Virus record (IMG/VR): IMGVR_UViG_3300042508_000221
Location: 10,091 to 74,090 of that record
Strand: one strand, 5' to 3'
DNA from: a virus
DNA: 64,000 nt
Part shown: one piece after another, positions 1-64,000 of the stretch
Layout of the letters: each line of letters starts with the position of its first letter
Position numbering within the stretch: the first letter of the stretch is position 1
The notes under the pieces: model-generated
Told to the model about the DNA's origin: nothing
The model's database searches: none
What the model saw: the letters and a program-made list of their open reading frames with translations, nothing else
Made by a program: the position numbers and the translations under genes

Positions 1-440
1 TGCTGGACATCACGATCTGCTCGACGGTCTGGGAGGTCAAGTATGACCTGTTCCCCGTCTGGGCGATCGTCCTGCCCCGCCTGCCCATGCTGGATCGTGC
101 CGTGACGGTGACTTACCGCAGCGGCGACGGCACCTATAGCCAGCTCTCGAGCGCCACCGACTTTCAGGTCGACGCCAGCGTGATCCCAGGCCGCATCTAC
201 CCGCAGTGGGCTCGCTCCTGGCCGGCGACCCGCGGCGACGAGAATTCGGTGACGGTGCGGTACTCGGCGGGCTACGGCGACGACGGGCAGGCAGCGCCCC
301 CCATCGTGAAGCACCTGATTCTTCTTTTGACGGCCCATTGGTACGACACGAGACAGCCGGCCGTCGCCGGGGCTCCGCAGTCGGTGCCGCACACGTTCGA
401 CACGCTTCTGGCTGCGGCCAGCATGGGGGTCTACCGATGA
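1..440 (+). CDS. Head-tail connector protein (gp6/gp15-like), 5'-truncated by the window edge
   Basis: Frame is open from the window start; C-terminal V.Y.AGYG..P..VK.LILLL.AHWY..R pattern typical of connectors; lies upstream of head-closure gene. Confidence 0.8.
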   Translation, partial: LDITICSTVWEVKYDLFPVWAIVLPRLPMLDRAVTVTYRSGDGTYSQLSSATDFQVDASVIPGRIYPQWARSWPATRGDENSVTVRYSAGYGDDGQAAPPIVKHLILLLTAHWYDTRQPAVAGAPQSVPHTFDTLLAAASMGVYR

Positions 441-766
441 CTGTACGGGCCCGAATCGACGTTGACGCCGTCTACCACGACGTGAGCGACTCGTCGCTGA
501 CAATCGGCAACTTGGCGGAGCACCTTTCGCCGGCCCTGACAACGGCCCAGACGATCAGCGGGAGCGTCGGCACGGCGGCGGTGCAGATCGTCGGTGCCAC
601 GCCCCTGTCGACGCTGGTGGTCAAGAACACGGGCTCGAGCGCCCTGCGGCTGGCTGGCAGCATCAACGTCTCAGCGGGCCGGCTGGCCGTCCTGCCCGTG
701 ACGGCGACGATCACGGTCTCGGCTCCCTCGGGATCAGGCACCTACACCGCACTCTGGATGGGGTGA
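437..766 (+). CDS. Hypothetical beta-rich virion protein
   Basis: ATG overlaps connector stop (ATGA); MTVRARIDVD..., rich in Thr/Ser/Val. Confidence 0.6.
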   Translation: MTVRARIDVDAVYHDVSDSSLTIGNLAEHLSPALTTAQTISGSVGTAAVQIVGATPLSTLVVKNTGSSALRLAGSINVSAGRLAVLPVTATITVSAPSGSGTYTALWMG

Positions 767-769
767 TCC

Positions 770-1090
770 ATGATCAACTCCGGCACCATGCGGGAGAGGG
801 TGACGATCCAGAAGCCGGTCGAGAGCCAAAGCTCGTTCGGCGAGACGACGTTGACCTGGGAGGACGAGGCCACGGTTTACGCCAGCATCATGGGCGTCAG
901 GGCCAGTGACTACTTCGCTGCCCAGCAGGCAGGCGCGCTGGTCACGCATCGCATTCGCATCCGATTCTTCCCTGGCATCACGCACCAGCACCGCCTCCTC
1001 TGGCGTGGCCGCGTGATGGAGATTTCCAGCGTGCTTGAACGCGACTCCCGCTCGATCCATGAGATACTGGCGAGGGAGGAAGCGACATGA
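770..1090 (+). CDS. Head closure / head-tail adaptor (SPP1 gp16-like)
   Basis: G.MRERVTIQ, W...ATVYA, HRIRIRF pattern; 106 aa; synteny. Confidence 0.85.
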   Translation: MINSGTMRERVTIQKPVESQSSFGETTLTWEDEATVYASIMGVRASDYFAAQQAGALVTHRIRIRFFPGITHQHRLLWRGRVMEISSVLERDSRSIHEILAREEAT

Positions 1091-1824
1091 TTACGCAAGG
1101 CCAGGGATCGCCGCGAGATTTCGGCGGCAGCACCGGCAAGTCGCTCGCCGAGGGCTTCGTCACGGTCAAAACGGCTGGCGTCCGCGAGTTGGCGGAGCAG
1201 TTGCAGGCCATCGCCATCAAGATGGGCGAGCCGAAGGCGCTCGAGGACGCGACCAAGAAGGCCGCCGAACACATTCGGCGCGGATACCGGGCCAAAGTCG
1301 GCAACGCCACGGGCAACCTCAAAAAGTCGGTAAGGATCAAGACGAAAACCTACGACGCAGCCGCCGTCGCGATTGTCGGCCCGTGGCAGTCAGGCACCGC
1401 CGGCAGTCGCGAGGGGGCAGAATCGGGGAATCATGCGTGGCTCGTCGAATTCGGCACCGACCGCCGCAAGCCGGGAACGAAAGGCCGTCGGACGTACCTC
1501 AACGTCCACCAGATGATCAACGGGAAGATGCGGCGTCATTCGTCGGCGAACAACCAGCAGTTTGCCAATATGTCGAAGGGCTACTACTTCCTGATGGGCA
1601 GCATCAACGAGGCCACTCGGCAGGCCGGCATGGGCAAGGGCTACCCGCACGACTTCGGCTACTCCGGCGGCAAGATGCACCCCGTCACGCTACACCCTGG
1701 CGAAGACTATGCCCCCATGCCGGCAAAGCACGCGATGCAGCAGACCATCGACGAGCAGCAGGGGGCAGTATTCAACACGCTCAAGGCCGCCATCGAAAAC
1801 ACGCTGGCGAGGCTGACGCAATGA
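1087..1824 (+). CDS. HK97 gp10-like neck/tail component
   Basis: TGNLKKSV and HAWLVEFGT motifs; synteny. Confidence 0.75.
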   Translation: MITQGQGSPRDFGGSTGKSLAEGFVTVKTAGVRELAEQLQAIAIKMGEPKALEDATKKAAEHIRRGYRAKVGNATGNLKKSVRIKTKTYDAAAVAIVGPWQSGTAGSREGAESGNHAWLVEFGTDRRKPGTKGRRTYLNVHQMINGKMRRHSSANNQQFANMSKGYYFLMGSINEATRQAGMGKGYPHDFGYSGGKMHPVTLHPGEDYAPMPAKHAMQQTIDEQQGAVFNTLKAAIENTLARLTQ

Positions 1825-2246
1825 TCATTTCGCCAGAAAAACACGTTTTCCAGAGGCTCGTCACCACCCCGGCGGTGGCGAGGCTGGTCGGATTTCAGGT
1901 CTACCCGATCGCGGTGCCGAAGAACGCCGTTCTGCCGTTCTGCGTCTACAAGCGGAACAACATCACCCGCGAAGCCCATCTTGCGGGGCCGATGTTCCAG
2001 CCGATTGTTCACCTCCAGATCGCCTCCTGGGCACTCTATTACGACGCAGCCCGCGAGCTGGCCGACGAGGTACGACTTGCCTTGGATGGCCGCACCGGCA
2101 CCCTCTCAGGCGTTACAATTAGTGATATACGGCTCGTGTCGGAGACGGACGACTATCTAGACCCAGCCGCCGTGGGAGCCCAGCTCCCGCCAGCCTACGA
2201 GGTTCGACAACTATTTCAGATTCGGTGGTCGGAAGCCACTGACTAA
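1821..2246 (+). CDS. Tail completion/terminator protein (DUF3168-like)
   Basis: VYP..P....LPFCVY, LQIASWA, A..LADEVR.ALDG; start at ATG 1821. Confidence 0.8.
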   Translation: MIISPEKHVFQRLVTTPAVARLVGFQVYPIAVPKNAVLPFCVYKRNNITREAHLAGPMFQPIVHLQIASWALYYDAARELADEVRLALDGRTGTLSGVTISDIRLVSETDDYLDPAAVGAQLPPAYEVRQLFQIRWSEATD

Positions 2247-2270
2247 GACTTTAGCGCAAGGAGGCGCACT

Positions 2271-2606
2271 ATGGCCGGTGTTGCAGCGATGGGCGTGACC
2301 ATGAACTACTCTGGTCAGACCCTGACGATCACGAGCTTCAATGTCAACGACCAGATCGACAACGCCGACGGTTCGCACCTCGGCCAAGCCGTGGGCAGCC
2401 GCCGCGAGTACGTCCCGACGTTCGTGCAGCGGGAAATCTCCTGCGACTACATCGCGTCGACCGTCATTACGGTTCAGTCGGCTGCTCTCAGCATCACCGG
2501 CCCCGGCGGTCTCAGCTTCTCCGGCAACGCCACCCTCACGGCCTCGACCGTTGGCGGCACCGTCGGCGATCTCCTCAAGGGCAATGCGACTTGGCGGGTG
2601 GCCTAA
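2271..2606 (+). CDS. Tail tube protein-like, copy 1
   Basis: Follows tail terminator; AGGAGG RBS; beta-rich, C-terminal GDLLKGNATW. Confidence 0.6.
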   Translation: MAGVAAMGVTMNYSGQTLTITSFNVNDQIDNADGSHLGQAVGSRREYVPTFVQREISCDYIASTVITVQSAALSITGPGGLSFSGNATLTASTVGGTVGDLLKGNATWRVA

Positions 2607-2626
2607 CCGCCTGGAGGTGACCCGAC

Positions 2627-2992
2627 ATGGCCGGGGCCACCGCACATGGCGCGACGTTTACCTTCCTGACGTTCGTCGGCAAGCTGACGGGCATCTCGGT
2701 GGAGATGCCTTCGGCGGAGGTCACGAACATGACCGCCGCGACGGACAGTCTTGGATACACGTTCATGGTGCCGACCGGCGAATGGGCCGGCGGCACCATA
2801 ACCGTGGACTTCTTGACCACCAACGCCGACCCCCAGTTGTTCGTCAGGAAGGTCGGCGATCTCAAGTTCTCCTCGGCTGGATACACCATTATCCGCCGCG
2901 TGGTCTGCGAGTCCGCGTCAGTGAGCGCCCAGGCGGGCGAACTGGTTCGCGGGTCGTTCAAGTTTCTGATGACTGATTATCAAGGCACATAG
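2627..2992 (+). CDS. Tail tube protein-like, copy 2
   Basis: GGAGG RBS; termini resemble preceding ORF (MAG..A.G.T; GELVRGSF). Confidence 0.6.
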   Translation: MAGATAHGATFTFLTFVGKLTGISVEMPSAEVTNMTAATDSLGYTFMVPTGEWAGGTITVDFLTTNADPQLFVRKVGDLKFSSAGYTIIRRVVCESASVSAQAGELVRGSFKFLMTDYQGT

Positions 2993-3036
2993 CCGGCAGG
3001 ATGCCGCACAGCAAGCACTTTCTGGAGCAGATTGAT

Positions 3037-3408
3037 ATGGCACTTGATCGTAAAAGCATCCTGGCAGTCGACGACGTTCGCAAGGAGAAGTTTGCCGTTC
3101 CCGAGTGGAAGGGCGACGTGTTTCTTCGTGTCCTCACTGGCACCGACCGCGATCGTTTCGAGGAGTCCTACGCCGACCAGAAGATGAAGGCGTTCCGTAT
3201 CCGCTTCCTCCTGCTTGCCTTGTGCGATGACGACGGCAAGCGGTTGTTCAGCGACGATGAGGCCGACATCCTCGGCAAGAAGTCTTCGGTGGTAATCAAC
3301 CGCCTGTTCGAGGCCGGCTGGAAGCTCAACGCCTTCACGCAGGAGGCAGTGGATGACCTGGGGGAAGATTCGCCCTCCGGCCAGAAAGGCGCTTCTACTT
3401 CCGCCTAG
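3037..3408 (+). CDS. Tail assembly chaperone (G-like)
   Basis: VPEWKGDVFLRVLTG.DRDRFE pattern; lies between tube and tape measure genes. Confidence 0.8.
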   Translation: MALDRKSILAVDDVRKEKFAVPEWKGDVFLRVLTGTDRDRFEESYADQKMKAFRIRFLLLALCDDDGKRLFSDDEADILGKKSSVVINRLFEAGWKLNAFTQEAVDDLGEDSPSGQKGASTSA

Positions 3409-3683
3409 CGGCAACGCTGGGCATGAGCGTGAAGCGGCTTCTGGCAGAGGTCGACAGTAAGGAGATCGCCGAGTGGTATGCGTTTGATCAGAGATGGCCG
3501 CTGCCTGACCCCTGGGGTCAGACGGCCAGACTGTGCAGGGTGATCATGGCCTCGTCGGGAAACTACAAGAAGCACGACCTCCCCGACGAGTCAGCGTTCA
3601 TCCCGAGCGTGGTCAAGCCAGAGCAGTCGAAGTCGCAGATCATGTCTGAGTTGATGAAGCTGAGCACGCCAATTCAAGGATGA
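3360..3683 (+). CDS. Tail assembly chaperone GT extension reached by -1 frameshift
   Basis: G GGG GAA at 3360-3366; the -1 frame is open (GRFALRPERRFYFRLAATLGMSV...) and continuous with ORF 3423..3683. Confidence 0.7.
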   Translation, partial: GGRFALRPERRFYFRLAATLGMSVKRLLAEVDSKEIAEWYAFDQRWPLPDPWGQTARLCRVIMASSGNYKKHDLPDESAFIPSVVKPEQSKSQIMSELMKLSTPIQG

Positions 3684-3687
3684 ATCG

Positions 3688-6600
3688 ATGGCAAACGGCT
3701 ACCTCGGCAAAATCAGTGCAGTTGTTTCGGCGAATACGGCCGACTTCTCGAGCAAGCTCAATGCTGCCGCGAAGGACGTTCAGAAGTTCGCCAGCAGCAT
3801 GCAGGGATCGCTGACGAGCGCCCAGTCAAGCTCATCTTCTGCGCTTCGGGGGATATACACCGATGCGCAGAAGCTCGAGCGGGCTCTGACGGCGATCTCG
3901 ACGAGGAAGTTGTCGTTTCGAGGCTTTGCCGACAAGGACATCGACACCGCCGTAGGGCGGATGCAGGCTCTGTACTCTGCGACGGAGCAGATAAACAAGC
4001 CGCTCGCGTCTGCCGCGAAAGCCTTCAGCAAACTCCCGGCGGAGATTCAGGGGGCTTTCCTGCCGGCGTTGATTTCGTCGCAGAAGGCCGCTGAGTCGCT
4101 TGCCGATGAGATTAATCGAACCGGAAAAGTCAGCGAGCAGCGATTTGACGCCGTTGCCGCGAAGATCGAACGAACGACTGCGGCAATGTCCAGGCTCAAA
4201 GAGGCGTCATCGCTCGTTTCTGGGCTGGCGACCGGCAGAGAATTGGCATTCCAGCGACCCGAAATGGTCGCTGAGACGCGGCGGTCAGCATCGCTTCAAT
4301 CGGACATAGGCAGACTGCCGGCGGCAGACATCGGCGGATACGCCGACCTTGTCACGCAGCAGCGGGCCGCAGCAGTTGAGACCGAGCGGCTCGCCGCCGC
4401 CCTCGAGAAGGCGAAGCTTTCCCGAAACGCCGACGTAGCCGCCGCGACTGCCGCCTATCAGTCGCAGCTCGCTGCGCAGAGGCAGTTGAACGACGAGATA
4501 GAACGTCGCGTCGGGGCGCAGGAAGCTGCGAGCAAGAGGGCGGCAGCAGCGGCAGGTGCGGAGATCGCCGTCCTCCAGAGGCGTGCGCAAGCAGAGAAGA
4601 CAGCAGAGCTAGAGCGACAGGCTCAGGCTCAGAGGACGGCCGACGCAGAGATCGCTCTTCTCCAGCGTCGAGCACAGTCGCAAAAAGATGCCGAACTTGA
4701 GCGACAGGCTCAGGCTCAGAGGACGGCCGACGCAGAGATCGCCGTCCTTCAGAGGGTTCAGCAGGCCGCCAAGGCCGCGGAGCTTGAGAGACAGGCCCAG
4801 GCCCAGAAGATTGCCGACAGCGAGATCGCGAACCTCCAGAGGGTTCAGCAAGCCGCCAAGGCCGCCGAGATTGAGCGACAGGCTCAGGCTCAGAGGACTG
4901 TCGATGCAGAACTCGCCGTCCTCCAGAGGCGTGCGCAAGCAGAGAAGACAGCAGAGCTAGAGCGACAGGCTCAGGCTCAGAGGACGGCCGACGCAGAGAT
5001 CGCTCTTCTCCAAAGGGTTCAGCAGGCCGCCAAGGCCGCCGAGATCGAACGGCAGGCGCAGTCGCAGAAGACGGCAGACGATGAGATCGCATCGCTTATA
5101 CGAAGAGAGCAGGCCGCGAGGGCGGGAGCCACGGGCGGCGAAGGCAGCCTCGGACTCGGCCTAGACATCGAAGCCCCCGCCCGACAGCTTGGTGTGCTCC
5201 AGGGGAGCATCTCCTCGCTGAAGAGCGTGATCGACACACTGCCAGAGCCGATGCGGGCGAGGTTCGTCCCCGCGATCCGCGAGGCAGAGGCCGAGTTCAT
5301 TCGACTGAGTACGGCGGCGGTGCCGATTGCTGCCGACATTGAGGCCGCTCGGCAGCGACTCATTCATCTGACTCAGGATGCCACCCGAGCCACGCAGGCG
5401 ATGAACTTCTCGCAGTCGTTCGGTGGCGCTGGCGCAACTGGCGTAAACCTCGGCCTGGATCAGCGCGCCCTTCAGGGCTACAACGCGCAGTTGCAGATTC
5501 TGCAAGGTGCGATCTCGCGGGGCAGTGCCGAGGCCAGAGGGCCAGCCGTCGCGGCGTTTGAGCGGTTTCGTGCCGCTGTCTCAACCGCCTTCGACGAGGG
5601 CACCATCGACTCTCGCGCGATGCGAGCGCAACTCGCAGCGCTTCGCACTGAAGCCATCGCCGCAGCCGCCGCAGCGGGCGGGGTGCGCGTCGGCACGTTA
5701 ACTCGCGAGGTTTCAAGGGCCGGTGACGTTGGCAGGGCTGGGTTTGACAGATTCGGTCTTGCCCTCAATCAGGCAGGCTACGCCATCGACGACTTCATGT
5801 CTTCGACGGGCGGCCTTGAGTTCAAGCTTCGCGCCGTCAGCAACAACATCACGCAGATGGCGTTCATCCTTGGCGGCACGACCGGCCTGTTCGTCGGGCT
5901 CGGTGCGGTCATCGCAGGGCAGGCCGCCGTTGCCATCATAAAGTTTATGAACAGCGGTCGATCCGCAGAGGATCAGACAAAGGCACTCAACGACGCCCTT
6001 GCAAAACAGAAGAGCCTTGTCGACGGTTTGGCGGAGTCCCACAAAGCGCTCGCTGACGCGATTCTGCGAGGTACAACGTCAAGCTCGTCGGAGTCCGAAA
6101 GGAAGATCGTAGCTGGACAAGCCGACTTGCGGCGACAGTCCGCAGAACTGTCGGCCGAACGCAAGGCGACGGCGGACACGGCTCCTCTTGCTCCGCAGTC
6201 GATCTCGCGGATGATCGGTGAGTTCCTCGAGACCCGCCAGAGACGCAACGAGTTTCAGGGGGTCGCCGAGCTTCGTGCCGAACTCAACAAGCTTGAGAAA
6301 CAGCTCAAGGCAGCCACGACCGTCGGCGAGCGGGCGACGATTCAGGGTCGCATTCGCGACACGGGGCGAGCGGAACTGGCGACCAGGGGTCGTCTGGCGG
6401 CAGGGCAGACACCAGACCAGACCGTCGTTCAGTCGGCGATCAGGGGGTCGGCTGACTCGTCGGAAAATGCGTACAACGGCACATTCCTTGGGTTCAACAC
6501 GGAGCAGATGTTTGCCAACGCAACTACGCTGGGTGGGTCGTACTTTTCGGGCGTCAATAATGCGAGATATGACCAGCAGATCGCAGCAAACGAAGGTCTC

Positions 6601-8841
6601 CGCGGCCTTGCAGCACAGGTGCCGACATCTGTTCAGGGTCAGATCGAGGCGTTGCGCAAGTCGCAGGAACTGAAAAGGCCCGAGCAAGGCCAGCGGGATC
6701 TGGGTTTCATCCCGACTGGCGTAGCGATTGACGCCGACCGCGAGATCGCAAAGTTCGAGGCGATGATCCAGTCGCTGCAAAAAGTGATAGAAAGCGGAGT
6801 CGTCGATTCCGCCGCAAAGACATACGCCGCATCTGTTGACGCAGCCAATTCGATCAGGGCAGCGCAAGAGGACGTTGCAGACGCCATCAAGCGAGGCGTG
6901 CCCCCTGCGCTCGCGTTTCAGGCTGAGTTGGACAAGCTTTCGTCTGAGCTTGCCGCGGCAGACGACGAACTCCGCACGGCTGTTACCGCGAGCCCAGATG
7001 ACCCCAACATCACGCCTGAGAGGCGGGAATCCGCCATCAATCGCGCGCAGGAGCGTGTGGAGAGCGTCAATCAGCAGCGTGCCGACGTGGAGTCGCGGGC
7101 GAGGGAAGTGCGTCTGGGCCGCACGTTCGGCGGCGAGCGGACAACGAAAGCTCTGTCATCGCTTGAGGGCAACGACAGGTTCGCGAACGAGCAGGCTGGT
7201 CTGGTCGCTCGCCTAAAGCGAGCTGTCGACGACGAGGTGCAGGCCCGTCGCAAGGCGTCAGAGGCGGCGGCGAGAGAGGCAGCGATCGTCGACCTGATTG
7301 CCAAGAAGCGGACGGAGGTCGCGAATTCCGGCAGCGACATCAACAAGCGAATGATCGCGGAGGCCGACATCAAGGCCGCAGAGGCAGACCTTGAGAAGGC
7401 GAAGGCTGCGAGAGAGGCGGCGTCCGCTGCATCCGACCTCGCCCAGAAAGCCTCCGAAGCCGCCGCCGCCCTGGCCGAGGCCGCCGCCGGCATCGAAGCC
7501 GCGTTGACCCGCATCCGCAAAGTCGGCGAATCGGCGTTGCAGAGGTCTGAGCAGGGCGCGGACGCCGCACAGAGGGCGTTTGAGGAAAACCCGCTGCGGG
7601 CAGGGGCCCGCGAAGCCAGAGATGCAGCCGAGGAGCGGCTGATCAATGACCGCGCTACGGTCGGCGGTGCCCAGGCGAGCCTAGACAATCGCCGCCGCGA
7701 GATTCAGCAAGACCCGCAGATGCAGGCGATCAACAGCGAACTTGAAGCCGCCACGCAACGCCGTAAAGACCTTGAGGCCAAGGGTGCGATCGGCGGCGGG
7801 CTTAATCAGGCTGAGAGCGCGGAGCTTGACGCCGCGGCCAAGCGAGAGATTGAGCTGCTCCGGCAGCGAGAAATGATGGCGCGACAGTTGACCGAGGCCG
7901 AGCGGAAGCAGCTTGACGCCATCAACAACGGCATCCTGGCTCGCGAGAAGGAGCTTGAGAAGGGTCGCCAGCGGGCCGCTGAAGACCCGACATTTAAACG
8001 CAGCATCGATGCGGCGAACCAGATCATGGCCGACAGCGAGCGGCAGGCGAACGAGGCGCAGCAGCGGTACATCAATAATCCGACCGAGAAGAACCGTAAG
8101 GAGCGGGACGAAGCCGATGCTCGCCTCCGCAGCGATCGCCAGCGCGCCCAGGAGTTGCAGGACAATCTGGACAACAAGCGGAAGGAGATTGAGCGAGACC
8201 CAGCCGTCGCGGCAAACAACAAGGCAATCGCAGCGAACGACAAGCGTTTGGCTGATCTGGCCGAGAAGGAGGCGAAGGGTGGGCTCACAGGCCTGGAGAT
8301 ACAAGAGAGGGAACGCATTCAGGGAGAGAACCGCAGAATGCGAGGCGAGAATGAGGCAGCCATAGACGCTGGTACTCGTGACGAACGCAAGTCAATCGAC
8401 GGCGAGCAATACACCCGCAACCAACGCGATCGCGCCCGCCGCGGACGCGACCTGGGCATGACTGACCGCGAGCGGTTCCGCCGCGACTTCGAGGAAGGCG
8501 CAGGAGCCGACATCAACGCCCGCGCCGCCGAAATGCGGCGAGCCGGCGAAGACCCCACAAAGTTTCTCCGCCAAGCCTTGCGGAACCAGATGGAGCAAGT
8601 CGCCCCGATGCTCAAGGGCTTCCAAGACGAGCGGCAGACCGCCGCCCTGCAAGGCCCGTCCCGCGCCGCCCTAAACGTCTCCGACGTTTCGACGAGCCAG
8701 GGTGCCAGCGAACTTACCCGACTTCTCCGAGGCGAAGATTCGGCGAAGGACGTGAATCTCGCGGAGCTACAGAAGCAGACGGGCTACCTTGCCGACATCA
8801 GGGCTGACCTCAAGGCAAACAACCCAGGAGTGCTCCTCTAA
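3688..8841 (+). CDS. Tail tape measure protein
   Basis: 1717 aa, Ala-rich coiled coil, N-terminal LGKISAVVSANTADF, hydrophobic mid segment, follows chaperones. Confidence 0.9.
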   Translation: MANGYLGKISAVVSANTADFSSKLNAAAKDVQKFASSMQGSLTSAQSSSSSALRGIYTDAQKLERALTAISTRKLSFRGFADKDIDTAVGRMQALYSATEQINKPLASAAKAFSKLPAEIQGAFLPALISSQKAAESLADEINRTGKVSEQRFDAVAAKIERTTAAMSRLKEASSLVSGLATGRELAFQRPEMVAETRRSASLQSDIGRLPAADIGGYADLVTQQRAAAVETERLAAALEKAKLSRNADVAAATAAYQSQLAAQRQLNDEIERRVGAQEAASKRAAAAAGAEIAVLQRRAQAEKTAELERQAQAQRTADAEIALLQRRAQSQKDAELERQAQAQRTADAEIAVLQRVQQAAKAAELERQAQAQKIADSEIANLQRVQQAAKAAEIERQAQAQRTVDAELAVLQRRAQAEKTAELERQAQAQRTADAEIALLQRVQQAAKAAEIERQAQSQKTADDEIASLIRREQAARAGATGGEGSLGLGLDIEAPARQLGVLQGSISSLKSVIDTLPEPMRARFVPAIREAEAEFIRLSTAAVPIAADIEAARQRLIHLTQDATRATQAMNFSQSFGGAGATGVNLGLDQRALQGYNAQLQILQGAISRGSAEARGPAVAAFERFRAAVSTAFDEGTIDSRAMRAQLAALRTEAIAAAAAAGGVRVGTLTREVSRAGDVGRAGFDRFGLALNQAGYAIDDFMSSTGGLEFKLRAVSNNITQMAFILGGTTGLFVGLGAVIAGQAAVAIIKFMNSGRSAEDQTKALNDALAKQKSLVDGLAESHKALADAILRGTTSSSSESERKIVAGQADLRRQSAELSAERKATADTAPLAPQSISRMIGEFLETRQRRNEFQGVAELRAELNKLEKQLKAATTVGERATIQGRIRDTGRAELATRGRLAAGQTPDQTVVQSAIRGSADSSENAYNGTFLGFNTEQMFANATTLGGSYFSGVNNARYDQQIAANEGLRGLAAQVPTSVQGQIEALRKSQELKRPEQGQRDLGFIPTGVAIDADREIAKFEAMIQSLQKVIESGVVDSAAKTYAASVDAANSIRAAQEDVADAIKRGVPPALAFQAELDKLSSELAAADDELRTAVTASPDDPNITPERRESAINRAQERVESVNQQRADVESRAREVRLGRTFGGERTTKALSSLEGNDRFANEQAGLVARLKRAVDDEVQARRKASEAAAREAAIVDLIAKKRTEVANSGSDINKRMIAEADIKAAEADLEKAKAAREAASAASDLAQKASEAAAALAEAAAGIEAALTRIRKVGESALQRSEQGADAAQRAFEENPLRAGAREARDAAEERLINDRATVGGAQASLDNRRREIQQDPQMQAINSELEAATQRRKDLEAKGAIGGGLNQAESAELDAAAKREIELLRQREMMARQLTEAERKQLDAINNGILAREKELEKGRQRAAEDPTFKRSIDAANQIMADSERQANEAQQRYINNPTEKNRKERDEADARLRSDRQRAQELQDNLDNKRKEIERDPAVAANNKAIAANDKRLADLAEKEAKGGLTGLEIQERERIQGENRRMRGENEAAIDAGTRDERKSIDGEQYTRNQRDRARRGRDLGMTDRERFRRDFEEGAGADINARAAEMRRAGEDPTKFLRQALRNQMEQVAPMLKGFQDERQTAALQGPSRAALNVSDVSTSQGASELTRLLRGEDSAKDVNLAELQKQTGYLADIRADLKANNPGVLL
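4558..5110 (+). repeat. About six 87-bp (29-aa) tandem repeats inside the tape measure gene
   Basis: AEIAVLQRRAQAEKTAELERQAQAQRTAD-type units; near-exact ~100-bp DNA duplicate at ~4565 and ~4913. Confidence 0.9.
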
Positions 8842-9935
8842 TGCCCAAGCTCGTCTCCGAACTCGCCCAGGGCAAATCATTCAGCCGCAGCGCCGACGGC
8901 GGGCAGCTTGCCGATCAGGCCACGCGGACGTGGAAGATTCTGCTGAACTCGCCGAACGAGTCGTTCAACATAGCCCAGGCAGTCGGCGTCAACATCGGCG
9001 ACCCCCTTGGCTCGGCGAACCCCATCCCGTGCGTCAGCCTGGACGTGAAGGCGGACGGCGAGAGCAGGCTCGTGCGGATCGTCACCGCGCAGTATCGCAG
9101 CAATGCGGGCATGGGCACCATAGACCCGGGCACGCAAGAGCCAGCCCAGCGGCCTGCAATGTATTCGATGACCACGTCGCTGACGGAGATCGCGGCGTGG
9201 GGTGGCGCGCCGGTGACAGGTGGCGTGTCTGGTTCATGGATTCCAGCAGTCAACCCAGTCGGCGACTTAGTCGACGGCGTGACGCGACTTGAGCCGGTAG
9301 TGAACATCAACATTGATCAGTATTCGTATTCCGACATGAGCCAGCTCCTGGCCTACTGCGGCTATGTAAACAGAGACAACTTCACCTTCTCCAACCTGTC
9401 GGTCGGCGTTCATTGCTGTATGTTACAGAGCATTGCGTCAACAGCCGTTGTCGAGCAGTTCGGCGACTTCAAGTTTCGCGGATTCAAGGTCTCGTTCGGC
9501 TTTGCAGTCAGAGCGCACTGGACGATCACCCGCGAAGGCTTCCAGGCGATTGGCTGGGACATGGCCGTTCCGCAGACGGGGTTCAATGTCATCAACTACG
9601 GCCTGTCGTCTCCGAATGAAGTCGACATTGAGTCGCTGACTCTTCAACATGACGAGATCGGGAAGGTGCAGCTCAACAGTGATGGAACGCCACAAACCTA
9701 CGCTTTTGGGACTCAAACCAAAAGGACGAGGGCGATGGTTACGGTGCCCGCAAACCAAGGCGGGTGGACACAGAGACCATCTGCCCAGCCGGTAGCGCTC
9801 AACGACGACGGTACGCCGCGGAATGTCCGTAACTTCCCGATGGCGCAGAAAGTCCTCATCAACCGTATCTGCATTCAGCCCGAGATGAATTTCGGCAACA
9901 ACTTCGCGAACTTCGGAATTAGGTGGTTTACCTAA
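8841..9935 (+). CDS. Putative tail tip / distal tail protein
   Basis: Overlaps TMP stop (TAATG); beta-rich 364 aa. Confidence 0.55.
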   Translation: MPKLVSELAQGKSFSRSADGGQLADQATRTWKILLNSPNESFNIAQAVGVNIGDPLGSANPIPCVSLDVKADGESRLVRIVTAQYRSNAGMGTIDPGTQEPAQRPAMYSMTTSLTEIAAWGGAPVTGGVSGSWIPAVNPVGDLVDGVTRLEPVVNINIDQYSYSDMSQLLAYCGYVNRDNFTFSNLSVGVHCCMLQSIASTAVVEQFGDFKFRGFKVSFGFAVRAHWTITREGFQAIGWDMAVPQTGFNVINYGLSSPNEVDIESLTLQHDEIGKVQLNSDGTPQTYAFGTQTKRTRAMVTVPANQGGWTQRPSAQPVALNDDGTPRNVRNFPMAQKVLINRICIQPEMNFGNNFANFGIRWFT

Positions 9936-10645
9936 TGGCTGACGGCAAGTACCTCATCGGCGAGAGCCTCCGCGAGAAGCTGAAAAGCACGATCGCGAAG
10001 GTGGAGTCCATACCCTTCGGCGGCCCGGTGAGCCGGATTCCGACGGTGATCGAAGGCGACGGGCAGTCGTTCGCCCCAAAAGTCTTCCGCGTCTGCACGG
10101 CCACGGGCGCATGGCAGCTAAACGCGATCAAGGCCGTCGCTTACTACGGCGTCACCAGCACGCCCAACACCGTCAACGTCATCAACCAGATCGTGAGCCT
10201 GCCGGCACCAAAGAGCACGAACACCCCTCGAATCGTCAACATCGCCAAAGACGGCACGCAGTGGTATCTGGTCAGCTTCCAGATGGCGACGGCGACGGCG
10301 GTGTTTTCTGGGCGGACGCAGACGATGACATTCGTCGGCACAGCCGCCACTCAGAGGATCACGTTTGTTGGGACTGGCTCAACGCAGACTCTAACCTACG
10401 CCGCCCCGGGCACCGCCGACGCGACGGTGGTGACGGGCGTGTCTGCTTCGCTCAACACCACCAACTGCTCAATCTCGGTTGTCACGGCAACGGCAAGGCT
10501 GAAAACAGTTGGCGACCCCAGGACAGCCACCACCATATCCATGTCGGGCACGCAGACCGCCACGACCATATCCATGTCGGGCACGCAGACGGCGACCTTC
10601 ATCACCAACACGTTCACGGCCACGTTCGTGACCCTGGAGATATAA
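9935..10645 (+). CDS. Putative tail protein, Thr-rich C-terminus
   Basis: TAATG coupling; 33-bp tandem duplication (TATTISMSGTQ x2). Confidence 0.55.
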   Translation: MADGKYLIGESLREKLKSTIAKVESIPFGGPVSRIPTVIEGDGQSFAPKVFRVCTATGAWQLNAIKAVAYYGVTSTPNTVNVINQIVSLPAPKSTNTPRIVNIAKDGTQWYLVSFQMATATAVFSGRTQTMTFVGTAATQRITFVGTGSTQTLTYAAPGTADATVVTGVSASLNTTNCSISVVTATARLKTVGDPRTATTISMSGTQTATTISMSGTQTATFITNTFTATFVTLEI

Positions 10646-10647
10646 TC

Positions 10648-11250
10648 ATGGCGTGTCCATGCTGCGGCCAGACATGGCAATGCCTTGCGTGCTGCTGCCC
10701 GAGCGGCCAGCCATCGCCGCAGTCCATCCAGCTACGGCTTTATAACTGGCGAGTCTCCGATGTCGCACCGCGGCGAGGGCAGGGCGAGTACCTCTCATCT
10801 CGCGGAATGGGCGCGGTGACGTTCAGGGATTTTTCCGTCGAGGGCACTTACACGCTGTCGCTCACGACAATACCAGACCCCTTTTACACGCTCAACCAAG
10901 GGAATTCGGTCAGTTGTGTACGATATGTCTATCGCGAAGGCGCGCCGTCCGGCTGCCCGATGCTGGTGCAGTACCAAACTCTTCCACAAGGGGTTCCAGA
11001 AAACAACAAGAAACTTTTATTCGTAGCACGAATGGCCTGGGGCTCGAAGTATGTTTTTGCTTTTTCCGGCGAAAACCAGCAGGGGCGCTGCCTCTCCTTC
11101 GCGTCATCGTCGACTGCTGGAACTGGATACGACCTATGCACCGGCGTTCGCCAACAGAGGTTGCCGGGGGAACCTGACTCCGTCCCTTATGCGGTCTGCA
11201 CGGTCGAGGGGCAGGAAGTGGCGATGCTGTTTGACGTTGAGCATATATAG
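10648..11250 (+). CDS. Cys-rich hypothetical protein
   Basis: Starts MACPCCGQTWQCLACCCP. Confidence 0.6.
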   Translation: MACPCCGQTWQCLACCCPSGQPSPQSIQLRLYNWRVSDVAPRRGQGEYLSSRGMGAVTFRDFSVEGTYTLSLTTIPDPFYTLNQGNSVSCVRYVYREGAPSGCPMLVQYQTLPQGVPENNKKLLFVARMAWGSKYVFAFSGENQQGRCLSFASSSTAGTGYDLCTGVRQQRLPGEPDSVPYAVCTVEGQEVAMLFDVEHI

Positions 11251-11259
11251 GTAACTTCT

Positions 11260-11490
11260 ATGCCGTGCTATAGCGCCGCAAACGTCACTCTCTGGCTGGG
11301 CTACAAGAGGCTCGGCAAGGCATACGCCACGCAGCAGGAGTGCGAGCAGGAGTGTTCGCAGCCTTCGGGGGCGTGCTGTAACGCAGGAGTGTGCCGAACC
11401 GCAACGCCCTGCCAGTGCGCCGGACAGGGCGACTCTTTTCTGGGGATAGGAACACAATGCTCGCCAAACCCATGCAACCCACTTCCATGA
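11260..11490 (+). CDS. Small Cys-rich protein (GACC module)
   Basis: GACCNAGVC..C.C....F.G.GT.CSPNPC; 76 aa. Confidence 0.6.
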   Translation: MPCYSAANVTLWLGYKRLGKAYATQQECEQECSQPSGACCNAGVCRTATPCQCAGQGDSFLGIGTQCSPNPCNPLP

Positions 11491-11921
11491 TTACCTGCCA
11501 CCGCATGCACCTTGAGGTTCGCTGCGCCGAACGTGGCTACACGCTCGACGAAGTGATGCCGTGCGTTGTCGCCCGGGATGGCGACGAGTGGACAGTGGAC
11601 ATCGACCACCCCGCTTTCCCCCGGGACTCGCGATTTCCGCCGCCACCCCCGCCGCACGGCCCAGGCACGGAACTCAAAAAGCTCCTGGCCGGATGGCCGT
11701 TTCGCATCACAGCTTCCCCAGACTGCTCGTGTAACCAAGTCGCCAACGAGATGGACGCCTGGGGCGTGGACGAGTGTGAGAAGCCCGACCGCGTCGAATA
11801 CGTCCTTTCGGCCATGCGGGCCAATGCTGAGAAGCGCGGCCTGCCATTTCTTGACGCCGCCGGCAGGTTTCTGATCAAGCGTGCTATCAAGCAAGCGCGA
11901 AAATCAAAGGTTGACCCATAA
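11487..11921 (+). CDS. Hypothetical protein, Cys-containing
   Basis: ATGA coupling; GPGTELKKLL, CSC...MDAWG. Confidence 0.6.
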   Translation: MITCHRMHLEVRCAERGYTLDEVMPCVVARDGDEWTVDIDHPAFPRDSRFPPPPPPHGPGTELKKLLAGWPFRITASPDCSCNQVANEMDAWGVDECEKPDRVEYVLSAMRANAEKRGLPFLDAAGRFLIKRAIKQARKSKVDP

Positions 11922-12063
11922 AGGCTACTCGGCCACACTATGTCTATGTCCAAGAAGCCGCCACGGGGATTGATACTTCCCCCTGAACTTGACGACGACG
12001 ACGAGATCACGGGCGGCGGCATCCCCGATGATGATGGATGGATTCACCTTGAGGGCAAGCCGA

Positions 12064-12309
12064 ATGGACTTAGCGAAGGAGATCCTGGAGAGCGCGAAGC
12101 CGTCGGCAGGAAACCAAAGCTGGTTTCACGGTCTGTCAAGCGAGCACCAAGACGCCGTCCTCGCGGTTCGTGACCAGTGGCGGAAGACCGCCGAGGCCAC
12201 CGGCATCTCGGCCTCCCAGATGGCGAAGACGATCGTCGCAAAGCTCACGGCCCGCGGGTACAAGACCTCCAAGTTCAGGCAGGTGCAGCGATGGCTGACG
12301 CAGGGTTGA
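12064..12309 (+). CDS. Hypothetical small protein, possibly DNA-binding
   Basis: MDLAKEILES...VQRWL; overlaps next gene. Confidence 0.45.
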   Translation: MDLAKEILESAKPSAGNQSWFHGLSSEHQDAVLAVRDQWRKTAEATGISASQMAKTIVAKLTARGYKTSKFRQVQRWLTQG

Positions 12310-13472
12310 CCGGCGACATCCTTTCGGCCGCGGCAGCCGCCGCCACGCCGAAGCCCGCCGCCGACGCAGAGCAGGTGACGCAGCGCCGCGAGGGAGACGT
12401 GCTGGAGGCGCGCTCCACGTCGAAGCGCATCAAGACGGTCGCCGACCTCCTGGCTCACATCGAAGCTGACATGCGGGCTTATGATGTCGCAGCATCCGAG
12501 GCGACCAAGTGGGAGGTCGCAACAGCCGACTCAAGCGGCGAGCCGACCGTCACTGAGCTGCACCGCGTCTGGGTCAGGCTCAAGCCCAAGGCTGGCCCAG
12601 GGATCAAGGAAGTCGTCGAGGCGATGATCGCGGCGGCGAGTAAGCAGATAGTGCAGGCGAAGATGCCCAGGCATCGCAAGCGGCGAGACGGCCTGTGGAG
12701 CGTAGTGGTCGTCAGCGACCTGCACGTTGGGTCGAAGTCTTGGCGGCACGCGACCGGGCACGACTACGACATCAACATCGCAGGACAGGTTGCGGCAAAA
12801 ACGACCAGCGAGTTGATTCAGCGCAGCGACGGCCTCGGCGTTACGCGGCGATCGATCGTGCTGTGCGGCGATACGCTACACTTCGACACAATTGCGGGAA
12901 CGACGACATCGGGCACCTACCTAGACCGAGACACTCGCATACAGAAAGCCATAGAATGCGCCGCCGAGGCGATATTTCGAGCCGTCGAGCATTCTGCGTC
13001 GTCGGTTCCGACGGACGTTGTTCTGGTGCCTGGAAACCACGACTCCGCGATGACCTGGGCACTCCAGAAGATCGTGGTGGAGCGGTATCGCAACGACAAA
13101 CGAATCAAGGTCAACGGCGAATTCACCAGCCGAAAATACCTGATCCACGGGAAAAACCTGATCGGCGTGACGCACGGCGACAAGGGGAAAAAGCGTCTTG
13201 GTGGCATCATGGCCTTGGAGGCCGCCGAGCAGTGGTCAACCTGCGTTCACCGCGAATGGCACGTCGGACATCTACACCATCAAGCAGCCGAGATAAGCAC
13301 AATCGACGGTGTCGTCGTCAGGACGCACCCGACGATCGTTCCGCCGGACGCATGGCACTTCGATAACGGCTTTGTCGGAGCAGAGCGGGCAATGCAGGGG
13401 TTCGTCTACGCCCCCGAGGGCGGGCTGCTTGAGCTGCATATGGCTTACGCAGGATGCGGGAGGGCGCATTGA
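12291..13472 (+). CDS. Calcineurin-like metallophosphoesterase
   Basis: SDLH, GD..H, GNHD, THGD, GHLH motifs. Confidence 0.85.
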   Translation: MADAGLTGDILSAAAAAATPKPAADAEQVTQRREGDVLEARSTSKRIKTVADLLAHIEADMRAYDVAASEATKWEVATADSSGEPTVTELHRVWVRLKPKAGPGIKEVVEAMIAAASKQIVQAKMPRHRKRRDGLWSVVVVSDLHVGSKSWRHATGHDYDINIAGQVAAKTTSELIQRSDGLGVTRRSIVLCGDTLHFDTIAGTTTSGTYLDRDTRIQKAIECAAEAIFRAVEHSASSVPTDVVLVPGNHDSAMTWALQKIVVERYRNDKRIKVNGEFTSRKYLIHGKNLIGVTHGDKGKKRLGGIMALEAAEQWSTCVHREWHVGHLHHQAAEISTIDGVVVRTHPTIVPPDAWHFDNGFVGAERAMQGFVYAPEGGLLELHMAYAGCGRAH

Positions 13473-14143
13473 GATTAGAGACTGAAGAGCAGCGAAGCCG
13501 TCGCCTCGCAGCCGGCCGAGAGCGGGCTGCCCGCTACAGAGCAAACGAAACACCAGAGCAGAGAGCAAAACGCCTTGCGTATTTTCAAGAGTATAGAAAG
13601 TCATACTACTCAGCCAACAAAGACAAGATAGCCGCCGGGAACAGGAAGAGATACGAGCAGAAGAAGCCTGAGATTTTAATGCAGTGCAAGGAATACAGAC
13701 AGAAAAACAAAGACAAGATCACTGCCGCTTACTCGCATAAGCGAAGAACAGACCCGCAGACTCTCTTGGCAAGTCGCCTGCGGCACCGCCTATCCATGCT
13801 GCTTCGCGTCACCGGAACCAGAAAAACAAAAGCAACCATGAGGCTTGTGGGGTGCGACCGGCCGTGCCTGAAGACATGGATTGAGATGCAGTTCCTCCCA
13901 GAAATGACTTGGGGCGTGTCACGCGAATGGCACATTGATCACATCATCCCGTGCAGCGCTTTTGATCTAACCTCCGAAAGTCAGCAGTCAGTTGCCTTTC
14001 ACTACCTGAACCTTCGGCCAATGTGGGCCAAAGACAACGTAGCCAAGCGAGACCGTCTGGTGGTTGAACGCCCCAGTGACGGCATTTGGACTCTTGATCA
14101 CGTCATAAAAGCGCGCCGGATTACTGCCGGAGTTCGCCGATGA
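13454..14143 (+). CDS. HNH / EndoVII-like putative homing endonuclease
   Basis: Basic N-terminus, WHIDHIIPC, HYLNLRPMWAKDN; DNA visibly A-richer than neighbours. Confidence 0.8.
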   Translation: MREGALRLETEEQRSRRLAAGRERAARYRANETPEQRAKRLAYFQEYRKSYYSANKDKIAAGNRKRYEQKKPEILMQCKEYRQKNKDKITAAYSHKRRTDPQTLLASRLRHRLSMLLRVTGTRKTKATMRLVGCDRPCLKTWIEMQFLPEMTWGVSREWHIDHIIPCSAFDLTSESQQSVAFHYLNLRPMWAKDNVAKRDRLVVERPSDGIWTLDHVIKARRITAGVRR

Positions 14144-14619
14144 ACGAACTGGACTACCTCCGCGAAGCCTGCCGCTACGCCTCAGAGCACTCCCACGACC
14201 CAGACACGCAGAACGGGGCCGTGCTCGTGACGGGCAGGCAGATCATCTACGCCGCCAACTGCGTTCCGGCGGGGGTGGCCCGCCCCGCGCACCGACTCGG
14301 GAGGCCGTTCAAGTACGACTTTATCGAGCACGCCGAGCGGGCGGCGATCCACAAGGCCGCGGCGGCCGGGGCGGCGACGGCCGGCGGGAAGCTCTACTGC
14401 CCCTGGTTCGCCTGCACCGACTGTGCCAGGGCGATCATTTCGGCGGGCATCACCGAGGTCGTCGGTCTGATCTCGCTCCGCAACGCCACGCCGGCCCGCT
14501 GGCTCCTCAACGTGGAGCTGGCCGAAAAGATGCTCGAAGAGGCGTGCGTGAGCCAGCGGCTCCTGGCAGACACAGTCGGCGTCACACTTCGCTTCGACGG
14601 GAGGGATTTCTCATGCTGA
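14140..14619 (+). CDS. dCMP deaminase family
   Basis: S.DP.TQNGAV, HAE and C..CARAII.AGI zinc-deaminase motifs. Confidence 0.85.
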   Translation: MNELDYLREACRYASEHSHDPDTQNGAVLVTGRQIIYAANCVPAGVARPAHRLGRPFKYDFIEHAERAAIHKAAAAGAATAGGKLYCPWFACTDCARAIISAGITEVVGLISLRNATPARWLLNVELAEKMLEEACVSQRLLADTVGVTLRFDGRDFSC

Positions 14620-15155
14620 TCGGACTCTGCGGGGCCGCCGGGGCTGGGAAGAATACGGTGGCAGAATTTCTTACGGATTCCGACGGCTGCACATTCATGC
14701 AGATCGCCTTCGCCGACCCGCTCTACGAGTGCGTCTCGACGATCACGGGCCTGCCGGCGGCCCGCCTCAAGGATCGCGTCGTCAAGGAGACCGTCATCCC
14801 CTGGCTGGGCAAGTCGCCCAGGCAACTGCTCCAGACCCTCGGCACCGAGTGGGGCCGCGGCACCGTCCATCCCGAAATCTGGGTTCGCATCGCGATGGAG
14901 CGAGCCGCCCAGCACCTGACCGTCAATCGCTGCGTGGTCATCACCGACGTTCGGTTCGACAACGAGGCTCAGGCCATCATCGACGCCGGAGGCGAGGTGT
15001 GGCGGGTTGAGCGGCCGGGGTGGCGGTGCCTCGCCGCCGAGGCGGCCACGCACCAGAGCGAGGCCGGGGTGAGCGACCATCTTGTCGCCCGAACCATCGA
15101 CAATTCCGGCTCCTTGGATGCCCTCAGACTGCAACTCGTCGCTGCTACAATTTAG
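14613..15155 (+). CDS. Deoxynucleoside monophosphate kinase
   Basis: IGLCGAAGAGKNT, FADPL, PRQLLQTLGTEWGR, ITDVRFDNE, HQSE. Confidence 0.9.
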   Translation: MLIGLCGAAGAGKNTVAEFLTDSDGCTFMQIAFADPLYECVSTITGLPAARLKDRVVKETVIPWLGKSPRQLLQTLGTEWGRGTVHPEIWVRIAMERAAQHLTVNRCVVITDVRFDNEAQAIIDAGGEVWRVERPGWRCLAAEAATHQSEAGVSDHLVARTIDNSGSLDALRLQLVAATI

Positions 15156-15198
15156 ATAGGCTACCGGCCTGCATACTGTAGTTTTCGCGGAGTGGCAG

Positions 15199-15498
15199 AT
15201 GAGCAGCGAATCATTCGTCGAGGCCGCGTTCCGCGTGGCCGAGCGTTTCGGCGTTCCGTTGGTGCTTCTGGCGGTCGGCATCTGGTTTATGAGGGATGCG
15301 GCAGTGACGCTCCACGGCACCGTCGTGGTGCCGATTGTGAAGTCGCACACCGAGTTCCTCGATTCGACCAGAGAGACGCTCGACGAGATCGGGAAAACGC
15401 AGTTCAAGCAGGCCGAGACCCTCCAAGAAATCGCCGCTGGGCAGCAGGAAATCAAGCAGGCCGTCGTGAAAAAGACCGGCCAGCCGGCTCAAAACTGA
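15199..15498 (+). CDS. Single-TM membrane protein (holin-like)
   Basis: One N-terminal TM (FGVPLVLLAVGIWFM) followed by a coiled coil. Confidence 0.45.
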   Translation: MSSESFVEAAFRVAERFGVPLVLLAVGIWFMRDAAVTLHGTVVVPIVKSHTEFLDSTRETLDEIGKTQFKQAETLQEIAAGQQEIKQAVVKKTGQPAQN

Positions 15499-15507
15499 GG
15501 TGCCGCC

Positions 15508-15873
15508 TTGCCCGTCTTCAGCCAGCTTCCTGGGAATTTAGATTTAGAACTTGTGCCCGGGGACGAGTGTAATGTCGCGCTGAACCTTCAGCGCGACGTT
15601 ACGTCGCATTCGTTCACGAGCTACATCTACCGCACCGACATCGTCGGCACCGGCGGCGGCCTGGGCTCGATCTCCAGCTTCGGCCAGACCGTCACCTCCC
15701 CGACGATCGGCATCGCCAACGCCTCGACCGGCTCCATGATCCTGGGGCTCTCCGAGACCCAGACTTCCCTGCTTTCCCCCGGCCAGACCTACCGCTGGTA
15801 TCTCCGCTGGGTGGCCCCGGGGCAGATCACCCGCACGATTGTGAGCGGTAGCGTGACGGCGGTGGCCCCATGA
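15508..15873 (+). CDS. BppU-N-like baseplate/fibre anchor protein, copy 1
   Basis: LP..L.L, G...L.LS.TQT..L, Y.W.L.W..PG...RT...G.V. Confidence 0.55.
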   Translation: MPVFSQLPGNLDLELVPGDECNVALNLQRDVTSHSFTSYIYRTDIVGTGGGLGSISSFGQTVTSPTIGIANASTGSMILGLSETQTSLLSPGQTYRWYLRWVAPGQITRTIVSGSVTAVAP

Positions 15874-18800
15874 GTGAAATCAGCGTCGTTGTCGTCGGCT
15901 CGACGAGCATCAATAGCGTCGTGGGCAACGGCGACACGGTCAACGTCACCGTTGGCAGCAGCACGGGCGGCGGCGGCAGCGGCACGGCGGCGACCATCGA
16001 GGCCGGGACTGTCACGACGATCGACGCGACCCAGACGGCCACCGTCACCAACGTCGGGTCAGCCTTCGCCGCCAAGTTCAACTTCTCGCTGCCGCGAGGC
16101 TTTACGGGCTTGCAGGGTCAGGCTGGCCCAGCCGGCCCTGGCAACTCGCTGTCGATTGGGACGGTCTCGACGGGCACCGCGGCGAGCGCGACGATCACGG
16201 GCACCTCGCCATCGCAAACGCTCAGTCTCGTGCTCCCGCAGGGCAACGCCGGCCCGCAGGGCGCAGTGGGCGCAGCAGGCCCCGCCAACTCTCTGACGGT
16301 TGGGAGCGTAACGACCGGCGCGACCGCGGCCGTGTCGATCACGGGGAGTGCCCCGTCGCAGCAGATTTCTTTTGTGATCCCAGCAGGCCCGAGCGGCCCC
16401 GCCGGCCCCGCCAATTCACTGGAAGTCGGGAGCGTGACGACCGGCGCGACCGCTGCCGTGTCGATCACCGGAAGCGCCCCGTCGCAGCAAATCTCATTCG
16501 TAATCCCCCAGGGGCCGAGCGGCCCCACCGGCCCCGCGGGCGGTCTGGCGACGGTGAGCGTTGGCACAGTCACCACCGGCAGCCCAGGGACTCCTGCCGC
16601 CGTGCAGGCTGTCGCAAACGGCTCGACCGTCACGTTGAACTTCACGATTCCCAGGGGCTCAGACGGCACGTCGAACCTCGCGGACGAGACGCCGCAGCCA
16701 CTCGGAGTTGCCTCTGCGGGGTCGGCTCTCAAGGCGGCGCGGGCCGATCACATTCACGCCGTGCCGACGATTGACTACAGCTCCCTGGCGGGGGTGCCGA
16801 GCACTTTTGTTCCGGTTTCCCATCAGCACCTCATAACCGACGTGACGGGGCTGGAGACCGCGCTCAATGCCAAGCAGGCTGCGGGCAACTACGCCACACT
16901 CGTGGGCGGGACAGTACCCAGCAGCCAACTGCCGGGGTTCGTCGATGACGTTGTCGAGGCCGCGTCTTTTGGGACGCTGCCCTCACCCGGCGAGTCTGGG
17001 AAGCTGTATGTTGCCGTCGACACTCGCAAGGTGTATCGCTGGAGCGGCGGTTCCGTTGGCTACGTCGAGATTGCAGCCTCCCCCGGCTCGACCGATGCCG
17101 TGCCAGAAGGCGCGACGAATCTGTATTTCACAAGCGTCCGCGCCGCAGCGGCGGCGCCGGTGCAGAGCGTGGCGGGCCGCACGGGGGCGGTGACGCTCGC
17201 AAAGTCTGACGTGGGGCTTGGCAGCGTCGACAACACGTCAGACGCAAACAAACCTGTAAGCACCGCTCAAGCGTCTGCTGACTCTGCCGTGCAGTCGTAT
17301 TCCATCCAGCGTGCTAACCACACCGGCACGCAGACGGCATCGACCATCAGCGACTTCGCCGCCGAAGCAGCAAAGTACGGCCCGGTCGCCAGTCTGAACT
17401 CGCTCACTGGCGCGTTGACGCTTGCGCCAGGAAACGGCGTGACGATCACGCCGAGCGGCACGACGCTGACCATCGCATCGACGGCCACGGGGCTTGGTGC
17501 TGACGATGCCATTGACGGCGGTGCCTTCGGAGGCAGCGCCAGTCTGGGCGGCGGGGTATCGTGGACGCAGCGGACGCTGGCGGCGAACGCAGAATGGCTG
17601 CAAGTTGCCTACGGCAACGGCGTGTTTGTGGCAGTAGCTCTTGGCACAACCGCAGCCACAAGCACAGACGGCATCACATGGACACAGCGGACGATGCCCA
17701 GCGGGGATTACCACGCTTTCGCCCACGGCAACGGCGTGTTCGTCGCGATTAGCTTGGGGGGCGGGTGGACTGCAAGAAGCGCCGACGGCATCACATGGAC
17801 CAAAACCGGGATGCTTGCGGGAGGTGATAATTGGAATGGCACTTCTTTCTGGCGCGTGGCGTATGGCAACGGCACATTCGTTGCGGTGTCCATTAGTGGC
17901 ACAACCGCAGCCACAAGCGTAGACGGCATCACATGGACGAGCCGCACGCTTCCGGGCTCTTACCCATATCGGTGCATAGCCTACGGCAGCGGCACATTTG
18001 TCGCGCTGACATATAACAGCAATACGGCGGCCACGAGCGCTGACGGCATCACATGGACGGCACGCACACTGCCAAGCAATCAGGGGTGGACCGGCATCAC
18101 ATACGGCAACGGCCTGTTCGTGGCGGTTGCGAGTAATACCGGATATACAGCGCGAAGCGCCGACGGTATCACATGGACGCAGAGCGGTACGCTTCCTACG
18201 GGACTGATCGAACCAGCCGTCACCTATGGCGCTGGCACGTTTGTGATAGTTGGGCAAGGCGGCTCAGGCAGCGGCACCTCCGTCGCCGCGACAAGCATCG
18301 ACGGGATTAACTGGACGCAACGCACACTTCCAGCCAGCGGCGTCTGGCAATCGGTGGCTTATGGCAGCGACCTTTTTGTTGCAATAGCCGGCGGCGGCAC
18401 ACCGACAACGCTTGCGGCCACTTCTCCCGGTTCCTTCGCGTCTGCGGACGTAGTCAAGCCAAAGCGGAGCTACACGGCTGGCATTACGCCAGCAACGGCA
18501 GAGCTAGAGACGCACGAGTTGGCTGTGTCGTGGGCAGACGGCAAGCTCTTCACGAAGGACGTCGACGGCAACCTCGTCACGTTGACGCTCGGCGGCGGCT
18601 CCGGTGCTGACGATGCCATCGATGGCGGTTGGTTTTACGGCACGAGCGGCCATACGGCATCGGTCACGATCACGTCGCCGCCTGCCAACAAGACGGCCAG
18701 CAGCGGGGCTGCGACGTTTGCGGTCACGGCGACCGTTGACCCCAGCGGATCGCCGTCGTACCAGTGGCAGAAAAGCGATGCCAACAGCACGATTGTGACG

Positions 18801-19811
18801 CAGCGCACGATGCCCGCCGCGCGGGATTGGAAAAGCGTGGCATACGGCAACGGAGTGTTTGTCGCGGTGTCATACAACGGCGACACAGCGGCCACAAGCA
18901 CCGATGGCATCAACTGGACGCAGCGAACGCTGCCAGTTAGCGGGTATTGGAGTGGCGTGACCCATGGAAACGGCACGTTTCTTGCAATTCCGTACACGGG
19001 CACTTACGCCGCCACTAGCGCGGACGGCATTACTTGGACGCAGCGGACACTGCCATCCGACTCGCCTTGGCGAGCCGGCGTATATGGCGGTGGCACGTTC
19101 GTAGCGGTTGCTGCCGCCAGCTCAATCGCCGCTACGAGCACTGACGGCGTTAGCTGGACTCAGCGAACGCTGCCCTTCAACGGGTCTTGGGAGAGCGTGA
19201 CCTACGGCAACGGAATGTTTGTTGCGATTGCCAACAACAGCACTTACGCCGCCACCAGCACGGACGGCGTTACTTGGACGCAGCGGACGCTGCCGTCCGC
19301 CGCCTTCTGGCGAAGCGTCACATACGGAAACGGAATGTTTGTTGCCGTTGCAAGCAACAGCACTATCGCCGCCACAAGCACGAACGGCATTGAGTGGACG
19401 CAGCGGACAATGCCCGTCTTGGAAGGATGGTCATCTGAGGATTGGTACGGTGTTGCCTACGGAAGCGGAGCGTTCGTCGCGGTATCGTATACCCATGGTG
19501 CTGCGGCCCGCAGCGCAGATGGCGTCAACTGGACGCTGTTTGCGATGCCGGTTAGCGCAGGATGGCAAAGCATCACATACGGCGGCGGCAAGTTTGTCTC
19601 GGTGGCTGGCGGGATAAACACTACTATCGCCGCAACTGTCGAGGTGGGTGTTTATTCGCCGTTCGCCAACATCAGCAGTGCCACGTCCTCCTCGCTCGCT
19701 CTTTCCGGCCTATCAAAAGCCGCCGATGATGGCGATCGCTTTCGGGTTGTCGTGTCTGCCACAGGGGCTGCAAGCGTAACAAGCCAACCCGCAACACTCA
19801 CGGTGTCGTGA
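15870..19811 (+). CDS. Large modular tail fibre / receptor-binding protein
   Basis: Collagen-like G-X-Y linkers, VQSVAGRTGAVTL, two blocks of WTQRTLP..W..V.YGNG.FVAV propeller repeats, Ig-like YQWQ domain. Confidence 0.85.
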   Translation: MSEISVVVVGSTSINSVVGNGDTVNVTVGSSTGGGGSGTAATIEAGTVTTIDATQTATVTNVGSAFAAKFNFSLPRGFTGLQGQAGPAGPGNSLSIGTVSTGTAASATITGTSPSQTLSLVLPQGNAGPQGAVGAAGPANSLTVGSVTTGATAAVSITGSAPSQQISFVIPAGPSGPAGPANSLEVGSVTTGATAAVSITGSAPSQQISFVIPQGPSGPTGPAGGLATVSVGTVTTGSPGTPAAVQAVANGSTVTLNFTIPRGSDGTSNLADETPQPLGVASAGSALKAARADHIHAVPTIDYSSLAGVPSTFVPVSHQHLITDVTGLETALNAKQAAGNYATLVGGTVPSSQLPGFVDDVVEAASFGTLPSPGESGKLYVAVDTRKVYRWSGGSVGYVEIAASPGSTDAVPEGATNLYFTSVRAAAAAPVQSVAGRTGAVTLAKSDVGLGSVDNTSDANKPVSTAQASADSAVQSYSIQRANHTGTQTASTISDFAAEAAKYGPVASLNSLTGALTLAPGNGVTITPSGTTLTIASTATGLGADDAIDGGAFGGSASLGGGVSWTQRTLAANAEWLQVAYGNGVFVAVALGTTAATSTDGITWTQRTMPSGDYHAFAHGNGVFVAISLGGGWTARSADGITWTKTGMLAGGDNWNGTSFWRVAYGNGTFVAVSISGTTAATSVDGITWTSRTLPGSYPYRCIAYGSGTFVALTYNSNTAATSADGITWTARTLPSNQGWTGITYGNGLFVAVASNTGYTARSADGITWTQSGTLPTGLIEPAVTYGAGTFVIVGQGGSGSGTSVAATSIDGINWTQRTLPASGVWQSVAYGSDLFVAIAGGGTPTTLAATSPGSFASADVVKPKRSYTAGITPATAELETHELAVSWADGKLFTKDVDGNLVTLTLGGGSGADDAIDGGWFYGTSGHTASVTITSPPANKTASSGAATFAVTATVDPSGSPSYQWQKSDANSTIVTQRTMPAARDWKSVAYGNGVFVAVSYNGDTAATSTDGINWTQRTLPVSGYWSGVTHGNGTFLAIPYTGTYAATSADGITWTQRTLPSDSPWRAGVYGGGTFVAVAAASSIAATSTDGVSWTQRTLPFNGSWESVTYGNGMFVAIANNSTYAATSTDGVTWTQRTLPSAAFWRSVTYGNGMFVAVASNSTIAATSTNGIEWTQRTMPVLEGWSSEDWYGVAYGSGAFVAVSYTHGAAARSADGVNWTLFAMPVSAGWQSITYGGGKFVSVAGGINTTIAATVEVGVYSPFANISSATSSSLALSGLSKAADDGDRFRVVVSATGAASVTSQPATLTVS

Positions 19812-21199
19812 TGCCTGAACCTGTGAAACCAAAAAGAAGCTACACGGCTGGCGTCGTGCCAACGGCGGCGGAGCTACAGTCGCACGAATGCTCTATCAAC
19901 TGGGCAGACCGCGTTCTGTTCGTGAAGTCGGCGGACGGCGCTATTCAGTCAGTGACACTCGGTGGCGGCAGCGGCACTCTGCCAACTGCATCAGACACGG
20001 TGCTTGGCGGCATCAAGGTTGGCAGCGGGTTGTCGATCTCGTCTGGCGTGTTGTCTGCAACTGGCGGCAGCGGCACAATCGACGGCGGCGTCTACGCCAA
20101 CATCGCGACCATCACAATCTCGTCGCAGCCGTCGAATCAGACGGCTGGCGTGAACGGGGCGACGTTCACTGTCACGGCGTCTGTGACCGAGAACGCCACG
20201 CTGGCGTACCAGTGGCAGCGGCAGGCGGGCGGTGCAGGGTCGTGGGCGAATGTCGGCACAAATTCGGCGAGTCTCAGCCTCACGAACCTCACGACGCAAT
20301 CGAACGACGGCGACAAGTATCGCGTCGTTCTTACCGCGACGGGCGGTGCCGAGAGCGTGACGAGCAACGCCGCAACGCTTACCGTGCCAGCCGTGGCGGT
20401 CGTGGACTACCTCGTTGTCGCGGGAGGTGGCAGCGGGTCAAGGGACTGGAGCGGCGGCGGCGGTGCGGGTGGTATGCTGACCGGCACGACAACCTTTGGA
20501 GTTGGCTCGACAACCACGGTCACGGTCGGCGCGGGCGCGGCTGGGGCCACCGGAAATTATGGCCGTGGCAACTCGGGGAACGCCTCGTCTCTCGGCTCTC
20601 TGTCGGCCGTTGGCGGCGGTTCCGGCGGTGACAGCGATAATTGGGACTCATCCGGCCTGCGTCAAGCTGGAGGAAGCGGCGGATCGGGCGGCGGCGGCGG
20701 TCGCAGTCCGAACTCGTTTTCCGACCCGGTCAACACTGCGTTTGGCGGGCTCGGCACGGCGAACCAAGGCAATAGCGGCGGCGAAGGCACCTATGCACTG
20801 GCAGGAGGGTCTGGGGGCAGGGGCGGCGGCGGCGGCGGCGCTGGCGCTGCCGGCGGCAGTGGCGCTGCTGGCGGCAACGGCGGCAGCGGCCTCGCGTGGC
20901 TCGACGGTGTTACCTACGCGGGCGGCGGCGGTGGAGGAACTGACGGAGCCGGCGGTTCGGGCGGCGGTGGAGGCGCGGCGGGCGCGGCCACGGGCCAGCC
21001 CGGTTCGGCGAACACGGGCGGCGGCGGCAGCGGCTCGGCCATGCCGCACTTCAGCGTGCCCAGCGCCGGCGGCGGCTCTGGCGTTGTCATCATCCGCACA
21101 ACAGCCACCGCAGCGTCCACGACAGGCTCGCCGACCGTGACGCAGTCCGGTGGATACAACTTCTACAAGTTCACGGGCAGCGGGAGCATCACGTTCTAG
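19808..21199 (+). CDS. Glycine-rich fibre protein with Ig-like domain
   Basis: KPKRSYTAG N-domain, LPTAS...LGGIKVG, YQWQ Ig domain, DYLVVAGGG...GGSGVVIIR. Confidence 0.8.
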   Translation: MMPEPVKPKRSYTAGVVPTAAELQSHECSINWADRVLFVKSADGAIQSVTLGGGSGTLPTASDTVLGGIKVGSGLSISSGVLSATGGSGTIDGGVYANIATITISSQPSNQTAGVNGATFTVTASVTENATLAYQWQRQAGGAGSWANVGTNSASLSLTNLTTQSNDGDKYRVVLTATGGAESVTSNAATLTVPAVAVVDYLVVAGGGSGSRDWSGGGGAGGMLTGTTTFGVGSTTTVTVGAGAAGATGNYGRGNSGNASSLGSLSAVGGGSGGDSDNWDSSGLRQAGGSGGSGGGGGRSPNSFSDPVNTAFGGLGTANQGNSGGEGTYALAGGSGGRGGGGGGAGAAGGSGAAGGNGGSGLAWLDGVTYAGGGGGGTDGAGGSGGGGGAAGAATGQPGSANTGGGGSGSAMPHFSVPSAGGGSGVVIIRTTATAASTTGSPTVTQSGGYNFYKFTGSGSITF

Positions 21200-21201
21200 G
21201 C

Positions 21202-21552
21202 ATGGCACACTTCGCGCAAATCAACGAAGACAACGTCGTGACTCAGGTCATCGTTGTTAATAACAGCGAACTCCTCGAAGACGGCGTCGAAATCGAGGCC
21301 AAGGGGATTGCTTTCTGCAAGTCTCTGATCGACGGGGATTGGGTGCAGACCAGCTATAACGGAAGTATGCGGAAGCAGTTCGCGGGAGTCGGCTACAAGT
21401 ACGACCAGCAGGCGGACGTGTTTGTAACGCCGAGGCCGTACCCTTCGTGGTCGCTGGACGCGAACCACGACTGGCAACCCCCTGTCGCAATGCCGACCGA
21501 TGGTGGCAGCTACGGATGGAACGAAGAAACACAGTCGTGGGTTAGCCGATGA
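21202..21552 (+). CDS. Small fibre-associated protein, copy 1
   Basis: MAHFAQI.E.NVV.QVIVV, WVQTSYN, FAGVGY.YD, P.PYPSW. Confidence 0.7.
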   Translation: MAHFAQINEDNVVTQVIVVNNSELLEDGVEIEAKGIAFCKSLIDGDWVQTSYNGSMRKQFAGVGYKYDQQADVFVTPRPYPSWSLDANHDWQPPVAMPTDGGSYGWNEETQSWVSR

Positions 21553-23003
21553 GCGACATTATCAGGCTGAAGCGGACTGCCGTTCAGGGCGTTGCACCAA
21601 CGTCGCTTGATTTTGGCGAGCTTGCGCTCAACTACCACTCGTCCGGCGGGAAGCTGTATTACAAGAACTCAGCGGGCACGATCGTAGAGTTCACTCTCGC
21701 CTCCGGTGCCACCGAGATTTTCGAGGCAACCACAACCGCAGGCTTTCCCGCCACTGGTTCGGCGGGCGTGCTGTATGTAAGTCGTGATGCCTCTCGCGTG
21801 TTTCGCTGGGATTCGTCGGGCGTGTACATCGAGATCGGCACGGCGGGTGGTGGTGGTGGTGGCAATGGCGAGGACGCGGTGCTTCGTGCGTTGTTCGTGC
21901 CGCCTGCGCCGACAAGCGTCACGGCGGGCGGATTCGACGGTCAGGCCGTAGTGCAGTGGACTGCGCCAACGGTTCTTTCGCAGACTCCGATCACAGACTA
22001 CACGTTGCAGTTCCGTCAGGGCAGCGGCGATTGGACAACCGTCACGCGATCTGCCTCGACGGCAGCGAGCGCGACGGTGACGGGGCTTCAAAACGGCTCT
22101 GCCTACACCTTCAGAGTCGCAGCGGTGAACGGCGTGGGCACTGGTGCTTATTCGGCGGCGAGTAGTTCCGTGACGCCCAATTCCGGCGTGGCCGTAACCT
22201 ACTTGCTCGTCGGCGGTGGCGGCGGTGGTGGTGATGGTCGCGGTGGCGGTGGCGGTGCTGGTGGATACTTGTACGGATCAGGGATTGCCGCCCTCGCCAG
22301 TTCGCTGTCGGTTGTTGTCGGCGCTGGTGGCAGCAACAGCACGAACGGCGAAAACTCCACTTTCGCGCTTTCGTCGGGGTCGCTGACTGCCTTCGGTGGG
22401 GGCGGCGGCGCGGACGGCCTTAAGGGGCTGTTTACCGGTTCTGGCGAGGCGGGTGGTTCTGGCGGCTCCGGCGGCGGCGGCAGCGGATATCCGCCTGTCG
22501 GCGATGGCGGCAGCGGCAGTCAAGGCTACGCCGGCGGTAGCGGCTATGGCTTAGGGGAGCCATACAACGGCGGCAGCGGCGGTGGCGCAGGCGGCGCTGG
22601 CAGTACCGGCCACACGGCACCGGGCGGTCCCGGCAGGAGTAACGAGTCTGACTTCCTTGCTGCCGCTAACGCCGGCGTAGATGTAAGCGGAACAAGATAC
22701 ATCGCTGCTGGCGGCTCTGGTGGCTCTTACGGGCCGACACCGGGCAGCGGTGGCGTCGGTGGCGGCGGCGCAGGTGGCAACTCAGGGGCACAAGGCAGCA
22801 GCGGCGCTGCGTTCACTGGCTCTGGCGGCGGCGGCGGCGGCAACGGAGCAAACGGCGGTTATGGCGGCTCTGGCGTGGTGATCCTGCGAATCCCAACCAC
22901 GCACACCGCGACAACCACAGGATCGCCTGACATTTATGTGACCGGCGGATACCGCTATTACAAGTTCACGCAAAACGGAACCATTCAATTCTCCGTCGCA
23001 TGA
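21549..23003 (+). CDS. Glycine-rich fibre protein with FN3 domain
   Basis: IRLKRT..GELALN N-domain; PPAPT..W..P..YTFRVAAVN.VG.G FN3; Gly-rich C-domain. Confidence 0.8.
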   Translation: MSDIIRLKRTAVQGVAPTSLDFGELALNYHSSGGKLYYKNSAGTIVEFTLASGATEIFEATTTAGFPATGSAGVLYVSRDASRVFRWDSSGVYIEIGTAGGGGGGNGEDAVLRALFVPPAPTSVTAGGFDGQAVVQWTAPTVLSQTPITDYTLQFRQGSGDWTTVTRSASTAASATVTGLQNGSAYTFRVAAVNGVGTGAYSAASSSVTPNSGVAVTYLLVGGGGGGGDGRGGGGGAGGYLYGSGIAALASSLSVVVGAGGSNSTNGENSTFALSSGSLTAFGGGGGADGLKGLFTGSGEAGGSGGSGGGGSGYPPVGDGGSGSQGYAGGSGYGLGEPYNGGSGGGAGGAGSTGHTAPGGPGRSNESDFLAAANAGVDVSGTRYIAAGGSGGSYGPTPGSGGVGGGGAGGNSGAQGSSGAAFTGSGGGGGGNGANGGYGGSGVVILRIPTTHTATTTGSPDIYVTGGYRYYKFTQNGTIQFSVA

Positions 23004-23032
23004 GAGACTCCATCTACCTCGGCGTAGCTTGA
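23000..23032 (+). pseudogene. Truncated remnant of the small membrane gene at 24416
   Basis: MRDSIYLGVA* versus VRDSIYLAAIL; shared GACTCCATCTACCTCG; both overlap the upstream stop. Confidence 0.55.
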
Positions 23033-23047
23033 TATAAAGGACTGCAC

Positions 23048-24061
23048 ATGCCATTCAACTTCCCCACAAGTAACCTCACCGTTGGACAGGTGTCGATCCA
23101 AAACGGCAGGTCGTACACCTACGCTGGCGGCTCGGTTTGGGAACTCACCGCGACCGGTGGCTCGGGCCTGTCATGGTCAAGCGCGCCAGCGTCTGCGACG
23201 GCGACGGGCGTGGCGGGCGAGATCGCGTATGACGGCGACAACCTCTGGGTGGCGACGGCTGCGAATACGTGGAAGCGGACGCCTCTCACTACTCCTGTGA
23301 ATCTCAGCTATCTGGTGGTCGGCGGCGGCGGCGGCGGCGGGCGCTATTTTTCTGGCGGCGGTGGTGCTGGCGGGTATCGGTCTGGCACGACAACCATCAC
23401 CGCAGGGACCGCATACGCGGTCGTGGTTGGCGGCGGTGGTGCTGCCCTCACGGCATCGCAGGTCGGCATCGGCTCCTCGGGCAGTGCCAGTTCATTCGCT
23501 GGCATAGAGTCCGCAGGCGGCGGCTACGGTGCGGGCAGCGACAGCGCGGGCGTGGTTGGCGGCTCGGGAGGCTCTGGTGGCGGCGGTGGTGGCGCGGGGT
23601 CGGCGGCTGGTGGTGCTGGCAACACACCTGCGACCTCGCCTTCGCAGGGTAACAACGGCGGCGCGACGACTTACGGCGGCGCAGGCGGCGGCGGCGCGGG
23701 TGGTGTCGGGATTGCCACGGCCAGCGGCTCGACGGGTGGTAGTGGTGCCTCCTCAACAATCACCGGCACCGCAGTAGTGCGTGCAGGCGGCGGCGGCGGC
23801 AGCGCACCGACGAGCGGGTCGGGTTCCGGCGGTGGCGGAAATGGCGCGACCGATAGCGTGGCTGGCACCAGCGGCGCAACGAACACCGGCTCGGGAGGCG
23901 GCGGCGGATCGTATCCGCAGCAGGGCGGCTCGGGCGGCTCGGGCGTTGTCATCATTCGCGCCCCCGTTGCAGCAGCTTCGACCACCGGATCGCCAACCGT
24001 CTCCACGGTCGCAGGCGAGACGGTCTATGTGTTCACGTCCACCGGGAGTATCACTTTTTAA
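23048..24061 (+). CDS. Glycine-rich fibre/adhesin protein
   Basis: PFNFP..., GEIAYDGDNLWV....WKR, YLVVGGGG...GGSGVVIIR. Confidence 0.8.
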   Translation: MPFNFPTSNLTVGQVSIQNGRSYTYAGGSVWELTATGGSGLSWSSAPASATATGVAGEIAYDGDNLWVATAANTWKRTPLTTPVNLSYLVVGGGGGGGRYFSGGGGAGGYRSGTTTITAGTAYAVVVGGGGAALTASQVGIGSSGSASSFAGIESAGGGYGAGSDSAGVVGGSGGSGGGGGGAGSAAGGAGNTPATSPSQGNNGGATTYGGAGGGGAGGVGIATASGSTGGSGASSTITGTAVVRAGGGGGSAPTSGSGSGGGGNGATDSVAGTSGATNTGSGGGGGSYPQQGGSGGSGVVIIRAPVAAASTTGSPTVSTVAGETVYVFTSTGSITF

Positions 24062-24063
24062 TC

Positions 24064-24423
24064 ATGGCACACTTTGCACAACTTGACGAAAACAACGTCG
24101 TCACGCAGGTGATCGTTGTCGCCAACGCGGAACTGCTTGACAACGGCGTGGAGAGCGAGGCCAAGGGGGTCGCGTTCTGCCACTCGCTGTTCGGCGGCAA
24201 ATGGCGGCAGACGAGCTACAGTGGCGGGTTTCGCGGGCGATTCGCGGGCATTGGCTACCGCTACGACGCGGATGCGGAAGTGTTTATCTCGCCGCAGCCA
24301 TTCCCCTCATGGACGCTAGATGCCAGCCATGACTGGCAACCGCCGACACCGATGCCAGCCGATGACAAGCTGTATCGCTGGGATGAGCCGACGCTGGCGT
24401 GGGTGGAGGTTCCCGGTGCGTGA
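24064..24423 (+). CDS. Small fibre-associated protein, copy 2
   Basis: Clear paralogue of 21202..21552. Confidence 0.7.
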   Translation: MAHFAQLDENNVVTQVIVVANAELLDNGVESEAKGVAFCHSLFGGKWRQTSYSGGFRGRFAGIGYRYDADAEVFISPQPFPSWTLDASHDWQPPTPMPADDKLYRWDEPTLAWVEVPGA

Positions 24424-24544
24424 CTCCATCTACCTCGCCGCGATCCTAACAGCCGCAGCGTCCGCGCTGCTGCTCTCGGCTCGCGCGGGGCAAACAGCGA
24501 TGCGGTGGGTGATTGGCAAGGCGATACAAAACACTCTCGGGTAA
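24416..24544 (+). CDS. Small membrane protein
   Basis: GTG start, hydrophobic IYLAAILTAAASALLL. Confidence 0.45.
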   Translation: MRDSIYLAAILTAAASALLLSARAGQTAMRWVIGKAIQNTLG

Positions 24545-24547
24545 CAC

Positions 24548-24874
24548 ATGAGCAACACCTACTCAGTCCTGCCGGGGTCGATGAATCTCGCTTTCAAGAA
24601 GGCCGGAGACTTCGCCGCCCTCATCGACTTCGACGGCACCTCGCTCGTCGGGTACACCGCCACGGCGACCGTGACGAGCCTCGTCACCGGAGCGGCCGTC
24701 GTGCCGTTCACGACGAGCGTGGCTGACGCCTCGGCCGGTCAGGTCAACATCTCGCTGACCGACACGCAGACCGCCGCCCTGCCCGCCGGAACCTACGGCT
24801 GGCGGCTCGACTGGACGGCACCGGGCAGCGTGCAGAGGACGGCGCTGCAAGGCACCGTGGAGGTCTACGCATGA
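24548..24874 (+). CDS. BppU-N-like anchor protein, copy 2
   Basis: Paralogous to 15508..15873 (LPG..., SLT.TQT, YGWRLDWTAPG..RT.LQG.V). Confidence 0.55.
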   Translation: MSNTYSVLPGSMNLAFKKAGDFAALIDFDGTSLVGYTATATVTSLVTGAAVVPFTTSVADASAGQVNISLTDTQTAALPAGTYGWRLDWTAPGSVQRTALQGTVEVYA

Positions 24875-25146
24875 GCGCGATCACGGCAACAGTTGTCTCG
24901 CAGCCGATCACGGCGAGCGTGAGCAACGCGGGCGGCATCTCCGCGAACGTCGGGGCATCGTCGGTGAGCGTCACGGCAGGCGGCGGCATCGGGCCGCAGG
25001 GGCCAGCGGGAACGGACGGCGGGCTGCTGGAGCAACTCAGCAACGTGCAGATCAGCGGCGCGGTGGACGGCGACGTGCTGCGGTACTCAGCGAACAAGTG
25101 GAAGAACTATCCCGACGCCGACATCGTAGACGGCGGCAATTGGTAA
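24871..25146 (+). CDS. Short fibre adaptor-like protein
   Basis: GPQGPAG, L.QLSNVQI, DGDVLRY, terminal DGG motif. Confidence 0.55.
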   Translation: MSAITATVVSQPITASVSNAGGISANVGASSVSVTAGGGIGPQGPAGTDGGLLEQLSNVQISGAVDGDVLRYSANKWKNYPDADIVDGGNW

Positions 25147-25167
25147 CGCACAACTAGGAGGTGCAAC

Positions 25168-25869
25168 GTGGCAAATACTCTCAGGATTCGTCGAAGGGCA
25201 CTGGGCGGCGCGAGCGGGGCACCGTCCTCGCTGGCACAGAGTGAGCTTGCATGGTCGGAGGTCGATCAGAGCCTTTTTATTGGTCAAGGCTCGGGCGGCT
25301 CCGCGACTGTCATCTGCATCGGCGGGCCGGGCACCTACGCAACGAAGTCTTATGTCACCTCGGCTGTCGCTGCCGTTGACGTGTCGAGCCAGCTTGCCAA
25401 CTACCTGACCGCCGCGAACGCTGCATCGACCTACCTGACGATCTCGTCCGCGAGCAGCACCTACCTGACGCAGTCGAGCGCGAGCAGCACCTATGCGCCG
25501 CTGGCGTCTCCGACGTTCACGGGCACGCCCGCCTCAGTGACGCCGACGAGCGGAGACAACTCGACCAAGATTGCCACGACGGCGTTCGTGTCTGCGGCAG
25601 TGGCGGCACTCGTGAACGGGGCACCGGAAGCCCTCAACACCTTGGCGGAACTCAGCGCAGCGTTGAACTCGGATGCCTCGTTCTCCACGACCGTCTCGGC
25701 CAGCATCGGCGGCAAGCTCGCCAAGGCGTCTAACCTGAGTGACTTGGCTGACGTTGCCACCGCGAGGTCAAACCTCGGCCTCGGCGGCATCGCCACACAG
25801 GCGGCGAACAACGTCAATCTGACCGGCGGCTTACTAGACAACTTCGACATCTCAGGCGGCACCTTTTAA
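25168..25869 (+). CDS. Tail fibre protein (gpH-like repeats)
   Basis: APLASPTFTGTP, IATTAFV, APEALNTLAEL, NLSDL...ARSNLGLG. Confidence 0.75.
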   Translation: MANTLRIRRRALGGASGAPSSLAQSELAWSEVDQSLFIGQGSGGSATVICIGGPGTYATKSYVTSAVAAVDVSSQLANYLTAANAASTYLTISSASSTYLTQSSASSTYAPLASPTFTGTPASVTPTSGDNSTKIATTAFVSAAVAALVNGAPEALNTLAELSAALNSDASFSTTVSASIGGKLAKASNLSDLADVATARSNLGLGGIATQAANNVNLTGGLLDNFDISGGTF

Positions 25870-25872
25870 GCG

Positions 25873-26397
25873 ATGGCGAACACCGTCCGCATCCTCCGAA
25901 GCACGACCGCCGGAAATACACCGGCATCGCTCGTCAGCGGCCAGATCGCTGTCAACGAGGCGGATGGACGCTTGTTCTATCGGGCCAGCAACGGCACGGT
26001 CACGACGTTTTCTTCGATTGCTTCGTTTGCCACGACGGCCAGTTTCCCCGCCGCAGGGTCGAGCAGCGTCCTGTATCTGGCGTCCGACACGTCGAAACTC
26101 CATCAATGGACAGGCAGCGTCTATGTAGAGATTGGCGTCTCTGGTGGCAGTAGCGGAGGCGGCGGATCAACGACCGATGCCAGCTTGCTGACCAGCGGCA
26201 CGCTGGACGACGCGCGTCTCAGTGCGACGGTGACGACCGCGTTGACCAACGCTCGCACGCCAACCGGGGCGGCTGGTGGCGACCTAACGGGCACCTACCC
26301 AAATCCGACTATCGCCGCCGGTGCCGTGACTGAGGCCGACCTCGCCAACGCCGTCCGCAATTCACTGTTTCATCCATTCCTCTTGATGGGAGGCTGA
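25873..26397 (+). CDS. Tail fibre-related protein
   Basis: ILRSTTAG.TP..GQIAVNEADG N-domain; GAAGGDLTGTYPNP; FHPFLLMG terminus. Confidence 0.7.
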   Translation: MANTVRILRSTTAGNTPASLVSGQIAVNEADGRLFYRASNGTVTTFSSIASFATTASFPAAGSSSVLYLASDTSKLHQWTGSVYVEIGVSGGSSGGGGSTTDASLLTSGTLDDARLSATVTTALTNARTPTGAAGGDLTGTYPNPTIAAGAVTEADLANAVRNSLFHPFLLMGG

Positions 26398-26398
26398 C

Positions 26399-26725
26399 AT
26401 GCCGCAGGCACATAAAGTTTTGGGGCAGTCCAACCCATCGGCCACAACGCTGACCACGCTATACACCGTCCCGTCCTCCACGCAGGCAATCGCATCCACG
26501 TTGTCGGTATGCAATCTTGGCGTGTCAACGACGTTCCGCGTGGCTGTTCGTCCTGCGGGTGCCACGCTGGCGAATCAGCATTACATCGTCTACGACGCCT
26601 CGGTGAACGCGAACGATTCTTTCTACTTGACGCTCGGCATCTCGCTTGCCGCTACCGATGTTGTGTCGGTTTTTGCGGGCACGGCCAATATCTCGTTCTC
26701 GTTGTTTGGCGTGGAGATAACGTGA
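26399..26725 (+). CDS. Small virion-associated beta protein
   Basis: KVLGQS.P.ATT.T.LYTVP...FGVEIT. Confidence 0.65.
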   Translation: MPQAHKVLGQSNPSATTLTTLYTVPSSTQAIASTLSVCNLGVSTTFRVAVRPAGATLANQHYIVYDASVNANDSFYLTLGISLAATDVVSVFAGTANISFSLFGVEIT

Positions 26726-28134
26726 CCGTCACTTCCGCATCTCGCCCGCGACTGAGCAACAACCGCAGCCTGTGGACCACGGCTTCGCCCGTCACGCCGT
26801 GGGTGCGGCCGTCCGAATGGCTATCTCTACCAGACGTGACTGGGCAGCAGCGATTTGCTGGCTTACATCGAATTGACGTTGATGGCAATTTCGCTGCGAT
26901 CACTGCGGCTGGCGCGTACACCGTGGACTGGGGCGACGGCACAACAACCAATCACGCCACCGGCACAACGGCTCAAAAGCAGTACGACTATGCGACGATC
27001 AGCAGCACTGGAGAATCGACGCTCGGCTACAGGCAGGTGATCATTCAAGTCTATCCGCAGAGCGGACAAAACTTGACAAGCGTGAATCTCTCCGTCCGAC
27101 ACAGCGCGACAGCCAACAACTATTCTAGCGGCTGGTTGGATGTTGTGGTCAATGGCAACTCCATCGCGACGTTGGTATTTGGCGGAGCTAATGTGGCCGC
27201 CCGGTATCTCCAGCAGGCCACGGTGCTGCAAAATGCACTAACGTCCACAGCAAGTATGTTTCAGAACTGCCATGTGCTTCAGTCGGTGCCGCTGTTCAAC
27301 ACAGCCTCTGTAACAACGATGACAAGCATGTTCCACGGCTGTCACTCCCTTCAGACCGTGCCGCTGTTCAACACAGCGCTGGTGACCAACATGTCCAATA
27401 TGTTCTCCTACTGTCACTCCCTTCAGACCGCGCCGCTGTTTAACACCGCCGCAGCGACGAACATCTCCGGTATGTTCTCAAACTGTTATTCCCTTCAGTC
27501 GGTGCCGCTGTTTAATACCGCCGCAGCGACGAACACCTCCAGTATGTTCGCAAACTGTTATTCCCTTCAGACCGTGCCGCTATTCAATACGGCACTGGTG
27601 ACCAACATGTCCGCTATGTTTCAAAACTGCCCATCGCTTCAATCTATTCCGCTATTCAATACGGCGATGGTGACCTTCATGTCCAATATGTTTCAAAACT
27701 GCCAATCGCTTCAAGCTATTCCGCTATTCAATACTGCATCTGCTACTAGCATGGATCGTATGTTTAGCGGATGCTCGGGGCTTGTGACGGTTCCGCAACT
27801 CAATACGTCGGCGTGCGTAAATGCTTTCCAGATGTTTAACCAAGCCTTTTCTTTGGCTTCTTTGCCAGCGCTAAACCTGCCGGCTGTGTCATTAGCCGCT
27901 AACATAAGTGGATTTGTATCCCAATGCCCTTCGCTTGCATCCGTCGCTTGCACCGGCATCAACCAGACGGTGTCGTTTGCGTCCTGCAAACTCTCTGCGG
28001 CACAGATCAACGCAATCTTCACCAACCTCTCGTCATCCGGCTCTGGCAAGACGATCACGGTCGCTGGAAACTACGGTGCCGCGACCTGCACTCCATCTAT
28101 TGCCACCGCCAAGGGATGGACGGTGACGACATGA
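26722..28134 (+). CDS. BspA/DUF285-type leucine-rich repeat protein with PKD-like segment
   Basis: YTVDWGDG; about nine 24-aa (72-bp) MF.NC.SLQ.VPLFNT repeats at ~27256-27900. Confidence 0.8.
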   Translation: MTVTSASRPRLSNNRSLWTTASPVTPWVRPSEWLSLPDVTGQQRFAGLHRIDVDGNFAAITAAGAYTVDWGDGTTTNHATGTTAQKQYDYATISSTGESTLGYRQVIIQVYPQSGQNLTSVNLSVRHSATANNYSSGWLDVVVNGNSIATLVFGGANVAARYLQQATVLQNALTSTASMFQNCHVLQSVPLFNTASVTTMTSMFHGCHSLQTVPLFNTALVTNMSNMFSYCHSLQTAPLFNTAAATNISGMFSNCYSLQSVPLFNTAAATNTSSMFANCYSLQTVPLFNTALVTNMSAMFQNCPSLQSIPLFNTAMVTFMSNMFQNCQSLQAIPLFNTASATSMDRMFSGCSGLVTVPQLNTSACVNAFQMFNQAFSLASLPALNLPAVSLAANISGFVSQCPSLASVACTGINQTVSFASCKLSAAQINAIFTNLSSSGSGKTITVAGNYGAATCTPSIATAKGWTVTT

Positions 28135-28319
28135 GCGAAGAGGCAGGGTTCTACAAGCGCGACCCAGATTCGGGCGAGTTGTTGTTTGCGCCGAATGGTG
28201 TCTACGGGCCGGGGTTTACGTTGCTCGCACCGCAGCGCGCGGAATACAGCTACCCAGTGGATGGCTGGGGGTGGTTTGAAACCCGCGAAGAGGCGACGAG
28301 GGCGTGGCGTGAAGGGTGA
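28131..28319 (+). CDS. Small hypothetical protein
   Basis: GFYK....LLFAPN.V, Y.YPVDGW.WF; ATGA coupling. Confidence 0.6.
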   Translation: MSEEAGFYKRDPDSGELLFAPNGVYGPGFTLLAPQRAEYSYPVDGWGWFETREEATRAWREG

Positions 28320-28467
28320 GCCACTCTCCCGTGAATACTTGCTCGCCAGAGGAAAATGCTGCGGCATGAGCTGCGTGAACTGCCCGTATGGAGATGAGCA
28401 GTGCTCAATTGGCTGCGAAGACAAACCGACGACCTCTTCGGTCGCTCAGGCGCATGGGCCAGGGTGA
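28309..28467 (+). CDS. Small Cys-rich protein (DUF5522-like)
   Basis: YLLARGKCCGMSCVNCPY. Confidence 0.55.
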   Translation: MKGEPLSREYLLARGKCCGMSCVNCPYGDEQCSIGCEDKPTTSSVAQAHGPG

Positions 28468-28706
28468 GGCGGGAGCATCTATCCAGGGAGCCGGCCTGCA
28501 TCGCGTGCGGGCGCGACGATGAGCTGGAGGTGCATCACATCCAGCCGTACCACGCAGACCCGGCGCTCGAGCTTGATCCCGGCAACCTCGCGACCATGTG
28601 CCGAGACTGCCACTACTCCGTCGCGCACGCCTACGACTGGAGGTCGTGGAGGCCCGACGTGCGGAGGATTGCCGAGGCTATCAAGACCGCTGAAGTGAAA
28701 CGCTAG
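28401..28706 (+). CDS. HNH endonuclease
   Basis: CIACG, EVHHI.P, NLATMCRDCH. Confidence 0.8.
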   Translation: MLNWLRRQTDDLFGRSGAWARVRREHLSREPACIACGRDDELEVHHIQPYHADPALELDPGNLATMCRDCHYSVAHAYDWRSWRPDVRRIAEAIKTAEVKR

Positions 28707-29557
28707 ACCACCTTCGGCAGCACGCTCGGGGCGGGCACGCCTGGGCTGACGATGCGAGGGTCGAGGTACTTCTTCGTCACCGCTGGGCTGGAGTGATCAA
28801 GAAGTCGCTGGGCCGACCCGCCGGCAGCCTCGTAGTAGCTCGCCGTCGTCTTGCGGATGCGGTGAAACTTGCACCGGCGGTCGCTGGGCAGGCCCGCCCG
28901 CTGGAGGATGATCTTCAGTATCCGCCAGAGACAGGTGTGGTGCCGATCCCACGGGATCGCGGTGTCGTCGGGGCCGCGGCGAATCGCCAGGAGGGCGTCG
29001 GCGCACTCGACGCTGATCTCGCGGAGGATGTCCCGCCGCCTGCCCTTCCGCTCCTCGGCCCTGAAGATGACGTTGCACCCGCGCACGTCGGAGGCCCGCA
29101 CCTCGACGACCGAGGCGATGCGCTCCCCCGTGTCGTAGCACAGCAAGAGAATGGCCTTCCACACCGAGGCGGCCTGAAAGCCACCGATGCGGCCTTGCTC
29201 CTGGGCGGCAGACGCCAGGATCGCCTTCATCTCGTCAGTCAGCCACGCCTCTGGGATTCGCTCGGGCACGATGATCCTGGGCACCTGCGGCCAAGTGTCA
29301 CAGAGCTTCCGGCGGGCGCAGAACTCCCAGAGGGCGCGAAGCTGGGCCCGGTCTTTCGCCGCCGTGGCCGCCGACATCTCGCGGACGCGGTGGGCCAGAA
29401 AACGGGCAACCGCGAGTTCTTCGAGGTCGCTTGTCTCTGGCGGTCGCCCGAGCACCGCCCCCCAGGAGCGGAGGGTGTAGCCATAGAGGGTGATGGTGCG
29501 GTCGCTGACTCCGGTCAGCGGAGCGTAAAGATCGACGAGAACGCGATGCAATGTCAC
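28703..29557 (-). CDS. int: Tyrosine recombinase / integrase
   Basis: TGERIAS (R), K, FHRIR (HxxR), LDH, TKKY; probable GTG start at 29557 with GAGGGAG RBS. Confidence 0.9.
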   Translation of the reverse strand: MTLHRVLVDLYAPLTGVSDRTITLYGYTLRSWGAVLGRPPETSDLEELAVARFLAHRVREMSAATAAKDRAQLRALWEFCARRKLCDTWPQVPRIIVPERIPEAWLTDEMKAILASAAQEQGRIGGFQAASVWKAILLLCYDTGERIASVVEVRASDVRGCNVIFRAEERKGRRRDILREISVECADALLAIRRGPDDTAIPWDRHHTCLWRILKIILQRAGLPSDRRCKFHRIRKTTASYYEAAGGSAQRLLDHSSPAVTKKYLDPRIVSPGVPAPSVLPKVV

Positions 29558-29611
29558 GGTGTGATTCTCCCTCTTGAGAAGTACCACCTCCATGCGAAAC
29601 AGCAATCCCGA

Positions 29612-29635
29612 CGCGCCCCCCCGGTGGGGGGCGCG
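29612..29635. terminator. GC-rich hairpin upstream of integrase
   Basis: CGCGCCCCCC-cggt-GGGGGGCGCG 10-bp stem. Confidence 0.45.
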
Positions 29636-29654
29636 AATGGTCGGTTTTTGCGGC

Positions 29655-29864
29655 CTATAGCAGCTTGGCTAACTTTTCCGGCGTCAGGACAAATGCGTTC
29701 GTGAGCCGGCAGGTCGGCCACTCGGCCCCAATGGTCAGCCGCCATTTTTTTCTCGCCTTCTCCACGGCCAGAGCCGGGGTGTCAGTCACAACCACGATCT
29801 CGTCGGCGTCCTCGACGGCGTTCCCAGAGTCCGACCACTCGCAAATCACGGTGTAGCGGGGCAT
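29655..29864 (-). CDS. Small hypothetical protein
   Basis: MPRYTVICEW..., GGAGG RBS upstream. Confidence 0.55.
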   Translation of the reverse strand: MPRYTVICEWSDSGNAVEDADEIVVVTDTPALAVEKARKKWRLTIGAEWPTCRLTNAFVLTPEKLAKLL

Positions 29865-29944
29865 CAGGCACCTCCATGTGTCCTTGTGGCGGCTGGCTTT
29901 TTGCCGGCCGGTCGGGCACCATGCGGGGGTGCCCGACGCCACTA

Positions 29945-29964
29945 TTCAAATCCCCTATCCTCCA
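29945..29964 (+). other. Candidate attP core (3' end of a tRNA-Ala-type gene)
   Basis: TTCAAAT-CCCCT-ATCCTCC-A = T-loop, T-stem 3' strand, acceptor 3' strand with U70, discriminator A; intergenic, near int. Confidence 0.65.
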
Positions 29965-30064
29965 TTTGTAAATAGGAGCCGTGGCGGTTTTTCGGGAAAT
30001 TGGCTTTTGTCCCTGTCCCAGGGGTATCCTGCCCGTGGCGGCAAGACCGCCAGAAGGCGGACAC

Positions 30065-30607
30065 ATGGCGAAGAAGAAGCAGATCGATCAAGCGATTGGA
30101 AGCTGGGAGGCGGCGTGCCTCCTGGGCGTTCATTGGACGACCCCGGCCCGAATGGTCGAAAAGGGGCTCCTGACGAGCCGCACGCTGGCATCCCCAGTGG
30201 TCAGCGACCCCGAGCGGGTCTTCACGGTCTACTCGCTCGCCGAGTGCGAGGCAGACTGGGAAGAATACGCCGAACAGTTGAAGCATGGCGGTTCTGGCAA
30301 ACGGCCGCGTGCTGGAGTCGACCTCCGGCCTCCGATGGTCAAGGCGCTAGCCGCGCTCGAGCACAAGATCGCATTCGGCGATGCCGTCTCCACGGGTGAG
30401 GCCGCAGAGATCATGGGCGTCCATTGGACGTTTCCGCCGCGGATGGCGCAGCAGGGAAAGATCGTCGGTCGCATCGTCGTGAACGCGAGGAACAAGCGAA
30501 GCCGATGTTGGATTTTCTCGCGGGCGAGCTGCGAAGCAAACGTGTCCACTGCCCGCCGTCTCCAAGCCGCTGGCAAGAAAAAAGGCCGGCACCGAAACCT
30601 CGCTTGA
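30065..30607 (+). CDS. Tandem winged-HTH (excisionase/MerR-like) protein
   Basis: Two EAA..LG/MGVHWT.P.RM repeats; divergent from int. Confidence 0.65.
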   Translation: MAKKKQIDQAIGSWEAACLLGVHWTTPARMVEKGLLTSRTLASPVVSDPERVFTVYSLAECEADWEEYAEQLKHGGSGKRPRAGVDLRPPMVKALAALEHKIAFGDAVSTGEAAEIMGVHWTFPPRMAQQGKIVGRIVVNARNKRSRCWIFSRASCEANVSTARRLQAAGKKKGRHRNLA

Positions 30608-30660
30608 CGAAGTGTTGATCAGTCGCCTATCATCCTGCCCACGCAAAGGAGTGCAGCAGG

Positions 30661-32049
30661 ATGTTGTGGACCCATCAGCAGGAAGCGATCTCGTGGGCCG
30701 ACGGCCGCAGGGATGTCCTTCTCTGGATCGGCATGGGGGCCGGGAAAACACGCACGACGCTCGAGATCATCAAGCGGGCCATGCTGGCCGGGTCGTTTCG
30801 TCGCATTCTCGTCGGCTGCCCGAAAGCCGTGATTCCCGCCTGGGCGAAGCAGGCGGCGATGTGGCTGCCTGAAATCCGCGTTGTCTTGCTTGACCGCGGC
30901 ACCTCGGCCGACAAAGGCCGGCAGATCGTGGCAGCGATGGCCGATACGTCGCCCGTGATCATCGTCGGCAACTACGAGTCGCTTTGGCGAATCAAAGAAG
31001 TTGAAAAGCTCTCCTGGGACTGCCTCGTGTGGGACGAAGTCCATCGCCTCAAGTCACCGTCGGGGGCGGCGAGCAAATGGGCGGCAAAGCTGTGCAAGAA
31101 GAACCCGACCGCGAAGCGGATCGGACTCTCGGGCACGCTCCTCGCCCAAAGCCCGCTCGACGCCTACGGGACATGGCGAGCCGTCGAATCGCCGGAATGT
31201 GCCACCTTTGGCACGACCTACACGCTGTTCAAGGCCACCTACGCGATCACGAATCCAGCCATCCCCGGCATGGTCATCGGCTGGAGGAACAAGGAGCAGT
31301 TTGCGGCCAGGGTCGCGGCCACGACGTTCCAGCGCAAAAGCGAGGATGTCCTTGACCTGCCGCCGATTCACCACGTTGAAGTGCCGGTCGAAATGACGGC
31401 CAAAGAAGGCAAGGTATACACGCAGCTTGAGAAGGACTTCTGCGCCGAGGTCGACGGGGGGTACATCACTCCCCAGAACGCGATGGTCGGTCTGCTGCGG
31501 ATGCTCCAGGCCACCAGCGGCTTCATGCGGCTCGACGACACCGTCGCCGCGAGGCAGATCGACGAGACCCCGTCGAAGCGGGCGGCGTTCGCGGAGATGC
31601 TTGAGGATATGCCCGAGCACGAACCGCTCGTCGTCTTCTGTCGGTTTCGCAGCGACATCGACAGCGTCCTCCACGTTTGCGACCAACTGGGTCGCACGGT
31701 GGGCGAGTTGTCGGGTAAAGTGGACGACCTTGCCGCGTGGCAGGCCGGGAAGACCGCCGTGCTGGTCGCTCAGATTCAAAGCGGCGGCATCGGCATCGAC
31801 TTAACGCGGGCGAACGTGGGCGTCTTCTACAGCCTCGGCCACTCGCTCTCCGAATGGCTCCAGGCGATCGCCCGACTGCACCGCCCCGGCCAGGAACGAC
31901 ACACGCGATTTTTTAGTCTGGTTGCACAGCTACACGGCAAGACAACGGCCGACGGCCGCGTGTATGAAGCCCTCTCCAATCGAAAGGAAGTGATTGATGT
32001 CGTCTGCAATTCCTACCGTGCAAGACAGTGCGCTGTCGACCGCACTTGA
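30661..32049 (+). CDS. SNF2-family (SF2) helicase
   Basis: MGAGKT, DEVH, LSGT, GGIGIDLT, QAIARLHRPGQ. Confidence 0.9.
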   Translation: MLWTHQQEAISWADGRRDVLLWIGMGAGKTRTTLEIIKRAMLAGSFRRILVGCPKAVIPAWAKQAAMWLPEIRVVLLDRGTSADKGRQIVAAMADTSPVIIVGNYESLWRIKEVEKLSWDCLVWDEVHRLKSPSGAASKWAAKLCKKNPTAKRIGLSGTLLAQSPLDAYGTWRAVESPECATFGTTYTLFKATYAITNPAIPGMVIGWRNKEQFAARVAATTFQRKSEDVLDLPPIHHVEVPVEMTAKEGKVYTQLEKDFCAEVDGGYITPQNAMVGLLRMLQATSGFMRLDDTVAARQIDETPSKRAAFAEMLEDMPEHEPLVVFCRFRSDIDSVLHVCDQLGRTVGELSGKVDDLAAWQAGKTAVLVAQIQSGGIGIDLTRANVGVFYSLGHSLSEWLQAIARLHRPGQERHTRFFSLVAQLHGKTTADGRVYEALSNRKEVIDVVCNSYRARQCAVDRT

Positions 32050-32455
32050 ACAGATCAGTCAGATCGACCGCGAAATCGACGTGGCCGAGCTGACGGTGAA
32101 AGAACTGAAAAAGAAGCGGGATGTGCTCGCGAATCTGGCCGTCGAGGAGATGACGGCGGGGAGACTCGACGGAGTTCGGGTCGCCGGACGGAGTTGGCGA
32201 GTCGAGTGGGATCACTCGATCAGCGCCACGGCCGAAAACAAGGATGCGGTCTTGGCTGCGGCACGGGCGGCAGGGATGGAGAAGCAGCTCATTGGCGTGA
32301 ACACAAGCCAATTGAAGTCTGTGCTCAAGGAGATGCACAAGGCAGCGGGAAAGGATGCCCGCGAGCCTTGGGCCGACGGCACGGCGTTCGCCGGCCTCGT
32401 CAGCGAGTTCGTTCGCCCCGTCCTGCGGCACCTCACGGTTGGAGGTGGCTCGTGA
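31994..32455 (+). CDS. Hypothetical coiled-coil replication-module protein
   Basis: ORF in operon context, N-terminal coiled coil. Confidence 0.55.
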   Translation: MMSSAIPTVQDSALSTALEQISQIDREIDVAELTVKELKKKRDVLANLAVEEMTAGRLDGVRVAGRSWRVEWDHSISATAENKDAVLAAARAAGMEKQLIGVNTSQLKSVLKEMHKAAGKDAREPWADGTAFAGLVSEFVRPVLRHLTVGGGS

Positions 32456-32739
32456 GCAACGTCATCTCGCGACGAGTTGAGTTCCTCCCCAGCGGCGGCA
32501 CCTGCACCACGATTGAGTGGGAGGGCGGATTCAAGGTCTCGACCTACACGATGCCGACGCCCGACGGGGGCGTCTTGATTCGGCAGAACCGTGGCCCTCG
32601 CTACTCCCCAGGCAGCAACGGCTACCAGCGGGCGATGCGGACGATCGACGCCCGCGTTGAAGGCGGCGTGATCACGGCTGACGAGGGGCGGCGGATGGAG
32701 GAGGACTGCATCACGCGGCTCGACCGCGAGGGCTGGTGA
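32452..32739 (+). CDS. Hypothetical protein
   Basis: GTGA coupling, GGAGG RBS. Confidence 0.5.
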   Translation: MSNVISRRVEFLPSGGTCTTIEWEGGFKVSTYTMPTPDGGVLIRQNRGPRYSPGSNGYQRAMRTIDARVEGGVITADEGRRMEEDCITRLDREGW

Positions 32740-32811
32740 CAAGCGTTGCCGTCTCGGCGTGTTGCCGGGGCGGTGTGTTGATGGATCGATGACAAGCTCT
32801 AGGAGAAAACC

Positions 32812-33594
32812 ATGAGCACAGCAATTTCGACGAACCTGAAGACGATCGACTACCCCGCGCTCTCGCCGACCAGTCGGCAGGCGCGGATCATCCAGGCCAA
32901 TCTGGAAGGCGAGCCGATGCGGGAGCAGGACTTGATCCGCGTCCCCACGCCGGCCGGTGGGGGTACGATGTGGAGCATCGACAATCAGGGCAACGTGGAG
33001 ACGACCGAGGAGATCGTCGGCCTGCTCGTCGCCGAGGGTCGCCGCGGCACGCTCTGGCCGAAAGACGACCCGTCGGATATGCGTCCCGTGATCGTGACGC
33101 ACGATCTGCTCGTCGGATACCGCGTCTCGGATGATCTCGGAGATTGTGATCCAAAGGCCCTGGAACGGTATCGTATCGGCGATAGGAAATATGACTGGGC
33201 GGCACTGTCTACCGGCCCAGAGTTCGGTTGGGGTAGCGGCAAGGGCGGCGGACGCAGCCGGAAGGTCAAGGAAAACCGCGTGCTCGCCATCCTCCGCGAG
33301 GGCGAGACATGGCCGATGCTTGTGACCGTCGGGCCGGGGTCGCTTGCGAACTGGCTGCCGTTCAGGAAGCGGATGCCCTCGTTCGTCTACGAGTGCGTCA
33401 TCGGCCTGAAGCTCCAGAAGATCAAGAATGCTGGCGGCCAGCCTTACTCGCAGATCGTGCCGCGAATCGTCGGCACCGTCAGCGAGGAGCAGGGCGATGT
33501 CGCTCTGAGGGTCTACCACACGCCCCTGACGCAGATGTTCAACGCGCCGCCCGCCGGTGCCACCGTGAACGCTGCCGACCTGGGCGACGAGTAG
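32812..33594 (+). CDS. Putative phage ssDNA-binding protein
   Basis: IRVPTPAGGG..W motif, beta-rich, acidic tail, position in replication module. Confidence 0.55.
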   Translation: MSTAISTNLKTIDYPALSPTSRQARIIQANLEGEPMREQDLIRVPTPAGGGTMWSIDNQGNVETTEEIVGLLVAEGRRGTLWPKDDPSDMRPVIVTHDLLVGYRVSDDLGDCDPKALERYRIGDRKYDWAALSTGPEFGWGSGKGGGRSRKVKENRVLAILREGETWPMLVTVGPGSLANWLPFRKRMPSFVYECVIGLKLQKIKNAGGQPYSQIVPRIVGTVSEEQGDVALRVYHTPLTQMFNAPPAGATVNAADLGDE

Positions 33595-33743
33595 TTCTTT
33601 GCCGTCGGGCCGGCGGCGAGACACGCCGGTCTCCATCGTCCCTGCGTGCCGGTCGCCTATGCCTCGGCGTGGCGTCGTAACCCGAGGAAGTCGTCGCAGC
33701 TCACCCGTGCCAACTCTCGCGGGCCTGTGATGGCGAATTTAAA

Positions 33744-33788
33744 CCCCGCGGGGCCGTCAGCTTTTGGCGGCTCCGCGGGGGGTTCTTT
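33744..33788 (+). terminator. Intrinsic terminator-like hairpin
   Basis: 16-bp stem with two G-U pairs (CCCCGCGGGGCCGTCA / TGGCGGCTCCGCGGGG) followed by GGTTCTTT. Confidence 0.55.
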
Positions 33789-33814
33789 GCACAACAAACC
33801 AAAGGAGTGGATCA

Positions 33815-34696
33815 ATGAGTTGGAAGGCGATATCGAGCGACAAGGAAAAGTATCAGGCGTATCTATGTAGTCGCGAGTGGTGCGCCAGACGCGAGGCCGT
33901 CAGGAAGCGAAGCGACGGCAAGTGCGAACGATGTCGCGTGAACGAGATGGATCACGTTCATCATCTGACATATGCCCGCAAATACGACGAGCCGCTGGAT
34001 GACCTCCAGGCTCTCTGCAAGCAGTGCCATGAGTTTACGCACGGCAAGTGCGATTATGACCCTCGGGTCAACTCGCCGCTGTTTCTTGAGAGAGGAAAGC
34101 CAATCCGATCTGTCTATCTGGCAGGGAAAATCACTGGCGACGATTGGCGCGACGAGATAGTTGATGGCTGGAGCTACCAGAACCACTCTCCGTTTTATTA
34201 TCAAGCAGTCGATTCTGACAGAGGCGACAAATGGGAAGTGGTTCCTCGCGCTGTTTCAGCGGCGTTTGGGTCTCGCCTTGATTACTTAGGGCCGTGGTGG
34301 TGCGATTTCGGTAGAGGCGGCGGTCACGGAGACTCTAATTGGTGCGGCGAGCCTCACGCATACACGCCCGTTGAATTTGATGATCACGGGGTCGGCGCGC
34401 TCCCGAGCGGAGCTGACCGAAGGCGTGCAATGTCGATCGTTCACAAAAACATCGACTCGGCGATCACTAAGTGCGACCTCCTGTTTGCTTGGATCAACTC
34501 AGACGACTGCTTCGGCACAATCTTTGAGATCGGATTGGCTGTCGCGCGAAGGAAGACAGTGGTCGTCGCAAGTCCGAAGGAATTCGATGATCACCAGATG
34601 TGGTTGTGCCAGCAGTTTGCGGCGACTCGCATTTTTGCGAATACGGCGGGAGAGGCGTGGAAGAAGCTCTGGAACCAAGTGGAGGCGAATGTATGA
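33815..34696 (+). CDS. HNH domain fused to a nucleoside 2-deoxyribosyltransferase-like domain
   Basis: YL.S.EW, CERC, HVHHLTY, LCKQCH; then VYLAGKI, CDLLFAWI, GTIFEIGLA. Confidence 0.7.
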   Translation: MSWKAISSDKEKYQAYLCSREWCARREAVRKRSDGKCERCRVNEMDHVHHLTYARKYDEPLDDLQALCKQCHEFTHGKCDYDPRVNSPLFLERGKPIRSVYLAGKITGDDWRDEIVDGWSYQNHSPFYYQAVDSDRGDKWEVVPRAVSAAFGSRLDYLGPWWCDFGRGGGHGDSNWCGEPHAYTPVEFDDHGVGALPSGADRRRAMSIVHKNIDSAITKCDLLFAWINSDDCFGTIFEIGLAVARRKTVVVASPKEFDDHQMWLCQQFAATRIFANTAGEAWKKLWNQVEANV

Positions 34697-36450
34697 ACGA
34701 CATATTCAAAGCAGCAGCAGGATACGCCGCCAATCAAGGCTGGCCGATGGTGCAGAACTGGGGCATGCGAGAAGACGGCGGGTGCATGTGCCATCGCCGC
34801 AAGTCATGCGCCACCCCAGGGAAGCACCCCATCCACGATGACTGGCTTCTTCATGTCACAACAGACGAAGACGTGATTGCGTCGTGGTTCGAGGATGACG
34901 CGATGTTCAACATCGGCCTCCCCCTCGGCCCGTCCAGCGGTGTGATCGATACCGAATGGGACGACGAGAAGTCTTTTGCCACGGCGAAGAGGTTTGGCCT
35001 GCTCAACATCCCGACCCCCGGCTTCGTCTCCTCTCGTGGCGGTCACAGGCTCTGGAAGATGGACAAGCGTCTGATCGACATCTCGAAGGGCGTCAAGAAG
35101 ATCGACGGACTGGAGGTGCGGTTCGGTGGTGGCGGCAAGATGACGCAGTCCATCATCCCGCCCAGCGTGCATCACACGGGCAAGAAGTATGCGTGGGAGC
35201 CCGGTAGATCGCCGGATGAGGTCGAGCTGGCGACGATGCCAGAAGCTCTTGTGCTCGCGGTCATCGCCGCATGCGGTGGCGAAGGGGGGGAAGGCGAGAT
35301 CACCAAAAACACGATCTACGAGCGGATCATTCAGGAGGGCGAGCGGAATGATGCTCTCGTCGCCTGGATTTCGTCAGAGATCATGCGGATGAGAGACCCA
35401 CACGACCCCGTCGAGCAGCAGAACGTGCTGATGATCTGCCGGTCGCTCAACCAAACGCGGCTCGCAGACCCCCTAAAAGACCCGCAGGTCGTCTCAATCT
35501 GGCAGGGGCAGCTCCGCTGGGGCATGAAGGCTAGGGCGTCTGGGGCCACCAAGATCGCCAGCACCGACAAGGATGCCGACGAGAAGGTTCGCGAGATGAA
35601 GGCGAAGAGTCCACATACCGCCAGCGGTCTGGAAATCCGCAGCGGCGAGTGGTTCCCGGGTCTGTGGCGGCTCACAGTCGTTCACTCCGACCCCAAGGAG
35701 TTTCGCCTGGGCGTGCCCCTGCCTGGGGCCACCCAAGATGACGAAGAAGACGAGAAGATGCGGGTCTTCGTCTCGCTGACCAGCGCCGACTGGTCTAGCC
35801 CCATCGCCGTCGCCAGGAAGGTGCTCGAGGCCACAGGCACGATCGACGTGACCGACCCGAACCCCAAGGAGTGGGCCAAAATCTGGAACGGCTACTCCTA
35901 CAAGCCCGAGGGGGAGAAGAAGACGGTCAAGGTGCGCGGCCTCAAGGTCAAGTTGATGGATGACCGCGACGAGGAGTGGCCGCCGGCCGAGCAGCAGCGG
36001 TATGCGGTCGTGGCTGGGTGGCTGCTAGACGGCTTGTCGAACATCGCCAAGCCGGAGCCGGACATGGACGACTCCATGCCCCACCCGTCGGGCAGGCCAT
36101 GCTGGGTGCGGTCTGGCGACGGCACCTACGAACTCTACTTCTCGTGGACTCGCGTATTCGAGGACATCCAGAAGACGAGGAAGGTCAGGCTCAACGAGGG
36201 CGACATGGTGGCCCTGAAGAGGCGGATGCTGGCAGCCGCGGAAGAGAACGAGTTCAAGATCGAACGGGTGCGGACGGAGACCGGAGTCAGGCGGCGCTAC
36301 GTCGTCTGGACGCAAGCCCATATTGCCCATCTTGAAAACATTGCCCATCCTGACGGCATTCTTGGCCCAAAAGCCCTTATATATAGGGGCCAAATTGATT
36401 TTCAGGAACCAATTGTAGACGCGGGAAAGCTGGTTTGTGGGCCAGCGTGA
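34693..36450 (+). CDS. Bifunctional primase-polymerase (prim-pol) with PriCT-like region
   Basis: GWP, C.C....C..PGKHP, NIG, D.E, GGH, PPSVH.TG..Y.W, EGERND. Confidence 0.8.
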   Translation: MNDIFKAAAGYAANQGWPMVQNWGMREDGGCMCHRRKSCATPGKHPIHDDWLLHVTTDEDVIASWFEDDAMFNIGLPLGPSSGVIDTEWDDEKSFATAKRFGLLNIPTPGFVSSRGGHRLWKMDKRLIDISKGVKKIDGLEVRFGGGGKMTQSIIPPSVHHTGKKYAWEPGRSPDEVELATMPEALVLAVIAACGGEGGEGEITKNTIYERIIQEGERNDALVAWISSEIMRMRDPHDPVEQQNVLMICRSLNQTRLADPLKDPQVVSIWQGQLRWGMKARASGATKIASTDKDADEKVREMKAKSPHTASGLEIRSGEWFPGLWRLTVVHSDPKEFRLGVPLPGATQDDEEDEKMRVFVSLTSADWSSPIAVARKVLEATGTIDVTDPNPKEWAKIWNGYSYKPEGEKKTVKVRGLKVKLMDDRDEEWPPAEQQRYAVVAGWLLDGLSNIAKPEPDMDDSMPHPSGRPCWVRSGDGTYELYFSWTRVFEDIQKTRKVRLNEGDMVALKRRMLAAAEENEFKIERVRTETGVRRRYVVWTQAHIAHLENIAHPDGILGPKALIYRGQIDFQEPIVDAGKLVCGPA

Positions 36451-36528
36451 CGTAAGTGGCTACTGACTAACACTTTAGGGTGGACCGAAAACCCGCCCAC
36501 AAAACCCCAAGGAAGGAAAAGCGGTCCA

Positions 36529-38172
36529 ATGCAAGTTGCAAGGCTCATCGGTGGTGCTGGAACAGGGAAGACAACGGAGTTACTCGGGATCATGAAGTCG
36601 GTGCTCGAGCAGATCGGCGACACGCCGTCTGCCATCGGGTTTGCCAGCTTCACGACGGCGGCCCGCGAGGAGATGGTGAACCGGGCGGCAGCGGCGTTTG
36701 ACTGCCACCCCTCCATGCTGGACAAGCATGGCTGGTTTCGGACGGTGCATTCGACGTGCTTCAAGATGCTCGACCTGAAGACCGAGCAGATGCTCACCAG
36801 GGACGACAAGGCGTCGAAATGGATCGCCGACCGGCTCCGCGTCTCGGTCTCGTGGAAGAAGGTCGGGGATAGCGGGTACGCGGCCTGTGTGGGCGACGAC
36901 GAGGCGGCTGCCTCCCTGACGCTCTGGGACATCGCCAGAAGCCGTATCGTGCCTTTGGCCTCTGTTCACGCCGAGAAGTCCCATGCGGGGCTGGACGTGC
37001 CTCCTATCGCCACCGTGAGGCATTTCATCAGGAAGTACGAGGATGCCAAGCGGATCGACGGCAAATCCGACTTCGTGGACATCCTCGGCCGGTATGCCGG
37101 AGTGAGGTTCCCTTTGGAGGGGCCGGAGGAAATGGAGCCGGAGGGTGATTTGCCAGAGGGCGTGCAGGCGTGGGTATTCGATGAGGCTCAGGACTCGTCA
37201 GCACTGGTCGATCGCGTCTGCCGGCGGTTGGCGTATGGGCGGGGGGTCAAGTGGACGTACCTAGCCGCGGACCCTTTTCAGTCGGTCTTCGGCTTCGGCG
37301 GCGCAGACTACAACAACTTCCTGTCGTGGAACGTCGACAAGGAGCGGACGATGCCGCAGTCCTGGCGGTGCCCAAAGCCCGTAATGGAGCTTGGCGAGCG
37401 GTGCTTGCGGCGGATGCACAAGGGATACTTCGACCGGAAGATCGCCCCTGCATCCCACGACGGGTGCGTCATCCGCGAGGCGTCCGTCGAGCGGGCGCTG
37501 AGTCAGGTCGATGGTAGCCGCTCGACACTGGTGCTAGCTCGCTGCAACTACTCGCTGGCGAAGTTCTCCCAGGTGCTCGAGTCTAGGCGGATTCCTCACG
37601 CCGGCATCAACGACAAGGACGACACAAAGGGGCTGGTGGCCTACAACGCCTACTGGAAGCTTCAACACGGCCAGGGCATTGGAGGGCATGAGTGGAAGGC
37701 GGCCATCGAGCTGACGCCCGTAAAGGCTACTGGTGACGCCATCTTTCTGCGGCGGGGCGCGAAGTCGGCCTGGAGCAAGGGTGCCAGGGACGACGTTGAC
37801 TTCATCGCGGCCGACGAAATCGCCGACCTCGGCGGCGTGACTCCGGCCCTGATGGAGCTGATCCAGTCTGGCGGATGGGCGTCCCTGCTGGACGGCGGGA
37901 AGAAGTGGTACGACTCTGCAAAGAGGCACGGGCCGGCGACCGCGACGAAGCCGAATGTTCGTCTGTCGACCATTCACGGGGCCAAGGGGATGGAGGCCCA
38001 AGACGTGATCCTGGCGACCGAGACGGCCGCCCGCGTCGAGCAGGAGCGAGAACTTGACCCACGGTGCCACGACGAGGAGTGCCGGCTTGAGTACGTCGGC
38101 GTCACTCGGGCAAAAGAACGGCTGATTGTGTGCGAATCTGACGAACCCTACGCAATGGAGCTGCCACGCTGA
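36529..38172 (+). CDS. UvrD/Rep-like SF1 helicase
   Basis: GGAGTGKTT, DEAQD, DPFQSVFGF, QSWRCP, STIHGAKGME, YVGVTRAKE. Confidence 0.9.
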   Translation: MQVARLIGGAGTGKTTELLGIMKSVLEQIGDTPSAIGFASFTTAAREEMVNRAAAAFDCHPSMLDKHGWFRTVHSTCFKMLDLKTEQMLTRDDKASKWIADRLRVSVSWKKVGDSGYAACVGDDEAAASLTLWDIARSRIVPLASVHAEKSHAGLDVPPIATVRHFIRKYEDAKRIDGKSDFVDILGRYAGVRFPLEGPEEMEPEGDLPEGVQAWVFDEAQDSSALVDRVCRRLAYGRGVKWTYLAADPFQSVFGFGGADYNNFLSWNVDKERTMPQSWRCPKPVMELGERCLRRMHKGYFDRKIAPASHDGCVIREASVERALSQVDGSRSTLVLARCNYSLAKFSQVLESRRIPHAGINDKDDTKGLVAYNAYWKLQHGQGIGGHEWKAAIELTPVKATGDAIFLRRGAKSAWSKGARDDVDFIAADEIADLGGVTPALMELIQSGGWASLLDGGKKWYDSAKRHGPATATKPNVRLSTIHGAKGMEAQDVILATETAARVEQERELDPRCHDEECRLEYVGVTRAKERLIVCESDEPYAMELPR

Positions 38173-38648
38173 TGGACACGCTTTTCGATGTATCTCCCGA
38201 CGAACCTGTTCGGTCTAAAGGGAAACGCCTTACTCGCGCGCAGCCTGTTGCTCCCTTACAAGAACCAGAAAAGCCGGTTCTTTTTAGGGCATTCCAGCAG
38301 GACAGAGCGATCCTGCCCATCGGCATGATCGATCACACCTACGACTGCGCCGACGCCGCCTGCGGCACGCAGCTCCACGACATCCTCCACGAGGATGGCG
38401 GCGAGTGGTATCTGTCGTGCGTGTTCTGCCATACCGGCCAGTGGGTAAAGGCGATCAAGGGTCACCTGAAGCCAAAGGAACGTGAGTTCGTGCTGCGAGA
38501 CGGCCGCTTCGCCGGCCTCACGCTGCCCGAGGTGGAGAAGCAGCCGCGTGGCCTTGACTACCTGAAGTGGGCGGCCGAGAGCCATCCGCGACCGACTGTC
38601 AGGGCCGAGTGCCAAAGACATCTAGACAAGACATCTGGTGTTCGTTAG
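38172..38648 (+). CDS. Hypothetical protein with Cys pairs and GRF.G...YL.W tail
   Basis: C....C / C..C; C-terminal GRFAGLTL.EV...DYLKW. Confidence 0.55.
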   Translation: MDTLFDVSPDEPVRSKGKRLTRAQPVAPLQEPEKPVLFRAFQQDRAILPIGMIDHTYDCADAACGTQLHDILHEDGGEWYLSCVFCHTGQWVKAIKGHLKPKEREFVLRDGRFAGLTLPEVEKQPRGLDYLKWAAESHPRPTVRAECQRHLDKTSGVR

Positions 38649-38669
38649 GCTACTGACACCCACATCGGA

Positions 38670-39035
38670 ATGGAGTCCGCGGTTATGTATGGCGCATCTA
38701 CACGCTTCCGAAAGCACTCTGCCTCGTGCGACACGGTGGAGGTGTCGCTATACATGGCCGGCGACATCGAGCACGCAAAACAAGTCATCAGGTTGTATTG
38801 CAAGAACAACCCGACGTGCGTGACCGTGACGCCGACGACGTTCATCTACCGCGGCGGCGAAGAGGCCGGTTTTGTTGTGGGGTTCCGCAACTATCCGAGG
38901 TTTCCGACCGACTTGGCCGCGCTTGAGGCTCACGCCGCGCCTCTTGCAGACGAGCTGCGAGAACAGCTTGGGCAGGACTCGCACATGATCGTAACGGCCA
39001 CAAGTACGACGTGGAGCACCAACCGCGATGCCTGA
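38670..39035 (+). CDS. Hypothetical protein (start uncertain)
   Basis: CVTVTPT.FIY.GGEE.G...NYPRFP. Confidence 0.55.
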   Translation: MESAVMYGASTRFRKHSASCDTVEVSLYMAGDIEHAKQVIRLYCKNNPTCVTVTPTTFIYRGGEEAGFVVGFRNYPRFPTDLAALEAHAAPLADELREQLGQDSHMIVTATSTTWSTNRDA

Positions 39036-39876
39036 GTATCATTTTCTCAACCTGGGTGCGGGCGTTCAATCAACTGCTCTGTACCTCATGAGCATCGACG
39101 GTAGTGAGCCAGAAGTGCCGAAGTTTGATGCCGCGATCTTTGCCGATGTGCAGGAGGAGCCAGATGAGGTCTACACACACCTCGAGCACCTCAAGACGCT
39201 CGGAGGCCCGCCGATCATCGTGACCACTGCGGGCAAGCTTGGTGACGCACTGGATCACAAAGGAAGCGGAAAAACAGGGCACTACACAGCAATCCCGTCT
39301 TACACGCTCAACCCGACAACTGGCAGCAGGGGGATCATCCAGCGTCAATGCACCGCCGACTTCAAGGTGAAGCCGATTGAACGCACCATTCGCGAGGAAT
39401 GCGGAGGTCAGTTTGGTAAGCCCCTGCCGAAAGGCGTCGTTGTTCACCAGTACATGGGCCTATCTTTTGACGAGCCGAAGCGAGTGATCCGAGTTAAGCA
39501 GCGGTTCCTCGCCAAGCCAGCAAGCTGGCAAGTTCATTTCCCTCTTTGGGAAATGCAGATGACGCGATCCGACTGCGTGGCGTACCTAAATTCAAGGATA
39601 ACCTATGAGGTGCCACGATCTGCTTGCGTGTTTTGCCCTTTCAAGGCGGACTCGGAGTGGCGCAGGCTCAAGGAAGAAGACCCGAAGGGCTGGGAGCGGG
39701 CGGTGCATATCGACAAGGTGTGCCGCACTGGGAATGGTCTAGATTCCCATCGGTATCTGCACAAGGCGTGCGTGCCGCTTGATCAAGTTGACCTGCGGCC
39801 TGCCGACGAGAAGAGCGGCCAGAAGCACCTGTTCAGCGGGTTTCAAGACGAGTGCGAAGGCTACTGTGGCAATTAG
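39028..39876 (+). CDS. PAPS-reductase-like PP-loop protein, copy 1
   Basis: LGAGVQS, IFAD..EEP, RQCT.DFK, PRSACVFCP, ECEGYCG. Confidence 0.75.
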   Translation: MPEYHFLNLGAGVQSTALYLMSIDGSEPEVPKFDAAIFADVQEEPDEVYTHLEHLKTLGGPPIIVTTAGKLGDALDHKGSGKTGHYTAIPSYTLNPTTGSRGIIQRQCTADFKVKPIERTIREECGGQFGKPLPKGVVVHQYMGLSFDEPKRVIRVKQRFLAKPASWQVHFPLWEMQMTRSDCVAYLNSRITYEVPRSACVFCPFKADSEWRRLKEEDPKGWERAVHIDKVCRTGNGLDSHRYLHKACVPLDQVDLRPADEKSGQKHLFSGFQDECEGYCGN

Positions 39877-39930
39877 GCTACTGGCCGACACTCACAAAGG
39901 ATCGCCGCCGAAGAAGCCAAGCGAAAACCT

Positions 39931-40782
39931 ATGAAAAAGCGAATCCTAAACCTCGGAGCTGGCGTCCAGTCGACGGCTCTGTACCTGATGGCGATGGACG
40001 GCGAGATCGAGCCGTTTGACGTGGCGATATTCGCCGACACCCAGGAGGAGCCGGCTGATGTTTATCAGCACTTGGCTTGGATGGAATCACTGGGCGGCCC
40101 CACGATTTTGAAAGCGTCGGCTGGAAGCCTTGGTGACTGCCTGCTTGCCGGCAGCGATGCCCGCGGCAATATGAGGCGAGACGGTTCGCACTTCTCTTCA
40201 ATTCCCGCCTACGTCATGGACGGAGACAAGAAAAAAGGCATCGGCCAGCGGCAATGCACGAAGGAGTTTAAGGTCGATGTCGTCGAGAGGGTTATCCGCC
40301 GTCAGATATTCGGCGTAGAGCCGGGGCGACCGCTGCCGAAAGACTCCGTCTGCGTTCAGCTAATGGGGCTGTCTTTCGACGAGCCGAAAAGAGTAATCCG
40401 CGTCAAGCAGCGGTACTCTGCGAGGCCGAAGCAGTGGCTGGTTGAGTTCCCGCTATTTGACCTTGAGATGTCGCGAGGCGACTGCGTGTCTTACCTGAAG
40501 GACAGGGTTCCGCACAAAGTGCCACGGTCGGCGTGCGTCTTCTGCCCGTACAAGACCAACAAGGAATGGCTTGAACTAAAAGAGACAGACCCAGTCTCGT
40601 GGGCCAGGGCCGTGCAGATCGACGAGGGCGTCCGCGGCGACGGGTCTCGCGGCCTGAACTTCCTTCACCGCTCGTACCAGCCCCTGGCTGTTGTCGACCT
40701 GCGATCCGAGGAAGAAAAGTCTGGTCAGAGGTCTTTGTTCTCGAATTTCAACGACGAGTGCGAAGGCATGTGCGGCGTATAG
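39931..40782 (+). CDS. PAPS-reductase-like PP-loop protein, copy 2
   Basis: Same motifs as copy 1, ending ECEGMCG. Confidence 0.75.
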   Translation: MKKRILNLGAGVQSTALYLMAMDGEIEPFDVAIFADTQEEPADVYQHLAWMESLGGPTILKASAGSLGDCLLAGSDARGNMRRDGSHFSSIPAYVMDGDKKKGIGQRQCTKEFKVDVVERVIRRQIFGVEPGRPLPKDSVCVQLMGLSFDEPKRVIRVKQRYSARPKQWLVEFPLFDLEMSRGDCVSYLKDRVPHKVPRSACVFCPYKTNKEWLELKETDPVSWARAVQIDEGVRGDGSRGLNFLHRSYQPLAVVDLRSEEEKSGQRSLFSNFNDECEGMCGV

Positions 40783-40846
40783 GCTACTGGACGATACTCC
40801 CGGCGTAGTTTAGATTCTCCCCGCACACAACGGAAAGGATTCCCGT

Positions 40847-41035
40847 ATGGCACTCTGCTTAACACGTCGCCCCGGTCAGAAGCTGATTCTGGATCGACCG
40901 CATATCGAGATCACGGTGGAATCCGTGGTCGGCAAGACGGTGCGTCTGGTCATCGACGCCCCCAGGCACGTCAAGATCGTGCGTGAGGAGCTGATCTATC
41001 GGGCTCCGCCGAAGACCGAGGAGGCCGCGTCGTGA
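40847..41035 (+). CDS. csrA: Carbon storage regulator CsrA/RsmA-like
   Basis: L.LTRR.GQ.L, VRL.IDAP..V.I.REEL; 62 aa. Confidence 0.85.
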   Translation: MALCLTRRPGQKLILDRPHIEITVESVVGKTVRLVIDAPRHVKIVREELIYRAPPKTEEAAS

Positions 41036-41436
41036 TCGTCACAGTCACCAAGCAGTTTCACTTCTACGCAGCTCACCGCAACGAAGAGATCGGCGGCAAG
41101 TGCGCGAACATTCACGGGCATCGCTACGGTCTGACCGTCACGGTAGCAGGACAAAGAGAAGGCAGCGTGACCGTTCTTTTTGAGCAATTAGAGCGATGGG
41201 TGCAGGCTGAAATAATCGATCCGGCAGATCACTCGCTCATGCTGAACCGCGAAGACCCAGCGGCCGATGCCCTTCTGGCATCCGGCGCATGCGGGAAGGT
41301 CTTCTGGGTGAGCGGCCCGACATCGTGCGAAAACATTGCAGAGCTTTTTTTCTCAATGTTGCAGTCAGTCTGCGCCTCGGTCGTTTCGGTAACGCTGAAG
41401 GAAACCGACACATCCTCAGTCACGGTGACGGCATGA
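41032..41436 (+). CDS. queD: 6-carboxytetrahydropterin synthase
   Basis: F.AAH, CANIHGH (CxxxHGH), DH, PT..EN, ET..S. Confidence 0.88.
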   Translation: MIVTVTKQFHFYAAHRNEEIGGKCANIHGHRYGLTVTVAGQREGSVTVLFEQLERWVQAEIIDPADHSLMLNREDPAADALLASGACGKVFWVSGPTSCENIAELFFSMLQSVCASVVSVTLKETDTSSVTVTA

Positions 41437-42017
41437 AGCTAAAACTTGCCAGCCAGGGCGTGTATTGGACGATCCAAGGCGAAGGCCACTTCGCAGGCGA
41501 GCCGATGGTTTTCATTAGGCTGGCAGGATGCTCCGTCGGCTGTCCGAAGTGCGACACGAACTACAAGCCCTCTCGCGAGGCAACGGTTGATGAGATCGTC
41601 GCCGAGTGCGTGCGTGCGCGCGACGAGAACGGCCGTGCGAAGTACGTCTGGGTGACCGGCGGCGAGCCAACCGACCAAGACCTGACCAAGCTAAATCGGG
41701 CGGTTTGGGACGCTGGGTTCAAGCCGTGTCTTGCGACCAGTGGCATACGGAAGGTCGGGGGTCACTGGTGGTGGCTTTCCGTCTCGCCACATGCGAACGG
41801 CTTTGAGCAGCGGATGGGTGCCGAGCTGAAGCTCGTGCCTGGGCTGAACGGCCTCTCGTTGGACGACATCGACCTCTCTGGCACCGACTTCGGATATCGC
41901 TATGTCCAGCCTATGGCGGGCAACGCGGAGTCTCTTGTCGCCTGCATCGAGTGGGTGAAGACCCACAGCGACTACACCCTCTGCCAGCAGAGCCACAAGG
42001 AATGGGGTGTGCCATGA
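41433..42017 (+). CDS. queE: 7-carboxy-7-deazaguanine synthase (radical SAM)
   Basis: TIQGEG, FIRLAGC...C..CDT, TGGEP, QSHK. Confidence 0.9.
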   Translation: MKLKLASQGVYWTIQGEGHFAGEPMVFIRLAGCSVGCPKCDTNYKPSREATVDEIVAECVRARDENGRAKYVWVTGGEPTDQDLTKLNRAVWDAGFKPCLATSGIRKVGGHWWWLSVSPHANGFEQRMGAELKLVPGLNGLSLDDIDLSGTDFGYRYVQPMAGNAESLVACIEWVKTHSDYTLCQQSHKEWGVP

Positions 42018-42421
42018 AGGCCGTCTACCTAGCTGGGCCGATCAACGGGTGCTCCGACGACGAGTGCATGGCGTGGCGTTCCAGAGCGCGGAAGCTCCTT
42101 GAAGGGCAGTTCGACATCTACGACCCGTTGGATCGCGACTTTCGTGGCTGCGAGGCTATTTATGCAGAAGCAATTGTCAACACAGACCTGCACGCGATCG
42201 CCGCCTGCGACTTTTTGCTCGTGAACGCTTCTCGCCCCTCCTGGGGGACGGCGATGGAGGTGGTTCGGGCATGGGACAGCGGCAAGGGCGTCGTCGCGTT
42301 CTCCGATGCGGAAGCACCAAGCCCGTGGCTGACGGTTCATACACACGCGATCGTCAAGTCGCTCGAGGCCGCCGTTGTGTTCGTGATGAACTTCGACGCG
42401 ATGGCGAGGAGCCGCACATGA
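42014..42421 (+). CDS. Nucleoside 2-deoxyribosyltransferase-like protein
   Basis: VYLAGPI, WR, DP, D..AI..CD, GTAME, SPWL. Confidence 0.75.
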   Translation: MKAVYLAGPINGCSDDECMAWRSRARKLLEGQFDIYDPLDRDFRGCEAIYAEAIVNTDLHAIAACDFLLVNASRPSWGTAMEVVRAWDSGKGVVAFSDAEAPSPWLTVHTHAIVKSLEAAVVFVMNFDAMARSRT

Positions 42422-43095
42422 CCGTCTACCTCGCCAGCCCCGGCAACCAGCAGCAGGCCGAGCATGTGAAAGATATGCCGGTGCTCCTGTCGTTCGGCTT
42501 GTACGACCCGTTTCTGGACAAGTACCAGCATTCGTTCCGTCGGCTGCTGATCGATAGCGGCGCGTACTCGGTGCTGAACTCTGGGCAGAAGATCGACATC
42601 GCAGCGTATGCCGACTGGTCGCTCCGCTGGGAGGGCCACGCCGATGCGGTCGCCGGTCTTGACGACATCGCAGGCGACTGGCGGCAGAGCCTCCGCAACT
42701 ACGAGGCGATGCCGAACGGATTTCCTACTATGCACGACTCTGACCCGCCGGAGTTGCTGAAGGATTTGGTTGCCATCGCTCGCGAGCGAGGCAACTGGAT
42801 CGGCATCGGCCTTGTGCCGCCCCGCGAAGGCAAGGAGCGGTTCGTTCGCTGGGCATGCGACAACATTCCCGAGGACATGCACATTCACGGCTGGGCCTTG
42901 CGAGCGTACACAAAGGTCAGGCGGCTCGACAGCGTCGACAGCACGAACTGGTGGCGCGACGCATTTAAGGTTCGTCGGGATTTGCCGTGGCTGACCTACG
43001 GCGAGGCGTTGGAAATCATTGTGAAGCGGTATCAGCGTGAAAACCGCGTGATCGTCGATGACACTCAGAAAACCATGTTTGAGGAGGTCGCGTGA
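42418..43095 (+). CDS. dpdA: TGT-fold transglycosylase, DpdA-like
   Basis: IDSGAYS, LD.I.GD, P..H, IHG, DSVDSTNW; adjacent to queD/queE. Confidence 0.7.
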   Translation: MTVYLASPGNQQQAEHVKDMPVLLSFGLYDPFLDKYQHSFRRLLIDSGAYSVLNSGQKIDIAAYADWSLRWEGHADAVAGLDDIAGDWRQSLRNYEAMPNGFPTMHDSDPPELLKDLVAIARERGNWIGIGLVPPREGKERFVRWACDNIPEDMHIHGWALRAYTKVRRLDSVDSTNWWRDAFKVRRDLPWLTYGEALEIIVKRYQRENRVIVDDTQKTMFEEVA

Positions 43096-44012
43096 GCAAG
43101 AAGAAGCCAGCTTTCAGCGTCGAGCAGTCTCTCGCCGGTATCGCGAAGACGGTCCACGAGCTGCGCGAGGAGGGCGAGTCGACCGACCGCATGGTGGTGG
43201 TCGCCAGCAGGGGGCTCGCCGCCTTGACTGCCCGCGTCGAGGCTCTGGAGAAGTCGTGGGCAGCGGTGCTGTTCGATGTCGAGCAGCTCAAGAAGCCGCC
43301 CAGAACGTGGTTCCAATTTCTCAACGGCGAGTGATGCTCCTGGGCATGAATGAAATCGAACAGTCGATCAGCGTCTGGCTGAACGTCGCGACGCTCCTCG
43401 TGTTCGTTGGGGCGGTCGCGTACATCAGCCTCATCCCGTACATGACGAGGGATAAGTGAAACCCCCTGCACCGATCGACATCGACGACGAGTTGTTCTGC
43501 ATGGTGTGCAGGCCGTCAGAGGACGGGGCGGCGTCGTATGTCGACTGCCGCTTCGATAGCGTCCCTCCGACGAATGACGATCCAGACTATTCGGAGAATC
43601 CAGACGCGCTGCGGAAAGTCGCGGCGTGGCTGGTGAAGGCGGCCGATTGGCTTGAGAAGGAGCAGGGGCGATGATGAAAGACTTTTCATCGGCGTTCGCC
43701 GATTTTTTGAATTCAGATGGATCGATGAAGCTGCCAATCACTTTTTATCACGCTTTTGAGGCAGGCCCGATTCACACCAACATCGACCCTGACGGAATCA
43801 TCGTGACAGTTACAGTGCATTCGATTGACACAGAAGAGCCATGCCTTCTGACGATGCTTTTTCCGATGCCGTTGGGTGCCGCCAAGGCGAAGCTGCGGCA
43901 AGGACGGCTTCCTGTTTTGCAAAGCAGCGCGGTAACAGTGCTGCGAAAGATCGACGAAGTAGTCGGAGATTCTGGTGAGCGGTACTCACGGTTTAAGGTC
44001 GAGGTGACATGA
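43092..44012 (+). other. Four small coupled hypothetical ORFs (43092-43334, 43334-43459 TM, 43456-43674, 43671-44012)
   Basis: Overlapping stop/start coupling; no recognisable motifs. Confidence 0.5.
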
Positions 44013-44740
44013 CCCCCATCGAAGACAAAGCCCTCGCCGCCTTCCTTCTGGGCGTTCCTGCCGCGATGGCCGGCACGACCGACGACGCCGTGCCGGACGC
44101 GAGGTACATCGAGTACGGTTCTCGATTCCGCGATTACACAGTTCGCTTCTCCGGCCGCGACGATGACGGCAAATACTCGGAGGCGACGGCAACTCTGCTG
44201 TCCCCGCACTGGGCGATCACTGCGGCGCACGTTGCCGTCGGCGTCAGCGGGATCACGCTGTCGAACCGTCTGGTTGACCGAGTGGTCATCCACCCGGACT
44301 GGGACGACGACAAGAACGGATTTCACGATCTGGCCCTGCTGCACTGTGACAAGCCCGCTGGCATTGCCTACTATCCACCACTTAGCGACGGCGACGAGAA
44401 GGTCGGACAGACGGTCAGCATCGTCGGCTACGGCCTCTACGGGAAGCTGACTGCGGGGCACGAGGGCTACGACGGCAAGCTGCGGGCGGGGACGCAGACG
44501 ATCGAGCGTTTCGAGCGGTCGGTCATCGTCTGCCACGCTCAGTGTGGGACGAGCACGCTCGAGTTCTGCATCTCGCCTGGGGACTCAGGAGGCCCGCTTT
44601 TCGCCGGAGGCAAGCTGGCCGGGGTCAATAGTTTCACGATGGCCCCGAGGGGGCCGCTGAAGAGCCGCCAGGGCGAGGAGACGGCGCACACGCGGGTGAG
44701 TTTGTATCGGGAGTGGATCAAGGAGGTAACCGGAGAATGA
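44009..44740 (+). CDS. Trypsin-like serine protease, possibly exported
   Basis: TAAHV, DLALL, GDSGGP catalytic triad; hydrophobic N-terminus. Confidence 0.88.
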   Translation: MTPIEDKALAAFLLGVPAAMAGTTDDAVPDARYIEYGSRFRDYTVRFSGRDDDGKYSEATATLLSPHWAITAAHVAVGVSGITLSNRLVDRVVIHPDWDDDKNGFHDLALLHCDKPAGIAYYPPLSDGDEKVGQTVSIVGYGLYGKLTAGHEGYDGKLRAGTQTIERFERSVIVCHAQCGTSTLEFCISPGDSGGPLFAGGKLAGVNSFTMAPRGPLKSRQGEETAHTRVSLYREWIKEVTGE

Positions 44741-44994
44741 GCGTCGAACGACTTGAAGAGCTTACCGAGATCAACCCCGAAGCGCTCCTGGCCGACGGCC
44801 TCGAGTCGGCGTTCATCGGCTACACGGCGAATCATCATCACGCCGTCGTCGCCGTCTACGACTACGACAAGTGCGTCCAGGCTCTCGTCGACCGCGACGG
44901 CATGACGCACGAGGAGGCCGACGAGTTCCTCGAGTTCAACACGCTCGGAGCCTACGTCGGCGAGAACGGCCCGCTGTATGTGAGGCTTGGTTAA
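44737..44994 (+). CDS. Conserved phage hypothetical protein
   Basis: ADG..SAFIG, VAVYD, EEA.EFLEFN.LGAYVGE..P. Confidence 0.65.
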   Translation: MSVERLEELTEINPEALLADGLESAFIGYTANHHHAVVAVYDYDKCVQALVDRDGMTHEEADEFLEFNTLGAYVGENGPLYVRLG

Positions 44995-45398
44995 TGGAAC
45001 TCTTCATCCTCAAGACCTCCCGCCTGCGCCGCTCCGAGCGGCGATTCATCGCCGACCACCTGACGCGACCGGAGAGCGAATTCCAGCGTGCTCTGCTCGC
45101 CGGCACCGTGACCGGCACGATCGCCATCTGCCTAGATCAAGGCGAGATCATTGGATGGGCGAGGACTGAGGTCTGGCAGGGCATCCCGACGCTTGAGGCG
45201 TTCGTGTCGCCCGCCTACCGCCGCCGCGGCGTGGCAACGCTCTGCGCCGCCGGCCTGCGGACAGAGGGCGTGTTCCGCGACCACGAATTCGTAGCCGTAT
45301 TCCGGCCGACGATGATCCCGCTCGCCCGCCGACTGAATCTGTCGACCGCGACCTTCGACCGGAAGCCCGACGGGACGTGGCGAGAGGCGAAAGCGTGA
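44994..45398 (+). CDS. GNAT-like acetyltransferase
   Basis: IIGWA, FVSPAYRRRGVAT (acetyl-CoA motif A). Confidence 0.65.
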   Translation: MELFILKTSRLRRSERRFIADHLTRPESEFQRALLAGTVTGTIAICLDQGEIIGWARTEVWQGIPTLEAFVSPAYRRRGVATLCAAGLRTEGVFRDHEFVAVFRPTMIPLARRLNLSTATFDRKPDGTWREAKA

Positions 45399-45607
45399 CG
45401 CCCGAAGACAAGCTCCTGATCGCGCTGCGGATGATGAACATCGAGCGGATGTTGTCCACGACGATTCCGGCGATCAAGGCGACTGCGAGGGCTGCACAAG
45501 AGGTAGAAGCACTGGGGCTGGCGACTGCATCGTATTTGCTGGCGGAGTCGGTCGAGGTGTATGCCACTGAGATGAGGAAGTTCGTCGACAGCATCGATCA
45601 GTCTTGA
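45395..45607 (+). CDS. Hypothetical protein
   Basis: GTGA coupling; helical. Confidence 0.45.
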   Translation: MTPEDKLLIALRMMNIERMLSTTIPAIKATARAAQEVEALGLATASYLLAESVEVYATEMRKFVDSIDQS

Positions 45608-45632
45608 CAGGTTGACTACCGCGCCAGACAAT
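45604..45632 (+). promoter_or_regulatory. Sigma70-like promoter
   Basis: TTGACA-N17-GACAAT upstream of 45677. Confidence 0.45.
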
Positions 45633-45676
45633 GCCGGCCGGTTTGGTTTCCGTTTCACTTCATGGAGGATTTTCGC

Positions 45677-46003
45677 ATGCGTTCCTTTTTTCTTGTTTTC
45701 GCCATCGCCTGTTGCACCACGGTCGCCAGTGGCGGCGACGTGATCGTGACAACGACGACCGTGATCTCGGCGCAGGAGACGGCCGACGAGTGTGCTCGAA
45801 CCGGGCTGCTCAAGCACTGCCGCGTGCTCGGCGGTCGCCGCGAGGGCATCGGCTTCTCGACCGTCAGCCCCGAGGCGGCGGAGAAGTCGGCGTGCTTCTA
45901 CTCCGAGGCCGTCCGCGGTCGTTACCGCATCGTCGAGCGAGGGTATGCCTACTCGCCGGCTCGCCGCGGCTGGTTCGCGGTGCTCCGGTACAGCGGGAAT
46001 TGA
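45677..46003 (+). CDS. Secreted Cys-containing protein
   Basis: Signal-peptide-like MRSFFLVFAIACCTTVASG; EGIGF, CFY, WFAVLRY. Confidence 0.55.
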   Translation: MRSFFLVFAIACCTTVASGGDVIVTTTTVISAQETADECARTGLLKHCRVLGGRREGIGFSTVSPEAAEKSACFYSEAVRGRYRIVERGYAYSPARRGWFAVLRYSGN

Positions 46004-46078
46004 TCTTATTCATCCGCGCCGCGCCGGGGGTGGTGGTTCTCGTCTGCCACCGCCCCCGGCCCCCGATGGGAAAACACC

Positions 46079-46378
46079 ATGCAAGACCTAATCGAAAAGA
46101 TTGAATCCTGGGCCCGCGATCGGCGGATCATCCCGAACAGCACCCCGATGGCCCAGTTGATGAAGACGGTCAGCGAACTCGGCGAACTCGCCGACGCCAC
46201 GCTCAAGAACGACCGCGAGGGCATCGTTGACGGCGTGGGCGACGTGATCGTGACGCTCATCATCTACGCGGCTCTCCAGGGCGTGACCGTCGAGGACTGC
46301 CTCGCGTCGGCGTATGGGGAGATCAAGGACAGGAAGGGCACGCTGACGCCGGAGGGCGTGTTTGTCAAGGAGACATGA
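46079..46378 (+). CDS. MazG-like NTP pyrophosphohydrolase
   Basis: Q..K..SE.GELAD, DGVGD, AY.EIKDRKG. Confidence 0.8.
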   Translation: MQDLIEKIESWARDRRIIPNSTPMAQLMKTVSELGELADATLKNDREGIVDGVGDVIVTLIIYAALQGVTVEDCLASAYGEIKDRKGTLTPEGVFVKET

Positions 46379-46379
46379 A

Positions 46380-47392
46380 ATGTTCGACTGGCTGTTTGGT
46401 AAGAAGCGAATTCGCCTGCTTGAGTCCAAGCTGGCCGACGCGAACGGAATTATCTCCAAGCTCGACGAGATGTGGAAAGCACGGTGCCGGGAGTGCGAGC
46501 AGCAGCGTGTGCTCATCACCGCGCTCCGCGATGTGAACGCGACCCTGGACAAGCGGTGTAACGATCTTGAGGGAGTTCGATGAGTCCCGAACTTGAAAAC
46601 AAGCTGTACGCCGACTTTCCTCTGCTATTCGCGAATCGCGAAAGCAGGGGGAGCTGCATGGTCTTCGGATGCGAACACGGCGACGGCTGGTACGGCATCC
46701 TGCGTGCGGCGTGCAAGGAAATCGCAAGGCACGCAGGGCCGCACTTTCAGTTCACTCAGGTGAAGGAAAAGTACGGCACGCTGCGTCTCTACTTCGTTGG
46801 CGGCGACTCGTACTGCGAAGGCGTCATCGACATGGCCGAGGCTATGTCAGCCGTAACGTGCGAGCAGTGCGGCAATCCGGGGAAGCCGAACGACGGCGGA
46901 TGGATTACGACTCTCTGTGAGGGGTGCCGGAAGTAATGCCACACGTCATCATTCGATTCAGATTGCCAGAGGATCAAGGCGACTTCAACGCTGCGATGCA
47001 GGGGCGTGACGCCAAGAGCGTCATCTGGGAAGTGGATCAATACTGCCGAACTATCCTGAAGCACGGCGAGCCGAGCGATGACGAGCGGCGGCACCTTGGG
47101 CGGATACGCGACATACTGCGAGAGCGGCCGGGACTGCTTGATGACTGAGCGAAACTGGATTCCCGTGAGCGAGCGACTGCCGGAGATCGCCCCGCTTGGC
47201 GTTACTGCGACTGTCATCGTTGCCCATGCCGAGTACGACACCAACAGAGAGCCGACAGGAAACGTCAAGGTTTCTCCAGCGTCATTCCTCGGCAGTGACC
47301 AACAAGGGCCGTTCTTCAAGAGCATGATCAACGGGCGGCGTCTTGACTCAAAGGCGTGGATGCCGCTCCCAGAGCCACCGGAGGTAGAGTAA
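46380..47392 (+). other. Four small accessory ORFs (46380-46583; 46580-46936 QVKEKYGTLR/CEQCG family; 46936-47148; 47141-47392 DUF551-like)
   Basis: Coupled ORFs; WIPVSERLP...WMPLPEPP in the last. Confidence 0.6.
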
Positions 47393-48117
47393 TGGGCATC
47401 ACAAAAGCCGACTTAGACGCACAGCGTGCCATGCTGAAGCGTGGCGAAGAGAGGCGAAGAGCAGCCAAGCAGGAGAAAGAACGCGAGCGACTCCGCGACA
47501 CGTTCGCCGCTGCGGCGTTGACGGGGCTGCTTTCACGCTCCATCGCGCCAGAACAGGCGATGAGCCAATACGTTCGCATAGCAGCAGCCTATGCCGACGC
47601 TATGCTCCGCGAGCGTGAGCGAACAAATCATGACGCTGTGCCGGAAGCGATAGCCTATCCATCTGAATCCTCCGTTCCACGGGGGAATGGGGGCGGATGC
47701 GGCGGGACTGATAAACCCGTTACGCTACCCGCTATGGGCACCGGCGACATTCCAGTTTCCAGAACGCGAGGACGGGTAGGCACGATACTATCCGAGGCCG
47801 AAATCGACGCTCTGGAATACGTCGCCGAGGAGGGACGCATCGCCAGCATGGATGATTACGGCATCCTGCGGTCGCTGCTCGTCAGGGTGCGGCCGGAATG
47901 GGAGAGCCAATCGTATGAGAAAAACGACGAAAAACGCACGAACGCTGCTATGAATCGGGACGCTACACCGAGCGAGGGTAGTGTGCAGGGCGAGGGTGCG
48001 CTCACTGACGCGGAGCGAGAGGCGATTTCATTTTTTGCTACGTTACGCGGCGGCGACTTTGATTCCTGCCTACCGCGCGCCGCCACCCTCCGAGAACTGC
48101 TGGAGAGACTGAAGTGA
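47392..48117 (+). CDS. Mosaic hypothetical protein
   Basis: LRDTFAAAALTGLL...AY.DAML segment plus C-terminal module shared with 48688..49077. Confidence 0.6.
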   Translation: MGITKADLDAQRAMLKRGEERRRAAKQEKERERLRDTFAAAALTGLLSRSIAPEQAMSQYVRIAAAYADAMLRERERTNHDAVPEAIAYPSESSVPRGNGGGCGGTDKPVTLPAMGTGDIPVSRTRGRVGTILSEAEIDALEYVAEEGRIASMDDYGILRSLLVRVRPEWESQSYEKNDEKRTNAAMNRDATPSEGSVQGEGALTDAEREAISFFATLRGGDFDSCLPRAATLRELLERLK

Positions 48118-49385
48118 AAACAAAGCCCGTAGCATGGCGTGTAACAAGCGAAGGCCAGTCGTACATCTACTACACCAAATCAGAAGCGATGTTTTGGGCC
48201 GATTTTAAAGCTGGCTACAGTACCACTCCTGTTCTGGTGAGTCCGCTGTTCGCCGGAGATTCAAAAGAGTTCGCGCCGCGAGCCGCAAAACGACGGAAGC
48301 CAGTAAAGCTGTGGATCAGAAAGGTCATGTGGTAGGAGGAATTATGAGACTTCAACACGCTGGGTCATGCGATGAATGCGGAACCAACACTGGGCCGTTC
48401 GTCCACTTCGGAGGTGGAACGATGGCGTCCGAGGATTGCTTGATTTGTATGCCGTGCATTTACGCTGCATACAGGTCTACGCACTTGCTGACGATGGTGA
48501 ATGGGCCGATGGCAGGAATGCGAATGGACGCATCTACGGAGAAGATGAAGCCATTCGTAGACACAAATGGGCGAGTGTATTGGTACGAACTCTCCGATTG
48601 GAGTAGGGAAGGCGAAAACACTCCCCACTGCGTGTGGCTGTTTCGCGGCGAGACTGACTCCTACTCAAAACCACCAGAGGTGAAGAGATGAGCAAACCCG
48701 TCGCCTACGCTGCCGTTGCTGCTGATGGCAGCGAATCTGTCTATGTTGCGAGTCTCAAGGAACAGGCGGAGGAATGCTGCCGAGAGAACGGGTGGTTTCT
48801 TTCGCCTCTCTACGCTGCTCCTCCGACATGGCAAGAGGAGGTAGCCGCAGTCGAAGCCGCGTTTGAGAGAAGCGGCGTGCAGCCGACATGGCCCGATGAC
48901 GAGGCGGGGAATGTCGGGCCGATGGCCGAAGCAATGGCAGATGATATTGAGCGTCTGCGACTCGCCGCCGATGAGCGTGAGGCGATTGCATTTTTTGCTG
49001 AGTTACGCGGCGGCGACTTTGATTCTTGCTTACCGCACGCCGTCACGCTTCGCAACCTGCTGGAGCGACTCAAATGACCCAAAACGACGACACGTCACCG
49101 AAACCTGTCGCCGCCAGCGACATCGTCGCCGACGCACGGCAGTGGCTCGCGGACATCGGCGGCGAGCGTTTGCAAACGCACTCTGATAACTGTCACCAGT
49201 GGCACTCGACGTGCCTCGTCGGAAAGCTGATCAGAGAGATCGAGGTGCAGCGGGCCTGCACGGCGGCGGGTCGCGACGAGATTACGCGACTACGCGATCT
49301 CGTCGATGGCCTGGGTGCCGCCATCGAAACGGCCGGCTACATCTACCGCAACACCGACTCCGGCCCCAATCTTGTTCGACCGTAA
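48114..49385 (+). other. Small accessory ORFs (48114-48335, 48344-48691, 48688-49077, 49074-49385)
   Basis: Coupled ORFs; KPVA...SPL[FY]A motif in two. Confidence 0.55.
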
Positions 49386-49422
49386 GTTCTGTTTCGTTTC
49401 ATCACTTCAAGGAGGAATCCTC

Positions 49423-49761
49423 ATGCACTGCCCCCCAGTCGACCTCAAGCACCTCACGCAGCTCTGGAAAAGCGAGATGAAGAGCGACCAGATATGCCTG
49501 GAACTCGGCGTGACTCGCGGCCACCTATACAACCTCGTCCGCAAGCACGCCCTGGGCTGCCGGCCGCCGCAGTTTAGCGCAGCCAGGAACACCGAGACCC
49601 CCGACCCCACCGAGGCCGAGATCGCCGAGCGGGCCGCCGCCATCCGCGCAACGTGGACGCCAGAAGAGCGGCGCAACCGTCTGGCGAAGTGCTACCGCCC
49701 GAAGCGGGTCGAGATCAGTAACTTTAACTTCGACCGCGAGACGTATTCTTTTTCGTCTTGA
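49423..49761 (+). CDS. HTH-like regulator, copy 1
   Basis: L..LW....SDQIC.ELGV; DPTEAEI.ERAA.IRA.W; GGAGG RBS. Confidence 0.55.
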   Translation: MHCPPVDLKHLTQLWKSEMKSDQICLELGVTRGHLYNLVRKHALGCRPPQFSAARNTETPDPTEAEIAERAAAIRATWTPEERRNRLAKCYRPKRVEISNFNFDRETYSFSS

Positions 49762-49786
49762 CGAATAGACTACTAATACCCACAAT
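49758..49786 (+). promoter_or_regulatory. Sigma70-like promoter
   Basis: TTGACG-N17-CACAAT upstream of 49793. Confidence 0.45.
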
Positions 49787-49792
49787 CAAGGG

Positions 49793-50086
49793 ATGCAACG
49801 GAAAGCTCCTCTGGAGAAGACCATTGTTGCAAACGTCATGGCTCAAGGACGAGCCTTGGGCTTCTGGGTCACGAAGTTCCACGGGAACGCCTACACCATG
49901 TCGGGCGTGCCCGACGTGCTGATGATCAAGGACGGCAGGGCGTTTTGGCTTGAGTGCAAACGCCCAGGCGAGGAGCCGACGAAAATCCAGAATCACCGGA
50001 TGCGGGAACTCGCATCGGCAGGATGCCCCGTAGCCGTCGTTACCTCGGCGGCAGATGCACGGCATTTTCTGGAGAACGTCTCGTGA
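49793..50086 (+). CDS. VRR-NUC nuclease / Holliday junction resolvase-like
   Basis: E..I, GVPD, LECKRPG..PT..Q. Confidence 0.85.
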   Translation: MQRKAPLEKTIVANVMAQGRALGFWVTKFHGNAYTMSGVPDVLMIKDGRAFWLECKRPGEEPTKIQNHRMRELASAGCPVAVVTSAADARHFLENVS

Positions 50087-50715
50087 AGGTTGCCCTGGTG
50101 ACGAGCGTGTCGGCGAACATCGCTGAGTTGGCGTCCGTTACGGTGCCAAATAAGCTGGAATATTGCATCCGACACGACTACTCGCTGATTGTCGACAACC
50201 GCCCTTATGCCGAGGCTATCCGCGATATCCGCAGGGTGCTCGTCCCCCTACTTGAGGTCTACGACCTCGTCTGGACGCTGGACTGTGACGCCGTCATCAC
50301 CGACATGACGAAGCCGGTGCATACCCTGCCCTGCTTGGGCCAAGGGGTCACTGTCTGCGAGGAAGGCATCGTCGGGTGGAACAGGCTGAACTGCGGCAGC
50401 ATGGTATGGCGGGCAGGCTCGCGGTCGCGATACCTCCTTGAACGCATCGACGAGTCGGTTACCGAGTGGGCCGCCGCGCCCTGCGTCTGGCAGACGTGGC
50501 TCGGGCAGTATGCACCGGCTCTGTCTGACGAGATGACCGTCGCACCGCTGCGATCGTTCAACTCGTGCGCGTGGAACCGCCCAGGCGGCTCTAGCGGCGA
50601 CCCCGGCAGCCACTGGGAGCACGGCGATTTTGTGTTTCACCCGTGCGGCGTGTTTCCGCATGAAGAGCGGATTGGGATCATTCGATCCGTACTTGATGCG
50701 GGAGTTTCCAGATGA
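50083..50715 (+). CDS. GT34/GMA12-MNN10-like glycosyltransferase
   Basis: NK.EYC.RHDY, WTLDCD (DxD), LNCGS, W..GDFVFH. Confidence 0.7.
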   Translation: MKVALVTSVSANIAELASVTVPNKLEYCIRHDYSLIVDNRPYAEAIRDIRRVLVPLLEVYDLVWTLDCDAVITDMTKPVHTLPCLGQGVTVCEEGIVGWNRLNCGSMVWRAGSRSRYLLERIDESVTEWAAAPCVWQTWLGQYAPALSDEMTVAPLRSFNSCAWNRPGGSSGDPGSHWEHGDFVFHPCGVFPHEERIGIIRSVLDAGVSR

Positions 50716-51230
50716 CCGGCTGGCGTGAATTCGTCGACTTCCTTGACGACTCGCATCCGATGACGACCGACCGTCGCCACATCGCGAAGCTCTGCGAGGC
50801 CGTCGAAGGCCAAGCGTGGCGAATCCTTGAGCTAGGCAGCCACGAAGGCCGATCGGCCGCAGCGATGGCCTGGGCGGCTCCCAGAAGCACGATCACCGCC
50901 GTCGACCTGTGCGACACGGTGGCGGAGGCCATGCGGACTGTCTACTGGGCCACCCTCGGGATCACGAACATCACGCCCGTGGCGGGGAGTGCCGGCGACT
51001 TCTTGTCCGCCTGCGTGCTGGGGCAGTTCGACTTCATCTTCCACGACGCTGTCCACGGGCCTGCGGCGTTCTTTGAATATCTGGGGTGCGCTGAGATTGC
51101 CAGCGGTCTGGCGATCCACGACTTCGAGCAGTTGCCGCCTGAGATGCAGCAGGCGATCGCGGCGAAGTTCTCGCACACGGCGACCGACGCCGATGGCAAG
51201 GGGCGGGTCTTGTTCATGGGGCGGAAATGA
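50712..51230 (+). CDS. Class I SAM-dependent methyltransferase
   Basis: ILELGSHEG.S, AVD, FDFIFHDAVH, IHD. Confidence 0.8.
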   Translation: MTGWREFVDFLDDSHPMTTDRRHIAKLCEAVEGQAWRILELGSHEGRSAAAMAWAAPRSTITAVDLCDTVAEAMRTVYWATLGITNITPVAGSAGDFLSACVLGQFDFIFHDAVHGPAAFFEYLGCAEIASGLAIHDFEQLPPEMQQAIAAKFSHTATDADGKGRVLFMGRK

Positions 51231-51844
51231 CCAAGGCTCTCACCACGTTCGGATTTGGGCCGATGGCCGAGCTGCTGGACGTGGCGCTGCCGACGTTCGC
51301 GTGGTACGCGCAGAAGCACGGCTATGACCTGTTCGTCCCGTCGGGGGAGCAGTACAAGGGCATGAGCCGGCATCCTGCGTGGGGAAAGATACCGCTGATC
51401 ATCTCGCTCCTGAAGGGCGGGTATGACACGGTTCTCTGGCTGGACGCCGATGTTGCCGTCGTCAGGCACGACCGCGACATCCTTGACGATCTGCCGGCCG
51501 ACGCCCCGATGGGGCTGGTGGTGCATCACACGCCCGACGGGGCGGTGCCGAACAGCGGCGTATGGATCGTGCGAAAAGAGGCCGTCGAGCTGCTCGAAAG
51601 CCTCTGGCCGCTGAACGGGTTCGACCGCTCGGGCTGCTGGTGGGAGCAGGCGGCTCTGATCGCAGCCCTCGGCGGCGACCCCGACGCCAAGCAGGTCGAA
51701 GTACCCGCGGGCAGGGCATGGGCGGAACTGCCGTATGAGTGGAATCCGCACTGCCGCGACCCCAGGGGTGTAGCGGCTTGTCGCTTCTTCCACGCCACCT
51801 GCTTCCCCGACCGTAAGGCCGCCATGATCGAGGCGCTTCGATGA
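51227..51844 (+). CDS. GT34-like glycosyltransferase
   Basis: YA.KHGY, W.KI, WLDAD, NSGVW, WEQAAL, WN, FFH. Confidence 0.75.
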   Translation: MTKALTTFGFGPMAELLDVALPTFAWYAQKHGYDLFVPSGEQYKGMSRHPAWGKIPLIISLLKGGYDTVLWLDADVAVVRHDRDILDDLPADAPMGLVVHHTPDGAVPNSGVWIVRKEAVELLESLWPLNGFDRSGCWWEQAALIAALGGDPDAKQVEVPAGRAWAELPYEWNPHCRDPRGVAACRFFHATCFPDRKAAMIEALR

Positions 51845-52707
51845 AACTCCGCTACCGCTCCGGCATGACGATTCGACGGCCAGAGGATTTCTGGGATGTC
51901 GACTATGTCGAGTCCTACAAGGAACACGTCGAATACGGCCGCGTCGAGGCCCGCCGGCAGAAGCTGGCGATCGTCAGCATCTGCCGCAACGCGATGCCGC
52001 ACTTGACGAACACGCTGAGGCTGGTCGACGAGCTGGCCGGATTGTGGCGTGACTGTTCTTACTACATCTACGAGAACGACTCGGCCGACGAGACCGCGGC
52101 GGTGCTGGATGACTTCGCCATCCGGCAGTGGGTCACGGTCGAGCACGACACGCTGGGGGGCGAGGATGCCCGCGGGTTTGAGCCCGAGCGGACGGCGCGG
52201 CTGGCGAAGTGCCGAGCCCGCTGCCAGGAGTGGGTTCGGAATCACGCCGCCGACGCCGGGTATGTGCTCGTGCTGGACGCCGACCCGCAGGGCGGGTTCA
52301 GTGTCGACGGCGTGCTCAACAGCCTCGGCTGGTTCTGCCAGATGCTCGGCGAGTCGTTTCATCGGCGGCAGCCGGGGGCGATGGCGAGCTACTCGCTCTT
52401 CATGCGGGAGGAGTCGCCGGGGGTGTTCGGCGCGGCCCAGTACGATGCCTGGGCCGCGAGGCCGAATCACTGGGAAGACGATCGCCAGATGGCGTGGTTC
52501 CATCTCTTCATGCCGCCCGTCGGCAGCCATCCGATCTCCATGAACTCCGCGTTCGGCGGCTTGTGCCTCTATAGCCGCGAGGCGTTCCTGGCCGGCACCT
52601 ACGAGGGCGGCGACTGCGAGCACGTCTTCCTGCACCGCTCCATGCAGCGGGCCGGCTACCAGCTTTTCTTAAACCCAGGATCGAGGTACGTCGCTCTCCT
52701 CCCATGA
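51841..52707 (+). CDS. GT-A glycosyltransferase (CAP59/GT69-like)
   Basis: YENDS.D.T, RLA.CR, LDAD, SAFGGL.LY, CEHV. Confidence 0.7.
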   Translation: MKLRYRSGMTIRRPEDFWDVDYVESYKEHVEYGRVEARRQKLAIVSICRNAMPHLTNTLRLVDELAGLWRDCSYYIYENDSADETAAVLDDFAIRQWVTVEHDTLGGEDARGFEPERTARLAKCRARCQEWVRNHAADAGYVLVLDADPQGGFSVDGVLNSLGWFCQMLGESFHRRQPGAMASYSLFMREESPGVFGAAQYDAWAARPNHWEDDRQMAWFHLFMPPVGSHPISMNSAFGGLCLYSREAFLAGTYEGGDCEHVFLHRSMQRAGYQLFLNPGSRYVALLP

Positions 52708-53060
52708 AGTTGACCGCGAACCAGAAACGGAGTTTGCGGCGTCTATGGAAGGGCGACTCGACGACAGAGGAAATCTGCGTCGAATTGGAATTCACGGTCG
52801 ACGAGCTGGCGGCGGCGGCGGCGTTCCTGGGGCTGCCGGAGCGGGCCGAGCCCGAGTTCTACCTGCCCGACGAGGCGACGATTCGCCTGGAGTGCGCCAA
52901 GATTCGCGCCAAATGGCATCCCGCCGAGAGGGAACTGCGATTGGGTAGAATAAATGTACCTACTGGAGCAGACAACGATGCTAGCGAAAGTCGAGCTGGT
53001 CATCGCTCCAAAAGAGGCTCGTCTGACGCTCTACAAAGGCGATCAGATCGTCGAGGATGA
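52704..53060 (+). CDS. HTH-like regulator, copy 2
   Basis: L.RLW....TEEIC.EL; P.EA.I...CA.IRA.W, similar to 49423..49761. Confidence 0.5.
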   Translation: MKLTANQKRSLRRLWKGDSTTEEICVELEFTVDELAAAAAFLGLPERAEPEFYLPDEATIRLECAKIRAKWHPAERELRLGRINVPTGADNDASESRAGHRSKRGSSDALQRRSDRRG

Positions 53061-53634
53061 GGTCTGGTCATTTGGCCGGCAGATCGGAAAGACCGAGGCG
53101 GCCGAGTTCGCCAGGGCTGTTTTCGACGACGCCTACGACGGGATGAATTTCATGGTGCATGGCGACGAGTGATGCCAATCGACGACGAAGACATCGACCA
53201 GCGTGAGTTTGAAAGCCGCCGCGGCAACGACTCGACGCCGTTGATGGCCCTGGTTCGCGATCAGCCTTACTCACGGGGGAAGTTGACGAGCGAGGGCCGC
53301 ACGGCCAGCCGCGAATATCAGGCATTTCTTGAAAGGAACCGCAATGGACGGAAGTGAAGAGCAGTTCGGTGCCTACGGCGGGCTGTCGCTGGTCGGCAAG
53401 ATCGCCCTGCTGGCCCAGTGGGCTCCACTCTTGGCGAAGCTCGAGGCCGTCGCCACGGCGAAGACGCCGCAGGACAGGTCGCTGGCATTGGTGGCCGCCC
53501 TCCGGCTGGCCGCCGACAAGACTGCCACCGACAAAGACAACGACGTGCTCACGCTCGTCGAGAACGTGCTCAAGACGCCCGAGGGGGCCGCCCTCGTCAA
53601 CTGGTTCGCCAACGCCGCCGGGGGGATCAAATGA
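52978..53634 (+). other. Three small ORFs (52978-53172, 53169-53357, 53344-53634)
   Basis: Coupled ORFs, no recognisable motif. Confidence 0.45.
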
Positions 53635-53900
53635 CCGTCGAGCAGATCGGAGCAGGAGCCATCGCGGCCGTGGTGGTGGCGTGGCCGAAGATCGTGCAGG
53701 CCGCCAAGTTCCTGCGGGGCGTCGTGCCTGCCGGCCCGACCCCTCCGCCGGCTCCTGTGACCTATGAGGAGGCCATCCGCAACCTTGCCCTGGTTCGGGC
53801 CCGCCTGAACGCCACGGGCTTCCTGGGCGACGAGAAGAGCCCGCAGAGGGGTGCCATCGACACACTGACGCTGGCCCTCGTGGCCGGGAGCGATAAGTAG
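53631..53900 (+). CDS. N-terminal TM protein (holin-like)
   Basis: IGAGAIAAVVVAW hydrophobic segment. Confidence 0.45.
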   Translation: MTVEQIGAGAIAAVVVAWPKIVQAAKFLRGVVPAGPTPPPAPVTYEEAIRNLALVRARLNATGFLGDEKSPQRGAIDTLTLALVAGSDK

Positions 53901-54391
53901 TGAACATCCAACCGAGGCACATCGTGGCAGGCGTGTTGCTGGTTTTCGCATGGCGAGGCGGCGAGCTGGACATGAAGTGGCCGCAGGTCACGGCTCCGGC
54001 GGCCGTCGCGAAGGTTGAGAAGCCATTGGCCGAGCATTTCGCCTGGGCGGCCGACTTGAAGCCGCTCCTGCCGAAGATGCTGCCCGCCGACCGCGAGTAC
54101 CTCTCGGCGTTCTATGACGCGACGAAGTTCGTGCTCACGCAGGACGGCGATCGGTCGACGCCGATTATCGGCGATACCGACAAGTTCACGGTGTTCCACG
54201 CCGGCTCGCTGCAACTGGCGATCCAGAGGAAGAACGTCGGCAAGTACCCCGGCCTCGACAAGGCCATCGACGCCGTGTTCTTCAACGCCGCCGGGGCCGA
54301 CGTGAAGGCAATCGATAAGGACACTCGCGAGAAGCTGATCTCGGCGTGCAACGTGCTTGCCTACGTCTTTAAGGTGGGCACCGATGGCTGA
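53900..54391 (+). CDS. Membrane-anchored/exported protein
   Basis: IVAGVLLVFAW N-terminal anchor. Confidence 0.5.
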   Translation: MNIQPRHIVAGVLLVFAWRGGELDMKWPQVTAPAAVAKVEKPLAEHFAWAADLKPLLPKMLPADREYLSAFYDATKFVLTQDGDRSTPIIGDTDKFTVFHAGSLQLAIQRKNVGKYPGLDKAIDAVFFNAAGADVKAIDKDTREKLISACNVLAYVFKVGTDG

Positions 54392-55382
54392 GTTCGACCC
54401 GGCATCGGCGTATGGCAAAGGCTTTGTCGGCTGCCGGCAAGACCCGCGGGCCGACGAGGTCTTCGCCGATTATGTCCTTCGCTACGGCGGCGACCCCAAC
54501 GGCGGCAACGTCGCGTATGACTGGGGGCTCGAGATGGCCGGGGCCGGCAAGTTGTCGACGCTCTGGCGAACGATCGAAGCGGTGTTCCCAGGGAGCCTGC
54601 CGGGGCCGGCTCAACTGTGGGGTGATTGTGTTGGGTGGGGGTGCTCTCGAGCGCTGCTCGGCAGCCTCGCCGCCGAAATCTATGACAACAAGCCCGACGA
54701 AGTTACGGGTCGACTTGAGGGCGCTCCCGAGTTGCCGGCCGAGGGTATTCGCGAATCCGTTGTCGCGGCGGAGTCGCTGTTCGCGCATCGCGGTTTTGCG
54801 GGAGACGGCTGGGTGTGTTCTGAAGCCGCGAAGGTTGCCTGCGAGAAAGGCTTCCTCATCCGCAAGCCATACCCTGATCTGAAAATCGATCTGACGCACT
54901 ACACCGAGCGGACGATCAAGCTCGGCGGCGCGACTCCCCCAGGCGAGAGCTGGCTGCGAGAGAGCAAGCAGCACGTCGCAAGGACGGCGACGTTTTTGAA
55001 GGGTAGAGAGCAGGTTCGCGATTTCCTCGCGGCCGGGTTCGGTGTGTTTAACTGTAGTTCGCTCGGATTCGAGAAGACGAGAAACGAGGACGGCGTGAGC
55101 CGTCAGGTTGGGCGATGGGCCCACAGCCAAGCGTTCGTTGGCTATGACGACAGGCCAGAGACGCACAAGAAATACGGACAGGCGCTGACTTGCTGGGCTA
55201 ATTCTTGGAACGTCTGGAACTCGGGCAGTCGCAAGGTGCTCGGCACTGAGCTTGAAATCCCGCACGGTTGCTTCTGGGCGCTCGCCGACACGATCGACAA
55301 GTGCCAGTGCATTGCACTCTCCAGCGTGGCCGGCTGGCCGCGGCGGCGGCACTCGACCTATGGAGCTGAAGGCAATGTCTAA
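54384..55382 (+). CDS. Papain-like (C1-type) cysteine peptidase
   Basis: Q..GDCVGWG (Cys), AH...VGYDD (His), NSW (Asn). Confidence 0.75.
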   Translation: MAEFDPASAYGKGFVGCRQDPRADEVFADYVLRYGGDPNGGNVAYDWGLEMAGAGKLSTLWRTIEAVFPGSLPGPAQLWGDCVGWGCSRALLGSLAAEIYDNKPDEVTGRLEGAPELPAEGIRESVVAAESLFAHRGFAGDGWVCSEAAKVACEKGFLIRKPYPDLKIDLTHYTERTIKLGGATPPGESWLRESKQHVARTATFLKGREQVRDFLAAGFGVFNCSSLGFEKTRNEDGVSRQVGRWAHSQAFVGYDDRPETHKKYGQALTCWANSWNVWNSGSRKVLGTELEIPHGCFWALADTIDKCQCIALSSVAGWPRRRHSTYGAEGNV

Positions 55383-55656
55383 GCTCGTGTTCCTCGTGAC
55401 ACTTCTGTGCGCCGGCTGCTCGAGCGCCGCTGAAGACCTTCGGCCGTTCGTCGCGGTGGCCGGCAAGTATTCGCTCATGGCTCAGGCGAAGCCGGGGCCG
55501 GCACCGTCCGATGTTTGTGGCAATTGCCGCGGCCTGGGCTACTTATCTGACGGTCGCGTGCGTAGCGAGTGCCCCGTCTGCAAAGGCACCGGCAAGATCG
55601 TCCCGTCCTCCGCACCATGCAAGGACGGCAAATGTCCGACTCCTACGAACCGCTGA
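55375..55656 (+). CDS. Predicted lipoprotein with DnaJ-type zinc finger
   Basis: Lipobox-like LLCAGC; CGNCRGLG and CPVCKGTG; C.DG.CP tail. Confidence 0.6.
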   Translation: MSKLVFLVTLLCAGCSSAAEDLRPFVAVAGKYSLMAQAKPGPAPSDVCGNCRGLGYLSDGRVRSECPVCKGTGKIVPSSAPCKDGKCPTPTNR

Positions 55657-55976
55657 AGAAATACGTCTCGCGCGCCGGCGGCATCCGGCTGTCGACGCAC
55701 CCTGCACTCCGCGATCAGCTCGTGGAATGGGCGGTCGAGGAGTTCCCGGCCGACGCGCCGCCCGAGCGGATGGAGGAAGTGCTCGCCGCTCGTTTACGCA
55801 TACGGGCTCGTGACAAGTACGGCAGTGTGATCGCCGCGATCCTCATCAGCATTCTCGCCCAACTGATCGTGAAGGCCATCGTCGCGTGGTGGAACAAACG
55901 CCACGCCCATCGGGTTCTCATGGTCGGGTGGCAGGAGCAGGCTCGTGCCAAAAAGAATCCCGACCTACCGTCCTAA
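55632..55976 (+). CDS. Membrane protein with C-terminal TM
   Basis: YGSVIAAILISILAQLIVKAIVAWW. Confidence 0.55.
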   Translation: MSDSYEPLKKYVSRAGGIRLSTHPALRDQLVEWAVEEFPADAPPERMEEVLAARLRIRARDKYGSVIAAILISILAQLIVKAIVAWWNKRHAHRVLMVGWQEQARAKKNPDLPS

Positions 55977-56238
55977 TCGTTCCCCTGCACGGGGGCAGCA
56001 GGAGCGGCCGACGGCGGCGGCTCGCGGCTACTGCACCGCGGCGTGGCGGCGCACCCGACTGGCCGTGATCGCCCGCGACATGGGCATCTGCCAGTTGTGC
56101 GGACTGCTCGTAACCGGGGAGGGCGGCGACATCGACCACATCGTCGAGAAGTCGAAAGGTGGCACCGACGCACTCAGCAATCTCAGGTTGTGCCACAGGG
56201 CGTGCCACTCGAAGCGGACGGCCCGCGACTCGTCTTAG
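55945..56238 (+). CDS. Packaging-associated HNH endonuclease (HK97 gp74-like)
   Basis: MP.R.P, RGY...W...R, CQLC, DHI....GGTD..NL, CHS.RT. Confidence 0.8.
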   Translation: MPKRIPTYRPNRSPARGQQERPTAAARGYCTAAWRRTRLAVIARDMGICQLCGLLVTGEGGDIDHIVEKSKGGTDALSNLRLCHRACHSKRTARDSS

Positions 56239-56525
56239 CGCCGCCGTTCGGCCTTCTCGCGATTGACGCGCTTCTGCGTGCCGCCGGCCGCCCCCCATGC
56301 CTTCACCATCTTCTGGTGGGCCGGCGAGCCGTATGGGTAGTAATAAGCCTTGAGCACCTCGATCTTCGACTTGTGGATCACAGGCTTGCCGAGGAACTCA
56401 TCGACGATCTTTTTGCCGGCCGCCTCCGCCCGCGACACGGCCCTGGCGAGCGTCCGCCTGGGGCAGCCGAGAGCTTCCATGACCTGCTTGATGGTCAGGT
56501 AGTCGCTGGGGTCGATGGGTTTCAT
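56235..56525 (-). CDS. HTH DNA-binding protein
   Basis: DYLT.KQV...LG..R.TL. Confidence 0.55.
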   Translation of the reverse strand: MKPIDPSDYLTIKQVMEALGCPRRTLARAVSRAEAAGKKIVDEFLGKPVIHKSKIEVLKAYYYPYGSPAHQKMVKAWGAAGGTQKRVNREKAERRR

Positions 56526-56920
56526 TAGTTCTCATCTCCTGTGCCGACGAGCACGCCCGAGATGTCCACGCTGATGTTGAGCGAAAGCTCGGGCTCGCCT
56601 TCCGGCTCCAGCGTCAAAATGATCTGCCCGACCTCAACATCGACCTCGTAGCCGATGCCGATGGTCTTGCCTTCCCACTGCGTCTCCAGGCGGTCGAGAG
56701 CCTGCGTGACACGGCCGACGATCGCCTCCGAGGTCTTCCGCTTCCGGCCGTGAGTTTCCACGATCTTGGCGTGGACGCCCTCGGCGGCAAGCTCTTCGAG
56801 CCGCACCTGGGCGGCGTCATACGAAAAACGCTCCGCACGATCAACTTCTTCAGTCCAGTCGCCTGACGCGAGGCGGAAGTGCTCGCCGGCCACATCGCTC
56901 AAAACATACTTCATCGCCAT
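56525..56920 (-). CDS. Hypothetical protein
   Basis: GAGG RBS; coupled to next gene. Confidence 0.55.
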   Translation of the reverse strand: MAMKYVLSDVAGEHFRLASGDWTEEVDRAERFSYDAAQVRLEELAAEGVHAKIVETHGRKRKTSEAIVGRVTQALDRLETQWEGKTIGIGYEVDVEVGQIILTLEPEGEPELSLNISVDISGVLVGTGDEN

Positions 56921-57123
56921 CGTCTTATCCTCTGGTTTCTATACTCTGGGGTACTGGTGACATTCTATGCGTCATGCCCATCATCTGACAATCGAAAAAA
57001 CCGCCTCTATCAAGTCGTGGACGGCCCTCGCCGCCGCGCTCTCCGACCCAAGCAATTGCCCGAGTCGGATGAGCACGAGCGTGCGAACGAGGTCATCCAT
57101 GACCAGTTTCCACGCACGGGGGT

Positions 57124-57435
57124 TCATGCTGGCACGGCCTCCCCGACGCGACTGCCAGCCGCCTTCTTCGTCGCCTCGTTGATCGCGGCCTGGACGCGGT
57201 CGCGGGCCTCGGTCAGTTCGCGAGCCACCGCGGCCCAGGCGTCCGTCTCGCTGTCGCAGATCGTCTCGACTCTCGTCTCGACCGCTCGGATCGTTCCGCT
57301 GGCCGGGTATCTGATCATCACAGAACCGTCGATGACGGCGACAACGTCCGCTCGCAGCACATGGCCGCGAGAGAGTCCGTCATATCCGACGTGAGACGTG
57401 CCGATCCAAACCGTATCGCCTGCTGCATGGCTCAT
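57124..57435 (-). CDS. Hypothetical protein
   Basis: AAGGGGG RBS. Confidence 0.5.
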   Translation of the reverse strand: MSHAAGDTVWIGTSHVGYDGLSRGHVLRADVVAVIDGSVMIRYPASGTIRAVETRVETICDSETDAWAAVARELTEARDRVQAAINEATKKAAGSRVGEAVPA

Positions 57436-57498
57436 TCTGAGCCCCCTTTCTTCAGGTGTAAATCTTCCTTGGTAGCCTATTAAGTATCGGTCAGTAGC

Positions 57499-57675
57499 CT
57501 ACTCGCTCTTGCGACGTTTTCCAGCCCGCTTCTTAGCCCGCAGGCGGTTGATCTCGTCGAGGGCTTCCTGGGCTACGCGATTCATCGCCTCGCGTGCTCC
57601 CGCCTCAGTCGCGATGCCCTGCTTGACCAGCATTGTCAGCCAGCCGGCCTCGTAGGGGGTGATTCGGTTTTTCAT
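57499..57675 (-). CDS. Small basic protein (array gene)
   Basis: GAGGAG RBS preceded by repeat motif. Confidence 0.55.
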   Translation of the reverse strand: MKNRITPYEAGWLTMLVKQGIATEAGAREAMNRVAQEALDEINRLRAKKRAGKRRKSE

Positions 57676-57749
57676 GATCGGGGTCTCCTCGTTTCGCCGC
57701 ACGGGGTTATCACGCTCGGGGGTGGCGTCGGCCCTCGAGCGCGGGTGGG

Positions 57750-58364
57750 TTATTCAAAATAGAGGCTGATCGTATTCTCGACGGGGTAGCCCAAGATGAG
57801 TCCGGTGAGCCACAGGGGACAGTCCTCGATATCCCACTTTCCGCCCAGGAACGAAGAGAGTTTGCGGCTGCCGTACTTGAGGAACTCCGCATTGAACTCG
57901 GGCGTGAAAGCCGGCACCGACGAGGTGTAGTCGCCGATCAATTTCCCCAAGTCGCCGATGTCCTGCACGCGAATGTCGTGGCAGGCTTCGATGTTCCACA
58001 ATCCGCTGATGTGCCCGACCTTGCTCACCTTGGCGACGAGCCCCCCCGCCCGCAGACGCTTCGCCCTCGCCTCCGCCGCCGGCTTCGACCAGTCGCCCAT
58101 CGTGCCCATCGGTTTCTGGCCGGCGATGAGCCTAAGCTCGGTCTCGTCGGACTCGTTTCCGTAGCCGAAAAACGTCCAGCCTCCGCAGAGGTGCTGGTTC
58201 GCGTCATTGACCATCTTCGACTTGAACCGCACCCGCTTGGGAACGTGACGGTATGTGCGGGCGAGGTAGCCGGCGAAGGTGTAATACTTCTTCGTATTCC
58301 ACGCCTTGTGCGGGATCACCTCGACGCCCCCTTTGGGGATGCGCTTTTTCGTAGCTGTCGCCAT
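57750..58364 (-). CDS. Hypothetical protein (array gene)
   Basis: AGGAG RBS plus motif; GLILGYP C-terminus. Confidence 0.6.
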   Translation of the reverse strand: MATATKKRIPKGGVEVIPHKAWNTKKYYTFAGYLARTYRHVPKRVRFKSKMVNDANQHLCGGWTFFGYGNESDETELRLIAGQKPMGTMGDWSKPAAEARAKRLRAGGLVAKVSKVGHISGLWNIEACHDIRVQDIGDLGKLIGDYTSSVPAFTPEFNAEFLKYGSRKLSSFLGGKWDIEDCPLWLTGLILGYPVENTISLYFE

Positions 58365-58433
58365 CGTCTCTCTCCTCTGTTTTCGCCGCACGGGGCCGGC
58401 TGGGTTGTGGTCTATCGTTTCGTCGTTCGGGGG

Positions 58434-58790
58434 TCAGATTCTTCTCGCCACGATCCCGCGGCTCGTCACCGTCCTGGGGGTCGTCGCCTCAACGTCGATC
58501 ATGGGGTAGCCAAACTTGCCATCGGGGCCGCAGTCGTGCGGGGAGCCCGCCGCCACCCGGTGGCGAGCGTAGTCGGCCGCAAACTGCTTCCTGTTTCCGT
58601 AGCGGATCGGCTCGCCAACGGTCGCGTAGCCGACCAGTGTCGCCCGCCCCCGGCCGGTGCGGACGATGCCGACCCGCTTGCCCACATAGGGGCGCAGCGA
58701 GTTTGTTCGCCGGGTTTCGACCGTCTTCTCACCGCTCAGAATCTGAGCGGTGAAAGGCTGCGTCTTGTCGTTAATGTTGATGCCCATCAT
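58434..58790 (-). CDS. ASCH domain protein
   Basis: QPF...ILSGEKTVETR (GxKxxExR). Confidence 0.8.
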   Translation of the reverse strand: MMGININDKTQPFTAQILSGEKTVETRRTNSLRPYVGKRVGIVRTGRGRATLVGYATVGEPIRYGNRKQFAADYARHRVAAGSPHDCGPDGKFGYPMIDVEATTPRTVTSRGIVARRI

Positions 58791-61206
58791 GATCGCACCC
58801 CACAGCAGGCACAGCGGCAATCCCATTGCGAAGCCGGTGATCTATTGGCGCGGTCGGCCTCATCGTCTCCCAGGCACGGCGAATCGGCCTCGACGCAGGC
58901 AGGGCAATAAGGCACCCCGTCGAGCCAGTACCAGGGCTCGGGAACCCCGGCGGCCTTGCGAGCCAGCCGTGCGTTGTGCCGCCATGCCTGGCCGCCGTCG
59001 TAGCTGTAGCGGCGTTTCAATCCAGCCTGCGAGGTCATCCTCGAGATCCCGTAGCCGTCAGTTTCGCTCCATGTTTCAGCAAGCATCGTCGCTCTCCTAG
59101 TGTTTCGCCGGCCGGGGCCGGCTGGGTTATGTGCTCTCGTTTCCACGATCCGGCCTAGACAGTCTTGGGCTCGCCGCAGACCTCCTGCGTGAACCATGTC
59201 CTGCCACCGTCTGTGCTGGCATCAAACCGATACCAGGGCATTCCATCCAGGGGGTGAACGGCTCCCGTCTCATGCACGTTGCGGATCGGGGTGCCCGCGT
59301 CGAGCCAGCCCTCCTCCGTCGCCTGACCGCTGATGCCGTGAATGCCAACGGCATAGGTTCGCGTCTTCAGTGTCAGCAGCGTTTTCGTCTTCATCGTCGT
59401 GCTCCTAGTGTTTCGCCGCTCGGGGCGGCTGGGGTGTGGTTAGCGGCAGAACCGTGTCCGCTCGCGAAGGTCTTGGATGCCGCGGGCCTCGGCCTGCCGG
59501 CGCGTCATCACCAAGTAGAGATAGCCGTTGAGCTTGCGCTCGGCAATCTTCCGGCTTGAAGCCACGCAGGACTTCACGATCTCGTCGGGGCCGCGGCCGT
59601 CGCCGTCCAGAACCGCTACATATTCGCGTTTCATCGTCTCTCTCCTAGTGTTTCGCCGCTCGGGGCGGCAGGGGGTAATCGGGTTCTCGTTTCCACGGGC
59701 CGGGGGTCACAGGGAATGGCACGCATTTCCATCACGCTCGCATCGGCACCAAGCCGCCAGCGCGGCGGGGTCGCCGTCGAGCGTTCGCTCGCATGTCTCC
59801 AACATCGCATCGTCGCCAGCCTCGCCGGCCTCGATCTTCCATCGCTCAACGGCAGTGCTCGCATCAAAGGGCATGGCATCGGGTTCCCCGTGGGGAACAC
59901 GCGCCAGCATCGCCGCCTCGGCCTCCTCTGCGGTCGGGTACGGGCCGCATCCGGCACCGTTCGGCCACGGGTTCTCCCTCATCGGCCCCATATCTCGGCA
60001 GTAATAAACGGTAATCATCGTCGCTCTCCTCGTATCTATGGTTTCGTCGCTCGGGGGGCCACGCTGGCCCGCCGCAATCCCCGGTCAGCATTTCGCCGGC
60101 CGGGGGTAGCGGGGGGTCGTCAGACCACGCGAACACCCAGGCGGCTGGCCCATGCCTGCGATGCTCGCTCCGACTTAAACCGGCGGATCACGCCTCCTGG
60201 GGCCGCCACGACCTCGACGGGGTAGTCGGCATCGCTGCCGCGGCGGATCGTGAGCGCCGGCTGGCGATAGTCCGACCGACGATACAACTCACGGCCGCCG
60301 CGGGCCTCGCGGATGCGAGCCACGCGATTAAGACTGATGACGCCGCCGCCCATGCTTCGCGAGTTCGCGAGAAGGATCATCGCCGGACTTGTGCCGCCAG
60401 TCACGCCGACATAGCCGGTCGTGTCGAAATCCTCAAGCCAATCGACGCCATCATCTCCGGCATAAGACACAGTTACTCGAATGTTTCCAATCCGGCAGCG
60501 GTCAAGAACCTTGACTGCCTCACTGTTAGCGTTGGCCGTGTTTTTCATCGTCGTGTTCATCGCTCTCCCTTTCGTATCGTTTCCCCCGTCCGGGGGTCAT
60601 CGTAGTTTCGTCGCTTCCCCGCCCGCCGGCAACGTGCCGGCGGGGAATCCCGTCAGGCTGCCCCGGCCTGCAAGCGAACGATCATTGCCGCTCGGCAGAT
60701 CGCGTGAATCTTCGCATCCGTCGCATGGTCTGCCGTCCAGCACCAGACGGAGCCGCCGAAAATCTTCGCGGCGGCCTCGTCCATGAAAATCGGGTCAAGG
60801 CGAAACGCTTCCTCGGTGATTTCCCTTGCCCAGGTAATAAAACGACCGCGGGACTGCCCCGCGTGCGGAAACTGGTTGACCATCGCATCCCTCCTTCACA
60901 GAGTTTCTGTTCCCGCCCGCCGGCAACGTGCCGGCGGCCGTTGTATCACTCGGTGGCCTATTCGTCACCGTCTTCATCGTCACCCATCAGCACCAACTCG
61001 CCGCCCATCTGAACGTCGAGCCCCGTGCGGATGATCAATTCGCCCGTAGTCGGGCAGAAATCCAGGGTGCCGTGGCCGTCGAGAATGCAGCGGATTTGGC
61101 GCAGCAGGGTTGCCGTGCCGCCGTCGCTCTCGGGGATGATGATCTCGCCCGTGCCGGCCATGCGAAACTGGGCGGGGTATGTGTCGTCGATGTTTTCGAT
61201 GATCAT
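58787..61206 (-). other. Seven small array ORFs (58787-59086, 59155-59394, 59440-59634, 59707-60018, 60120-60560, 60653-60883, 60958-61206)
   Basis: Each preceded by a GGAG/GAGG-type RBS, usually ...CGATG, and most by the repeat motif. Confidence 0.65.
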
Positions 61207-61347
61207 GGGATCGTTTCCTCTTGGGGGGTTATCGTTTCCGCGGTCGGGGTCACCCGTGCCGCACATCACAAAGGTAGCATCGTCACAGTGTCGGTCAAGT
61301 CTACAATAATTTCAGCGAGTTTCTCGGGGTTTTTTCTGAATGGACAC

Positions 61348-61647
61348 TTAGTGTCCTGAGAATTTCCTACCGTTTCCCGGTCGGGGTGCTCGTTTCGCCA
61401 TACGGGCGGGCGCGCCCTTTGCACCATCTGCCGCGGCACCCTCCCAGGATTCGATCCAGTTGGGGTTTCCGCGGGCGCGCCGGTTTTTTTCGAGGGTTGA
61501 AACGTCTGTTTTTCTGACGCAGGCCACGCCGAAAAAACTTTCCACGATCCCCAGCCGTTTCGCCATACGGTAGCCGGTCGGCTGCGAAATGCCGGCAAGC
61601 TTGCAAGCATCCGCCAACGTCATCCAATCATCAGTATCTATCTTCAC
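61348..61647 (-). CDS. HTH DNA-binding protein
   Basis: DWMTLADAC.LAGIS.PT.YR; resembles 56235..56525. Confidence 0.6.
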   Translation of the reverse strand: MKIDTDDWMTLADACKLAGISQPTGYRMAKRLGIVESFFGVACVRKTDVSTLEKNRRARGNPNWIESWEGAAADGAKGAPARMAKRAPRPGNGRKFSGH

Positions 61648-61712
61648 GGTTTAGGTTTCCTTCTACGGGGTACGGGTTCCCACGCTCGGGGCTGCCGCTG
61701 TATGATGCCGGC

Positions 61713-61964
61713 ATGAAAATCGACACGCTGGCACAACTGGTGAACTGGGCAGCCGCTGAAGCCGCCGATATCGTCCAGGGGCTGCCGCCGGCGCAGGCCA
61801 GCAAAGCAGTTGAGGATATCGGCGGGGTAATTTGGCGGCATGCGTTCGGGCAGGGGCTGCGCCCGGGCGATGATTGGGGATGGATACTCGCCCAGTACGA
61901 TGCCCAGCGGCTGCGCGAAATCGTCGCGGCATCCGCCGAACCGCCCCGCGGCCGCGGCCGATAA
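61713..61964 (+). CDS. Small hypothetical protein
   Basis: Only plausible plus-strand ORF in the region; no RBS evident. Confidence 0.4.
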   Translation: MKIDTLAQLVNWAAAEAADIVQGLPPAQASKAVEDIGGVIWRHAFGQGLRPGDDWGWILAQYDAQRLREIVAASAEPPRGRGR

Positions 61965-62125
61965 CCCGCGGCCGGATCGTTCCCACGCTCGGGGGCCGTC
62001 GCGTTCCCACGCTCGGGGTATCGTCGCGTTCCCACGCTCGGGCTGTCGCGTTCCGCCGGTCGGGGGCCGTCGCGTTCCCACGCTCGGGCTGTCGCTGGTT
62101 TTCATGTTCGGGGGTGTTCATTGTT

Positions 62126-62388
62126 TCGCCTGCCCGTCATCGCCTGCCGTGGGCTGCCGCTGCTCGCCTGCCCGTCATCGCCTGCCGTGGGCTGCCGCTG
62201 CTCGCCTGCCCGTCATCGCCTGCCGTGGGCTGCCGCTGCTCGCCTGCCGTCATCGCCTGCCCGTGGGCTGCCGCTGCTCGCCTGCCCGTCATCGCCTGCC
62301 GTGGGCTGCCGCTGCTCGCCTGCCGTCATCGCCTGCCCGTGGGCTGCCGCTGCTCGCCTGCCGTCATCGCCTGCCCGTGGGCTGCCGC
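62126..62388. repeat. Seven 38-bp tandem repeats in two variants (AAABABB; last unit slightly truncated)
   Basis: A=TCGCCTGCCCGTCATCGCCTGCCGTGGGCTGCCGCTGC; B=TCGCCTGCCGTCATCGCCTGCCCGTGGGCTGCCGCTGC. Confidence 0.95.
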
Positions 62389-62390
62389 AT

Positions 62391-62427
62391 GCACAAGCCC
62401 CGCGGGTGCTGCCCGCGGGGCTTGTGC
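62391..62427. terminator. Perfect 16-bp hairpin downstream of the gp88-like gene
   Basis: GCACAAGCCCCGCGGG-tgctg-CCCGCGGGGCTTGTGC, 8 bp past the stop at 62436. Confidence 0.65.
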
Positions 62428-62435
62428 TGCCCGTT

Positions 62436-63362
62436 TCAATGGATGCCGATGGCAATCGGCAGCGGCATTAGAAATCGCCTGCCCGTCATCGGCGGCAGCG
62501 TGGGAAGGATGACCCCGCATGCATGCCCCTTACTCGTGCAATTCCCGCACACGCCGCGGCACGAGAATACCTTGCCATGCCCATCCGCCGCGGCGGAGTC
62601 TCGAACGTCGCGATGGTAATCAGCATCATCGTACTTTTTGAATCCTTTCGGATGCTTGCGGGAAAGCTTTACCGCGATGAATTCGCCGCGGGTAATTGGA
62701 AGTTCGAGCATGCGTTGACGCATGCCGGCATCGGCATCGTATCGGCTGCCGCTGCTGATGTTTAAGACGTAGTTCGGCGGGAACGGCATCGGGTAGGAAA
62801 GAAACAATTCCCACGATTTCGAGTAGCCATAGCATGCGATATCCTGCCGCTGCGAAAGCAAATTCATCCAAAACATCAACGTCGATGAACTGTCGAAATC
62901 TCCGTCAACGTAAAGCCGGAATGTCACGCCCGCGGGCAGTACCTTGAATGCGTCAATGATCGCCCGCCGATTGAATCGGAGCAGGAGCGTATTCATACAC
63001 TGCCGCAAGAATGCGGCAGGGTATCGCCATGCCCGGAGGGAATAGCAGTATCCTTTGCAATCCCCCGCGCCCGGGCATGTCACAATCGGCAACGTCGAAA
63101 ATGCCACGAATGGCAATTTCACGTTACCTTCCATCGCGAATATTTCATGCGGCAGCCTGCCGGCATCGATGGCGGCGGCGAACCGCAGGAAATAGTATTT
63201 CCACGTTCCGCGCTTGTTCCCCCTGCCGCGGATAGTGCGGGCGATGCGGCGCGCCTCCTCCGCTGCCGCCGGCAGGCTGTCGCATTGCAATTGGCAAAAC
63301 GTGGCGAACCGCATCGCCTGCTTGTTGGTGAACGTGGGACGGTATTTTTTGGCTGTTGTCAT
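62436..63362 (-). CDS. GP88-like protein (radical-SAM-related)
   Basis: GN.KL, FS.LP..TCPGAGDC...CY, FRLYVDGDF, YGYSK. Confidence 0.65.
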   Translation of the reverse strand: MTTAKKYRPTFTNKQAMRFATFCQLQCDSLPAAAEEARRIARTIRGRGNKRGTWKYYFLRFAAAIDAGRLPHEIFAMEGNVKLPFVAFSTLPIVTCPGAGDCKGYCYSLRAWRYPAAFLRQCMNTLLLRFNRRAIIDAFKVLPAGVTFRLYVDGDFDSSSTLMFWMNLLSQRQDIACYGYSKSWELFLSYPMPFPPNYVLNISSGSRYDADAGMRQRMLELPITRGEFIAVKLSRKHPKGFKKYDDADYHRDVRDSAAADGHGKVFSCRGVCGNCTSKGHACGVILPTLPPMTGRRFLMPLPIAIGIH

Positions 63363-63417
63363 CGTATAACCCCTTGAAAAATTGGAAAAATGGCAAACGT
63401 GTCCAGTGTGCGAAAAA

Positions 63418-63672
63418 CTAAAAAGGGCTTGGTTCAAAAGTGTATTTCGATGATGCCGCATGTGCGGCATCCGTGAAATCCCATCGGAAGTAGTCGAGCG
63501 TTCCGGGCGTTACCCTGCCGGAAAACCGAAAGCAGTTAACTAGAACGCCGCCGTGGGGAACGCCATCGGGGAACCGTCCGCCGCTGCCGTCGCCTTCCCA
63601 CGTTGCATAGATATCGCCAACGTGTTTCCCATCGCTCTTGCGGACTACCTTGTGAATGATGCCGTATGTCAT
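63418..63672 (-). CDS. Small hypothetical protein
   Basis: ACGATG start context as in other array genes. Confidence 0.45.
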   Translation of the reverse strand: MTYGIIHKVVRKSDGKHVGDIYATWEGDGSGGRFPDGVPHGGVLVNCFRFSGRVTPGTLDYFRWDFTDAAHAASSKYTFEPSPF

Positions 63673-63827
63673 CGTCTTCGCCCCCGTTTCGAGTGTCGCG
63701 GGTTTCTGCCCGCTTGGTGAATGCTAGTCTATCGGATGCCGGCATGCAATAGGGTAACGAATTTTATCGGCAAGCCCCTTGAATGTGCCGCGGAAATTCC
63801 ATGTGGACAGTTGGTATCGTGAGAATT

Positions 63828-63932
63828 TCACGCCTCACGCCTCACGCCTCACGCCTCACGCCTCACGCCTCACTCCTCACGCCTCACGCCTCACGCCTCA
63901 CGCCTCACGCCTCACGCCTCACGCCTCGCGCC
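63828..63932. repeat. Heptamer microsatellite (TCACGCC)x14 plus one degenerate unit
   Basis: Counted directly; unit 7 is TCACTCC, final unit TCGCGCC. Confidence 0.95.
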
Positions 63933-64000
63933 GGCGCAGGGGGCTACCCCATCAACGCTACCCCACCGATGGGGGGTCGCCTGCCCCAGGGCTGCGCAGG

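Follow-up and report, generated by a model that had tools for sequence, protein, structure and literature searches.

Known 7-deazaguanine systems in phages

The DpdA1 system of Escherichia phage CAjan and Mycobacterium phage Rosebush (Hutinet et al. 2019, PMC6884629) is a preQ0 system with a DpdA of the same lineage as the enzyme described here. Partial gene sets are also known, as in Mycobacterium phage Bipper, which misses only QueC, and Salmonella phage 7-11, which carries DpdA alone (PMC6884629). Despite the missing QueC, Bipper has already been placed among the preQ0 phages, and the DpdA enzymes tested so far all insert preQ0 (PMC10516641, PMC6884629). When preQ0 is absent, DpdA2 of Vibrio phage VH7D inserts CDG at low efficiency (PMC10516641). 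The dDG system of Cellulophaga phage phiST consists of FolE, QueD, QueE, DpdL and DpdA3, without QueC (Cui et al. 2023, PMC10516641).

Gene content and organisation of the locus

The window is a 64,000-nucleotide stretch of a 74,090-bp virus record, which CheckV rates as complete (100%). The genes considered here are all located on the + strand:

38670..39035, +, small gene (phrog_4848, PHROG E 8e-33)
39028..39876, +, PP1, PAPS-reductase-like PP-loop protein (phrog_424, E 3e-33; PADLOC SspD, 6e-17)
39931..40782, +, PP2, paralogue of PP1 (phrog_424, E 5e-31; PADLOC SspD, 5e-13)
40847..41035, +, csrA-like RNA-binding regulator (PF02599, E 2.6e-15)
41032..41436, +, QueD, 6-carboxytetrahydropterin synthase (PF01242, E 6.5e-24; TIGR03367, 4.6e-17)
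41433..42017, +, QueE, radical SAM, TIGR04508-like, with CxxxCxxC (phrog_2076, 1.6e-20; TIGR04508, 3e-23; TIGR04322, 2e-21; all under the curated cut-offs)
42014..42421, +, NDT-like protein, nucleoside 2-deoxyribosyltransferase / dNMP N-glycosidase fold (PF05014, 42 bits against a cut-off of 28.8)
42418..43095, +, short DpdA-type DNA guanine transglycosylase, 225 aa (phrog_887, E 2e-15)

Overlapping stop and start codons link the five genes from csrA to dpdA, with GTGA at the csrA/queD junction, ATGA at the NDT/dpdA junction, and similar overlaps at queD/queE and queE/NDT. These junctions and the profile matches bear out the coupled run that the first-pass annotation had described directly after two PP-loop genes. 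Its two further observations, a canonical CxxxHGH in QueD and no recognisable queC or folE in 64 kb, also hold. QueD is the sole PTPS-family match in the genome, and with its motif CANIHGH it is of the canonical type and not DpdL. Searches of the whole 74,090-bp record with PF06508 (QueC) and PF01227 (FolE) gave no candidate, and a scan of the six-frame translation with custom phage-derived HMMs for QueC and FolE had no match at E<=10. The csrA gene, present in sibling phages both with and without deazaguanine genes, belongs to the backbone of this phage group and not to the pathway, although it is translationally coupled to queD.

The genes at 41032-43095 (cassette 2), coupled to csrA, make up a real, though only partial, module of the DpdA1 lineage for 7-deazaguanine modification of DNA. 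The genes at 38670-40782 (cassette 1) form a separate unit, and both cassettes sit in the replication module of the ~74-kb phage. The reading that we favour, and regard as reasonably probable, is that two independent accessory cassettes adjoin by chance, that the module depends on a QueC supplied by the host, and that the NDT-like protein is a helper of DpdA.

Similar to CAjan and Rosebush, QueD and QueE are clustered in the replication module, and base exchange is expected to be post-replicative. However, the present phage lacks FolE and QueC, its DpdA is ~80 residues shorter (225 vs 306 aa) and escapes Pfam, and its dpdA shows translational coupling to an NDT-like gene. As in Bipper and 7-11, some preQ0 genes are missing and the host queuosine pathway is presumably used, but here FolE and QueC are both missing, the DpdA is from a separate short branch, and it has an NDT-like partner. 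With phiST the locus shares QueD and QueE without QueC and an adjoining short TGT-like enzyme. Unlike phiST, it has no FolE, a single PTPS-family gene with CxxxHGH in place of DpdL, and a DpdA unrelated to DpdA3 at profile level.

Short DpdA and its NDT-like partner

The 225-aa DpdA is a divergent short branch of the DpdA1 / phrog_887 lineage, as the first-pass annotation had supposed when it suggested a distinct subfamily. Comparison by hhalign gave 97% to the DpdA of Edwardsiella phage ZHS, 92% to CAjan DpdA1 and 0.1% to phiST DpdA3, and tblastn matched Rosebush-type DpdA. The AF2 model (pLDDT 88) retrieved TGT, arcTGT, Cap10 and phage 'queuine tRNA-ribosyltransferases' with Foldseek. No Pfam match was found for the protein, nor any Pfam domain in the clusters of its family among the matches listed. 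With more than 1,000 homologous clusters outside the reach of Pfam, the short DpdA looks new as a family.

The NDT-like protein has an above-cut-off match to PF05014, the NDT / DNPH1 (Rcl) family, and conserves YLAGP and GTxxE with the catalytic Glu; its GTAME aligns with the catalytic GTAFE of the solved NDT 6qai. In contrast to NDT and DNPH1, it carries family-specific invariant DPxxRDYRGxE and SPWLxxH motifs and is genomically tied to DpdA, and its similarity to solved PF05014 members is weak (E 0.018). An adjacent same-strand DpdA was found in 41 of the 80 loci of the NDT-like family versus 2/80 in the control; the two genes were always on the same strand and occurred in both orders. Aminobacter phage Erebus, Rhizobium phage RHph_X3_2 and phage ZHS also have NDT homologues within their preQ0 clusters. 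The NDT-like protein is a widespread, conserved and functionally tied partner of DpdA, which agrees with the link to the DpdA pathway made in the first-pass annotation. The papers searched describe no NDT as genomically tied to DpdA, and as a DpdA companion the gene looks new. From the fold and the conserved Glu we would guess that the enzyme most likely acts on deoxynucleosides or deoxynucleotides with a purine or 7-deazapurine base, whose N-glycosidic bond it would cleave or transfer, and may thereby feed or clear the free-base pool used by DpdA.

The same fold and catalytic Glu would also suit a pre-replicative route, in which the NDT-like enzyme joins 7-deazaguanine to deoxyribose, the product is phosphorylated and incorporated by a polymerase, and DpdA is secondary. 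A deazapurine nucleoside reported from infections with Campylobacter phage CP220, as a citation in PMC10516641 has it, is in line with such a route, and Hutinet et al. 2019 left room for unrecognised deoxyribosyltransferases (PMC6884629). Nevertheless we consider this route improbable: the NDT-like gene is almost always joined to DpdA, the module has no recognisable phage kinase or dedicated polymerase, and in the current view of the field every known case is post-replicative (PMC10516641).

Source of the inserted base

In the post-replicative route that we propose, host GTP cyclohydrolase I would provide H2NTP, phage QueD would produce CPH4, and phage QueE would produce CDG. CDG would then be converted to preQ0, most likely by host QueC, and the short DpdA would exchange guanine for this base in phage DNA after replication, which would shield the DNA from restriction. 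FolE and QueC are most likely supplied by the host, with dPreQ0 as the product.

Neighbours were counted within 7 kb in the DpdA-S set of 44 loci. DpdA was alone in 14, accompanied by QueE in eight, by QueE and NDT in six, and by QueD, QueE and NDT in four, while seven loci had QueC and FolE was absent from all 44. QueE was the commonest neighbour (22-23/44 loci). The complete genome G006 encodes QueE and DpdA without QueD or QueC anywhere in the genome, and therefore must use host enzymes. A module of QueD, QueE, NDT and DpdA without QueC and FolE exists, as the first-pass annotation held, but the new pathway that it proposed is not needed, since relatives with every partial subset of the preQ0 genes, among them queD, queE and queC, make host complementation the simpler reading.

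Direct insertion of CDG, giving dCDG, is possible. CDG would then be the end product, and the NDT-like protein may adapt the system or process the base further. QueD and QueE end at CDG, QueC is missing from the complete genomes G000, G001 and G006 of the short DpdA family, dCDG occurs naturally in the DNA of virus STSV-2, and VH7D DpdA2 inserts CDG in E. coli without queC (PMC10516641). Among the 44 loci QueC (7) and NDT (12) were never found together (p roughly 0.04-0.09, with few and related loci), which is only a hint that NDT-linked modules could use another base such as CDG. However, three cultured phages carry an NDT homologue and QueC together, and 28 of the 41 NDT-DpdA loci have neither QueD nor QueE within 7 kb, so that the NDT-like gene there has no link to CDG supplied by phage genes. 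Between loci with and without QueC, the DpdA proteins reach 85% identity, no position of the DpdA core divides the two groups, and G006, with QueE but no QueD, uses host enzymes anyway. CDG insertion was ~40-fold less efficient in the single case measured (PMC10516641). We regard CDG as the final base as rather unlikely, and favour preQ0 supplied with the help of the host.

PP-loop genes form an independent cassette

PP1 and PP2 are 56% identical and have no Pfam match. Their best family match is the PADLOC SspD model, which covers most of their length. The AF2 model of PP1 (pLDDT 81) gave CysH, YcfA, TtuA and LarE as best Foldseek matches, and QueC was missing from the top structural matches. 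In PP1, C108, C200 and C203 are invariant, C276 and C280 nearly so, and GxGxQS stands where SGGxDS is expected. Judged from profiles and predicted structure, PP1 and PP2 resemble SspD/DndC/CysH-type PAPS-reductase-like proteins, not QueC. They share the fold and conserved cysteines with the proteins of Ssp and Dnd DNA phosphorothioation (PADLOC PDLC02782). Unlike those systems, they are phage-encoded with a small phage-specific protein as partner, and no SspA, SspB, SspC or Dnd partner is evident in the neighbouring genes g38670 and g38172, which have no PADLOC match.

The first-pass annotation had placed the PP-loop pair at the head of the pathway as a possible replacement of QueC. In such a scheme the pair would use ATP to activate the carboxylate of CDG, and an amide, thio or other derivative would result for insertion by DpdA. 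The PP genes do lie directly 5' of the deazaguanine module on the same strand, belong with QueC to the broad ATP-pyrophosphatase (PP-loop) superfamily, and occur within 7 kb of DpdA in five of the 44 DpdA-S loci. Yet near-identical sibling phages carry either cassette alone. The complete sibling G001/L001 (72,419 bp, terminal repeats, DpdA 97% identical) has the order g38172-csrA-queD-queE-NDT-dpdA-g43092, and its whole genome has neither a PP homologue nor QueC. Sibling G011/L097 has the order g38172-g38670-PP2-csrA, with 97% nucleotide identity across PP2 and csrA. Small ORFs, spanning ~790 bp, occupy the position of queD-dpdA there, and the record contains no DpdA. The PP-bearing relatives G014 (99% complete) and G015 (90%) also lack DpdA. 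Co-occurrence of the PP family with dpdA clusters was rare: of the 80 closest PP loci, only two had a DpdA within 7 kb; QueC, QueD, QueE and NDT were near none of the 80, which leaves 78 with no deazaguanine gene nearby. A PP gene and a true QueC occur together in L025 and L052, and the PP proteins lack PF06508, SGGxDS and the QueC zinc motif. Given the separate occurrence in siblings, the 2/80 co-occurrence and the SspD/CysH match, the PP pair is not supported as a stand-in for QueC, and a derivative made by it is very improbable as the inserted base.

In the reading that we favour, cassette 1 plays no role in 7-deazaguanine synthesis; its function is probably DNA-directed or sulfur/adenylate chemistry. 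PP1, missing from both close siblings while L097 keeps the PP2 orthologue, is an accessory gene. The gene at 38670-39035, whose stop overlaps the PP1 start, is a member of this cassette outside the deazaguanine module. It is a conserved upstream partner, since phrog_4848-type homologues lie directly 5' of the PP gene in 15 of the 80 PP-family loci, and also in L025/L028. A protein atlas search with its product retrieved only viral hypothetical clusters. The PP family is also present in Thermus phage P23-77 and Pelagibacter phage HTVC034P.

Genome organisation and gene content

For phages, 7-deazaguanine bases in DNA are a major protection against restriction and Cas9, and enzymes are still being added to the set known to be involved. 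The IMG/VR virus record, of which the window represents bases 10091-74090, comprises 74,090 bp, is 100% complete according to CheckV, and has a GC content of about 62%. The genes related to 7-deazaguanine and a cassette of PP-loop genes are located inside the replication module.

Replication module and cassettes (the genes from g38670 to dpdA are on the + strand)
30661-32049, SNF2 helicase
33764-34696, ORF with HNH and NDT-like domains
34600-36450, prim-pol
36529-38172, UvrD-like helicase
38670-39035, +, g38670, small gene upstream of PP1
39028-39876, +, PP1, PP-loop protein
39931-40782, +, PP2, paralogue of PP1
40847-41035, +, csrA
41032-41436, +, queD
41433-42017, +, queE
42014-42421, +, NDT-like gene
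42418-43095, +, dpdA

The gene order following the UvrD-like helicase is g38172, g38670, PP1, PP2, csrA, queD, queE, NDT-like and dpdA, and GTGA or ATGA overlaps link all five genes from csrA to dpdA. Pfam and PHROG matches, together with these overlapping junctions, confirmed the gene set and the coordinates of the first-pass annotation. What is new in this genome is the combination of a short DpdA1-like branch, the lack of FolE and QueC, and a conserved NDT-like partner; the system is otherwise of a known kind. A blastn search with positions 39028-43459 could not detect any match among cultured phages (50,697 records). The host search in species genomes gave nine weak matches, the best being a contig of 10 kb from the bin of a Blastocatellia MAG, and did not identify the host.

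The csrA homologue (40847-41035) is translationally coupled to queD. Since it is also present in siblings without deazaguanine genes, csrA is a backbone gene of this phage group. Downstream of the module, genes encoding a trypsin-like serine protease (44009-44740) and a GNAT-like acetyltransferase (44871-45398) were found, and the protease is kept in both near siblings of this phage.

A short branch of DpdA

The DpdA of this phage has 225 amino acids, and its homologues, of about equal length, make up more than 1,000 clusters. None of the homologous clusters listed carries a Pfam annotation, and DpdA had no match in NCBIfam and nothing significant in a sequence search of the PDB. Because this branch is invisible to Pfam, deazaguanine phages may be under-counted wherever a survey relies on Pfam annotation. 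DpdA matched phrog_887 (2e-15), and comparison of the family alignment with hhalign gave 92% probability with CAjan DpdA1 (E 5e-7) and 97% with the DpdA of Edwardsiella phage ZHS (E 1e-10). Rosebush-type DpdA was matched by tblastn, and the DpdA3 of phiST (CGPG_00065) showed no relation (hhalign, 0.1%). Judged from these profile comparisons, the protein is assigned to the DpdA1 / phrog_887 lineage.

The AF2 model of DpdA is a TIM barrel (pLDDT 88, pTM 0.84). Among PDB structures, Foldseek matched it to bacterial TGT, archaeosine TGT and Cap10 (E about 1e-4, TM 0.55-0.67), with class II aldolases scoring similarly, and the matches in BFVD were phage 'queuine tRNA-ribosyltransferases'. Two motifs, D46-S-G-A and S172-V-D174-S, show little or no variation across 26 DpdA sequences, and align with DSGAYS and SVDST of ZHS DpdA, and with DSGAFS and SCDSS of CAjan DpdA. 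The aspartates D46 and D174 are probably equivalent to Asp102 and Asp280 of TGT. The proposal that the short DpdA forms a distinct branch with a TGT-type fold is thus upheld by phrog_887, hhalign, the structural model and the conserved aspartates.

Absence of QueC and FolE, and the predicted inserted base

The absence of queC and folE noticed in the window extends to the whole genome. Pfam searches of the full 74,090-bp record for QueC and GTP_cyclohydroI gave no candidate, and the control genomes gave matches. Similarly, custom HMMs for QueC (from seven phage sequences) and for FolE (from three) detected neither protein in the six-frame translation at E<=10. QueD possesses the motif CANIHGH, and QueE the motif CxxxCxxC. 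The PTPS family (PF01242) has a single match in the genome, and therefore DpdL is absent; a second QueD-like T-fold protein with the DpdL motif LxxxHRHxF was not found in the genome. A dDG system of the DpdL/DpdA3 type was ruled out by this single PF01242 match, which carries CANIHGH, and by the lack of relation to DpdA3 (hhalign, 0.1%).

Every subset of the pathway genes was seen at the 44 IMG/VR loci of the short DpdA branch.

Pathway genes at the 44 IMG/VR loci of the short DpdA branch
DpdA alone, 14 loci
DpdA and QueE, 8 loci
DpdA, QueE and NDT, 6 loci
DpdA, QueD, QueE and NDT, 4 loci
Any set with QueC, 7 loci
Any set with FolE, 0 loci

QueC is absent from three complete genomes (G000, G001 and G006), and G006, which possesses QueE and DpdA without QueD, must therefore use host enzymes. 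Phages without QueC or with DpdA only are already known, including Bipper and 7-11, and all DpdA enzymes tested to date insert preQ0 (PMC6884629, PMC10516641). Most simply, FolE and QueC would be supplied by the host, and the phage module would lead to dPreQ0 as the predicted product. DpdA proteins of QueC-bearing and QueC-less loci are up to 85% identical, no core position divides the two groups, and QueC-linked DpdA can be told from NDT-linked DpdA at only two positions, in a loop or tail. Alternatively, DpdA possibly inserts 7-carboxy-7-deazaguanine (CDG) directly into DNA. Insertion of CDG at low efficiency is known for a DpdA2 enzyme, and is natural in STSV-2 (PMC10516641). In agreement with this alternative, QueC and NDT never occur together at the 44 loci, a pattern that is statistically weak, and the loci are related.

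The QueC frames found beside short dpdA genes in relatives (L017:690-1277, L054:6489-7001, and L009) are short, about 170-190 amino acids, whereas QueC annotations of cultured phages are longer, with 240 amino acids in CAjan and 280 in Erebus. The short frames may represent a minimal phage form of QueC.

The NDT-like protein as a partner of DpdA

The NDT-like protein matched PF05014 with 42 bits, above the gathering score of 28.8, and had no match in NCBIfam. Its GTAME motif aligns with GTAFE of 6qai, and the catalytic Glu of the NDT fold is retained, with no variation at E82 across the family alignment. In cultured phages, three out of four NDT-like matches are located inside preQ0 clusters containing QueC, namely in Aminobacter phage Erebus, Rhizobium phage RHph_X3_2 and Edwardsiella phage ZHS. 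The protein CGPG_00066 of phiST was ruled out as an NDT homologue (hhalign, 0.2%).

Among 80 IMG/VR loci of the NDT-like family, the custom HMM detected a DpdA near the NDT-like gene in forty-one, always on the same strand and within about 0.9 kb. Twenty-five out of the forty-one pairs have the NDT-like gene first and sixteen have DpdA first, and the pairing occurs in 15 of the 27 sequence clusters at 60% identity. In the control, the PP-loop loci with a similar total of sequence, DpdA was present in only 2 of 80. Eight DpdA partners that were checked are strong members of phrog_887 (E 1e-43 to 1e-70). The association of the NDT-like gene with DpdA, proposed from their adjacency, is therefore supported by genomic linkage. 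In 28 of the 41 pairs, no QueD, QueE or QueC lies within 7 kb, so the NDT-like gene is partnered with DpdA rather than with CDG synthesis. A complex prediction for DpdA and the NDT-like protein scored 0.00, below the mark, which argues neither for nor against binding.

A literature search found no description of this pairing. Tentatively, the NDT-like protein could salvage free bases, either purine or 7-deazapurine, or clear them. It is rather improbable that many phage DpdA systems, as a large class, depend on it as an obligatory second component, which may enable the insertion of a base other than preQ0 (CDG or a derivative) in QueC-less phages, or shuttle a 7-deazapurine base to and from the deoxynucleoside. 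If true, such a role would represent a new enzymatic step in 7-deazaguanine DNA modification. The lack of such a partner could account for the inactivity of several DpdA proteins that were produced by themselves in E. coli (PMC10516641). Together with the Pfam-invisible branch of DpdA, the NDT-like protein, which accompanies DpdA in roughly half of its lineages and in both gene orders, is one of two concrete leads from this genome.

The ORF at 33764-34696 encodes an HNH nuclease domain fused to a second, distinct NDT-like domain (PF05014, 29 bits). This ORF is kept in the sibling L001 with 77% identity, and was not matched by the custom NDT HMM, which was built from cultured-phage homologues.

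The PP-loop cassette

The first-pass annotation placed the PP-loop pair at the head of the pathway, as a possible replacement of QueC. The near siblings revealed a clean double dissociation of the two cassettes by blastn and tblastn.

Cassettes in the window and in near siblings
Window: g38172, g38670-PP1-PP2, csrA, queD-queE-NDT-dpdA, g43092
G001/L001 (72,419 bp, terminal repeats, complete): csrA-queD-queE-NDT-dpdA retained, DpdA 97% identical; g38670, PP1 and PP2 absent, with no PP homologue or QueC anywhere in the genome
G011/L097: g38670-PP2-csrA retained (nucleotide identity 97%); a stretch of small ORFs, about 790 bp long, instead of queD-dpdA, with no DpdA found in the record

The PP family comprises more than 7,700 clusters and is present in phages including Thermus P23-77 and Pelagibacter HTVC034P. 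The predicted co-occurrence of this family with queC-less dpdA clusters was rare: among the 80 closest loci in IMG/VR, DpdA lies within 7 kb in two, and QueC, QueD, QueE and NDT in none. At the locus L025, a PP gene adjoins a module with its own QueC. A homologue of g38670 is located upstream of the PP gene in 15 of the 80 loci, and two PP copies were found at no other locus among them. Searched in the protein atlas, g38670 matched viral hypothetical clusters only.

Both PP1 and PP2 belong to phrog_424 ('PAPS reductase'). They had no Pfam match even at E 10, including PF06508, and no match in NCBIfam, and a PDB search with the PP1 sequence gave nothing significant. The SspD model of PADLOC, 277 positions long, matched PP1 (6e-17) and PP2 (5e-13) across its positions 1-216. 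The closest folds to the AF2 model (pLDDT 81) were, according to Foldseek, CysH PAPS reductase (E 2e-4), YcfA, TtuA and LarE, with a low TM of about 0.4, and no QueC structure was among the top matches. The PP loop is GAGVQST (GxGxQS) instead of SGGxDS. Cysteines C108, C200 and C203 show no variation and C276 and C280 almost none, the last four forming CxxC (200/203) and CxxxC (276/280). PP1 and PP2 were ruled out as QueC, lacking PF06508, the SGGxDS P-loop, the C(x)8CxxCxxC zinc motif, and co-inheritance with QueD, QueE and DpdA.

Considering the sibling dissociation, the 2 of 80 loci, and the likeness to SspD and CysH, sequence comparison does not support the PP-loop pair as part of the deazaguanine pathway. 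As a lead to a substitute for QueC, these genes were false. Similar to the SspD/DndC type, PP1 and PP2 share the SspD model match and a PAPS-reductase-like fold; however, SspA/B/C or DndA/D/E partners are absent from the locus, where the neighbours are csrA and the UvrD-like helicase. PADLOC gave no match for the flanking genes g38670 and g38172. The SspD-like phage cassette represents a question separate from the deazaguanine module.

The overlapping pair of g38670 (phrog_4848) and an SspD-like PP gene is conserved in many uncultured phages (L055-L097). A motif of about 20 nt, TAGGCTACTGRNCGAYAC, is present in the window at 38646, 39874 and 40780 (+) and at 57490 (-), with a variant at 36458, five matches against 0.16 expected. 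It starts at the stop codons of g38172, PP1 and PP2, and recurs after the prim-pol gene and once on the minus strand. The motif flanks the units of the PP cassette, possibly as a promoter of the phage or as a boundary of recombination.

Follow-up and report, generated by a model that had tools for sequence, protein, structure and literature searches.

What is the function of a short directional word that recurs between unrelated small genes at one place in a phage genome? The window considered here, a stretch of 64 kb, is the right part of a 74-kb phage genome from lake water. Judging from its gene content the phage is temperate, because an integrase is present in the genome.

A directional word confined to one array

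On the coding (minus) strand the window holds 18 exact and about ten near-exact copies of C-CCCG-N6-G(A/G)AAC, all within 55979-62112. In a pattern count on the plus strand, GTTYC-N6-CGGG matched 19 times in the 64-kb window where 1.93 matches are expected, and none of 100 shuffles of the window gave more than six. All 19 matches lie inside 55979-62088, and 18 of them have the same orientation. Pattern scans found zero copies in the other 58 kb of the window and in the first 10 kb of the phage genome, which lie outside it. Thus the gene array with a repeated CCCG-N6-GRAAC element, seen nowhere else, that the initial annotation had described is confirmed, and its claim of a single orientation holds with one exception. 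The limits proposed there (57675-62090) were too narrow, as the zone includes the five-copy cluster at 61979-62088 and copies at 57106-57307. When N5/N7 spacing or one mismatch is permitted, about 28 sites are found in the array.

The interior of the word, which had been left unspecified, is conserved as well. The logo describes a contiguous, linear 16-mer, C-CCCG-A-n-C-G-k-s-G-R-AAC, with conserved CCCCG and GRAAC blocks whose centres are about 11 bp (one helical turn) apart, and an inner CG. In the flanks of the word, conservation and covariation were looked for across the related arrays and neither was found. The spacers between the array genes measure 45-101 nt and read, on the minus strand, stop-[CCCG-N6/7-GRAAC]-...-[CCCG-N6-GAAAC]-ACT-AGGAG-N7-ATG, much as first described (about 45-100 bp). 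The 28-bp identity reported between 59402 and 59642 is exact and does not extend beyond 28 bp.

Roughly half of the copies have a start codon 3-30 nt beyond their end. In the window the word mostly lies 15 nt upstream of the start with a separate AGGAG, and a large class of relatives has GAGGAAAC-N5/6-ATG, i. e. the Shine-Dalgarno sequence lies inside the word, so that the distance to the start has modes at 5-6 and about 15 nt. Where genes overlap, the copy is retained inside the upstream gene. No start codon stands behind the tandem clusters (3-7 copies) or behind the copies 1-3 nt after stop codons. Proximity to start codons and a Shine-Dalgarno sequence inside the word are predicted by a signal at the mRNA level and are not needed by a roadblock on DNA. 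In the related arrays, copies form head-to-tail clusters and pairs with favoured start-to-start spacings of 21, 23 and 25 bp. Some copies abut at 15 bp and the spacings keep no strict helical phase, which counts against binding of a protein to DNA.

Organization of the array

All array genes in 57499-61647 are on the minus strand, as are the features below unless stated otherwise. The array is headed by five exact tandem copies at 61979-62088 (62074-88, 62050-64, 62028-42, 62003-17 and 61979-93; 22-25 bp apart), joined by a one-mismatch copy from the pattern scan at 62098-62112. Equivalent clusters of 3-7 copies head the arrays of relatives. Between this cluster and the next copy pair lies a conserved 83-aa gene, anti83 (61713-61964, plus strand), antisense to the array, with the five tandem copies, in antisense, downstream of it. 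The promoter scan gave a putative promoter for it, TTCCCA-18-TATGAT (61677-61706, plus strand), with the -35 element within a motif copy and the -10 element six nt upstream of the ATG. Homologues with 43-63% identity occupy the same position in L010, L011, L015, L016, L019, L036 and L037; no Pfam or PHROG family was found for anti83.

The copy pair (pattern scan) consists of 61676-61690 and 61655-61669, the latter providing the AAGGA ribosome-binding site of the gene for HTH99 (61348-61647), a winged-helix protein of the HTH_17-like kind by a weak HTH_17 match. Two further copies from the scan lie in the 3' end of this gene (61392-61406 and 61372-61385). Within 61271-61364 follow a conserved box, AATTCTCAGGACACTAAGTGTCCA (61341-61364), an AT-rich stretch and a predicted sigma-70-like array promoter (-35 TTGACC at 61293-61298, 16-nt spacer, -10 TACCTT at 61271-61276). 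The sites of the word flank the predicted hexamers in this region and do not overlap them.

The cassette part (57691-61248) holds nine variable small genes, in order of transcription g13 (60958-61206), g12 (60653-60883), g11 (60120-60560), g10 (59707-60018), g9 (59440-59634), g8 (59155-59394), g7 (58787-59086), g6 (58434-58790) and g5 (57750-58364). Their spacers carry exact copies (61234-48, 60041-55, 59650-64, 59410-24, 59102-16, 58417-31 and 57691-705) and copies with N7 or one mismatch (61213-27, 60909-23, 60579-94, 60090-104, 59689-704, 59139-53 and 58380-94). The promoter scan found no promoter in these spacers; conserved promoter regions number only two. The array proteins gave no paralogue matches among themselves, in agreement with the initial description of the genes as unrelated, and mostly no Pfam or PHROG family. 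Except for g12 and g6, no cassette gene had a homologue in the related arrays examined.

The conserved operon tail (56235-57675) comprises g4 (57499-57675), g103 (57124-57435), a 48-aa ORF (56981-57127), g131 (56525-56920) and, as the last gene of the operon, HTH96 (56235-56525) with an overlapping start, TAATG. No tail gene, HTH96 included, has a copy of the word in front; the only copies here are inside genes (57293-57307 and 57106-57120). On the distal side the array is bounded by the convergent genes for p135 and an HNH endonuclease (55569-56238, plus strand; Pfam HNH, E = 9e-11), which are kept beside HTH96 in relatives; a stray copy is found in this stretch at 55979-55993. On the other side lies an upstream module (62436-63827) with a second box (63803-63827), a predicted promoter TTGCAT-17-TAGCAT (63721-63749), an 84-aa gene (63418-63672) and a GP88-like gene (62436-63362; PF17338, E = 6e-15). 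Homologues of the latter with 60-68% identity lie upstream of the arrays in L010-L014 and L019.

The word in related phages

The same word occurs in equivalent arrays of about 35 related contigs, and over 35 loci (335 kb) it is found 548 times in the forward and 5 times in the reverse orientation. Some of these contigs were binned with Planctomycetota genomes; in the rest of five genomes holding word-bearing contigs, the candidate hosts, the word is absent. The arrays of relatives start with their tandem copies beside a conserved sigma-70-like promoter and end with a conserved Xis/BldC-like winged-helix gene. The layout of box, promoter and motif recurs in L143, L149, L152, L164, L165 and L166 (TTGACT-N16-TAyyyT) and as a variant in L016, L020, L037 and L140. 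The predicted TTGACy-N16-TAyyyT promoter has the tandem cluster upstream and one or two copies just downstream.

Relatives have different genes between the copies, yet whole spacers can be aligned, and genes are gained, lost and replaced exactly at the word-bearing spacers. Ends of homology blocks, 162 in number and not independent events, lay within 30 nt of a copy in 62% of cases compared with 16.5% at random, the median distance to the nearest copy being 22 nt compared with 126 nt. The breakpoints among relatives thus coincide with the motifs. In L016, an additional gene is flanked by a duplicated 47-bp spacer, and metagenome contigs part precisely where a copy begins, at 59102. As a pattern in the compared sequences, it is supported that the word marks where relatives exchange genes. 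Homology usually spans the whole spacer, which is explained by ordinary homologous exchange.

Possible functions of the word

Gene exchange could also be brought about by the word itself. It would then be a dedicated recombination site at which a recombinase captures and excises cassettes, resembling an integron, with Xis-like proteins as directionality factors. Besides the breakpoints, the L016 duplication and the parting contigs, this fits the direct copies that flank genes (1-3 nt behind the stop codon and ahead of the ribosome-binding site), the one or two copies per spacer that cassette joining predicts, and the weak PHROG match of HTH96 to recombination directionality factors. Yet no array has a recombinase beside it, the sole PF00589 (tyrosine recombinase/integrase) match in the phage lying about 27 kb off; the word is asymmetric, without inverted repeat, attC-like pairing or a GTTRRRY core; the homology over whole spacers is accounted for by ordinary homologous exchange; and mosaic phages break at gene boundaries as a rule anyway. 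Thus of the integron-like joints first suggested, the exchange of genes at the spacers stands and the likeness to integrons does not, and we regard such sites as very unlikely. The same low probability applies to cassette exchange without a dedicated integron integrase, in which the two Xis/RDF-like proteins that bracket the array would act on the direct repeats to steer a phage or host recombinase towards single-gene cassettes. If true, this phage lineage would practise an integron-like trade in early, probably anti-defence, genes. Least probable of all is that the word is a promoter giving one transcription start per cassette, used by an RNA polymerase holoenzyme of a phage-specific or alternative (ECF-type) kind. 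In its favour are the similarity of GGAAC to ECF -35 elements, the one-directional position of the word upstream of genes, and the tandem promoters of some phage early regions. However, no -10 or other element is conserved at any fixed distance, and the start codon often follows 5-6 nt after the word, so that the ribosome-binding site would be untranscribed. No sigma factor or T7-type phage RNA polymerase gene was found in the genome, and the candidate host genomes lack the word outside phage contigs; neither PF00940 nor sigma-70 region 2 gave a match in the genome, the PF00940 result having little weight because this profile matched in none of the control genomes either. Of the promoter or operator initially proposed, we therefore retain only the operator, which is our preferred, inferred reading.

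A function in RNA deserves more attention. The pairing analysis across copies revealed no conserved fold or covariation around the word, and Rfam gave no match at E <= 1 in the window region and none at E <= 0.1 in four relatives. A self-cleaving ribozyme array (hammerhead etc.) was rejected, as neither covariance models of ribozymes nor the hammerhead core (CUGANGA ... GAAA) gave a match; CUGANGA stood upstream of 18 of 548 copies compared with about 10 expected. The folding noted initially for some copies is seen as hairpins in a subset and is not a conserved feature. Of the RNA processing or antitermination signal suggested at first, a structured element thus finds no support, and a linear RNA word stays in play as the main rival: a binding site in the polycistronic mRNA beside or overlapping each ribosome-binding site. 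Its binder could be an antisense RNA, a candidate being the 3' part of the anti83 transcript with its five antisense copies, or a protein, either a processing nuclease or a regulator that represses or activates translation in the style of RegA or CsrA. Translation or stability would be set separately for each cassette. Strict sense orientation, one copy per variable gene at the two preferred distances, the embedded Shine-Dalgarno sequence in many relatives, the copies kept inside overlapping upstream genes and a layout equal to that of the Cluster K start-associated sequences (PMC3203893) all speak for it. It accounts less well for the tandem clusters and post-stop copies with no following start, for the location of the cluster upstream of the predicted promoter in several relatives, and for the favoured 21-25-bp spacing, which has no obvious meaning in RNA; besides, no structure is conserved, only 8 of about 35 loci have anti83, and no array protein was identified as RNA-binding. 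We consider this reading doubtful, though it comes closest to the preferred one.

HTH_17 proteins include AlpA, an antiterminator loaded on DNA. The word could be a site where a processive antiterminator or elongation factor loads or reloads, comparable to AlpA, Q or ops/RfaH. The winged-helix protein or a host factor reading the DNA or the non-template strand would then allow read-through of GC-rich hairpins between cassettes. The reader would be the same as in the operator reading and the sign opposite. Orientation locked to transcription, the position of copies behind each gene and a short way downstream of the promoter, and GC-rich hairpins of which several first-in-spacer copies form part (for example 60626-60640 and 60920-60934, and CCGGCCGG stems in L011) agree with this. 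But the hairpins are not general and lack U-tracts, upstream tandem clusters would be superfluous for such a factor, and no NusG or Q-like gene was recognised. We think this improbable.

Our preferred reading, possible but short of probable, is that the word is the binding site of a phage winged-helix regulator, an operator or roadblock similar to a stoperator, and that crossovers between relatives also take place in the conserved spacers. HTH96, or else HTH99 at the head, is the best candidate for the reader. Three parts of this are inferred: action at the level of DNA, the identity of the reading protein, and whether regulation is negative or positive. From the sigma-70-like promoters close to the end of the genome, host RNA polymerase would transcribe the block of small accessory genes. 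Once the winged-helix protein has built up, or in lysogeny, monomers would load head-to-tail on the tandem cluster by the promoter and also occupy the one or two copies in every spacer. The bound sites could then act as operator and orientation-dependent roadblocks, by which the whole cassette block is shut down or silenced. Since every cassette would have to carry the same spacer, these common stretches of about 45-100 nt would also give relatives the short homologies for exchanging, acquiring and dropping genes.

In about 20 related loci the array ends with HTH96, as it does in 4 contigs that were retrieved by the protein alone. Its AF2 model (beta-alpha-alpha-beta-beta plus helices) is a MerR/excisionase-type winged helix, for which Foldseek gave probabilities of 0.85-1.0 to TraN, BldC, RacA, Pukovnik Xis and RdfS with weak E-values (0.09-0.4). 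Arg24 (at least 90% of 15 HTH96 sequences) and Arg28 (15 of 15; numbering of the window HTH96) are placed in the predicted recognition helix and are kept down to 31% overall identity, the word being unchanged. The weak E-values and the tail genes without an upstream copy count against HTH96 as the reader. HTH99 appears, by eye, to be a paralogue of HTH96; its homologues are found at the array head in L144, L156 and L161 and at the tail in L167. Profile searches of the phage's own genome gave three weak HTH_17 matches and no HTH_3-type repressor. The co-occurrence of HTH96 and the word is confined to one phage lineage and may reflect shared ancestry only.

Comparison with known systems

Compared with integrons (intI, attI, attC), the array has no adjacent integrase, and its asymmetric word shows no excess pairing (no R''-L''/L'-R' boxes). 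Closer are Streptomyces BldC, which binds asymmetric direct repeats as head-to-tail multimers (PMC5859096), and mycobacteriophage D29 Gp36, which represses the genes downstream of its GC-rich binding repeats, spaced at 21 bp (PMC12266134). HTH96 has the same predicted fold as these two, whose asymmetric GC-rich direct repeats are bound head-to-tail in variable numbers. However, neither protein nor site resembles HTH96 or the word in sequence, and both have few sites, whereas about 28 are predicted throughout the operon here.

The operator/stoperator sites of Cluster A mycobacteriophages (L5 gp71, TipsytheTRex repressor; PMC9283540) are likewise many copies of an asymmetric word of about 13-16 bp in short intergenic spaces, with orientation locked to transcription, in temperate phages; there the asymmetric site is recognised by a monomeric phage protein, a repressor whose binding stops elongation depending on orientation. 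In contrast, the copies described here lie in one 6-kb early array instead of both genome arms, form tandem clusters and pairs, are tied to start codons and leave the predicted promoter hexamers free, whereas Cluster A has a site overlapping the early promoter. Here a small winged helix of the Xis/BldC kind is the candidate reader; in the proteins scanned, Pfam and PHROGs recognised no repressor of the gp71 type, with an N-terminal HTH and a stoperator domain. In sequence the L5 word, GGTGGMTGTCAAG, is unrelated.

The SAS/ESAS of Cluster K mycobacteriophages (Pope et al. 2011, PMC3203893) share asymmetry, a single orientation, restriction to the non-structural gene region, retention ahead of unrelated genes, and absence from the host genome. 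They lie 3-7 bp before the start and contain the Shine-Dalgarno core, as does the word at 5-6 nt in a large class of relatives, whereas in the window it mostly lies at 15 nt with a separate AGGAG. They differ in sequence and in having an ESAS-type inverted repeat; moreover nearly all of them are at gene starts, and about half of the copies here are off starts, in tandem head clusters or after stops. In T4-type phages the PeSL (promoter-early stem-loop) cassettes (Arbiol et al. 2010, PMC2839356; Comeau et al. 2014, PMC4122927), each a sigma-70 promoter with a terminator stem-loop, also flank orphan genes as short conserved regulatory spacers in a hyperplastic early region, and insertions, deletions and replacements among close relatives map to them. 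The spacers here have no promoter or conserved stem-loop, and one or two promoters serve a whole array. Mycobacteriophages and T4-like phages already show this kind of feature, of which the word would be a new form.

Distribution and orientation of the word

The array, an early block of small minus-strand genes (~55979-62112), carries in its spacers a 16-mer word that reads CCCCG-N6-GRAAC on the coding strand. The plus-strand form GTTYC-N6-CGGG has 19 matches in the window compared with 1.93 expected, and all of them lie inside 55979-62088. The initial annotation had assigned a single orientation to all copies; this holds for 18 of the 19 exact matches and fails for one. It had not noticed the word elsewhere, and indeed no copy was found outside this interval or in the genome's initial 10 kb. 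Loosening the inner spacing to N5-N8 gave extra copies solely in the array zone, where about 28 sites are present once N5/N7 and one-mismatch forms are counted.

The genes of this zone are on the minus strand, and their coding-strand spacers are 45-101 nt long with the layout stop-[CCCG-N6/7-GRAAC]-...-[CCCG-N6-GAAAC]-ACT-AGGAG-N7-ATG. The earlier description of the array was thus reproduced in its spacer layout, its matches and its unrelated genes: the 28 bp at 59402 and 59642 are indeed identical, the small genes are unrelated to one another, and nearly all array proteins are without family. A five-copy tandem cluster at 61979-62088 comes in addition to what had been described.

A GP88-like gene (PF17338) that directly precedes the array gave access to five related contigs, and further relatives were reached via a conserved small gene of 83 aa that runs antisense to it (anti83, 61713-61964). 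Relatives with records of sufficient length contain 14-25 one-orientation copies each, in a 6-9-kb block near one contig end, and 0-2 matches to the reversed control pattern. An initial genome-wide scan with a tandem pattern returned mostly chance matches from GC-rich genomes; a scan for two tandem copies gave about 27 viral contigs, most of them holding 10-26 copies. Pooled over 35 loci (335 kb), 548 copies are forward and 5 reverse. Five genome bins of bacteria have the word on phage-like contigs only, and elsewhere it stays at control level. This indicates a phage word, and a host signal was rejected.

The GP88-like protein itself (62436-63362) is 60-68% identical upstream of several arrays, and two of its cysteine clusters are conserved (CPGAG-C-G-C and C-G-CG-C-GHAC).

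Sequence and spacing of the word

The logo of 513 distinct copies reads C(90%)-CCCG-A(63%)-n-C(80%)-G(85%)-k-s-G-A/G-AAC, followed by a weak S-A-G-A; the flanks are otherwise without conservation. Start-to-start spacing peaks at 21, 23 and 25 bp, and abutting copies lie 15 bp apart. Measured from the word's end to the start codon that follows, distances are bimodal. At 5-6 nt the ribosome-binding site is the word's own GAGGAAAC, and at about 15 nt a distinct AGGAG follows the word. Other copies are located 1-3 nt past a stop codon, or in tandem clusters that no gene follows.

Some copies had been described as folding. This applies to a subset and is not a conserved feature: in an anchored alignment of 514 copies, mutual information was at most 0.14 bit with no excess of complementary pairs, and a conserved hairpin around the word was therefore rejected. 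A hammerhead or other known RNA family was likewise rejected, since neither the window region nor four relatives gave a match to any Rfam family and the CUGANGA core was not enriched.

Other elements occur in the spacers as well. The hairpin CCGGCACGTTGCCGG (inside GCCGGCACGTTGCCGGCGGGCGGG) is present in two of them (60626-60640 and 60920-60934), and comparable hairpins with a CACGTTG loop are found in spacers of the related contigs L011 and L147. The sole spacer without the main word carries two copies of TAGGCTAC (57472-57501), which is also found in spacers of L011 and L016.

Architecture of the array

The head of the array is built alike in many relatives. Long tandem repeats come first and are followed by three to seven words in tandem, a small gene (reversed anti83, a gene of the g131 type, or HTH99), a conserved box AATTCTCACG-N-TACCAACTGTCCAC, an AT-rich stretch and a predicted sigma-70-like promoter TTGACy-N16-TAyyyT; some 15-20 nt further on come one or two words and then the initial ATG. 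The window has the box at 61341-61364, the predicted -35 and -10 elements at 61293-61298 and 61271-61276, and the word after them at 61234-61248. A second box (63803-63827) with a predicted promoter is found at the right end (63721-63827), adjoined by 15 copies of the 7-bp unit TCACGCC (63828-63932). The box is present in at least ten relatives, including L143, L149, L152, L164 and L165, roughly 45-60 nt upstream of sigma-70-like promoters, and in the window it forms the partial palindrome GGACAC..GTGTCC. It is likely the operator of another regulator.

No promoters were found within the array spacers. Genes for a T7-type RNA polymerase or a sigma factor were not found either; for PF00940 this blank is weak, as no control was matched. 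At the far end of the array, about 20 loci have a homologue of HTH96 (56235-56525), the last array gene, followed by convergent HNH and p135 genes.

Directly upstream of the tandem cluster lies a 38-bp tandem repeat (62126-62388; 6.9 copies, 97% matches), and after it a hairpin with a perfect 16-bp stem (62391-62427). Relatives have different long direct repeats in that position and their contigs often end there. Such repeats may break assemblies, and they could be iterons or packaging signals. The anti83 gene (61713-61964, plus strand) is conserved, belongs to no known family and has a TATGAT six nt before its ATG. To judge from this -10 position, its mRNA may be nearly leaderless; the transcript would enter the five tandem copies and would then carry antisense copies of the word. 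The tail gene g131 (56525-56920) encodes two domains, and its structure model (pLDDT 74.6) gave no fold match. Its C-terminal domain of about 70 aa with a W-GKTIGIGYD motif stands alone elsewhere as the first gene past the tandem cluster, for example in L020, L121, L140, L143 and L153.

A winged-helix protein that tracks the array

With HTH96 as sole query, four further contigs were found, each with 7-17 correctly oriented copies upstream. The family is small (82 representatives among 1.84 billion), and two single-protein scans for distant homologues gave no match. The HTH96 model (pLDDT 81.5) shows a beta-alpha-alpha-beta-beta winged helix plus three helices and resembles TraN, BldC, RacA, Pukovnik Xis and RdfS (Foldseek probability 0.85-1.0, E-values weak). 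HTH99 (61348-61647), the winged-helix gene at the array head, looks related to HTH96 when compared by eye. No CI/Cro-type HTH_3 protein was found, and no CI-type repressor was recognized among ten proteins scanned near the integrase.

Gene turnover at the spacers

Neither L010 nor L011 has homologues of the variable genes at 57750-61206, whereas homologues of the flanks are present. Entire spacers can be aligned from one phage to another (77-89% identity), also in places where neither of the adjoining genes is the same. In close pairs (L011/L016, L019/window and others) genes were replaced, inserted or lost and the spacers kept; L016 has an additional gene bracketed by a duplicated 47-bp spacer. 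The comparison of gene content suggested in the initial annotation thus shows genes that swap between spacers that stay. Breakpoints between relatives also tend to coincide with the word: in 14 pairs, 62% of the 162 internal ends of homology blocks, which are not independent of one another, are at most 30 nt away from an exact copy compared with 16.5% of random positions (median distance 22 nt versus 126 nt). All mosaic phages favour breakpoints at gene boundaries; even so, breakpoints that miss the word, which would have spoken against the initial annotation, are clearly not the pattern seen here. Contigs from other lake samples (Logan) leave the window sequence at spacers, once precisely at base 59102. 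We take this only as a hint, the matching sides of these joints being short (21-65 nt) and possibly derived from relatives or repeats. Whichever reader the word has, the obvious place for the shuffling seen here to act is in the shared spacers, in parallel to PeSLs (PMC2839356).

Phage, source and host

The 74,090-bp record, of which the window is bases 10091-74090, was rated complete by CheckV. Terminase, portal, protease and capsid genes occupy its left part, tail and replication genes its middle, and the terminal 8-9 kb are transcribed leftwards. A single tyrosine integrase gene is located in the middle (genome 38850-39326), and thus the phage is probably temperate, judging from gene content. 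The sequence was carried by the 24 public runs listed, all of them DNA metagenomes from lake water or freshwater, with no RNA run among them. No close cultured relative was found: GP88 had no match among 50,697 phage records, and the terminase is only 32% identical to those of Cluster E mycobacteriophages. GP88 as a query for a prophage or host gave no match, and no viral relative was found for the gene at 57750-58364.

The array-bearing phage-like contigs L020, L022, L036 and L119 were binned with bacterial genomes of Pirellulales, Planctomycetaceae and one Cephaloticoccus; short word-bearing contigs also occur in one unclassified genome bin. The binning gives a hint that members of the lineage infect Planctomycetota or PVC bacteria related to them; on this basis, Planctomycetota are a plausible host. 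To our knowledge, very few phages of these bacteria have been described.

Possible readers of the word

The word is firmly established as a selected, phage-specific and direction-sensitive signal on every exchangeable gene of the early operon. Its reader must be encoded by the phage, or at least not be shared with host genes. We tentatively favour a site at the DNA level that is bound by the array's own winged-helix protein. This is suggested by the word being a linear asymmetric 16-mer with its outer blocks one helical turn apart, by copies that line up head to tail in clusters and in pairs about two turns apart, and by some clusters lying upstream of a predicted promoter, a position that involves neither a ribosome nor a start codon. 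Furthermore, the sole protein family that tracks the array has the fold of multimeric binders of direct repeats. BldC binds direct repeats as a multimer (PMC5859096), D29 Gp36 represses downstream phage genes from repeats 21 bp apart (PMC12266134), and L5-type stoperators are a precedent for intergenic operators locked in orientation (PMC9283540). The winged-helix protein, as the product of the operon's last gene, would then close the operon, which could result in a simple early-shutoff or lysogenic-silencing loop.

The weak point of the DNA reading is the tight link of the word to start codons and its built-in Shine-Dalgarno sequence, a picture that is the same as that of the Cluster K SAS (PMC3203893) and to which a reader acting on the mRNA would fit at least as well. 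We therefore regard the DNA site as the likeliest single reading, though short of even odds, and an mRNA-level reader as somewhat less likely. Trailing behind are the remaining readings, in which the word would serve antitermination, site-specific recombination or as a promoter.

Comparison with known systems

The array is valuable chiefly because it offers a clear candidate for the reader, spans a wide lineage and marks early genes that can be exchanged. Its layout is unusually clean: tandem copies form a cluster, the promoter is conserved, each swappable gene has one word and a small, conserved winged-helix gene ends the operon; this provides a concrete candidate reader and a simple assay. 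In metagenomes the 16-mer can be used as a search handle that points out exchangeable early genes by the hundred, and these are likely candidates for host takeover or anti-defence. If the word is indeed a roadblock on the DNA, silencing of the stoperator type would reach beyond actinophages, via a different protein fold.

Stoperators, SAS and PeSLs are oriented junction words known from a small number of cultured phage groups; what SAS do has, as far as we know, been an open question since 2011. A signal of this type now appears in a large uncultured freshwater lineage, possibly infecting Planctomycetota. Unlike stoperators, the word is not genome-wide, and no gp71-type repressor was recognized among the proteins scanned; unlike SAS, many copies lie away from gene starts; and in contrast to PeSLs, the spacers are without promoter or terminator. 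The integron-like gain and loss of genes considered in the initial annotation was not borne out, as there is neither an integron integrase nor an attC-type structure. Thus at least one defining feature of each family is lacking, and the system is not a stoperator, SAS, PeSL or integron system but works like a blend of all four.
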